From contig JBMFKU010000018.1 of the NCBI GenBank assembly GCA_049971805.1, forward strand, positions 1 to 28,390: 28,390 nt of DNA, read 5' to 3'. Position numbers and translations under genes: made by a program. The notes below the pieces were generated by a model, which saw only the letters and a program-made list of their open reading frames with translations, was not told where the DNA came from and did no database searches. This stretch comes from Caldisphaera sp. GTDB taxonomy: Archaea > Thermoproteota > Thermoprotei_A > Sulfolobales > Acidilobaceae. Shown piece by piece: positions 1-28,390 of the stretch (positions are counted from its first letter, which is position 1; each line of letters starts with the position of its first letter).

Positions 1-552
1 ATAGCCGATCTGCTCATAGGCTTAGGAAAATTACTTGCAGAGCTTAATGGCGTAGATGATAAATCCCATATATGAAGAGATATTGTAGAAATAATTAAAT
101 ATAAAGAGATATTAAGGGAATCAGCTATTGCAGCGTCACAATTGGCAGAAATCGATGAAGATACAAAAATTTCTATTCCAAACAGGATATTCACAAATAT
201 AGGTAAGCTAGTAGCTAACGAAGGGTATTTAGACACAATAAAGCATTTGGTAGATGTTGCAGGTGGATTAGCAGCTACATTACCTTCATCTCAAGATTTT
301 AGCAATGAAGAAGAATCAAAATATTTGAAAAAATATTTAGTTGGCAAGAAAGGAACCGATCCAATAATAAGATCTAGATTGTTATCGTTAACAAGAGAAA
401 TACTTTCATCATTAGGGGCTCTGTTTACAACTGCAATGATTCATGCAGAGGGATCTATTGAGGCAAGCGTTATTGAGCTTTATAGGTCTTATAATTATGA
501 TGATAGTAAAAAACTAGCATATTATGCATCTGGAATAAATGATAAACTTTAG
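1..552 (+). pseudogene. C-terminal part of a 4-hydroxybutyryl-CoA dehydratase / 4-hydroxyphenylacetate 3-hydroxylase (HpaB) family flavoprotein; truncated by the window start, with an in-frame TGA at 73-75
   Basis: Frame 1 reads IADLLIGLGKLLAELNGVDDKSHI*RDIVEIIKYKE and runs straight into the 142..552 ORF (IPNRIFTNIGK, LVDVAGGLAATLPS, YLKKYL, MIHAEGSIEA). These motifs are typical of the family's C-terminal domain. Confidence 0.8.
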
Positions 553-585
553 GTGGTTAAATAAATAATAATGATATTTTTTCTT

Positions 586-795
586 TTGATCTCAGAGATA
601 TAAGCTAGGTTTTTATGGCTGAGTCTGAACTCCTTATATCTTCTTTCTTTTTCTTAATTTAGCAATGGCGTAGAGGCTTACCTCATATTGGTGAAGCATA
701 ATCCATTTATTGACTAGCATTAATCTATTTTATCTTAAACAAATGCTAAAAACTTTATCCTGTATCAAAAGACAGGGTTTGTTCTTACTTTATCA
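586..795 (-). mobile_element. Degenerate non-autonomous IS200/IS605 derivative, family B (TGAT-preceded)
   Basis: Minus strand reads TGAT|AAAGTAAGAACAAACCCTGTCTTTTGATACAGGATAAAGTTTTTAGCATTTGTTTAAG...CTTCACCAATATGAGGTAAGCCTCTACGCCATTGCTAAATTAAGAAAAAG. It aligns by eye with the copies at 4190-4475 and 28225-28390. The right end is degraded. Confidence 0.7.
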
Positions 796-904
796 TATCC
801 TTTTATATTCAAAGATATTAATACCAAAAACTAACTAATAAATTATTTATAAATAAGCTTATAAAAATTATACTTGATAATTTTTCTATGCCTTCGAAAT
901 TATT

Positions 905-969
905 TCTTAAAAGAGTGTAACTTTCAAGACTCCCGGGAACAATCGTCATTTATGGCAATAAGGAGTTAG
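905..969 (+). mobile_element. Degenerate right end of a tnpB element
   Basis: AAAAGAGTGTAACTTTCAAGACTCCCGGGAACAATCGTCATTTATGGCAATAAGGAGTTAG resembles the right end of the family B copy at 4190 (AAAGGAGAGTAAACCTAAAGATCTCGAGAACCCTCGCTCATCAATGCGGGAGAGAGATCAG). Confidence 0.45.
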
Positions 970-1375
970 ATAAATTAGCAGAAAAAGACCTCATTTAAAT
1001 ACTTAGCTATAATTATTAACCTAGGATTATTATTTTATTTCATAGGCTTTAATATACCTTGTTTAATTATTATGAAAAAATATTATGCAAAGCTTTAAAC
1101 TATCTTTATTTTAAGGACTGTCTTTTCTATCATAAATTATTATGGCCAAGAGTATTGGTAATATTATTTATGAAATCTCTATTATTATGATCAATATAAT
1201 CTGTTGCTTGGCTAAAGCCTAAATCGAAACTGCCATAGCAACTTCATATAAGCCATAAGGCTAGCATACATCAATCTTGGGATATCGGTAAAAATAGCAT
1301 TATGTTAACTGCATTAAATAAATATAAGATTAAATATAAAACAATACCTATAGCTATGAAGTCCTTCCTTGTTAA

Positions 1376-1807
1376 TGATAAAATAAACGGCAAACCTCTT
1401 CTTTTAAATTGGTAATGCTTTTAATGTTTGTTTTAAGTAAAACATGGGGATTATATGCTTCTCTCAGATCAACTTGCTGTAGATAAGGAGCAGGAGCTGA
1501 TTATTATTACTCCTGCAATGCCTGAAGGAATTTATGAAGTTAATTATGAAAAAATAAGGATAAATGTTGTTCTTCTCCTTAAAAAAGGATGTTGAGGACC
1601 TTATCAAACATTTCATCAAATTTAACGAGAATGAAAGAAGGTAACAGTTCTTTAAGGAAGGTAAAGTAGGTTTTAAAAATACTTACAAGAAATACTATGA
1701 AAAATACAAGGATTTACTTAAAGTTAATGCTCAAACAATAATTCAGAAAAACAATGAGGCTTGGAATTCTTTCTTTTCATTTTTAAAGATGAAGAAGTGA
1801 AATTACC
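1376..1807 (+). pseudogene. tnpB: IS200/IS605 left end plus the 5' part of a tnpB pseudogene
   Basis: Left end is TGAT|AAAATAAACGGCAAACC, nearly the same as at 28225. The ATG at 1455 gives MLLSDQLAVDKEQELIIITPAMPEGIYEVNYEKIRINVVLLL. After a frameshift and stop it continues ERR*QFFKEGKVGFKNTYKKYYEKYKDLLKVNAQTIIQKNNEAWNSFFSFLKMKK, a recognisable crenarchaeal TnpB N-terminus. The RuvC part is absent. Confidence 0.85.
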
Positions 1808-1844
1808 AAAATATATGATATTTGAAATATTATAAATTACGCCT

Positions 1845-2036
1845 TCAAAAGGTTAAATTATTCTTAGATACATCTATCCCGTAAATGTAGTCTCCAACGA
1901 ATTTCACCCTTATTATTCGAGCTCTTAGCTCAACTTCCTGCACGAAATTGGAGATGGCCAAGCCCCCACGAGCATTTGGCTCAATGAGGTCAAAGTCTAC
2001 ACTCCAGGCAGATCTATTATTTATAGATCTGACCAA
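1845..2036 (-). CDS. Short hypothetical ORF or gene fragment downstream of pckG
   Basis: ATG lies 25 bp after the pckG stop on the same strand, and the composition looks coding-like. No family recognised. Confidence 0.25.
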   Translation of the reverse strand: MVRSINNRSAWSVDFDLIEPNARGGLAISNFVQEVELRARIIRVKFVGDYIYGIDVSKNNLTF

Positions 2037-2061
2037 TATAATATCTTATATAAGATGTCGG

Positions 2062-3963
2062 TCACAACCTGTCTAGTTTAAATGGAGAAATGTAGTTTCC
2101 AAACCTATCTCTATATAAGATGAGCCTATCTTTCTCCTCCTTAAGTATCTTGAAAAGCTGTTGCGGTGTATCTGATATTTTCTCATAGGTTGACCATATC
2201 CTTTCTATTTTGTCTAAATGTTCAGGTATCCTTATTGTAAATTGTTTTTCATATACCTCGGTTTTGTATTCCTTCCCAATCTCTTTATTAAAAAGTTTCT
2301 CAAGATCTTGGTAGAGAGGTATTCTACCCGTTGGAGACTTTAGGAATCCAATTTCATCATAGACTCTTAACTCCATCCATTTTAGCCAAACCTTCTTGTC
2401 TGTTTTTTCACTTAAAAAATTTCCATCACTTCCTTTTAAGAAATAATTCACCCCAAATATTTTTGGCTTTCTCTTTAATTTTTTACCAAAATCAAAGTGA
2501 AGCTGAGTAAACTTTCCCACAGAGATTGAGAGGAACTCTAGTATCGCATATGGATTAAACTCCCTTACACCCGACTTTCCCAAAACTGCGGCAGTCATTT
2601 CAGACTCTAAGGCAGCACCTTTGGTAACAACTCCATGATCCCAGTCAAAAGATTCCTCTACAGGAACCTGTGTATCTGAATCTCTACCCCCAAATATCAT
2701 TCCTCCAATTGGTACCCCTTCGGGATCGTTAACCCTAGGGTCTAGATGATCGAGGTAGCTTAGCCTTGTTGTGAATCTTGCATTTGGGTGTGATGGTTTA
2801 ATTTCATTTCCTTCCTCGTCCTTTTTTCCTGGAAACCATCTCCCAGCATAGTTAATACCATTTTTAGGCTCTTTAGGTTTTCCGTACCACCAAACTGTTC
2901 CATCATCTTCAAGAAGAACATTAGAAAATATTATATCATATATGGGAGATACCAATATTTTATAAATTTTTGGGTCATCAATTGGATTAATGCCATCTAT
3001 TATGCCGAACATACCTATCTCTGGATTAATAGCTCTTGGAACACCTTTCACTTCTCTAATAAGTGCTAAATCATCTCCAATTATAGTATCTGCCATTAAT
3101 GCTGTTGATGTCTTCCCACAGCCTGCAGGAAATGCACCGGTGAAGTAAGTTATCCTCTCTCCTGTTCCTTTAACGCCAACTATGAACATGTGTTCAGAGA
3201 GCCAGCCCTCAATAAGCCCTCTGTTAATTGTGAGTCTAAACGCCAATTTTTTAAGTCCTATTGTATTCCCACCATATTGAGAATTTGTTGTATATGCAGT
3301 CTCATCTTTTAGGTCTATGTAGATCCTCTTTTTCTCTATGTTCTTTGCCCATCCAAGCTCGTTTCTCTCGCCTGTAGAGTGTAAAAACCTAAAATAATTT
3401 GTGTCTGGAGGCATATTAATGAATTCTTCATAGCATGACCGGTAAAGTATTAGTTCGTTATGCATAACGTAGGAAGAATCTGTGACTTGAACTGCTAATG
3501 GAGCATAGGGAGAGCCCTTAGGACCGAGGCAGAAGAAACCAACATACATCTCCTTTCCTTTCATTATTCCTTTCATTATATTTCTTATCTCCATTAGACC
3601 TTTGTTCCTTTCCATAGTATTTATTAATGGTATCTTATTATCTTGTTCTATTAATATCTTTGTATTATGTCTGTCTCTAGCTAAATCCTTTGGTCCGTCG
3701 AAATGGACTGTATGTTTTTCATACTTTGTTTTTAACTCTTCACCATTATTTAGAGCAACTTCCTTTATATAGCTAAAGTCTTCTTCATCGCCTTTGACTA
3801 TATATACAGAATTAGGTTCAGCCCAAATTACTATGTCAGATAACCATCTATGCAATTCCTGATCGTTTATCTTTAATAATCTTTCCATGTGCCTTTTATC
3901 TAGCTTTTTCCTGAGAACTTCCATGTAGTCATAATCGCTTTTTAATAAATGTTCGCGCTCCAT
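2062..3963 (-). CDS. pckG: Phosphoenolpyruvate carboxykinase (GTP)
   Basis: Motifs YGGNTIGLKKLAFR, WLSEHM, GAFPAGCGKTS, IGDDLA, NPEIGMFG, HPNARF and FGGRDS. The ATG at 3963 (MEREHLL) is preferred over the ORF-track start at 4050, whose extension is not PEPCK-like. Confidence 0.96.
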   Translation of the reverse strand: MEREHLLKSDYDYMEVLRKKLDKRHMERLLKINDQELHRWLSDIVIWAEPNSVYIVKGDEEDFSYIKEVALNNGEELKTKYEKHTVHFDGPKDLARDRHNTKILIEQDNKIPLINTMERNKGLMEIRNIMKGIMKGKEMYVGFFCLGPKGSPYAPLAVQVTDSSYVMHNELILYRSCYEEFINMPPDTNYFRFLHSTGERNELGWAKNIEKKRIYIDLKDETAYTTNSQYGGNTIGLKKLAFRLTINRGLIEGWLSEHMFIVGVKGTGERITYFTGAFPAGCGKTSTALMADTIIGDDLALIREVKGVPRAINPEIGMFGIIDGINPIDDPKIYKILVSPIYDIIFSNVLLEDDGTVWWYGKPKEPKNGINYAGRWFPGKKDEEGNEIKPSHPNARFTTRLSYLDHLDPRVNDPEGVPIGGMIFGGRDSDTQVPVEESFDWDHGVVTKGAALESEMTAAVLGKSGVREFNPYAILEFLSISVGKFTQLHFDFGKKLKRKPKIFGVNYFLKGSDGNFLSEKTDKKVWLKWMELRVYDEIGFLKSPTGRIPLYQDLEKLFNKEIGKEYKTEVYEKQFTIRIPEHLDKIERIWSTYEKISDTPQQLFKILKEEKDRLILYRDRFGNYISPFKLDRL

Positions 3964-4189
3964 ATTCTCACTAGAGCAACAGATATTGCTCAAACTTAAA
4001 ATACTTTGCACTATGGTTACAATAATGTATGATAAAGAGATAGAAACCATAGTTAAGGCAAATAAAGTTGATAAAGGTCGATTAACCTATAGACTTGGAG
4101 GTTAATATGTGTAGCTTTGAGCATTTTTGGGTATTACCTTAGTTGGGCCAATACATGTGAGTGGTGAGCTAGAGGGAGTATCTCAAATA

Positions 4190-4475
4190 CTGATCTCTCT
4201 CCCGCATTGATGAGCGAGGGTTCTCGAGATCTTTAGGTTTACTCTCCTTTATGTTGCTCTAATTCCTCCCTATGTGGAAGTAAAGTTACAACTTCTCGCT
4301 CTTATTTAACCTAAGAGAGAAATCTCACCCTCCTTTTTCTTTAATTTGGTAACGAGTAAGGCTTACCTTATATAGTGAAGAATACTGTTGATGGCATTGC
4401 TTATCTAATTATTTTTAAAACAAACATTAAACTTTACCCCGCATTAAAAGAATAGGTTTGCCATTTAATTTACCA
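4190..4475 (-). mobile_element. Complete-ended non-autonomous IS200/IS605 mini-element, family B (~280 bp)
   Basis: Left end is TGGT|AAATTAAATGGCAAACC...GCGGGGTAAAGTTTAATGTTTG. Right end is AACCCTCGCTCATCAATGCGGGAGAGAGATCAG, ending in TCAG at 4190. The internal part is colinear with 28229-28390. No ORF. Confidence 0.8.
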
Positions 4476-4689
4476 TATCAAACTTAATAAATGTCAAAAG
4501 AACTGAAGTCACATTATCTATATTTTTTCTATCCATTCTCTATTTGCTATTCTGTCTCGAGGTATTATAGGGTCTATATTGTTTGATTTCAGCATTAAAA
4601 TCATATTCTCATTCAATTTAAGTTGATAACATAACTTTATTCATATTTACCACAATAAAATTAAATAATTTATATTTAATTAAATTTTT

Positions 4690-5682
4690 CTATAGATTTT
4701 CTTTAAATAAACCCCTTTCAGAGACTATTTCCATAATTTTGTTTATATCCAATAATTTTGGACCGTTAGAATTAACATATACTTCTACATTATCATTTTC
4801 ATCAACAGATATTGACCTTTCACCATCAATTTCTATAAAGTATGATTTTTCCATTTTCACTTTATTTCCAACATCAATTATCTTATAATTATCTATATAA
4901 ACATCTTTTATAACTCCTGGAGATTCTATTGATTTTAATTTATAGTTTTTACCATTAAAATTAATATAAACAAATTTCTTAGTATCACAATCCAATTGCT
5001 TTATTAGTCCTCCAATCGATGCAACCCCTATAGATGTTGGTTTTCCAAATATAATGACAGAATCAATTATCATAGATAAATCTATTATTCCTGTTCCCTT
5101 AAATTTATACTTAGTTGTAGAAACTTCAACTAACCCTATATTTGTAAATTCATTATTTATATAAACATCAATTTTATTCAAATTACATAACCCTTCATTT
5201 AACCTATAATTTACAAAATAGCCCGAAGCCAGTCCAGCAACTGTTCCTTCAACCAAATATGGAATTGTGTTATTAGTTCCTGTGGATATGGGCAAAAAAG
5301 GTATATCTATAGATTGTTCAGCAGCTGCTCGTAAGGTTCCATCTCCTCCAAGCAATATTATCAATGATACATTATCTTTTTTAAAATGTTCAACTGCCTT
5401 CTTTGTATCATTTAAATTTCCTTCAGGATCTATATCTATCATTAAAATATCTGCTCCATTTCCTTTAATGTCATTTACTAAATTACTGGCTATACCTAGA
5501 TAGTCTGGCATAATTTCTATTTGTGTTATACCTGATCCTATTAAGCCCATAACGATGCTTTTTAATATCCTTAGCTTTTGTATATTATCCATAAATTGGG
5601 CATTAGATGTTAACCTTCTGGCATCTGTACCCGAATTTGGATTTACTATTATGCCAACAGCTTTTGACATTATAATATTCAC
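4690..5682 (-). CDS. acoX: AcoX-like ATP-NAD kinase family protein (acetoin catabolism protein X)
   Basis: Motifs GIIVNPNSG, GGDGT, STGTNN and IDGER. It is translationally coupled to the lipoyl-domain gene next to the E1 gene. Confidence 0.85.
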   Translation of the reverse strand: MNIIMSKAVGIIVNPNSGTDARRLTSNAQFMDNIQKLRILKSIVMGLIGSGITQIEIMPDYLGIASNLVNDIKGNGADILMIDIDPEGNLNDTKKAVEHFKKDNVSLIILLGGDGTLRAAAEQSIDIPFLPISTGTNNTIPYLVEGTVAGLASGYFVNYRLNEGLCNLNKIDVYINNEFTNIGLVEVSTTKYKFKGTGIIDLSMIIDSVIIFGKPTSIGVASIGGLIKQLDCDTKKFVYINFNGKNYKLKSIESPGVIKDVYIDNYKIIDVGNKVKMEKSYFIEIDGERSISVDENDNVEVYVNSNGPKLLDINKIMEIVSERGLFKENL

Positions 5683-5912
5683 TCAATTTCTGCTAATGGA
5701 TCTCCTGGTTTAACTTTTGCTCCTTTATTTGCAATTATCTTCGTTAGCTTTCCGCTAAAGTTTGACTTTACTTCAACCCTTACTTTAGAAACCATGATTA
5801 AACATAGTATATCTCCTTCTTTTACGTTTTCTCCTTGCTTTTTATACCAATCTGCAACAATACCATAACCAAACTTATTAAAATCCCATGAGTTTGGAAC
5901 CTGAATAATCAT
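5679..5912 (-). CDS. Stand-alone lipoyl/biotinyl attachment domain protein
   Basis: 77 aa. WYKKQGENVKEGDILCLIMVSKVRVEVKSNFSGKLTKI...VKPGDPLAEI is a lipoyl-domain pattern, with the acceptor Lys in MVSKV. Confidence 0.9.
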   Translation of the reverse strand: MIIQVPNSWDFNKFGYGIVADWYKKQGENVKEGDILCLIMVSKVRVEVKSNFSGKLTKIIANKGAKVKPGDPLAEIE

Positions 5913-6144
5913 TTTTCATCCACCTCTACACTTAAAAATAACAATTTTTGAGTTCTTAAAGATTATAGCATAAGAATAATATATAAAAAAAGAATTTTAT
6001 TTTAATTAATTATTGGCGTTTTCTCTTCTTTTCTTATAAGAAATATTGTTTATAGAATATATTAGCAATAATTATTAATAAAGATAAGATTATTTCATTA
6101 ATTTAGAAAATAAAAATCCCAATAGAATGATTTTAAAATCTCAA

Positions 6145-8168
6145 TTATTTGTTTAACATTTTGTGTACTGTTTCAATAATTTTCTTTGTTGATGGTTGTA
6201 CAAATTGCTCTAAAGGTCTGCTATAAGGTATTGGCACATCAGGGACAGCAACCCTCTTATAAGATTTTACATACATTAAAGATTCTTCTGCTACTGATAC
6301 TAATACTTCGCCTGTTAGACCAAAGCTCATGTAATCCTCGTCTACTATCAACAAGTTATTTGTATCTTTTACACTATCTATTATTGTTTTCTTATCAAGA
6401 GGCTTTATTGTTCTAAGATCTATTACTTCAGCTTCTATCCCCTCTTTAGATAACGTATTTGCTGCTTCTAATGCTCTGTGCACAGTCAAAGCAGCAGTTA
6501 CAATTGTTACATCCTTGCCTTTTCTTATTATCTTGGCCTTTCCTATTGGAACTTGATATTCTTCCTTTGGGACCTCAACTATAGAGGTTTCAGGATACGG
6601 CATCCAAGGAAGTCCCATAAGGCCTTTGTGGAACATATATACTACTGGATTGTCATCTCTTATTGAACTTATCATAAGTCCTTTTGCATCAAAGGAGTTC
6701 GAAGGAACTACTACCTTAAATCCAGGAACATGAGCAAATAATGAATATAATACTTGAGAATGTTGAGCTGCATCATTATATCCTCCGCCAATCGCTGTTT
6801 GAAGCACTAAAGGCACATTTACATTGCCTCCACTCATATAATGATTTTTTGCTATGTGATTAAACATTTGATCAAAAGCAACACCTAAGAAATCGACAAA
6901 CATAAGCTCTACTATTGGCCTTAATCCATTCATGGCTGCTCCTAGAGCTCCTCCAATGAAAGCTGATTCAGATATAGGTGTATCAATAATTCTTTCGGGC
7001 CCAAACTTATCGTATAATCCATAGGTTGCACCAAAAATTCCTCCATATACTCCAACGTCTTCTCCCATTACTATTACTCTTTTATCTCTTTCCATCTCTT
7101 GAGATATTGCTTCTGATATAGCTAAATACATTGGCAATCTCCTATTTCCTTTCAATTCTGGCTCTTTTATGTCTGGCATAGGAGCATAAACATCTTCCAA
7201 AGCTTCTTCTGGTTTAGGATAGGGGCTGTCTATAGCAAACTTTATAGCTTCATCGACTTCTTTTTGAGCTTCATTTTTAATAGTGCCATCAAGGTCCTCA
7301 TCAAGCCACTTTCTTTTCATTAATTCATCTCTCATTCTAATTATTGGATCTTTTTGTTTTAATTTTTCTACTTCATCTTTAGGCCTATAAACTTCAGGAT
7401 CACCTTCAAAATGTCCATAAAGCCTATAGGTTTCTATCTCAATTAACGTTGGCCCTTTACCGGATCTGGCTCTATCTACTGCTTCTTTCGATGCTTCAAA
7501 CATTGCAAAAACGTCATTATCTGGTATAAAAACTCCTGGAATCCCATAGGAAGATGCTCTATCAGCATTTCTTGTTATAGCCGTAGATTTGCTTTTTGGA
7601 ACACTTATAGCATACTTATTATCTTCTATAACAAAAATCACAGGTAGTTTCCATAAAGCAGCTAAGTTTAAAGATTCATGAAAAGTACCTTGATTTGCTG
7701 CACCATCTCCACCATATGCAACCGCTACATTATCTTTATTTAGATATTTAAATGCTAAACCTGCTCCAACTGCTGGGGGAAATGATGCCCCAACAATGCC
7801 GCTGCATCCAAAGTTAACTTCTTTATCAAATAAATGCATGTGACCTCCTTTCCCTTTACCTAAGCCAGTTTCTTTTCCAAAAATTTCTGATGCCTTTTTT
7901 TAAGATCTACCCCTTTAGCGATAGCAATATGATGAGGTCTATGAGTTGCGGCAACAAAATCATCCTTTTTTAAATGTACTGATAAACCTACTGCCGCAGG
8001 TTCTTGACCTGCAGCTAAATGCATTTCCCCTGGAATAGGACCTGCAGCGATATTAAATAGTGGCTGTTTTTCTTCATAATAATATTTTCTTATAGTGTCT
8101 TCAAAATACCTTATTTTAATCATATCCTTATACATTTTTAATGCAATATCTCTATTAAGCTCTACCAT
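6145..8168 (-). pseudogene. Fused E1 alpha-beta subunit of an acetoin/2-oxoacid dehydrogenase, split by a 1-nt frameshift at the A7 run (7895-7901)
   Basis: The 7860..8168 ORF has the alpha N-terminus (GEMHLAAGQE, THRPH). The shifted frame continues ASEIFGKETGLGKGKGGHMHLFD into the 6145..7839 ORF. That ORF has the TPP motif GDGAANQG...EDN and the beta motifs GEDVG, DTPISE and AAQHSQ. One extra nucleotide restores a 674-aa protein. Confidence 0.9.
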
Positions 8169-8322
8169 ATTCTCACTCTATTGAATGTATACAAATCAAT
8201 ATTAATAAATGTTTCCTAAAGATTATTAATTACTTCTTTTTTATAGCATTTAAAGGAAAATTCAAAAAAATTAATGATATTATTATATGGTAATTTTTTA
8301 TAATTTTAAAATAGGTGGAAAC

Positions 8323-8734
8323 ATGAGTGAACGAAATCCATTACCTCCTATAAAAATAAATAACAACAGTAAAGAAGTTATTATAGTATACGTAATGAAT
8401 AATAAATTTAGCATGAAAATAGGAGAAGAAATGAGAGTGATATTAGGTTTCCAACACCTCTTGAGACTTTTATATCAAGTCTGGCATCATGTGAAACAAT
8501 AACATTTAAGGCTATATCAAAAATATGCTTAATATAATACTTGAAATTTCATGTGAAATTAAAGGAAGCTTCGAATGGAGGACGAGACTTAAATATATTA
8601 ACATAATGATGAAGATCAAAGGTTTAAAGGCAAAGATGCAAACATTATTTTTGAAATGATAAAAAACATGCCCGGTTTATGTAGCAGCAAAGAAGTCATG
8701 TGCAGAAATAAAAGAGAGCTTAGGGGTTGAGTGA
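8323..8734 (+). pseudogene. OsmC/Ohr-family peroxiredoxin pseudogene
   Basis: RBS AGGTGG precedes the ATG at 8323. Joining frames gives MSERNPLPPIK...FPTPLETFISSLASCETITFK...ISCEIKGSF...KTCPVYVAAKKSCAEIKESLGVE*. Both OsmC cysteine motifs (P.P.E...LASC and CPV) are present, with several frameshifts. Confidence 0.7.
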
Positions 8735-8739
8735 TAATT

Positions 8740-8925
8740 ATGGAAACAAAAAGCTGTTTGCCAATAAAGGAAGTTATAGAGTTAGATCCTGTGAGACAAA
8801 CAATTGCAATAAGAATGACAAACAGTTTACAAAACTCTGCTCAATTTAAGCTTAATGAGAGAAGCAAAAGCGATAAGAGTAGAATTTCTTGTTTAATTTT
8901 AATCAAATTGCTCTCCCCTTTTTAA
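8740..8925 (+). pseudogene. 5' fragment of a stand-alone dihydrolipoamide acyltransferase (E2) catalytic domain
   Basis: IKEVIELDPVRQTIAIRMTNSLQNSAQFKL matches the start of E2 catalytic domains (l..mRk.IA.RM..S....a). Similarity ends after about 40 aa. Confidence 0.6.
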
Positions 8926-9164
8926 AATACTGCTCTTAAACCTTTATACCTAGCGCTTTATTCTTTTCTTATCATAAAAGCAATCTAAACATTATCAACA
9001 AAATAAATGCATGTTAAAGGTACTTAATAATGAACTACAAAAAAGAATAATTTCTCAAATTTCTCGTTAAGCTTAATTTATTTAAACTTAAACAAATTGA
9101 ATATTCATTTTATTACCATATGGCAAAAAATTATTATGGGCTCTTTAATAATTCTTTTTTAAAA

Positions 9165-9482
9165 TCAAGGGTAATACCCAGAATATCTTGCAGCATAGTC
9201 CCCCAATGCAGGTACTTTCATATCTACCCCATTATAGGCCTTATAAGCTATGTACATCCCATAAAGCCATATTAAAAAGAGAAGAATTGGCCCCAAGAAT
9301 GGTACAAAAAATAATATTAAATCTAAAATCGTACCTATTATGCCAAGAAAGATTGCTTGCAAGGAATGGAATTTAACCCTTTTGTCCTTCTGCCCTTCTG
9401 TTACGTAAATTATTATACCAGTTAACCATGTTAACAAATACGTTATAATATAGACTATATTACCTTTATCTTTTTGCGTCAT
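9165..9482 (-). CDS. Small membrane protein, DUF4870/COG4818 (Tic20-like)
   Basis: Motifs YLLTWLTGIII...KDKRVKFHSLQAI and MYIAYKAYNG...KVPALGDYA, with three hydrophobic segments. Confidence 0.85.
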   Translation of the reverse strand: MTQKDKGNIVYIITYLLTWLTGIIIYVTEGQKDKRVKFHSLQAIFLGIIGTILDLILFFVPFLGPILLFLIWLYGMYIAYKAYNGVDMKVPALGDYAARYSGYYP

Positions 9483-10199
9483 AGTAACACCTATTTGTTT
9501 CTATTTATAGATAGATTTTAGGTTTTTAAACTTTTCTATTATATAAATTTAACATTTTTCATTTTATAAATCTATAGTAAAAATGAAGGCTCTAATTTAT
9601 TCCCAAACCCTTAACTAAAAAAGATAAGAGGTATAAAGGGTCTTAAAAATAAATTATTTTCTAAAAATAATTCAGTATCTTTTTGTTTTATCGAACTTAA
9701 ATTCCTTATTAACTAGGGAGGTCCTTTTAAGCATTTCTTCCAGCTCTTGGGTGCTCAGTAGATAACGAGATACCTAGCTAAAAAAGGTAATTCGACCTTC
9801 ACTTTTTTTCCGTACAATTTCAATCAGCTCCCCTGTTTGATCATGCCAAAACCCATTGGATATATACATCATATAAGTTTATTAGACCGACATCTGAGTA
9901 ATAAACTACATTAATGAATTTTGTACTCGCGGAAGATTTTCCGCTTACCTCCTTGTTTGGAGAGATTGAACGGAGTTCTGACTGCAATTCCTTTAAAGAC
10001 TTGCCTAACTTGGCGTCCTTGGTAGAAAAGATTTTCCCTTAATAAGTACCGTTCTTTAAACCAGCATTACATTTGCAAAGAACTTTATCTTTCTTAAATC
10101 AAACCTGAAAGAAACAATATAATCTCCTGTAAGCAGTGAGTCGGTAACATATATCTATAATTTTTGTATCCCCAAAATATGAGTCTGTCGTTTGTAATT

Positions 10200-10248
10200 A
10201 TCAGCTTCCCTCACTTAGAAGGGGCAAGGCTTGTCATTCTTTTTGTCA
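10200..10248 (-). repeat. Minimal ~45-bp single-hairpin IS605-end remnant (REP/PATE-like)
   Basis: Minus strand reads TGAC|AAAAAGAATGACAAGCCTTGCCCCTTCTAAGTGAGGGAAGCTGAT. It shares CAAGCCTTGCCCCTTCTA with the left ends of both family A elements. Confidence 0.7.
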
Positions 10249-10826
10249 TAATAGCAAACCTAACACTGCCTTTCTCCTCCTTTATTTGCATGACCATACC
10301 TAGGACAAGAACTCAAAAAATTTATCTCAAATATTTCGTGTCAAATAGAATTTAAAAATTTATTATATTGCTTATTTAATAAATTTAAGAAGCCAGTGAA
10401 AAAAGTGCTATTAAATTCATGAGTTTTTCATGTTTTTGAGACCAATAAGGCTATATGAGCTACCCTACTGGTTACAGAAAATGTGAATTGAAAATTTTGA
10501 ATTACTAGATTATTAGATAATTTTTCTATAACGCCAGGGAAAATTAACCGAACAGAAGAAACGAAATATGCAATTAAGAGAATTAAAGATAAGGAAACAA
10601 TGCTAGAAGTCGAAGATGCCAGCATTATTATAAGGAATCCTAATTAAAGTCGATAGCATATATAACGATAATATTACAAGGTCTAAACATATAAGAAATC
10701 TAAATACGTTAATGTTTAATCGAAAATCCTTCCAAATTTTATTAATATAAGAATTTTCAATATAAAACATAAAAGTTTCTGATTTGTATACTTAACACAG
10801 TACTTTAAAAAATACCGTGTGGTTAT

Positions 10827-13277
10827 ATGAGTAAAGGGCAAAGAAAGAGGAAATTGACGAGAAAATATCATATTGCCTTTGCAATTTCCGTCATATTAAT
10901 AATACTCATAGTATCTATGTCCTACTTTACTCCACTATCAGTTTTATTCGCAGCGTCTAATCCAAAAAGCGGAATATACGGCTATTCTTTAAACGCTGTT
11001 GTAAAAAACAAAACCCTAAACATTAAAGGATTATACGACCCAGTAACTATAATTATAGATAAAAATGGTGTTTACCATATTTATGCGCAGAACCAGCATG
11101 ATTTGTTTTTAGCTTTTGGCTTCATACAGGCGGAAAACAGGCTATTCCAGCTCGATATGGTAAGGAGAGCATCAGAAGGCAATCTATCTCCCATTTTGGG
11201 ACCATCCTATGAAAACTCTGACATATTCCAATTAAAAATAGGCAATCTTTTAACTGCCGAAAGGGATTGGAACGAAACACTTAGCTTGGCAAAGACAAAC
11301 CAATTAGCAAATCAAACAGTTATGATGCTTGAGGCTTATTCTCAAGGAGTTAATGATTACATTAATTATGCTGAGACCCATAACGAACTATTTTTCGAAT
11401 TTGTCCTTCTCCACTATAAACCACAACCATGGACGCCTGTTGATAGCTTTCTTATACAGCAATACATGGCGGAAAGCCTCGAGTTTGGGAACGACCAACT
11501 AATCCTTTCCTTGATGTACTATAAAATGGGGAATTTAACAAACAGCCTAATTCCTGCCTTTTCTCCGATACCTCAGGTCTATTATGCTGGATACAATAAT
11601 ACTCCTAACCAAACTATAGAGAAGGAAATTGAAAACATATGGCCCATAAATTCAACAATTGCCTCTCTAGCTTATAAACTATATCAAGAATGGGATCCTC
11701 CTTTTTTAAATAATCATCCGCAAGGACATAGCAACGAATTTGTGGTTTCTGGTAATAAAACAGTAACTGGGAATCCAATACTTGTTGGAGGTCCTGTTTT
11801 AGGCTTTTCATTACCTTTTATTTGGTTCGAGGCTCAAATAGTTGCTCCAGGAATAAATACCTTTGGTGTGTTTTTACCAGGAAGTCCTGCACCAGTTATA
11901 GGCTTTAATCAAAATATAGCATGGACTTTAACTGATGTGCAGTCAATTTCTTGGGGTACATATATATTTGCTCAGACAGTAAACAAAACGGATTATTTTT
12001 ATAACGGAAATTGGTACCCGATCAAACATTACGAGGTTAACGGAGTTACTGTAAACTGGACAAACTGGGGGCCAATAATGGTAAGAAATAAAAACACTGC
12101 TTTAGTAATGTATTGGCTTGCCAACAACTACAGCGATGATTTAGGAGTCTTGTATGAAATTTCTACTGCAAAGAACTGGACACAGTTTAACAACGCATTA
12201 CAGAACTGGAAAGCACCATATCAAAACTTTGCGTATGCCGATAAAAACAACATAGGAGATATCTCAGCAGGCATTTACCCAATATTTTCTTCTTTAAACA
12301 GCACACCTTACAGCCCAGATGCGATAATGCCAGGTAATGGAGAGGAATTCGTTTCAGGCTGGATCCCCTACCAAAATATACCTCATGTATATGATCCTCC
12401 AATAGGGTTTGTGGTAAGCTCAAACCAAAGGCAGGTAGGGCCTTCTTATCCTTACTGGTATGGAAATACCATGAGCTTCTCCCCCGGAACAAGGGCATGG
12501 GTTGTTTACAATTATTTATTAAATCATAATAACATAAGTGTTGAAGATATGATGGAATTGCAATGGAACGAAACAGATTTGGCCGCTGCTTGGTCCATGC
12601 CTACAATAATAAAGGCTTTGGAAAACTCTACCAATAACTATGCTCAAACAGCTTTAAGTTATTTGAAGAACTGGAACTATGTTATGAGTCCAGATTCAAA
12701 AGCAGCTACCATTTGGTTTTATATTTATTCAGAAATCTACTTCAACGTTTTCTATAAGCTATTTAATGAAACTGGCTTCTGGCCTGAGTTTAATTTAATA
12801 AAGCCAGGTCCTGCAGGAGGCTCATGGCCAAACACATTTGGTTTAGCATCTCTAGATGAGGATTTAATACACATTCTCATGACTGATAATGGCTATCCTT
12901 TGTATAATGGTAGTGTAAATTCATTAATAGTAAATTCAACGATAGAAGCTATGAAGTTACTAGAAAAATGGTATCCCAATGATAACTACACATGGGGTAA
13001 CTTTTATGGATTTTACTGGCCTAGTATAACTGGAACAAAGCAATTAAGTGTTGGTCCATTAAGCGGTTTAGGAGGGGATTACTTCACACTAAACGATCAA
13101 TGCGGAGGTGGCGGAGGGCCATTACCAACTTCTCCTGGTCCAGGAGGGCAGAGCTTTACATTTATTGCCGATCTAAACAACATAAGCAATTCTTATGGAG
13201 TATATCCTGGAGGGCAGAGCGAAAATCCTGTTAGCCAGTTCTACGATAACTACATACAGGTATGGATCAAAGGATGA
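10827..13277 (+). CDS. Membrane-anchored penicillin acylase family (peptidase S45, Ntn-hydrolase) protein, paralog 1; frame continues after the TGA to 13358
   Basis: N-terminal TM helix, motifs DKNGVYHIYA and GFIQAENRLFQLD, nucleophile GHSNEFVVSG (Ser302), QNFAYAD and PGGQSENP. Many N-x-S/T sequons. Confidence 0.93.
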   Translation: MSKGQRKRKLTRKYHIAFAISVILIILIVSMSYFTPLSVLFAASNPKSGIYGYSLNAVVKNKTLNIKGLYDPVTIIIDKNGVYHIYAQNQHDLFLAFGFIQAENRLFQLDMVRRASEGNLSPILGPSYENSDIFQLKIGNLLTAERDWNETLSLAKTNQLANQTVMMLEAYSQGVNDYINYAETHNELFFEFVLLHYKPQPWTPVDSFLIQQYMAESLEFGNDQLILSLMYYKMGNLTNSLIPAFSPIPQVYYAGYNNTPNQTIEKEIENIWPINSTIASLAYKLYQEWDPPFLNNHPQGHSNEFVVSGNKTVTGNPILVGGPVLGFSLPFIWFEAQIVAPGINTFGVFLPGSPAPVIGFNQNIAWTLTDVQSISWGTYIFAQTVNKTDYFYNGNWYPIKHYEVNGVTVNWTNWGPIMVRNKNTALVMYWLANNYSDDLGVLYEISTAKNWTQFNNALQNWKAPYQNFAYADKNNIGDISAGIYPIFSSLNSTPYSPDAIMPGNGEEFVSGWIPYQNIPHVYDPPIGFVVSSNQRQVGPSYPYWYGNTMSFSPGTRAWVVYNYLLNHNNISVEDMMELQWNETDLAAAWSMPTIIKALENSTNNYAQTALSYLKNWNYVMSPDSKAATIWFYIYSEIYFNVFYKLFNETGFWPEFNLIKPGPAGGSWPNTFGLASLDEDLIHILMTDNGYPLYNGSVNSLIVNSTIEAMKLLEKWYPNDNYTWGNFYGFYWPSITGTKQLSVGPLSGLGGDYFTLNDQCGGGGGPLPTSPGPGGQSFTFIADLNNISNSYGVYPGGQSENPVSQFYDNYIQVWIKG

Positions 13278-13367
13278 TATTTACCACTAATTTACATACC
13301 TTCACCTCAAGGATTTCCAAGAAATAAAGTCTTGATTCAAATTAATTTAAATCCATGAGGTGATAAT

Positions 13368-13724
13368 ATGAGGGATATCGTTAGAAGTTTGATAATATTT
13401 ATCATAACAGCAGTATTGGGCTATTTGTTGCTATATACTGGTATATGGCCAATTATAATAATAGCCGGTATAGTTTCTTCATTAATTGGAGAAAGATTTA
13501 CTTCAACCCTAATTTCGAGTTTTATAGGAGGTATAATTGCTTCCCTTCTGTTTTTATTAAATTACTTAGCATTAGGAGGACAAGTGGGAAAAATGGCTTA
13601 TTACGCTGGTGCAGTTGCTGGGTTTCCAGGTACAACATTTTTACTTTTTACTTTCTTAATATCAGGTATTTATTGCCTTTTAGGATCAATAATAGGTATC
13701 TACATTAAAAAAATTTTTATGTAA
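13368..13724 (+). CDS. Small Gly-rich membrane protein (about 4 TM) coupled to acylase 1
   Basis: RBS GAGGTG, 118 hydrophobic aa, similar to 26684..27040. Confidence 0.85.
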   Translation: MRDIVRSLIIFIITAVLGYLLLYTGIWPIIIIAGIVSSLIGERFTSTLISSFIGGIIASLLFLLNYLALGGQVGKMAYYAGAVAGFPGTTFLLFTFLISGIYCLLGSIIGIYIKKIFM

Positions 13725-13892
13725 AGTATTATTAAAAATTATTATTTTTTATTTTTATATTATGATTAAATTATTTTGCATAATAAAAGTTTATAACCAA
13801 TATATAATCAAATGTAATAAAACAATTCGCAAAATATAAAATTATCAATAAAAATAAATGATTATTCTATTATAGCATAAAAAGACTTAAAT

Positions 13893-14264
13893 ATGAAAAG
13901 ATTTATTAAAAATGAGGGCTTTAAAGTGGATTTTACAAAAAAGAGAATAGATAAAATAAAACTTATTCCCACATTACTTCTAATCTTATCTTTTTTTACT
14001 CATGATTCACAACTTTTAATATACAAAATAAGTACTTCAATAATCATTGTCGCACTATTTGGCGTCTTTTACCTAATAATTGCAATCTATAATCTTTTAG
14101 GTAATAGATTTGCTCCTTTAGCAGGTTCAATAATACCTGCTATTGGAGCTGGTCTAGGCATATATAGGTTTTTCGTTATTAGCCCTAATCCTTTTTCAGT
14201 TTTTAATGTTTGCCTAGATGCTATAATTGTACCTTTTTCTATTATCGCCTTCAAAAGGAGGTAA
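13893..14264 (+). CDS. Hypothetical membrane protein
   Basis: 123 aa with about four hydrophobic segments. The start is uncertain. Confidence 0.6.
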   Translation: MKRFIKNEGFKVDFTKKRIDKIKLIPTLLLILSFFTHDSQLLIYKISTSIIIVALFGVFYLIIAIYNLLGNRFAPLAGSIIPAIGAGLGIYRFFVISPNPFSVFNVCLDAIIVPFSIIAFKRR

Positions 14265-15083
14265 TTGTTTCTGCTCAAAACTGTCTAAATGAAATATTAA
14301 AATCAATTTTTATTTTGAATCATATAGCTAATTATTGTGCATCTAATTTTCCCATCAAACAGCTCTTTTCCAATTATTTGAAGATCTGAGAATAAGATAT
14401 AAAGATTCAAAAAATATAAACAATTAAATCATAGCATGAAATTCATGTATACAAAACACTAACTAATAGATAAAAATTTATTAATTTTTTCAGCATCAAT
14501 AAAAAAATTGGTTATTAATAAAACATTCATTGAAATAAAATCAAGACTAAACTTTCTTATGAATTCATAAAAATTTAAATAACAAATAGACGTAATTCCT
14601 ATAATGAATTTTTAAGTATTATGAGTATTACTTTACGTTAATTTCAAATGACCAGATAGGCCTATATATGCTCATTTTTTAAAGAACTTTGTAAATTTTA
14701 TATCTATCATTGCATCATTAAACGTAAACCATGTTCTAAACAATGATAGCTTCCCCATAATTTATAGGCCAATTTATTATTTCTTTTGAGCTCAATAGCG
14801 TTACCTTATGGAATTGGTCTTGAAAAATAATAATATAATCCTCCTATTGCAATAATTCCTATTATTATAATAACTATAAAGACGTATAAATTCATACTTA
14901 AATTACATCTACATTTACTTCTTAGTTTTTCACTCATAATCCCAGTTCATAATTAAAATGTTTTAATCCTATATATTTTTTATATAAATTTTTAAATAAT
15001 ACCAATGGAATTTTAATGCTTTTTGTAAAAAATAATAAAAAATATTTTAAGTTAAAATCTCATATAAAATTTGGGGAATCATT

Positions 15084-16370
15084 TTGAATAGCGCATTTAT
15101 TGTAAAAATATTTGATACACATGAACATTTTGAACCTGAGGATTCGAGAATTAATAGACCTCAAGATCCAATGAATATTTTTCTAAATAGATATCTTTCA
15201 ACAGATTTTATGTCTGCAGGTTTAACAGGAGATGATATAAAATTTTTAAGGAATTCTAAAAAACCTTGGAATGAAAGATGGGAAATTTTTGAAAAATATT
15301 GGGATTATGCAAAAACAACAGGCTATGGCCAGGCAATAAAGATAGCTATTAGAGATCTATACGGTATTAATGACATTACAAAAGAAACTTATCCAAGACT
15401 TGTGGAATTGATGAATTCTGCAGCTAAAGAGGGATTTTATAACTGGATTATGAATAAGGCAAACATTGGTAAGGTTTTGCTGGACCACGGCTTAAACCTT
15501 CAACATGATATCGAGCATTTTGACAAATCCATATTTAGAGGAGTTTTAAGATTCGACCAATTACTTTTCATAAAGAACTTTAAAGACTTAGCCGAGGCAT
15601 CTCAAATTATGAATTATTCAATAAATGATTTAAACGATTATGAGAATTCTTTAAGAAAATATATAAGAGAAAGTATGAGAAAGTATGTTGCGGCAAAAAT
15701 TTTGGCTTTAGTTTATGAATATGATTTAAAAATAGAATATTCAACAAAAAGAGATGCTGAATATGCTTTTAAAGCAATAATAGAGGGCGATGGAATAAAG
15801 ACTTCTAGTTATTATCAGCCAAGCTATAATGAGATAAGACCATTTCACAATTACATGATACATGTTCTTTTAAGCGAATTGGAAAACTTAAACAAACCAA
15901 TACAAATTCATACAGGACTTCAGGATGATAGTCTATCATGGCCGCCAGTAGGACCATTATACAATGGAAACCCGGTTTATCTGGCAAACCTATTTAAGGA
16001 ATTTCCAAAGGTAAAATTCGTACTATTCCATGCTGGTTATCCATATTATCATGAAGTTGGAGTTGTTGGAAAACAATGGCCAAATGTTTTCCTAGATTTA
16101 TGTACAGTTCATCACATAAACCCTGAGTCTTATAAAAATGTATTAAGCGAATGGCTTGAAATGGTTCCCAACAATAAAATTATGGGATTTGGGGGAGACC
16201 AATTTTTTGTGGAAAGCACCTATGGGGGATCAAAAATAGCAAGATTTGCTATAAACGAAGTTGTCGAAGAAAAGATGGAGAAAGGCCATTGGGACAGAGA
16301 AGATGGAGAAAAAGTAATAAGAAGAGTATTATGGGAAAATGCGGAAAGAATTCTAATGGTTCAAGGTTAA
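15084..16370 (+). CDS. Amidohydrolase superfamily protein (Amidohydro_2/UxaC-like TIM barrel)
   Basis: Metal-ligand motifs FDTHEH (HxH), IQIHTG, LFHAGYPY and GFGGD. Confidence 0.9.
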   Translation: MNSAFIVKIFDTHEHFEPEDSRINRPQDPMNIFLNRYLSTDFMSAGLTGDDIKFLRNSKKPWNERWEIFEKYWDYAKTTGYGQAIKIAIRDLYGINDITKETYPRLVELMNSAAKEGFYNWIMNKANIGKVLLDHGLNLQHDIEHFDKSIFRGVLRFDQLLFIKNFKDLAEASQIMNYSINDLNDYENSLRKYIRESMRKYVAAKILALVYEYDLKIEYSTKRDAEYAFKAIIEGDGIKTSSYYQPSYNEIRPFHNYMIHVLLSELENLNKPIQIHTGLQDDSLSWPPVGPLYNGNPVYLANLFKEFPKVKFVLFHAGYPYYHEVGVVGKQWPNVFLDLCTVHHINPESYKNVLSEWLEMVPNNKIMGFGGDQFFVESTYGGSKIARFAINEVVEEKMEKGHWDREDGEKVIRRVLWENAERILMVQG

Positions 16371-16645
16371 AATTCCAATTTAACCATATTAAGTGTAACC
16401 ATTCCTAGTATTGCTAATAACCAATCCGATGCAACTAAAGAAAAGAAATTAAGACCAACCCAAAGAAATGGAATAAATAAATGAATCCCAAATAGCAAAG
16501 GACCCGATCTGCTTGGATTATAATAATATCTTCCAATAATGTGTAAAGGTATTCATCGTTCTTTGCGCATTAAGAGGTTGAGTAAGATCAATATAAAGTT
16601 TTTAGTCCATTTAATAAAAAGGAAGAAGGTTGAGAAGATGGGATT

Positions 16646-17458
16646 ATGAGAGAAAATATATTAAAAATAGGATTAACCCAACTCTTATCAAGTAAAAATA
16701 AGGAAGAAAACCTATTAAAAATAGAAAAATTTGTAAAAAATGCAAAAAATCTTGGGGCAGAAATGGTAATTTTTCCCGAGATTTTCATGGTCTATTTTAC
16801 ATCAGATGACAGTTTAGAAAAGAGGGCAAGCGAAGCTGAAAGCTTAGACAGTAACTTTGTAAAAAGTATATTAAAATTATCGAAACAATATAACATCAGT
16901 ATAACCGTTGGTATGTATGAGTCAATAAAAAATAGCTTAAAGGTATTCAACACAACTATAACAACTGATGATAATGGAGAATTGTTAAATGTATATAGAA
17001 AGACACACCTCTATGATGCCTTTAATTTTAAGGAATCCGATTTTTATGAGGCTTCAAATAACCCATATAAGGTTTTCGACTTTAATGGCTTCAAGATCGG
17101 TATAATGGTTTGTTATGAGGTCAGATTTCCGGAAATTGCCAGAACTTTAGCTTTAAAAGGTGCTGATGTAATTTTAGTTCCGAGCGCATGGGTCAGAGGT
17201 TATAATAAAGAAGAACATTGGATAACTATGATTAAAGCCAGGGCCTTAGAAAATACTGTATATATTGCTACATCAAACCAAATAGGAAATATCTACACAG
17301 GAATAACAAGCTTTGTTGATCCCCTTGGAATTTTATTGCACAGAATGAATGAAAACGAAGGAATTATTGTTGGAGAGGTAAATAAAGGAAGGATTGAAGA
17401 GGCAAGAAAAGTCCTACCGTTGCTCTCTCAAAGAAGACCAAGCCTATATGAATTATAG
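16646..17458 (+). CDS. Carbon-nitrogen hydrolase (nitrilase superfamily, Nit1/YbeM-like)
   Basis: Catalytic Glu-Lys-Cys triad in IFPE, YRKTHLYDAF and VCYEVRFPE, plus ARALEN. Confidence 0.93.
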   Translation: MRENILKIGLTQLLSSKNKEENLLKIEKFVKNAKNLGAEMVIFPEIFMVYFTSDDSLEKRASEAESLDSNFVKSILKLSKQYNISITVGMYESIKNSLKVFNTTITTDDNGELLNVYRKTHLYDAFNFKESDFYEASNNPYKVFDFNGFKIGIMVCYEVRFPEIARTLALKGADVILVPSAWVRGYNKEEHWITMIKARALENTVYIATSNQIGNIYTGITSFVDPLGILLHRMNENEGIIVGEVNKGRIEEARKVLPLLSQRRPSLYEL

Positions 17459-17479
17459 AACATAAATCTGCTTTTTATC

Positions 17480-17814
17480 TGACAAACGAAGGGCAAGCCT
17501 TGCCCCTTCTAGGGACGGGGTAAAGTTTTTAAATCCTGAATGTTTTAAAGTATTGCAGAATAAAAACGTGTCCCCATATAGTATGCTAGATAAGGGCTCT
17601 ACATATTCCTGAGTCCCAGGGAGACGGGAGTGGAGGGCAACTCCTGTTGAGGAAGGGTAATGGGCTGAAGAGCCGCCGATGGTCTACCGTTAAACGAATG
17701 GAGCGGGGTGGCTTTTGGCCACTAGCTATGAAGTAATGAAAATGAAGGCGGTAAACCATAAACCTATGATCTCTCTAAGGAAACCCTTGCCCTTCAGGAC
17801 GGGGAGGAGGTCAG
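17480..17814 (+). mobile_element. Non-autonomous IS200/IS605 mini-element, family A copy 1 (331 bp after TGAC)
   Basis: TGAC is followed by a left-end hairpin (CCTTGCCCCTTCTAGGGACGGGG), a TATA-like TTTTTAAA and a tnpB C-terminal scrap (TCPH...ALHIPESQG). It ends with a right-end hairpin, CCCTTGCCCTTCAGGACGGGGAGGAGGTCAG. A second copy lies inverted at 27161-27522. Confidence 0.92.
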
Positions 17815-17832
17815 CTCCACTTATCTTTTTCC
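17610..17832 (+). ncRNA. Putative TnpB omegaRNA (scaffold plus 3' flank-derived guide CTCCACTTATCTTTTTCC)
   Basis: GC-rich structured region ending at the element's TCAG right end, where TnpB omegaRNAs are encoded. Bases 17620-17765 are identical to 27211-27356. Boundaries are approximate. Confidence 0.7.
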
Positions 17833-17978
17833 TTCTTTATTCAGCACCAGAATAAAGGTTTATCTCAAATCTCGGTTAAGCTTGCTCCAAAGGTGAGGTT
17901 TGTTGATACTTCTACTATCTTAACTCTTGTTAAAAATAATTAAAATTTTGGCCTATTAATGATATTTGAAAAATTTGT

Positions 17979-19279
17979 TCATAGCAATGGCTGTGCCACT
18001 CTATCTGAGGGTGAAATCGTTGAGAATATAGCAGCTACTATTGCAGCTATTATAGCTATCAGGAAGTTTGCCATAACTGGGCTGTGGATAGCTAAACCTA
18101 AGGCTGTAACAATGTATGGGGCAAATGAGGATATGGCAACTCCAAGATTTACTACAAATGCTATGTAGGAGTACCTGACCCTTGTGCTTATGTTCTCAGC
18201 AAGAAATGCTGGTAATATTGCATATTGCCAACCAAAGAGGAGTCCTTCAATTATACCTCCTATAGCTACTAAGAAAAATTTCCCACTATAAAGCATTATG
18301 ACTATTGGATAAGTAACTGCTGCAGTAATAGCATATACAATTGCAAGATACAACTTCCTTGATTTCAGTATATCACTCGTATATCCAAAGATTGGTGATG
18401 TAATAAGCCAGAATAGATTTGTTAGCAGAACAGCCATCTCTATTTGGAAGTTTGACAAATGAGTATATAAAGCAAGGAAGTCTGGCATAAAAGATACAAC
18501 GCCATAGTACATAAAGGCTTCTCCAACTATCACCATAGTTGAGATTATTACCAACTTCCAATGTCTTCTGAACACAGTAACTATAGGTATCTTCTCAGGA
18601 TTATCCTTCACCTTAGTTGCCCACTCTATGCTTTCTGATACACTCCACCTAACAACAAGAGCTATTACTAATGGTATAGCACCAAACCAAAACATCACTC
18701 TCCAGCCTAAAGTGCTGAAAGACGCGGGAGTAGGTGCAATTAAATGAGCAAGCGCAGATGCCGCTACTGCAAACATAAGTCCGAGGGGTGCCCCACCCTG
18801 TTGTATTCCTCCAAATAAACCTCTTCTGTGCTCTGGTGAGTTCTCAACAACAAAGGTCATCCCTCCTCCCCATTCACCTGCAAGGAATATGCCTTGGACT
18901 ATTCTTAGTAGCACTATGAGGACTGATGCTAAAATCCCTATCTGACTATAGGTAGGTAAAAAACCAATCAGTATAGTTGCTATACCCATACCAAGGAGTG
19001 ATAAGAACCAAATATGCTTTCTTCCTATCTTGTCTCCGTAATGACCAAATATTATCGCACCTATAGGTCTTGCGAAATACCCTAGAACTAGTGTTAAATA
19101 AAATGTCAAAAGACTTGCAAAATAGCTTGTTGATGGAAAAAAAGCTCCGCCATAATTGTACCTGCATAAAGATAAACAACAAGATCAAAAAGCTCAAAGC
19201 CCCAACCTAAGTTTGCTGATATCGCAAGCTTAAGCGCTTCACGATAAGACTTAAATTGACCAGCATTTGATCCCACCAT
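17979..19279 (-). pseudogene. MFS transporter (metabolite:H+ symporter family), split by a 1-nt frameshift at the T7 run (19137-19143)
   Basis: RBS GAGGTG precedes the ATG at 19279, giving ...ANLGWGFELFDLVVY...ELFF. The shifted frame continues PSTSYFASLLTFYLTLVLGYFARPIGAIIFGHYGDKIGRK, then LRIVQGIFLAGEWGG. One extra nucleotide gives 433 aa. Confidence 0.9.
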
Positions 19280-19453
19280 ATTACACCTCGCAATAAATCT
19301 GCCTAAAGCAATATCTTGGCTTATTTATAAAATTATCTGTACACAAATACATACAAATTTGCTTTATACTTATTTATACGGTATTCCCTTACAGGAATGT
19401 AATTATAAAAACTTAAAATTTAAGAGATAAATTTTATTTTTAGGTAGATTGTT

Positions 19454-20269
19454 TTGAGAAGATCTCAACTTTATGTACCTGGAAATAATGAAAAGATGAT
19501 AAGGAAGAGTACAGAGCTTGAGGCAGATAGCGTTGTTCTTGACTTGGAGGACTCAGTGCCCATGAATCAAAAAGGAACAAGCAGGGAACTTATTAGAAGA
19601 TTAGTTAATGAGCTTGATTGGGGCAAAAAAGAGCTTGCTATAAGAATAAATTCTTACAAAACATTAGAAGGCCTTAGAGATTTGGCCATTTTGAAGGATA
19701 TTGATAAGGTAAGGCTTGTGCTTGTGCCCAAGGCTGAGGAAGATATGAGCTTCATATATAATGCCTTAGAGATTGCTATAGAGCCTATTGTAGAGACAGC
19801 CAAGGGATTATTGAAGATTGAGGAGCTTGCTTCTTCTAAGGGTGTTGAAGCTATAACATGGGGGCCAGCCGATTTGGCCCTTAGTGTTGGAGGAAATGCA
19901 AATGTATATAAAGACAATCAATTTATAAGGACCTTAGTTGTTGTTACAGCAAAGGCTTATGGTCTTGATGCAATAGATTCGGTGTTTTTTGACCTAAATA
20001 ACCTGAAAGAGTTTGAGCAAGAGTGTAGGAAGGCAAAGGAATTAGGCTTTGTTGGTAAGCAAGTCATACATCCATCACAGATAGTGGTTGCCAACTCCAT
20101 CTTTTCCCCTACTCGTAATGATATAGAAAGAGCCAAGAAAATAGTTCAAGCCTACGAAGAGGCTAAAAGGCTTGGTAAAGGAGCAATAAGGTTTGAAGGC
20201 CAGATGATTGACTATGTTCATTATGCTACCGCCAAGAAACTTCTGGAGCAAATAGGTGAAAAACCTTGA
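19454..20269 (+). CDS. CitE-family CoA-ester lyase (citryl/malyl/citramalyl-CoA lyase-like)
   Basis: Motifs RRSQLYVPG, LDLEDSV, IVETAKG, GPADL and GFVGKQVIHPSQ. Confidence 0.93.
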   Translation: MRRSQLYVPGNNEKMIRKSTELEADSVVLDLEDSVPMNQKGTSRELIRRLVNELDWGKKELAIRINSYKTLEGLRDLAILKDIDKVRLVLVPKAEEDMSFIYNALEIAIEPIVETAKGLLKIEELASSKGVEAITWGPADLALSVGGNANVYKDNQFIRTLVVVTAKAYGLDAIDSVFFDLNNLKEFEQECRKAKELGFVGKQVIHPSQIVVANSIFSPTRNDIERAKKIVQAYEEAKRLGKGAIRFEGQMIDYVHYATAKKLLEQIGEKP

Positions 20270-21426
20270 ATGGTCCTCTCAGCAACGTAAAGGTTCTTGA
20301 TTTTGGGTTAGCAGTAGCTGGACCATATGCCTCTATGCTTCTGGCAGAAATGGGTGCTGAAGTAATAAAAATTGAACCTCCTGAAGGTGATGAAGCAAGG
20401 GGAGCTGCTCCTGTCATTAATGGAATTAGTGCCATATTTGCCTCTTCGAACAAAAACAAGAAAAGCCTTGGGATTGATCTCAAAAATCCATCGTCGAGAA
20501 ATGTTGTTGAAAAGCTTTTTAAATGGACTAACGTTGTCTTGGAGAACTTTAGACCTGGAGTTAGGGAAAGACTTGGGATTAGTCCAGAGGATGCCTTTAA
20601 GGTAAACAGGGATCTTGTTTATGTTAGCATAAAGGGTTTCAGACCTGATAGCAAGTATGGAGACTTACCTGCATATGATATGATAGTACAAAGTATGAGC
20701 GGTATAATGCTTTCCATGGGTACACAACAAGATCCTCCAATAAGGGTTCCATTTGCTCTCTTTGACATATTCACGGGAAACCTTGCTGCGCTTGAGATAC
20801 TAACAGGTCTTATCTCAAGTAAGAGGCCATACTATGCAGAGGCATATCTTTTTGATACGGGGATCTATTCAATGAACTATTTGATTCAATCTTTTCTTCT
20901 CACAGGATCAGAGCCCAAAAGGCTTGGCGGAATACATTTTTCATATGCACCTCATCAGCCATACATGGATTCTGATGGTAAGTGGTTCACTGTAGCCATT
21001 GTAAGCGATAGACAATGGTTGAAGCTTTGCGATGCTCTTGGTCTTGAAGATCTTAAAAATGACAAAGAGCTCTTAACAAATATTGGAAGAGTAGCCAACA
21101 GAGATAGGATAAACGCAAGGCTTGTTAAATTGTTTTCATCAAAGTCCAGGGATTATTGGATTGACATACTTAAGAAGGCTGGTATTCCGGTTGCTCCTGT
21201 GTACAGCATTAAGGAACTATTCTCTGATGACTATTCTAATAACTTAATTTATAATTGCGAAAACCTGAAGCTTTTATCCTTCCCAGGTAAAATCAACGGA
21301 GAGAGACCTAGACCAATAAGACCCCCACCAATAAGGCAGGGTTCCGATTCTGATGAAGTTCTTAAAGAGCTTGGCTTTAATGATTCAGAAATCTCAAGAC
21401 TTAAGAAGGAAGGAGTCATCAAATAA
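20266..21426 (+). CDS. CaiB/BaiF family III CoA-transferase
   Basis: Motifs AGPYASMLLAEMGAEVIKIEPPEGD, ENFRPG, AYDMIVQSMSG and the catalytic Asp in ALFDIFTG. 4-bp overlap with the lyase gene. Confidence 0.94.
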   Translation: MNGPLSNVKVLDFGLAVAGPYASMLLAEMGAEVIKIEPPEGDEARGAAPVINGISAIFASSNKNKKSLGIDLKNPSSRNVVEKLFKWTNVVLENFRPGVRERLGISPEDAFKVNRDLVYVSIKGFRPDSKYGDLPAYDMIVQSMSGIMLSMGTQQDPPIRVPFALFDIFTGNLAALEILTGLISSKRPYYAEAYLFDTGIYSMNYLIQSFLLTGSEPKRLGGIHFSYAPHQPYMDSDGKWFTVAIVSDRQWLKLCDALGLEDLKNDKELLTNIGRVANRDRINARLVKLFSSKSRDYWIDILKKAGIPVAPVYSIKELFSDDYSNNLIYNCENLKLLSFPGKINGERPRPIRPPPIRQGSDSDEVLKELGFNDSEISRLKKEGVIK

Positions 21427-21470
21427 CAAATTGATTAGCTTAACGTTTCCTTAATATTTTATGAATTAAT

Positions 21471-22238
21471 TTAATCGGTACGGCACACTACATTACTTCC
21501 TACATGACCTTCGAGGTAGTAATCTGGATATTCCTGCTTTAATAAATTCCTTATCGTGTCACCACTGCAATGTATGGGTGATATTTTCTTTACACCTAGA
21601 GATATGAGCTTTTCTATAACATCCTTGCATTTATTTCTCGAGGCCCACGCCATGTGGAAGCCCCCTATAACCATGTATGGTCTTTCTTCCAGATCTCTTG
21701 TTGCTTTCTCTACTATGCTAACAATTCCTGGGTGGCTACACCCACCAAAAACAAATAGACCTAGACCTTTAACATTTATTGCCAAGGATTGTTCAGACGG
21801 AGGACCGTTAAGCCAGCCTATTATAGCGACCCCTTCAGATAACTTTATGGTTTTATCAACCTCTACTACTTTAATTCCATAGCTTCTAGCTATCCATGAG
21901 GTCCCGATAGGAACATACACTGTAATATCGGGCCTATTCTTTGCCAGATAACCAAGACCACCTGTGTGATCACCATGATCGTGTGATATCACAACAAAAT
22001 CTATATCATTAATATTAATCTTAAGTTTTCTCATGTTTCTTTCTAAGACTCCTTTATCAGGGCCTGTGTCAAACAAAAAATTTGAGCTAGGAGTTTCAAT
22101 AAAAATACTAAGACCCCATGCTGTTTCCAATTCTGAATCCATATTATTATCAACAACTACAACTAACTTGCATTGTTCTACAGACCCCAATTTAACAACT
22201 CTTCTTGAAGAAAGCATTGATGAATTCATTTGCTTCAC
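21471..22238 (-). CDS. MBL-fold metallo-hydrolase (COG1237-like)
   Basis: Motifs WGLSIFIE, LFDTG, SHDHGDHTGG, GCSHPG, GGFH and HCSG. Confidence 0.9.
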   Translation of the reverse strand: MKQMNSSMLSSRRVVKLGSVEQCKLVVVVDNNMDSELETAWGLSIFIETPSSNFLFDTGPDKGVLERNMRKLKININDIDFVVISHDHGDHTGGLGYLAKNRPDITVYVPIGTSWIARSYGIKVVEVDKTIKLSEGVAIIGWLNGPPSEQSLAINVKGLGLFVFGGCSHPGIVSIVEKATRDLEERPYMVIGGFHMAWASRNKCKDVIEKLISLGVKKISPIHCSGDTIRNLLKQEYPDYYLEGHVGSNVVCRTD

Positions 22239-22618
22239 CAGATAAGAAACGATAAAGGCAAAGATATTAAACTTAATTTTAGCCTGAGAATATTTTAATA
22301 AAATATATTAAATAAATTACAAAAAATAGCGATAAAGTTTTGTTTTATTTGGTCTTTTATATATAAAATTCCTTAATTTCATCTAATAGTTTAAGAAAAT
22401 TTTATTTTAGACACAATAATACACCAAAAACTATAAACATGCTTTTTGGCTTCAAACCCAATAGCTTTAAAATATTTTATATAGCTTAAGGAAAAAAGCT
22501 CTATTTACCATATTTTCCTCCTTATTAAAAGAGTTATAAAAATATGAGAATAAAGCATTAATAGAAAGCCATTAATTTATTTTAATTTAATCAGATAATT
22601 ATAAATAGGGGTAATCAA

Positions 22619-23593
22619 GTGTCTAAATACACATTCGGCCCTGTAATATCAAGAAGGCTTGGAAAGAGCCTAGGGGTAAATAACATACCTTATAAGACTT
22701 GTACATACTCATGCACCTACTGCCAACTTGGAAGGACTGAGGATTTCACCATAGAACGAAGGTCCTTTTATGACTGGAGGGAAATTGTTAGTGATGTAGT
22801 AAAAACGGTTAATGATATAAATAAAGAGGTAGATTATATAACTTTTGTACCAGACGGAGAACCCCTCCTTGATATAAATATTGGGCTTGAAATAGATGGA
22901 ATAAAGAAGGAAGAAAGTATTCCAGTTGCAGTTATTACTAACTCTTCTTTATTATACCTAAAAGAATGTAGGGAAGATCTTTTCGAAGCAAATCTTGTGT
23001 CTGTGAAAGTTGATTCTGTTGAAGAAAAATCGTGGAGAAAAATAAACAGACCATATCCCAAACTAAGTTTTGATAAAGTTCTTGAAGGAATAGAGGAATT
23101 TTCGAAGCAGTTCAAGGGAAAACTTATCACAGAAACAATGCTTATTGAAGGCTCGAATACAGATAGGGAAGATATTGATAGTGTGGCTTTATTTATTAAA
23201 AAGCTGAATCCTTATAAAGCATATATATCCATTCCCATAAGACCTCCAGCAGAGGCTTTTGTTAAACCTCCAGAACCAGTAAAAATTGTAGAAGCCCATG
23301 AGATCTTTAATGAAAGGCTAGGAGAAGGAAAAGTTGAGCTATTAAATCTGCCAGAACCTCCACCACTATCTGTTCATGGGGATCCCGCAACATGGCTCCT
23401 TTCAGTAACATCTGTGCACCCTCAAAGAATAGAATATGCTATCAATTCTCTAAAAAGTGTTGTAGAAAAACCTGAAGAGCTTATAGCAAAGTTAGAGTCT
23501 GAAGGCCTTATAAGGATTGTTGAGTATTCTGGCTCAAAGTTTGTAGTGAGATGGTTTGAAAAGGAGAAGAAAGCAAAAAGAGGAACTAAATGA
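22619..23593 (+). CDS. Radical SAM protein (COG0731-like Fe-S oxidoreductase)
   Basis: Motifs FGPVISRRLGKSLGVN, CxxxCxxC (CTYSCTYC), DGEP and VITNSSL. Confidence 0.92.
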   Translation: MSKYTFGPVISRRLGKSLGVNNIPYKTCTYSCTYCQLGRTEDFTIERRSFYDWREIVSDVVKTVNDINKEVDYITFVPDGEPLLDINIGLEIDGIKKEESIPVAVITNSSLLYLKECREDLFEANLVSVKVDSVEEKSWRKINRPYPKLSFDKVLEGIEEFSKQFKGKLITETMLIEGSNTDREDIDSVALFIKKLNPYKAYISIPIRPPAEAFVKPPEPVKIVEAHEIFNERLGEGKVELLNLPEPPPLSVHGDPATWLLSVTSVHPQRIEYAINSLKSVVEKPEELIAKLESEGLIRIVEYSGSKFVVRWFEKEKKAKRGTK

Positions 23594-24020
23594 AGTTCTA
23601 ATTTATAAATCCAATGTTTCAAATATTGAAGATGTTAAATCTTTCTATAATTTTGTTAAAGATAAATTTAAAGAAATATATGTTTTAATCTACAATGCTG
23701 GTATTCAAAAGGAAATATACCCTAAGAAAGATTGAGAATGTAAAATATGCTAAGGAAGAAATAAATATAAATTTTAAAGGAGGATTTATATAACTCTTTA
23801 CATGATTCCTTTGCTGTTAGAAAAAGAAAGTTCAGCTATTGTAAATGTAACATCTGGCCTTGGATTTATACCATCTAAGAGATTCCCAGTTTATTCAGCA
23901 ACAAAAGCCGCTATGCATGTTTTTACATTAACTCCTAGAGAGCAATTAAAGGATAAGATAAAGGTATTTGAAGTCATACCATCCGCTGTTTATGATACTT
24001 ATCTAAAAGCTATTTTATAG
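23592..24020 (+). pseudogene. Short-chain dehydrogenase (DltE-like) pseudogene lacking its N-terminus
   Basis: Upstream frame EVLIYKSNVSNIEDVK...VLIYNAGIQ, then stops and frameshifts, then IVNVTSGLGFIP...VYSATKAAMH (YxxxK motif). No Gly-rich Rossmann motif. Confidence 0.8.
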
Positions 24021-24138
24021 AAAAAGCGATTTCAATATTTCAACAAAAAAATTATGGAAGCATTTAGAAATATGAACAGATTTTAATTCTAAAATATATA
24101 TTTAAACTCTAAAGAATATAATTAAAAAAGGTGAAACC

Positions 24139-26682
24139 ATGTCTAAGAAATCCTATATATTAATAGCAGTATTTCTTTTCATATTAATATTCGTTTCATA
24201 TTTAGGTCAAAGCTTTTCAATATTTAGCCCATCAAAAAATAGTATATGGCCTTATTCTTATACCTCTAAATTAAAAAACCAAACTATATATTTGCAAGGC
24301 CTAAAGAGCCCTGTTAAGATTATAATTGATAATTCAGGCGTTGCCCATATAATTGCTAATAATACCTATGATGCATTTTATGCCGAAGGTTATTATACTG
24401 CCTACATGAGGCTATTCCAACTAGAGTTATTCGGCTTAACAGGTGCAGGCAATTTAAGTTCATGGTTTGGCAACTCAACTTTAAGCACAGACCTATATTC
24501 TTATTATGTTGGATTTCCTCAAAACGCTAACTTTTCTTTAAATTATGTTAAGCAAAATTATCCAGTAATATATTCCTATTTGCAGGCCTATTCAGATGGA
24601 GTTAATGCTTACATAGCTAGAGCTGAGAGCTTGCATGAATTACCCCCAATATTCTATCTATTAAACATAAGACCCTACAACTTTACCCCATTTTATTCCA
24701 TTGCATGGGGAGAAGTTATGGCATGGGGATTAGCAAGCGGTTTTTGTGAAGAATCAGAGCTTTCCATAATTTATACACATTTGGGATATAATCTAACCCA
24801 AGAACTCTTCCCATATTACCCATATTACAGTAACGGCTCTTTAACTGCCATGCCTGGTAATGGAACTGTTAATGGTTTAAACCTTCAGAGCTTTAATATA
24901 AGTCCCTCTTATTTTTGGTCGCTAAACTTTTATGATAGCTTTGCAAATGGTTTATACAATGAAACATTGTATAAAGCGATGCCATTAATTGTTTCATCTC
25001 TTAATAAAATTTGCTCCGATCCACTAGGCTTTGTAGATTTAGGAAGCAACGAATGGGAAGTAACTGGTAATCATAGCTCTACGGGTTTTCCAATGATGGC
25101 AAACGATCCACACTTAACCTTATATGATCCTTCGTTATGGTTACCATTACAAATTGTTTCACCAGGTTTAAATGTTACTGGTTATGAGCTTGTGGGAGAG
25201 CCAGGAGTTTTAATAGGTCATACAGAAAACACTGCATGGGGCTTAACTACACCTTTAGGGGCATCTACCAACGCTTACCTTGAAATCGTTAACATGGATA
25301 ACAAATCCTATTTATATAATGGAGAATGGTTACCATTAAGGCAATATAATTTTACTTTATTAAACAAGAAATATACAATTTATTATACAAACAATGGACC
25401 ATTGATATCTTATAATAAAACTCTAAACATGGGAATGAGCCTCTATTGGGTTAACCAGTATTATCCATTCTTAACCCTTGTATCGGAGTTCCTATTAGAT
25501 AACTCGACAAATTTTGCCCAGCTATTAAATGCTGCAAGATATTGGAATGAGCCGGCTCAAAACTTGGCTATGGTTTCTAAAAATGAAACTGGTTTTATTA
25601 CTGCAGGACTTTATCCCTTAATAAGAATTAATTTACCAAACAATGAAAGCATTGAAGTTGTTGGTGCTAGAACAATTTTAAATGGATCAATACCAAACTA
25701 CGAGCCTATAGGCTATATTCCATTTAATTACTTACCACAATCAATAAATCCTGCAAGAGGTTTTGCATTTGCTCCAAATCAACCAACAGCTTATATAGAC
25801 TATCCTTATCCTTTTGTTGGAGGCTATTGGGTTTCCGATGGAAGAGCTTTAACGATTTATAGATACTTAAATTCACATAAAGATATAACAATACAAGAAA
25901 TGGAGTCTTTACAAGGAAATGTGACAGATTCTTGGGCTTCTATATTAACTCCGGTAATGGTTTCCTGTTTAGAGAACCAAAGCTACTCAAATAATTTTGA
26001 AAAAGGGGTTTCCGCATTATCAATCTGGAACTATACATTTTATCAAAACGAAGTTGCCCCAACCATTTATACATATACATTATTAAACATGATAAACAAT
26101 GTGATAAACCCAATAATTAATCAGCATGGTTTAAACCAATACAAGAATTTGTTAACAGGAACTGTTGGATTTTATGGAACTGATACTTTAATTACAAGCG
26201 ACATTGCTTATCTCGCGACCCATAATCCTTCTTCTCCTCTATTTAATGGTAGCTTTTGCAAAGTAGTAAATATATCTTATAATGAAGCTATAAACTATTT
26301 ATCAGAAAAGCTTGGTAATATGTCTAATTGGGAATGGGGTAAAGTCCATGAATTGCTTTTAGTAAATCCTGCCGGTATAACGTCACTTAATTATGGTCCT
26401 ATACCTATTTGGGGTGATGGTTTTACTCCATCCGCAGCTTATTTTAACTTTAATGGCACCATTTACATGCCATTAATTGTTAGCGAAGGACCTAGCTTAA
26501 GGGTAGTAAACTCTCCTGGAACAAATCAATTTTATTCCGTATTCCCCGGAGGACCTAGTGAAAATCCTGCAAGTCCTTGGTTTGAGACGCAATTGAATTC
26601 CTGGATGAACTTCAATTATTATCCATTTTCACCTATTGTAAGCATTAATGCAACATGGTATCTAATACCAAGAGGTGGGTGA
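24139..26682 (+). CDS. Membrane-anchored penicillin acylase family (S45) protein, paralog 2
   Basis: N-terminal TM helix, motifs DNSGVAHI and RLFQLE, nucleophile LGSNEWEVTG (Ser303), ANDPHL, WEWGKVH and PGGPSENP. Confidence 0.94.
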   Translation: MSKKSYILIAVFLFILIFVSYLGQSFSIFSPSKNSIWPYSYTSKLKNQTIYLQGLKSPVKIIIDNSGVAHIIANNTYDAFYAEGYYTAYMRLFQLELFGLTGAGNLSSWFGNSTLSTDLYSYYVGFPQNANFSLNYVKQNYPVIYSYLQAYSDGVNAYIARAESLHELPPIFYLLNIRPYNFTPFYSIAWGEVMAWGLASGFCEESELSIIYTHLGYNLTQELFPYYPYYSNGSLTAMPGNGTVNGLNLQSFNISPSYFWSLNFYDSFANGLYNETLYKAMPLIVSSLNKICSDPLGFVDLGSNEWEVTGNHSSTGFPMMANDPHLTLYDPSLWLPLQIVSPGLNVTGYELVGEPGVLIGHTENTAWGLTTPLGASTNAYLEIVNMDNKSYLYNGEWLPLRQYNFTLLNKKYTIYYTNNGPLISYNKTLNMGMSLYWVNQYYPFLTLVSEFLLDNSTNFAQLLNAARYWNEPAQNLAMVSKNETGFITAGLYPLIRINLPNNESIEVVGARTILNGSIPNYEPIGYIPFNYLPQSINPARGFAFAPNQPTAYIDYPYPFVGGYWVSDGRALTIYRYLNSHKDITIQEMESLQGNVTDSWASILTPVMVSCLENQSYSNNFEKGVSALSIWNYTFYQNEVAPTIYTYTLLNMINNVINPIINQHGLNQYKNLLTGTVGFYGTDTLITSDIAYLATHNPSSPLFNGSFCKVVNISYNEAINYLSEKLGNMSNWEWGKVHELLLVNPAGITSLNYGPIPIWGDGFTPSAAYFNFNGTIYMPLIVSEGPSLRVVNSPGTNQFYSVFPGGPSENPASPWFETQLNSWMNFNYYPFSPIVSINATWYLIPRGG

Positions 26683-26683
26683 A

Positions 26684-27040
26684 ATGAGCAAAGTTAGTAA
26701 TATAATAATAGTAGTAGTCTCTGTAGCCTTAACTTTAATCCTATCATATTTTATCCCTTATGTATGGATTGGTATAATACCAGGTGTCATTATAGGATTT
26801 ATGAGAAGAAGATCGATAAGGCTTATTTCAGGGTTTCTGATAGGATTTTTAGGCTCATTAATAATGTACTTTGTATATCCAATCAATTATTTTGTCCCAT
26901 TAGCTAAAAGTGTTGGAGAATTAGCTGGAATATCTTGGTTAATATTGATATTAGCATTTCCCTTATTATTTGGTCTAGTAGAACTATCAGCTGCAGGAAT
27001 TGTAGGAGAAATTATTGCTATAACAAGAAAAAATAAATAA
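26684..27040 (+). CDS. Small Gly-rich membrane protein (about 4 TM) coupled to acylase 2
   Basis: The ATG lies 1 nt after the acylase stop, with a GGTG RBS. 118 aa, same layout as 13368..13724 (AGAVAGF vs VGELAGI). Confidence 0.85.
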   Translation: MSKVSNIIIVVVSVALTLILSYFIPYVWIGIIPGVIIGFMRRRSIRLISGFLIGFLGSLIMYFVYPINYFVPLAKSVGELAGISWLILILAFPLLFGLVELSAAGIVGEIIAITRKNK

Positions 27041-27142
27041 TTTTTTATCTTTTAGTAATTCAATATTAAAAAGGATTTTGTATATATTACTAGTATTTTT
27101 TAATTTTTCCCATAATAATTTTTATCATAAACGCTGAAGAGC

Positions 27143-27365
27143 GATGTTTATTTTAATTCTCTGACCTCCTCCCCGTCCTGAAGGGCGAGGGTTTTCCCAG
27201 GGCGGTTCACAGGTTTATGGTTTACCGCCTTCATTTTCATTACTTCATAGCTAGTGGCCAAAAGCCACCCCGCTCCATTCGTTTAACGGTAGACCATCGG
27301 CGGCTCTTCAGCCCATTACCCTTCCTCAACAGGAGTTGCCCTCCACTCCCGTCTCCTAGGGAGTC
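27143..27365 (-). ncRNA. Putative TnpB omegaRNA (scaffold plus guide AGAATTAAAATAAACATC)
   Basis: Same scaffold as 17610-17814, with a different 3' flank. Confidence 0.7.
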
Positions 27366-27522
27366 GGAGGGATTCGTATCTGTGTGGGGATACTCAACAC
27401 ATTTAATACGCCCGTTATGGGCTTCCCCACACCTTATTGTTTTCACAATACCTTAACACATTTTAGAATTTAAAATTTTACCCTGCCCTTAGAAGGGGCA
27501 AGGCTTGTTGTTCGTATTGTCA
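27161..27522 (-). mobile_element. Non-autonomous IS200/IS605 mini-element, family A copy 2 (358 bp after TGAC)
   Basis: TGAC at 27522-27519 is followed by a left hairpin, a TnpB Zn-ribbon scrap (CGEAHNGRIK...PHT) and the scaffold. Right end is CCCTCGCCCTTCAGGACGGGGAGGAGGTCAG at 27161. Confidence 0.92.
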
Positions 27523-27572
27523 GACCTCACACGGCTCATCATAAATTTCAGACCGAAATCGGTCATCATCCA
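27518..27572 (-). ncRNA. Archaeal C/D-box methylation guide sRNA
   Basis: Minus strand reads box C ATGATGA (27569-27563), guide CCGATTTCGGT, box D' CTGA, AATTT, box C' ATGATGA, guide GCCGTGTGAGGT, box D CTGA (27523-27520). All four boxes are consensus, with 11- and 12-nt spacers. Confidence 0.9.
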
Positions 27573-27580
27573 CAGCTAAT

Positions 27581-28081
27581 TTATTTCTTAATTCCCCATA
27601 ATTTTTTAGATATTATTTTTGTTCCAGCACTAACAGCATTTAATACCTTTGGATCTAGATCTATTCTATTGTTTTCAGGTGGGCTACTTAATTTACTTAT
27701 ATCCATACTTAAACCCAATAAATAAGATAAAACCTCTCTAGATCCTTTATATTTTTCACCTTTTATAAAGTCTTTGAAATATGGTATCCAAGAAGTTGGT
27801 TCCCTGCTTCTTCTTATTAAAATTAAATATCCTCCAACCGATGCTCCTATACTTTCTTTTAATTTATAAGCATTATAATTATTAGATTTGCTTTCTTCCT
27901 CTATAAGGTTTTCTTCTTTCAAAGCAGATACCAAAGAATTAAAAATTTCTTCAGTTTTTTTACCTCCTATCCTTATTAATGTATATTCTCTTTGTTTAGG
28001 TGCACTACTTTTAAATAAAATTACAGGCCCTTTATTGGTTTTCCTTAGGGCTAATTTATATGTTCTTAGCTCCAAGCTCAT
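27581..28081 (-). CDS. Hypothetical basic soluble protein (166 aa from the ATG at 28081)
   Basis: RBS GAGGTG lies upstream of the ATG at 28081 and codon usage fits the host. No family confidently recognised. Confidence 0.8.
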   Translation of the reverse strand: MSLELRTYKLALRKTNKGPVILFKSSAPKQREYTLIRIGGKKTEEIFNSLVSALKEENLIEEESKSNNYNAYKLKESIGASVGGYLILIRRSREPTSWIPYFKDFIKGEKYKGSREVLSYLLGLSMDISKLSSPPENNRIDLDPKVLNAVSAGTKIISKKLWGIKK

Positions 28082-28170
28082 TTCTCTCACCTCATTTCTA
28101 TTGTAATAGTCTAATACAAGAATTTAAATATAATTATTTTTGCTGTTTTAGAATTTAAATAAAATTTTAT

Positions 28171-28215
28171 AAAGTAAAGGCAAGCCTAGCCTCCTTCGAG
28201 AAAAGAAGGGTTCAC
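28171..28215 (+). repeat. Minimal ~45-bp IS605-end remnant
   Basis: TTAT|AAAGTAAAGGCAAGCCTAGCCTCCTTCGAGAAAAGAAGGGTTCAC has a left-end-like start fused to a right-end-like TCAC. Confidence 0.5.
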
Positions 28216-28224
28216 ACTCCAGCT

Positions 28225-28390
28225 TGATAAAATAAACGACAAATCTTGTCATTTTAAGGTGAGGTAAAGTTTAAAGTTTGTTCTAAAAATAATTAGATAT
28301 GAATAGCTATCAAGGGTATTCTTCACTATATGAGGTAGGCCTCTACTCGTTGCCAAATTAAAGAAAAAGGAGGGCGAGATTTCTCTCTTA
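28225..28390 (+). mobile_element. Family B IS200/IS605 mini-element, cut by the window end
   Basis: TGAT|AAAATAAACGACAAATC...GGTAAAGTTTAAAGTTTGTTCTAAAAATAATTAGATA...GTATTCTTCACTATA...CCAAATTAAAGAAAAAGGAGGGCGAGATTTCTCTCTTA is colinear with the reverse complement of 4312-4471. Confidence 0.85.

What the first reader, a model, noticed from the sequence alone, without database searches (positions are those of the whole stretch)
17480..27522. Two protein-less tnpB mini-elements keep a 146-bp identical omegaRNA scaffold but have different guides
Seen: 17620-17765 and the reverse complement of 27211-27356 match at 146/146 positions. The left ends and the retained tnpB scraps differ (TCPH..ALHIPES vs CGEAHNGRIK..PHT), pointing to different internal deletions. 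Both keep the TGAC site, left hairpin, a TATA-like box, right hairpin and TCAG end. Known: TnpB omegaRNA is encoded at the IS200/IS605 right end, and its guide comes from the flanking DNA. Inference: these are mobile guide-RNA-only cassettes serving a TnpB (and TnpA) in trans, a dispersed guide repertoire. The scaffold would be maintained by selection or gene conversion.
Basis: partly seen in the sequence, partly recalled or inferred. Interest (0 to 1): 0.8.

Follow-up and report, generated by a model that had tools for sequence, protein, structure and literature searches.

The report
Protein-less IS605 mini-elements keeping guide-RNA scaffold
Two short mobile-element remnants in a hot-spring archaeon have lost the tnpB nuclease gene but kept its guide-RNA scaffold, a kind of element already described elsewhere, and their identical 146-base stretch most likely comes from one copy overwriting the other.

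Summary
In detail: window 17620-17765 equals the reverse complement of 27211-27356 at 146/146 positions. The rest of the two elements is only about 82% alike.

Both are protein-less derivatives of an IS200/IS605-family element (LE-[tnpA]-tnpB-omegaRNA-RE). A third copy lies on contig C28. Full-length relatives with the same ends, the same TGAC target and the same scaffold exist in other archaea. The scaffold has a conserved fold supported by covariation. It gives significant but sub-threshold matches to Rfam HgcC and sot0042.

The identical block is best read as a gene-conversion patch. E2 and a sister-species copy agree at 98% in both core and right end. E1 shares only the core.

This assembly holds no intact tnpB and no tnpA, so service "in trans" is not shown here. 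The guides match only their own flanks.

That PATE-like elements encode omegaRNAs needing TnpB in trans is already in print (Meers et al. preprint). Verdict: a real feature, a new member of a known kind, of modest interest.

The parts
17480..17483 (+). TGAC target/transposon-adjacent motif 5' of E1
   Evidence: TGAC directly 5' of the left end in 10 of 15 complete mini-elements and 7 of 9 full-length relatives
17484..17814 (+). Mini-element E1 (331 nt, no ORF of 80 aa or more)
   Evidence: Aligned from left end to right end with E2, E3 and 12 copies from relatives; one search lists no ORF of 80 aa or more inside it
17489..17534 (+). E1 left-end imperfect palindrome followed by a TATA-like box (TTTTTAAAT, 17526-17534)
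   Evidence: Conserved in minis and in full-length elements; promoter role is inferred
17566..17619 (+). E1 tnpB scrap and deletion junction (piece around the second Cys pair, then the start of the scaffold)
   Evidence: Same architecture in L073, L082 and L083; matches the 32-nt internal direct repeat of the full-length element L050
17603..17814 (+). E1 omegaRNA scaffold (212 nt), 35 of 38 modelled base pairs intact
   Evidence: nhmmer 230.6 bits; covariation model; per-copy pair count; HgcC 29.6 bits, E 5e-5 over 17705-17825
17620..17765 (+). 146-bp block identical to E2
   Evidence: 146/146; 143/146 to the G002:C10 copy
17784..17814 (+). E1 right-end hairpin (UUCA loop) and terminal GGAGGAGGTCAG
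   Evidence: 33 of 42 aligned scaffolds end in TCAG; the same end is found in tnpA+tnpB elements L138-L140
17815..17834 (+). E1 flank that would be the guide
   Evidence: Alignment breaks exactly after TCAG; no TGAC-flanked match to the flank from 17816 on elsewhere in the genome (that script query began one base late); the 17815-17834 20-mer has 0 viral hits
27161..27518 (-). Mini-element E2 (358 nt, no ORF of 80 aa or more)
27519..27522 (-). TGAC motif 5' of E2, overlapping the D box of a C/D box sRNA
27382..27432 (-). E2 hairpin derived from the tnpB zinc-finger coding segment
   Evidence: The outer stem closes in the minimum-energy fold of 12 of 15 minis that carry it, with compensatory variants in both the outer and the inner stem; it is present in the E2 fold
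27161..27373 (-). E2 omegaRNA scaffold (213 nt), 36 of 38 modelled pairs intact
   Evidence: nhmmer 234.3 bits; HgcC 34.0 bits, E 3.4e-6
27211..27356 (-). 146-bp block identical to E1
27141..27160 (-). E2 flank that would be the guide
   Evidence: only non-TGAC matches in the genome; one viral 20-mer hit without TGAC
10214..10248 (-). Solo left-end remnant of the same family (TGAC plus left-end hairpin only)

Best explanation
E1 and E2 are non-autonomous, protein-less (PATE-like) derivatives of one IS200/IS605-family insertion sequence. A third copy, E3, lies on contig C28. The full form of the parent element is left end, optional Y1 tnpA, tnpB, omegaRNA scaffold overlapping the tnpB 3' end, and right end.

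Internal deletions removed the protein-coding part. They spared the left end with its TATA-like box, the RNA modules and the right end. The RNA modules are a scaffold of about 212 nt and, in E2 and E3, a further 5' hairpin made from the zinc-finger coding segment.

By the established TnpB model, each copy would be transcribed into an omegaRNA. Its 3' 16-20 nt are copied from the DNA just past the TCAG end. That RNA would direct TnpB to TGAC plus that flank, which is the empty donor site. A Y1 TnpA would excise and insert the element at TGAC. All of this step is inferred.

Both proteins must come in trans. This assembly contains neither intact, so here the copies are most likely orphaned, unless the genes are unassembled. 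The elements are not a working guide repertoire.

The 146-bp identity is a recent gene-conversion patch that copied the core of the E2 lineage into E1.
For: Anatomy. Three-way and 15-way alignments show shared ends, TGAC 5' and TCAG 3', with flanks diverging exactly there. A full-length relative (G035:C15, locus L050) has the same left end, a 442-aa ORF with OrfB_IS605 and TNB domains, the same scaffold overlapping its last ~65 codons, and the same right end. An autonomous form with Y1 tnpA (136 aa, 145 bits) plus tnpB and the same scaffold (233 bits to my profile) is in L119.

RNA. On 42 scaffolds, a 38-pair structure is paired in 90.6% of cells against 36-53% when partners are slid. It has 82 double-sided changes against 13-39 slid, and 0 of 500 shuffles reach it. 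E1, E2 and E3 keep 35, 36 and 37 of 38 pairs. Rfam E-values are 5e-5 to 1.7e-7 for HgcC and 4.6e-7 for sot0042, which spans the whole scaffold of E3.

Mini form is the rule. Of 34 near-complete scaffolds in the own genome and held loci, 1 had a tnpB ORF, 16 had a left end 111-437 nt upstream, and 17 had none found, several of these at contig edges. Three deletion architectures recur in several genomes.

Conversion. E2 vs the G002:C10 copy: core 143/146, right end 49/50. E1 vs the same copy: core 143/146, right end 42/50. E1 vs other E1-type copies: core 66-73%.

Orphan status. PF01797 gave 0 hits, PF01385 gave 0 hits and PF07282 gave 2 fragments at contig edges. tblastn with the cognate TnpB finds at best residues 270-376 in two different frames on C21.
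Against: The genome is a 66-contig assembly, 96.6% complete. Several contigs begin or end inside copies of this family (C13, C14, C30, C34, C66), so an intact tnpB or tnpA could be unassembled.

No transcript evidence was obtainable. No RNA run is listed for this sequence.

E1's single-sequence fold is no better than shuffles (z -0.69), whereas E2's is (z -3.6).

The mosaic is not clean. The 27 nt just 5' of the block are shared by E1 and the G002 copy but not by E2. The donor may therefore have been another E2-lineage copy, or E2 was itself patched.

In run X1 the short contigs that tile the block have depths of 20-111 against about 75 for the flanks. That fits neither one nor two copies cleanly.

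E1, E2 and E3 have nearly intact scaffolds although no nuclease is found. This is also what a current function would predict.
Confidence: 0.75

Rival explanations
1. One reading: the copies are working guide-RNA cassettes, currently served by a TnpB (and mobilised by a TnpA) encoded elsewhere in the same cell, and together they form a dispersed guide set.
For: Scaffolds of E1, E2 and E3 are as intact as those next to tnpB genes: 35-37 of 38 pairs against 32-37. Two separate deletions spared the RNA modules. Contigs break inside family copies, so genes may be missing. Congeners carry intact elements, for example G001:C63 with tnpA plus a 441-aa tnpB and the same right end, and G003 with 37 TNB matches. 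The idea is stated for bacterial PATEs by Meers et al..
Against: No intact tnpB of any family and no tnpA were found in 1.52 Mb. The closest congener with a 95% identical copy (G002) also shows no cognate frame over 248 aa; its one longer frame, 451 aa, is a sub-threshold hit. The guides match only their own flanks. No RNA data are available.
Confidence: 0.2
2. The scaffold RNAs have been taken over by the host as stable small RNAs (HgcC-like) that work without TnpB. That use keeps them intact.
For: HgcC RNAs are expressed in other archaea, and in T. kodakarensis two of the five confirmed are not in transposase genes (passage read, PMC4247193). Overexpression of a sotRNA and of a PATE-derived RNA improved growth of H. 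salinarum (abstract and passages, PMC4615843). Here intact scaffolds persist without a nuclease gene.
Against: Many copies in congeners are decaying, with 20-32 of 38 pairs. Copies sit at different, non-orthologous sites in each species. Covariation can be inherited from active master copies. No expression data exist for this organism.
Confidence: 0.1
3. The 146-bp identity is an artefact of assembly or polishing that homogenised two similar repeats.
For: This is a metagenome-type assembly with many repeat-induced contig breaks. In run X1 the depths of contigs tiling the block are uneven.
Against: In run X2, from a different study, one contig joins E1's unique left flank to 17709 and another joins 17742 to the unique right flank, both with 0 differences. 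In X1 the graph branches at the block's borders, and a loose end reads the E2 continuation. A sister-species copy is 143/146 identical, so this core sequence is real.
Confidence: 0.05
4. Purifying selection on every position of the scaffold keeps the two blocks identical.
For: The block is the structured core of the RNA.
Against: The same block is 79% identical in E3 and 65-87% in other copies, with many compensated and loop changes. The sister-species copy already differs at 3 positions.
Confidence: 0.02

Closest known systems
PATE-like minimal IS200/IS605 elements of Geobacillus stearothermophilus (Meers et al., bioRxiv 10.1101/2023.03.14.532601; passages read)
   Same: No protein genes and conserved left and right ends. 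[quoted passage not shown]
   Different: The host here is an archaeon from acidic hot springs. The TGAC motif and the scaffold differ. Here three recurrent deletion architectures are documented, and no TnpB or TnpA is found in the same assembly. Their Extended Data figure on PATEs could not be seen.
HgcC RNA family, Rfam RF00062 (found in Methanocaldococcus jannaschii, by recall; T. kodakarensis data in PMC4247193, passage read)
   Same: GC-rich RNA in an AT-rich genome. The model's 3' half has the same hairpin with a UUCA-type loop and the same GGAGGAGGUCAG end, and it runs a few bases into the flank. Some HgcC copies lie outside transposase genes.
   Different: Scores are below Rfam's gathering cut-off: 29.6, 34.0 and 41.8 against 50. 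HgcC covers only about the last 120 nt of the 212-nt scaffold.
sotRNAs of IS1341-type tnpB genes and the PATE-derived RNA VNG_R0052 of Halobacterium salinarum (PMC4615843; abstract and passages read); Rfam sot0042 RF02656
   Same: RNAs from the 3' end of tnpB, with the right-end tetraloop motif. One is a PATE-derived intergenic RNA. sot0042 aligns over the whole scaffold of E3 (model 1-174 of 174, E 4.6e-7).
   Different: The score is far below the cut-off, 36 against 88. VNG_R0052 is described as a fusion of left and right ends, not as a full scaffold.
ISDra2 / IS605 TnpB-omegaRNA (reRNA) system (Karvelis et al. 2021, PMC8612924, search listing only; mechanism recalled)
   Same: Scaffold at the tnpB 3' end and right end, guide from the flank, and a target motif 5' of the left end.
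   Different: The TnpB here is about 440 aa with a long C-terminal tail that overlaps the scaffold. The motif is TGAC rather than TTGAT (recalled). No biochemical data exist for this family.

Membership tests
IS200/IS605 family, non-autonomous PATE-type element | Subterminal imperfect palindromes at both ends, no terminal inverted repeats | tested here: met
   Left-end and right-end hairpins are conserved in 15 minis and in the full-length elements
IS200/IS605 family, non-autonomous PATE-type element | Insertion 3' of a short conserved motif without target-site duplication | tested here: met
   TGAC is 5' of the left end in 10 of 15 minis and 7 of 9 full-length copies. Flanks on the two sides are unrelated. 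No orthologous empty site could be found for E1 or E2.
IS200/IS605 family, non-autonomous PATE-type element | No protein-coding gene inside | tested here: met
   No ORF of 80 aa or more inside either element. The tnpB scraps lack starts, and the 3' tail frame is broken by a 1-nt deletion.
IS200/IS605 family, non-autonomous PATE-type element | A cognate autonomous element (Y1 TnpA) with the same ends exists | tested here: met
   L119 has Y1_Tnp at 145 bits plus tnpB plus the same left end, scaffold and right end. L139 in a congener has the same right end. None is in the window's own genome.
TnpB omegaRNA | Encoded at the 3' end of tnpB, overlapping the ORF end and the right end | tested here: met
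   In L050 the scaffold (1700-1916) overlaps the ORF end (stop at 1899) and finishes at the right end
TnpB omegaRNA | Conserved secondary structure | tested here: met
   90.6% paired, 16 of 38 pairs with double-sided changes, 0 of 500 shuffles. Helix 1 has 6 of 7 covarying pairs.
TnpB omegaRNA | Transcribed, bound by TnpB, guides cleavage of motif plus flank | not testable with these tools
   No RNA run is listed and no biochemistry is possible
Rfam HgcC (RF00062) | Bit score at or above the gathering cut-off (50) | tested here: not met
   29.6 (E1), 34.0 (E2), 41.8 (E3); E-values 5e-5 to 1.7e-7; no match at gathering threshold
Rfam sot0042 (RF02656) | Bit score at or above the gathering cut-off (88) | tested here: not met
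   36 bits for E3, E 4.6e-7, full model length; not listed for E1 or E2

The most novel reading that the evidence does not exclude
Guide-RNA-only elements persist and stay foldable in a lineage that has lost both the nuclease and the transposase, and they are homogenised by gene conversion. They would then be resident RNA genes. Either the host has taken them over, or they stand ready to arm any incoming TnpB. At least one of them (E3, contig C28) carries a guide that matches TGAC-flanked sites in copies of a different insertion-sequence family at 14 of 16 positions. That would mean RNA-guided homing into, or conflict with, a rival element.
Probability: 0.1. Interest if true: 0.65.

Novelty: new member of a known kind. 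Interest (0 to 1): 0.3.

Why it matters
The finding gives a clean archaeal example of how tnpB insertion sequences shrink to RNA-only elements. Two independent deletions remove the protein but spare every RNA module, which argues that the RNA is what such mini-elements need in order to persist.

It also ties the long-unexplained HgcC-type RNAs of thermophilic archaea to omegaRNA scaffolds and right ends of this transposon family.

It further shows that copies exchange sequence by gene conversion. The concept itself is already published, so the value lies in annotation and in material for testing trans-complementation, not in a new principle.

Tried and rejected
1. Rfam at gathering thresholds over the whole window gave no match. 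Only the E-value mode found HgcC and sot0042.

2. RNAalifold on the 42-scaffold alignment gave a weak consensus (-19.2 kcal/mol) that missed helices visible by eye. I replaced it with a hand-drawn structure and tested that against controls. A structure derived from these sequences tends to beat slid controls for that reason alone.

3. Expression: the look-up of sequencing runs listed no RNA holder, only two DNA holders kept as contigs. This says nothing about expression.

4. Empty sites: searches of five and then three congeners with the flanks of E1 and E2 found no orthologous unoccupied site. The neighbouring genes are rearranged between species.

5. Guides against viruses: the E1 20-mer had 0 hits. 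The E2 20-mer had 1 hit in an unrelated contig without TGAC upstream, taken as chance.

6. The idea that E1 arose by deletion between a 32-nt direct repeat: the repeat is present in only 1 of the 9 full-length elements that could be tested (L050; a tenth had no left end found). That element could equally be a mini/full-length recombinant, so the direction is left open.

7. E3's right flank as an orthologous site in G035 contigs: rejected. The left flanks differ and the element copies are only 75-79% alike, while the flank is 92-95% alike.

9. Supplements of the cited papers were not opened. These include the PATE figure of Meers et al. and Fig. S8 and File S4 of Gomes-Filho et al., which may already show similar elements.
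Full report
**Observation.** Window 17620-17765 and the reverse complement of 27211-27356 are identical at 146 of 146 positions. The exact match stops on both sides. The repeat finder reports the wider pair as 176 nt at 93%, plus separate matches for the left ends (70 nt, 80%) and the right-end tips (34 nt, 97%). Outside the block the two elements agree at only about 82%: left end 64 of 78 aligned columns, right end 41 of 51. Their middle parts have different lengths. A run of 146 matches at that divergence has a chance of the order of 1e-13 (my arithmetic). Both elements are preceded by TGAC and end in TCAG, after which the sequences are unrelated.

**What the elements are.** The window's genome (1.52 Mb, 66 contigs, 96.6% complete) holds a third complete copy, E3, on contig C28. 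It also holds about nine partial or degenerate copies, several cut by contig ends. A search of 60 related genomes with core plus right end found matches in 19 of 61 genomes (G000 included) and in all 6 other members of the genus. Full-length scaffold matches came from two genera; the more distant hits were only the last ~35 nt.

One relative (G035:C15, an Acidilobus sp. record by its title) carries the full-length form. It has the same left end, a 442-aa ORF with OrfB_IS605 and Cas12f1-like TNB domains, the scaffold overlapping the last ~65 codons, and the same right end. Homologues of this TnpB (54-85% identity) occur in records titled Nitrososphaeria, Methanomethylicota, Marsarchaeota, Caldivirga, Vulcanisaeta, Thermocladium, Archaeoglobales and Thermogymnomonas. 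One of them (L119) has a Y1 transposase gene (145 bits) in front of tnpB, with the same left end, TGAC and scaffold. The family is therefore an IS605-type insertion sequence, and E1, E2 and E3 are its protein-less derivatives.

**The mini form dominates.** I examined 34 near-complete scaffolds in the own genome and the loci held at that point. Only 1 had a tnpB ORF. 16 had a left end 111-437 nt upstream. For 17 no left end was found, several of them at contig edges.

Fifteen complete minis of 308-451 nt fall into three architectures:
- E1-type: left end, a short scrap around the second Cys pair of the zinc finger, then the scaffold.
- E2-type (E2, E3): left end, the whole zinc-finger-coding segment, then the scaffold, with about 45 nt encoding the last RuvC motif removed.
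- A third type with an extra ~70 nt.

The zinc-finger segment forms a hairpin. Its outer and inner stems show compensated variants between types, and the outer stem closes in the minimum-energy fold of 12 of 15 minis. Two separate deletions that spare this hairpin argue that the RNA modules were what was retained. TGAC precedes the left end in 10 of 15 minis and 7 of 9 full-length elements. 33 of 42 scaffolds end in TCAG.

**The scaffold is a structured RNA.** I used an alignment of 42 distinct scaffolds (43 were listed; one was dropped for a coordinate error) and a hand-drawn structure of 38 pairs.
- It is paired in 90.6% of cells, against 36-53% when the 3' partners are slid by 1-3 columns.
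- It has 82 cells with changes on both sides, against 13-39 slid.
- No shuffle out of 500 reaches the paired percentage, the double-change cells or the covariation score.
- Helix 1 has 6 of 7 covarying pairs.

The structure was drawn from these sequences, which favours it against slid controls, and the sequences are related. E1, E2 and E3 keep 35, 36 and 37 of 38 pairs. That is as good as scaffolds next to tnpB genes (32-37), while several copies in congeners are decaying at 20-32.

Rfam gives no match at gathering thresholds. In E-value mode the last ~120 nt plus a few flank bases match HgcC (29.6, 34.0 and 41.8 bits against a cut-off of 50; E 5e-5 to 1.7e-7). The whole scaffold of E3 matches sot0042 (36 bits against 88; E 4.6e-7). 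Single-sequence folding is significant for E2 (z -3.6) but not for E1 (z -0.69).

**The identical block.** E2 and a copy in a sister species (G002:C10) agree at 143/146 in the core and 49/50 in the right end, so they belong to one lineage. E1 agrees with that copy at 143/146 in the core but only 42/50 in the right end. E1 has a different 5' architecture, and other E1-type copies have cores only 66-73% like E1's. E1 therefore carries the core of the E2 lineage between foreign ends, the signature of a conversion tract of at least 146 bp.

The picture is not perfectly clean. The 27 nt 5' of the block are shared by E1 and the G002 copy but not by E2. The donor may have been another E2-lineage copy, or E2 was itself altered. 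Selection cannot explain zero differences, because the same block varies to 65-87% in other copies.

An assembly artefact is unlikely. In an independent run (X2) one contig joins E1's unique left flank to 17709 and another joins 17742 to the right flank, both with 0 differences. In run X1 the flank contigs end at 17617 and start at 17758, and a loose end at 17769 reads E2's continuation. Depths of the tiling contigs in X1 (20-111 against ~75 in the flanks) are uneven and not interpretable.

**Are the proteins present in trans?** In this assembly there is no Y1 transposase hit and no OrfB_IS605 hit. There are only two TNB fragments, both at contig edges. tblastn with the cognate TnpB finds at best residues 270-376 on C21, in two frames, abutting an unrelated AMP-ligase-type ORF 300 nt from the contig end.

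Among congeners, G002 and G006 also lack an intact cognate gene. G001 and G003 have tnpA, and G005 has a fragment. G001:C63 carries a tnpA-tnpB element with the same right-end terminus but TTAC instead of TGAC. Trans-mobilisation is therefore plausible historically but not shown for this genome. Repeats are often unassembled, so absence is not proven.

**Guides.** The E1 and E2 flanks have no TGAC-flanked match elsewhere in the genome. For E1 the script query began at 17816, one base past the guide's first base. In the viral contig collection the E1 20-mer has 0 hits and the E2 20-mer has 1 hit without TGAC, in an unrelated contig. Nothing supports a repertoire aimed at foreign DNA. By the established model each guide simply matches its own empty donor site.

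**Comparison with what is known.** Gomes-Filho et al. (PMC4615843; abstract and passages) described RNAs from the 3' ends of IS1341-type tnpB genes and a transcribed PATE-derived RNA, and linked their tetraloop to HgcC. Jäger et al. (PMC4247193; one passage) found that two of the five confirmed HgcC RNAs of T. kodakarensis are not in transposase genes. Meers et al. (bioRxiv 10.1101/2023.03.14.532601; passages) state that PATEs often encode omegaRNAs that need TnpB in trans. A related preprint shows a PATE with IStron ends (10.1101/2023.11.20.567912; figure legend). The original HgcC paper is recalled, not read. My literature searches found no paper that names HgcC an omegaRNA outright. The library is partial and supplements were closed, so I claim no priority.

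**Verdict.** It goes beyond the evidence on current trans service and on a guide repertoire. This is a new member of a known kind, useful for annotation and as test material, and of modest interest.

Noticed in passing
window 27519-27573 (- strand): A C/D box sRNA-like gene with C, D', C' and D boxes. It matches sR5 at 29.3 bits (cut-off 40), E 6.2e-5, and seven other archaeal C/D families, all below cut-off. It abuts E2's left end, and its D box CUGA plus the next C forms E2's TGAC motif. Read-through from the sRNA gene would enter E2.
   Followed up: partly
window 4300-4460 and 28252-28390 (inverted); about 35 further matches on 27 contigs of G000: An abundant repeat family of about 160 bp, 72-92% alike between copies, unrelated to the tnpB minis. 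The window ends inside one copy.
   Followed up: partly
G000:C28:10780-10880 (right flank of E3); G000:C4:5794-5879, C6:56024-56105, C5:14188-14269, C22:2-84: E3's right end abuts the 3' ~90 nt of a second repeat family. In G003 that family lies just after the TNB domain of another tnpB. Intact copies carry TGAC exactly at that junction, so E3's first 16 flank bases match three TGAC/TGAT-flanked paralogous sites with 2 mismatches. E3's left flank is a penicillin-amidase paralogue, not this repeat.
   Followed up: partly
window 16646-27040 vs G005:C1:1481672-1485999: In the one closed congener genome the penicillin amidase gene and the C-N hydrolase gene are adjacent. Here they are 6.7 kb apart, with E1 next to one and E2 next to the other. 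The genes between them (MFS transporter, HpcH aldolase, CoA-transferase III, MBL hydrolase, radical SAM) have almost no DNA-level match in three congeners and lie partly in a stretch of higher G+C, 37-43% against about 30%. The elements sit in a rearranged region.
   Followed up: partly
window 1620-1815; G000:C6:4517-4711; G000:C12:23778-24723: Scraps of a second, degenerate tnpB-type element. The window piece matches TnpB residues 45-97 at 53% and has a 99% identical copy on C6.
   Followed up: no
G000:C21:21189-21588: The only sizeable cognate tnpB fragment. It is frameshifted and stops in the RuvC-III region, where the sequence continues as the middle of an AMP-dependent synthetase ORF. This is either a real deletion or a chimeric join near a contig end.
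   Followed up: partly
L014 (G002:C10) 1335-1988: Two scaffolds in tandem, the second starting 66 nt after the first one's TCAG and lacking its own left end. This is apparently a mini-element inserted into another mini-element. Ten bases at the junction are masked.
   Followed up: no
L050 (G035:C15) 492-523 and 1697-1728: The full-length element has a 32-nt direct repeat (29 of 32 identical) of the scaffold's 5' start inside its left-end region. Deletion between the repeats would give the E1 architecture. It was not seen in the other 8 full-length elements that could be tested.
   Followed up: partly
G003 (same genus), many contigs: 37 TNB-domain matches in one 1.5-Mb genome. Several different tnpB families there share the same last ~40 nt of right end (hairpin plus the GGAGGAGGTCAG terminus) but have different scaffolds.
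   Followed up: no

What the first reader, a model, noticed from the sequence alone, without database searches (positions are those of the whole stretch)
27143..27572. omegaRNA mini-element inserted at box D of the C/D sRNA: two RNA-guided systems in tandem
Seen: the element's target tetranucleotide TGAC overlaps box D (CTGA-C). The insertion therefore falls 1 nt after box D on the same strand, leaving all boxes intact; the reconstructed empty site is CTGAC|AGAATT. Inference: box D followed by C is a ready-made target next to a highly expressed RNA. Read-through could give a gene-sRNA-omegaRNA transcript, and the omegaRNA guide would direct TnpB to the empty sRNA locus. It may be a chance hit of a 4-nt target or a safe-harbour preference.
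Basis: partly seen in the sequence, partly recalled or inferred. Interest (0 to 1): 0.7.

Follow-up and report, generated by a model that had tools for sequence, protein, structure and literature searches.

The report
Transposon remnant beside a methylation-guide RNA
A small non-coding relic of an IS605-type transposon, still carrying its guide-RNA region, sits one base after a conserved archaeal RNA-methylation guide gene, and the evidence says this is an accidental hit on a four-letter target rather than a preferred landing site.

Summary
On the minus strand there is a canonical C/D box sRNA at 27569-27520. Box D plus the next C forms TGAC (27522-27519). A 358-nt mini-element follows at 27518-27161.

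The sRNA is real. It is found in 6 of 6 congeneric genomes and in 2 genomes of another genus, always at an empty site. [quoted passage not shown]

The element is an internal-deletion derivative of tnpA-tnpB IS605-type transposons. It keeps about 80 nt of the left end and the last ~220 nt (tnpB 3' end, omegaRNA region, right end). The helices of that region show compensatory changes.

A preference for box D is not supported. Of 60 left-end junctions in 325 genomes of the order, only this one follows a C/D motif. C precedes TGAC in 14 of 60. A metagenome scan found no other real case.

The same-strand arrangement follows automatically from the strandedness of TGAC. The assembly holds no tnpA and only one frameshifted, truncated tnpB, so RNA-guided homing to the empty sRNA site is currently hypothetical. 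Read-through transcription could not be tested.

Verdict: an ordinary MITE insertion with an interesting neighbour.

The parts
27581..28090 (-). 169-aa ORF of unknown family. Its stop codon lies 11 nt upstream of box C, and it is the conserved upstream neighbour of the sRNA.
   Evidence: ORF list. No Pfam family. ORF plus sRNA align together in 6 of 6 same-genus genomes.
27520..27569 (-). C/D box sRNA: box C 27569-27563, D' guide 27562-27552, box D' 27551-27548, box C' 27542-27536, D guide 27535-27524, box D 27523-20.
   Evidence: Coordinates. Orthologues with conserved guides in 8 loci. The D guide pairs 11 of 12 with the tRNA-Val(CAC) anticodon loop, with C34 at the fifth position from box D. 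Fibrillarin gene present. No Rfam family reached its threshold.
27519..27522 (-). TGAC: the insertion target of the element family and the presumed transposon-adjacent motif. It is made of the last three bases of box D plus the next C.
   Evidence: TGAC precedes 8 of 8 left ends in this genome. It precedes 5 of 6 further left ends found with a pattern that allowed a substitution.
27441..27518 (-). Left end of the mini-element, with its subterminal hairpin.
   Evidence: 76-85% identical to the first ~82 nt (TGAC included) of full tnpA-tnpB elements L157 and L158.
27161..27378 (-). Right ~220 nt of the mini-element. It is homologous to the tnpB 3' end, omegaRNA scaffold and right-end hairpin, and it ends GGAGGAGGTCAG at 27161.
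   Evidence: 77-80% identical to the last ~225 nt of the full elements. Translated remnant of the TnpB C-terminus at 27431-27181 in two frames. Helices with compensatory changes.
27161..27518 (-). Whole non-autonomous IS605-type mini-element (358 nt), copy 2.
27141..27160 (-). Right flank directly after the right end. By analogy with TnpB systems this is the guide part of an omegaRNA made from this copy.
   Evidence: Position only, so this is inference. The exact first 16 nt occur once in the genome, at this locus.
17480..17814 (+). Copy 1 of the same mini-element family (TGAC 17480-17483, element 17484-17814). There is no C/D sRNA upstream.

Best explanation
A non-autonomous IS200/IS605 (IS605-type) mini-element inserted, in this lineage only, into a TGAC that happens to be formed by box D (CTGA) plus the following C of a conserved C/D box sRNA gene. 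The element is a deletion derivative that keeps the left end and the tnpB-3'/omegaRNA/right-end segment.

Shown:
- The sRNA is an ancestral, conserved gene whose D guide fits 2'-O-methylation of C34 in tRNA-Val(CAC).
- The element family inserts 3' of TGAC in one orientation.
- All four sRNA boxes and both guides are untouched.
- No intact tnpA or tnpB is in the assembly.

Inferred:
- A Y1 TnpA supplied in trans inserted the single-stranded element 3' of TGAC.
- The hit on box D was a chance draw among several hundred non-coding TGAC sites.
- It persisted because an insertion 1 nt past box D does not damage the sRNA.
- If a cognate TnpB were present, an omegaRNA from this copy would target TGAC plus the right flank, which is the empty sRNA site. 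In this genome the element is most likely an immobile relic.
For: sRNA reality:
- The locus matches in 6 of 6 same-genus genomes, and in 13 of 41 relatives overall including G000.
- Eight orthologous sRNAs have conserved guides. Every one has CTGAC and no element after it.
- The D guide pairs 11 of 12 with tRNA-Val(CAC); the relatives' guide would pair 12 of 12.
- A fibrillarin gene is present.

Element identity:
- The same left end precedes Y1_Tnp plus OrfB_IS605/TNB genes in L115 and L120.
- The mini-element aligns to both ends of the full elements, and TnpB C-terminal remnants lie inside it.
- The right-end hairpin lies 100-170 nt downstream of TNB-domain hits on the same strand at 12 places in relatives (cross-read).
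- Covariation: 37 pairs, 87.9% of cells paired against 36-56% when slid, 13 pairs changed on both sides, 0 of 500 shuffles reach the score.

Chance rather than preference:
- 61 left-end pattern matches occur in 25 of 325 genomes, with 0 for the control pattern.
- Of 60 distinct flanks, 1 has C/D boxes upstream, and that is the discovery case. C is at position -1 in 14 of 60.
- The metagenome scan for box C'-guide-CTGAC-left end gave 1 match, in a GC-rich stretch with no element hairpin.

Orphan state:
- There are 0 Y1_Tnp and 0 OrfB_IS605 matches and 2 TNB fragments.
- tblastn finds only fragments.
- The C21 copy is frameshifted and cut off at about residue 370.
Against: - Within this one genome the hit looks improbable. 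There are about 577 non-coding TGAC sites on rough gene calls, but only 2 strict-pattern C/D genes, both followed by C. Eight junctions therefore give an expectation near 0.03.
- The order-wide survey requires one left-end consensus and TGAC itself. It misses variant ends, may include a few non-element matches (odd spacers in L106, L110, L112/L113, L137), and its genomes are related.
- The number of C/D genes in the other genomes was not measured, so the null rate there is extrapolated from G000.
- The assembly has 66 contigs and several element copies sit at contig ends, so an intact tnpA/tnpB copy could be unassembled.
- No RNA data bear on expression.
Confidence: 0.8

Rival explanations
1. 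Safe-harbour preference: the element family, or selection acting on its insertions, favours the TGAC formed by box D plus C of C/D sRNA genes. Such sites are harmless and lie beside strongly expressed RNAs.
For: In G000 the class 'box C'-guide-CTGAC' is a single site among 3858 TGAC sites, yet it is occupied. All 8 orthologous sRNAs keep C after box D, so the target is stably available.
Against: None of the other 59 junctions in the order is at a box D, and C at -1 is at the random level, 14 of 60. No real second case was found in metagenome contigs. All 8 orthologous sRNA loci are empty although several of those genomes carry many copies, for example 20 and 19 matches in G002 and G003. The finding was picked because it looked special.
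Confidence: 0.06
2. Functional coupling: transcription from the ORF169/sRNA unit reads through into the element and supplies the omegaRNA, or the left-end hairpin plus T4 tract now ends the sRNA transcript. The tandem would then be kept by selection.
For: On the sRNA strand there is no run of five or more T between box D and 27072, about 89 nt beyond the right end; only T4 runs occur at 27475 and 27263. The sRNA and the omegaRNA region are co-oriented. A 147-nt block of the omegaRNA region is 100% identical between copies 1 and 2 while the flanks are much more diverged.
Against: Co-orientation is forced by the target strand. There is no intact TnpB to use an omegaRNA. The arrangement is found in one genome only. 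Expression was not measured.
Confidence: 0.1
3. The C/D motif is not a working sRNA gene, being a chance motif or a passenger of the mobile element, so nothing RNA-guided is adjacent to the element.
For: No Rfam family reached its gathering score in the window. No rRNA target was found within 2 mismatches in a congener's 16S and 23S. The genome yields few canonical C/D candidates.
Against: The four boxes and both guides are conserved at the same syntenic place, after the ORF169 homologue, in 6 of 6 congeners that lack the element. The guide matches tRNA anticodon loops with the correct fifth-position rule. The reversed-genome control gives 0.
Confidence: 0.02

Closest known systems
MITE-like repeats of Acidianus hospitalis W1 that carry the downstream end of orfB (You et al. 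2011, PMC3119797; passages read)
   Same: Short non-coding repeats in a member of the Sulfolobales with a conserved terminal sequence and, at one end, a remnant of the C-terminal part of OrfB (TnpB). They were reported as multi-copy in several crenarchaeal genomes.
   Different: That paper predates omegaRNA and gives no target site or link to sRNA genes. Sequence relatedness to the present family was not tested here.
PATEs, minimal IS200/IS605 elements that often encode omegaRNAs (Meers et al. 2023 preprint, PMC10055086; passages read)
   Same: Left and right ends with hairpins, no protein gene, an omegaRNA that must be used in trans by a TnpB encoded elsewhere, and mobilisation in trans by TnpA.
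   Different: Those are bacterial (Geobacillus) elements with other target motifs. Here the target is TGAC, the host is an archaeon, and no trans-acting TnpA or TnpB is seen in the assembly.
Full-length tnpA-tnpB IS605-type elements in two genomes of another family of the same order (loci L157 and L158)
   Same: Left end (~82 nt, 76-85% identity) and last ~225 nt (77-80% identity) align with the mini-element. Same TGAC flank and same GGAGGAGGTCAG end.
   Different: They are about 1.8 kb with Y1 transposase and a 383-437-aa TnpB. The mini-element lacks about 1.4 kb of internal sequence.
Pyrobaculum sR45, a C/D sRNA guide to C34 of tRNA-Val, and the MITE-like C/D sRNA copies of P. calidifontis (Lui et al. 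2018, PMC6009581; passages and section 22 read)
   Same: A C/D sRNA whose guide targets the wobble C34 of tRNA-Val, and an archaeal precedent for contact between C/D sRNAs and mobile DNA.
   Different: Homology with sR45 was not tested. In P. calidifontis the sRNA-like sequence lies inside a repeat with inverted ends, whereas here an unrelated IS605-type element sits next to a stationary sRNA gene.

Membership tests
IS200/IS605-derived non-autonomous element (PATE/MITE) | Ends homologous to the left and right ends of an element that encodes a Y1 TnpA and/or TnpB | tested here: met
   Alignment to L157 and L158 at both ends. Pfam Y1_Tnp, OrfB_IS605 and TNB on their ORFs.
IS200/IS605-derived non-autonomous element (PATE/MITE) | Subterminal hairpins on the same strand at both ends, with no long inverted terminal repeats and no target duplication | tested here: met
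   Read directly from copies. Similar GC-rich hairpins lie near both ends in direct orientation. Flanks differ on the two sides apart from the TGAC/GTCA letters.
IS200/IS605-derived non-autonomous element (PATE/MITE) | Insertion 3' of a fixed short target next to the left end | tested here: met
   TGAC at 8 of 8 left ends in G000 and at 5 of 6 elsewhere, the sixth being TGAT.
IS200/IS605-derived non-autonomous element (PATE/MITE) | No intact protein gene inside | tested here: met
   Only 68-79-aa mechanical ORFs. TnpB C-terminal remnant split over two frames.
IS200/IS605-derived non-autonomous element (PATE/MITE) | Mobilisable by a TnpA in the same cell | tested here: not met
   No Y1_Tnp match and no tblastn hit with three TnpA queries in the 96.6%-complete, 66-contig assembly. 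An unassembled copy cannot be excluded.
omegaRNA of TnpB | Encoded at the tnpB 3' end and right end, with the guide read from the flank beyond the right end | tested here: met
   By homology of position only. The retained ~220 nt corresponds to the last ~225 nt of full elements whose tnpB ORF stops 20 nt before the element end.
omegaRNA of TnpB | Conserved secondary structure | tested here: met
   Hand-set helices on 25 copies: 87.9% of cells paired, 13 of 37 pairs with changes on both sides, 0 of 500 shuffles reach the score, slid controls 36-56%. Caveat: the structure was drawn from these same sequences, and the RNAalifold global fold was weak.
omegaRNA of TnpB | Transcribed and processed RNA bound by a cognate TnpB | not testable with these tools
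   No RNA run holds the stretch. The only cognate tnpB in the assembly is broken.
Archaeal C/D box sRNA | Boxes C, D', C', D with guides of about 10-12 nt, total about 50 nt | tested here: met
   All four boxes are consensus, the guides are 11 and 12 nt, and the total is 50 nt.
Archaeal C/D box sRNA | Guide complementary to a stable RNA, with the target nucleotide opposite the fifth position from box D | tested here: met
   tRNA-Val(CAC) C34. Weaker matches to tRNA-Val(UAC), tRNA-Ala(CGC) and an intron-containing CAU-anticodon tRNA.
Archaeal C/D box sRNA | Conservation of boxes and guides in relatives | tested here: met
   8 orthologues in 2 genera.
Archaeal C/D box sRNA | Expression and assembly with L7Ae, Nop5 and fibrillarin | not testable with these tools
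   Only the presence of a fibrillarin gene was checked.

The most novel reading that the evidence does not exclude
The insertion has turned a housekeeping sRNA gene into the driver of a transposon guide RNA. Transcription of the ORF169-sRNA unit would run through the element, which has no T5 terminator before 27072, and yield an omegaRNA whose guide matches the vacant sRNA locus. Any TnpB entering the cell on a virus or plasmid would then be armed at once to re-home the element next to an essential tRNA-modification guide. This would be a case of one RNA-guided system riding on the expression signals of another.
Probability: 0.08. Interest if true: 0.55.

Novelty: new member of a known kind. 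Interest (0 to 1): 0.27.

Why it matters
Practical points:
- C/D sRNA genes in TnpB-rich archaea carry a built-in TGAC whenever box D is followed by C, so they can be hit by this IS605 family without harm.
- The case defines TGAC as the target and likely transposon-adjacent motif of a family that spans several families of the order. It also gives the boundaries of that family's mini-elements.
- It adds an unannotated, conserved tRNA-directed C/D sRNA.

It does not reveal a new mechanism. The tandem of two RNA-guided systems is a by-product of a 4-nt target. The most useful by-product may be the side observation that the sRNA's second guide matches precursor-only parts of its tRNA targets.

Tried and rejected
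- Rfam at gathering thresholds on the whole window: 0 matches.
- rRNA targets: the assembly has no 16S or 23S. In a congener's rRNA operon no guide match within 2 mismatches lay convincingly on the rRNA strand, so tRNA targets were pursued instead.
- Empty-site allele, exact search: a 30-nt stretch of the sRNA found 0 metagenome contigs.
- Empty-site allele, public runs: no RNA holder is listed, and 4 DNA runs are kept as contigs. Laid on 26600-28100, the contigs break inside the repeat. One crosses the right-end junction (26600-27189). No contig covered 27569-28100, and no joint skipped the element. This says nothing either way.
- Full-length partner next to the best DNA matches in congeners: none of 10 loci inspected had a TnpB-like ORF beside the mini-element. 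The partners were found instead through the left-end pattern.
- RNAalifold on the 25-copy alignment gave a weak global fold with doubtful long-range pairs. Block-wise alifold mostly failed because of alignment register. Helices were then set by hand.
- Strict and relaxed C/D scans of the genome gave only about 5 convincing sRNA candidates, too few for a within-genome enrichment test.
- Earlier notes of this scan: two look-ups returned nothing.
- A paper on a Sulfolobus TnpB (PMC11043419) has no mention of TGAC. PMC12558985 was seen as an outline only.
- Literature searches found no report of an IS200/IS605 element inserted at a C/D sRNA box D. These searches cover only the held open-access library.

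Full report
**1. What is in the sequence**

On the minus strand, 11 nt after the stop codon of a 169-aa ORF (27581-28090, no Pfam family), lies a 50-nt unit with all four consensus boxes of an archaeal C/D sRNA:
- box C ATGATGA, 27569-27563
- an 11-nt guide
- box D' CTGA, 27551-27548
- a 5-nt spacer
- box C' ATGATGA, 27542-27536
- a 12-nt guide
- box D CTGA, 27523-27520

The next base is C (27519). A repeat then begins at 27518 and ends ...GGAGGAGGTCAG at 27161.

A strict four-box pattern matches only two places in the 1.52-Mb genome and none in the reversed genome. Box C'-like TGATGA followed at 10-13 nt by CTGAC occurs once.

**2. The sRNA is a real, ancestral gene**

A search with the ORF 3' half plus the sRNA matched 13 of 41 related genomes, including G000 and 6 of 6 of the same genus.
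- The sRNA itself was recovered in 8 loci: six congeners and two genomes of another genus. The boxes are retained and both guides are nearly invariant.
- A ninth locus (L012) matched the sRNA part, but my motif scans did not pick it up and I did not inspect it.
- In all 8, box D is followed by C and then by ordinary flank, not by the element. The TGAC therefore pre-dates the insertion, and the occupied state is specific to this lineage.
- In four congeners the flank runs almost directly into the stop codon of the convergent membrane-protein gene (read).

The assembly has no rRNA genes, and a congener's rRNA operon gave no convincing guide match.

The D guide does pair with tRNAs:
- It pairs 11 of 12 with the anticodon stem-loop of tRNA-Val(CAC) at C5:2420-2494. 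The relatives' guide would pair 12 of 12.
- C34 lies opposite the fifth guide position from box D.
- Weaker matches are to tRNA-Val(UAC), tRNA-Ala(CGC) and an intron-containing tRNA with anticodon CAU.

Lui et al. 2018 list a Pyrobaculum guide (sR45) to C34 of tRNA-Val (PMC6009581, passages), so this is a known kind of target. A fibrillarin gene is present. Rfam has no family that reaches threshold here.

**3. The element is an IS605-type deletion derivative that keeps the omegaRNA region**

BLAST finds two more full copies in the genome: window 17484-17814, and C28. It also finds end fragments at contig ends and several shorter relatives.
- All 8 left ends follow TGAC.
- The 4 right ends shown finish with the same 12 nt and then diverge.
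- Both ends carry similar GC-rich hairpins in direct orientation. This is the IS200/IS605 arrangement rather than that of inverted-repeat MITEs.

A left-end pattern found 61 matches in 25 of 325 genomes of the order, with none for the control pattern.
- In two of these loci the left end is followed by a Y1 transposase and a TnpB (Pfam Y1_Tnp, OrfB_IS605, TNB). In a third it is followed by TnpB alone.
- The complete elements are about 1.8 kb, and tnpB stops 20 nt before the element end.
- The mini-element aligns to their first ~82 nt (76-85% identity) and to their last ~225 nt (77-80% identity).
- The TnpB C-terminus can still be read in two frames inside the mini-element, at 27431-27181.
- Independently, the right-end hairpin lies 100-170 nt downstream of TNB-domain hits on the same strand at 12 places in relatives.

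The retained right part is the region that encodes the omegaRNA in characterised TnpB elements (established knowledge; Meers et al. preprint PMC10055086, passages).

On an alignment of 25 copies I set six local helices by hand, which the tool counted as seven.
- 87.9% of cells pair, against 36-56% when the partners are slid.
- 13 of 37 pairs change on both sides.
- No shuffle of 500 reaches the covariation score.
- One helix has compensatory changes at 6 of 7 pairs.
- Caveats: the structure was derived from these sequences, and RNAalifold's own global fold was weak.

**4. Is box D a preferred site?**

I extracted the flank of every left-end match: 60 distinct flanks from 61 matches.
- Only the window's own junction has box C or C' motifs at the right distances upstream.
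- One other flank (L155) has a TGAAGA at -22, but no CTGA and no box C.
- C precedes TGAC in 14 of 60, the random expectation, so CTGA is not favoured.

A scan of the metagenome contig collection for box C'-guide-CTGAC-left end returned one match. It lies in a GC-rich stretch without the element hairpin, so I read it as chance.

In G000 there are 3858 TGAC sites. About 577 are outside my rough ORF calls. The two strict-pattern C/D candidates are both followed by C. By my own arithmetic, with about 2 suitable sites among 577:
- 8 junctions give an expectation near 0.03
- 60 junctions give an expectation near 0.2

The single hit is thus mildly unlikely within this genome. It was selected for notice, and it is not replicated in 59 other junctions or in the 8 empty orthologous loci, even though G002 and G003 carry 20 and 19 matches to the element.

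Limits of this test:
- the pattern demands one left-end consensus
- a few matches may not be element ends
- the genomes are related
- sRNA numbers in the other genomes were not measured

**5. Orientation, read-through and homing**

IS200/IS605 elements insert 3' of the target on one strand. A TGAC on the sRNA sense strand therefore forces the omegaRNA region to be co-oriented with the sRNA, and the tandem arrangement carries no extra information.

On that strand there is no T5 run until 27072, about 89 nt past the right end. T4 runs lie at 27475 and 27263. Read-through is therefore possible but untested.

The 16 nt after the right end occur once in the genome, at this locus. By the known mechanism an omegaRNA from this copy would specify TGAC plus that flank, which is the vacant site.

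The assembly lacks the proteins needed:
- no Y1 transposase
- no OrfB_IS605 domain
- only two TNB fragments
- the one cognate tnpB piece, at the end of contig C21, is frameshifted and cut off at about residue 370, where it abuts part of an acyl-CoA-synthetase-like gene

The MAG is 96.6% complete in 66 contigs, so an unassembled intact copy cannot be excluded.

**6. Comparison with what is known**
- Mini-elements that keep the orfB 3' end were described in Acidianus hospitalis in 2011 (PMC3119797).
- PATEs that often encode omegaRNAs used in trans are noted by Meers et al..
- Contact between C/D sRNAs and mobile DNA in archaea has a precedent of a different kind, the MITE-like sRNA copies of Pyrobaculum calidifontis (PMC6009581, section 22).
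- My three literature searches found no report of an IS605-type element placed at a box D. They cover only the held open-access library.

**7. Verdict**

The best-supported reading is a neutral, chance insertion of a now orphan MITE into a 4-nt target that box D plus C happens to supply.

This is a new member of known kinds: an IS605-derived omegaRNA-bearing MITE and a tRNA-C34 C/D sRNA. Interest is low to moderate.

Noticed in passing
window 27552-27562 (D' guide); G000 C2:31720-31829 (minus strand); loci L168, L169, L172: The sRNA's D' guide is complementary (10 of 11) to a stretch inside the 36-nt intron of a tRNA with anticodon CAU. The D guide pairs across that tRNA's exon-intron border with C34 at the fifth position. 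The intron stretch is kept in two congeners. In another genus both the guide and the intron stretch differ yet still pair 10 of 11 (that tRNA reads CGU at the anticodon). This suggests the sRNA acts on precursor tRNAs.
   Followed up: partly
G000 C5:19704-19714 (5' leader of tRNA-Val(UAC)); L176: The same D' guide also matches (10 of 11) the 5' leader, positions about -17 to -7, of tRNA-Val(UAC). That tRNA's anticodon loop is a D-guide target with a G-U at position 34. A 10 of 11 match counting G-U is kept in one congener and is weaker in another.
   Followed up: partly
window 28224-28390 (runs to the contig end): A different ~167-nt repeat, with more than 30 matches across the genome at 72-93% identity, lies upstream of ORF169. 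The ORF169-sRNA unit is therefore flanked by mobile or repeated DNA on both sides. Its nature was not examined.
   Followed up: no
window 17620-17766 and 27209-27355 (approximate): Copies 1 and 2 of the mini-element share a 147-nt block of the omegaRNA region that is 100% identical, while the rest of the elements is much more diverged. This mosaic suggests recombination or conversion between copies, or recent derivation of that block.
   Followed up: partly
window 10214-10248 (minus strand), window 1636-1797: A solitary left-end fragment follows TGAC at 10248-10245. A short translated remnant of the TnpB N-terminal region (residues ~39-108) lies at 1636-1797. Together these are further decayed IS605-type debris in the window.
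   Followed up: no
G000 whole genome: TGAC is markedly under-represented: 3858 sites on both strands against 6242 for the same letters reversed and about 8700 expected from base composition (my arithmetic). I did not test whether this relates to pressure from TGAC-targeting elements or nucleases.
   Followed up: no
G000 C32:9987-10018; L027 (G040:C54): Ultra-short forms of the element, about 45 nt, consist of TGAC followed by a single hairpin that joins left-end and right-end sequence and ends GGTCA(G).
   Followed up: no
L107 (G006:C9) and other left-end flanks: In some junctions the TGA of TGAC is the stop codon of the upstream gene, so the element sits directly after a coding region. Gene 3' ends may be a common tolerated location. 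This was not counted.
   Followed up: no
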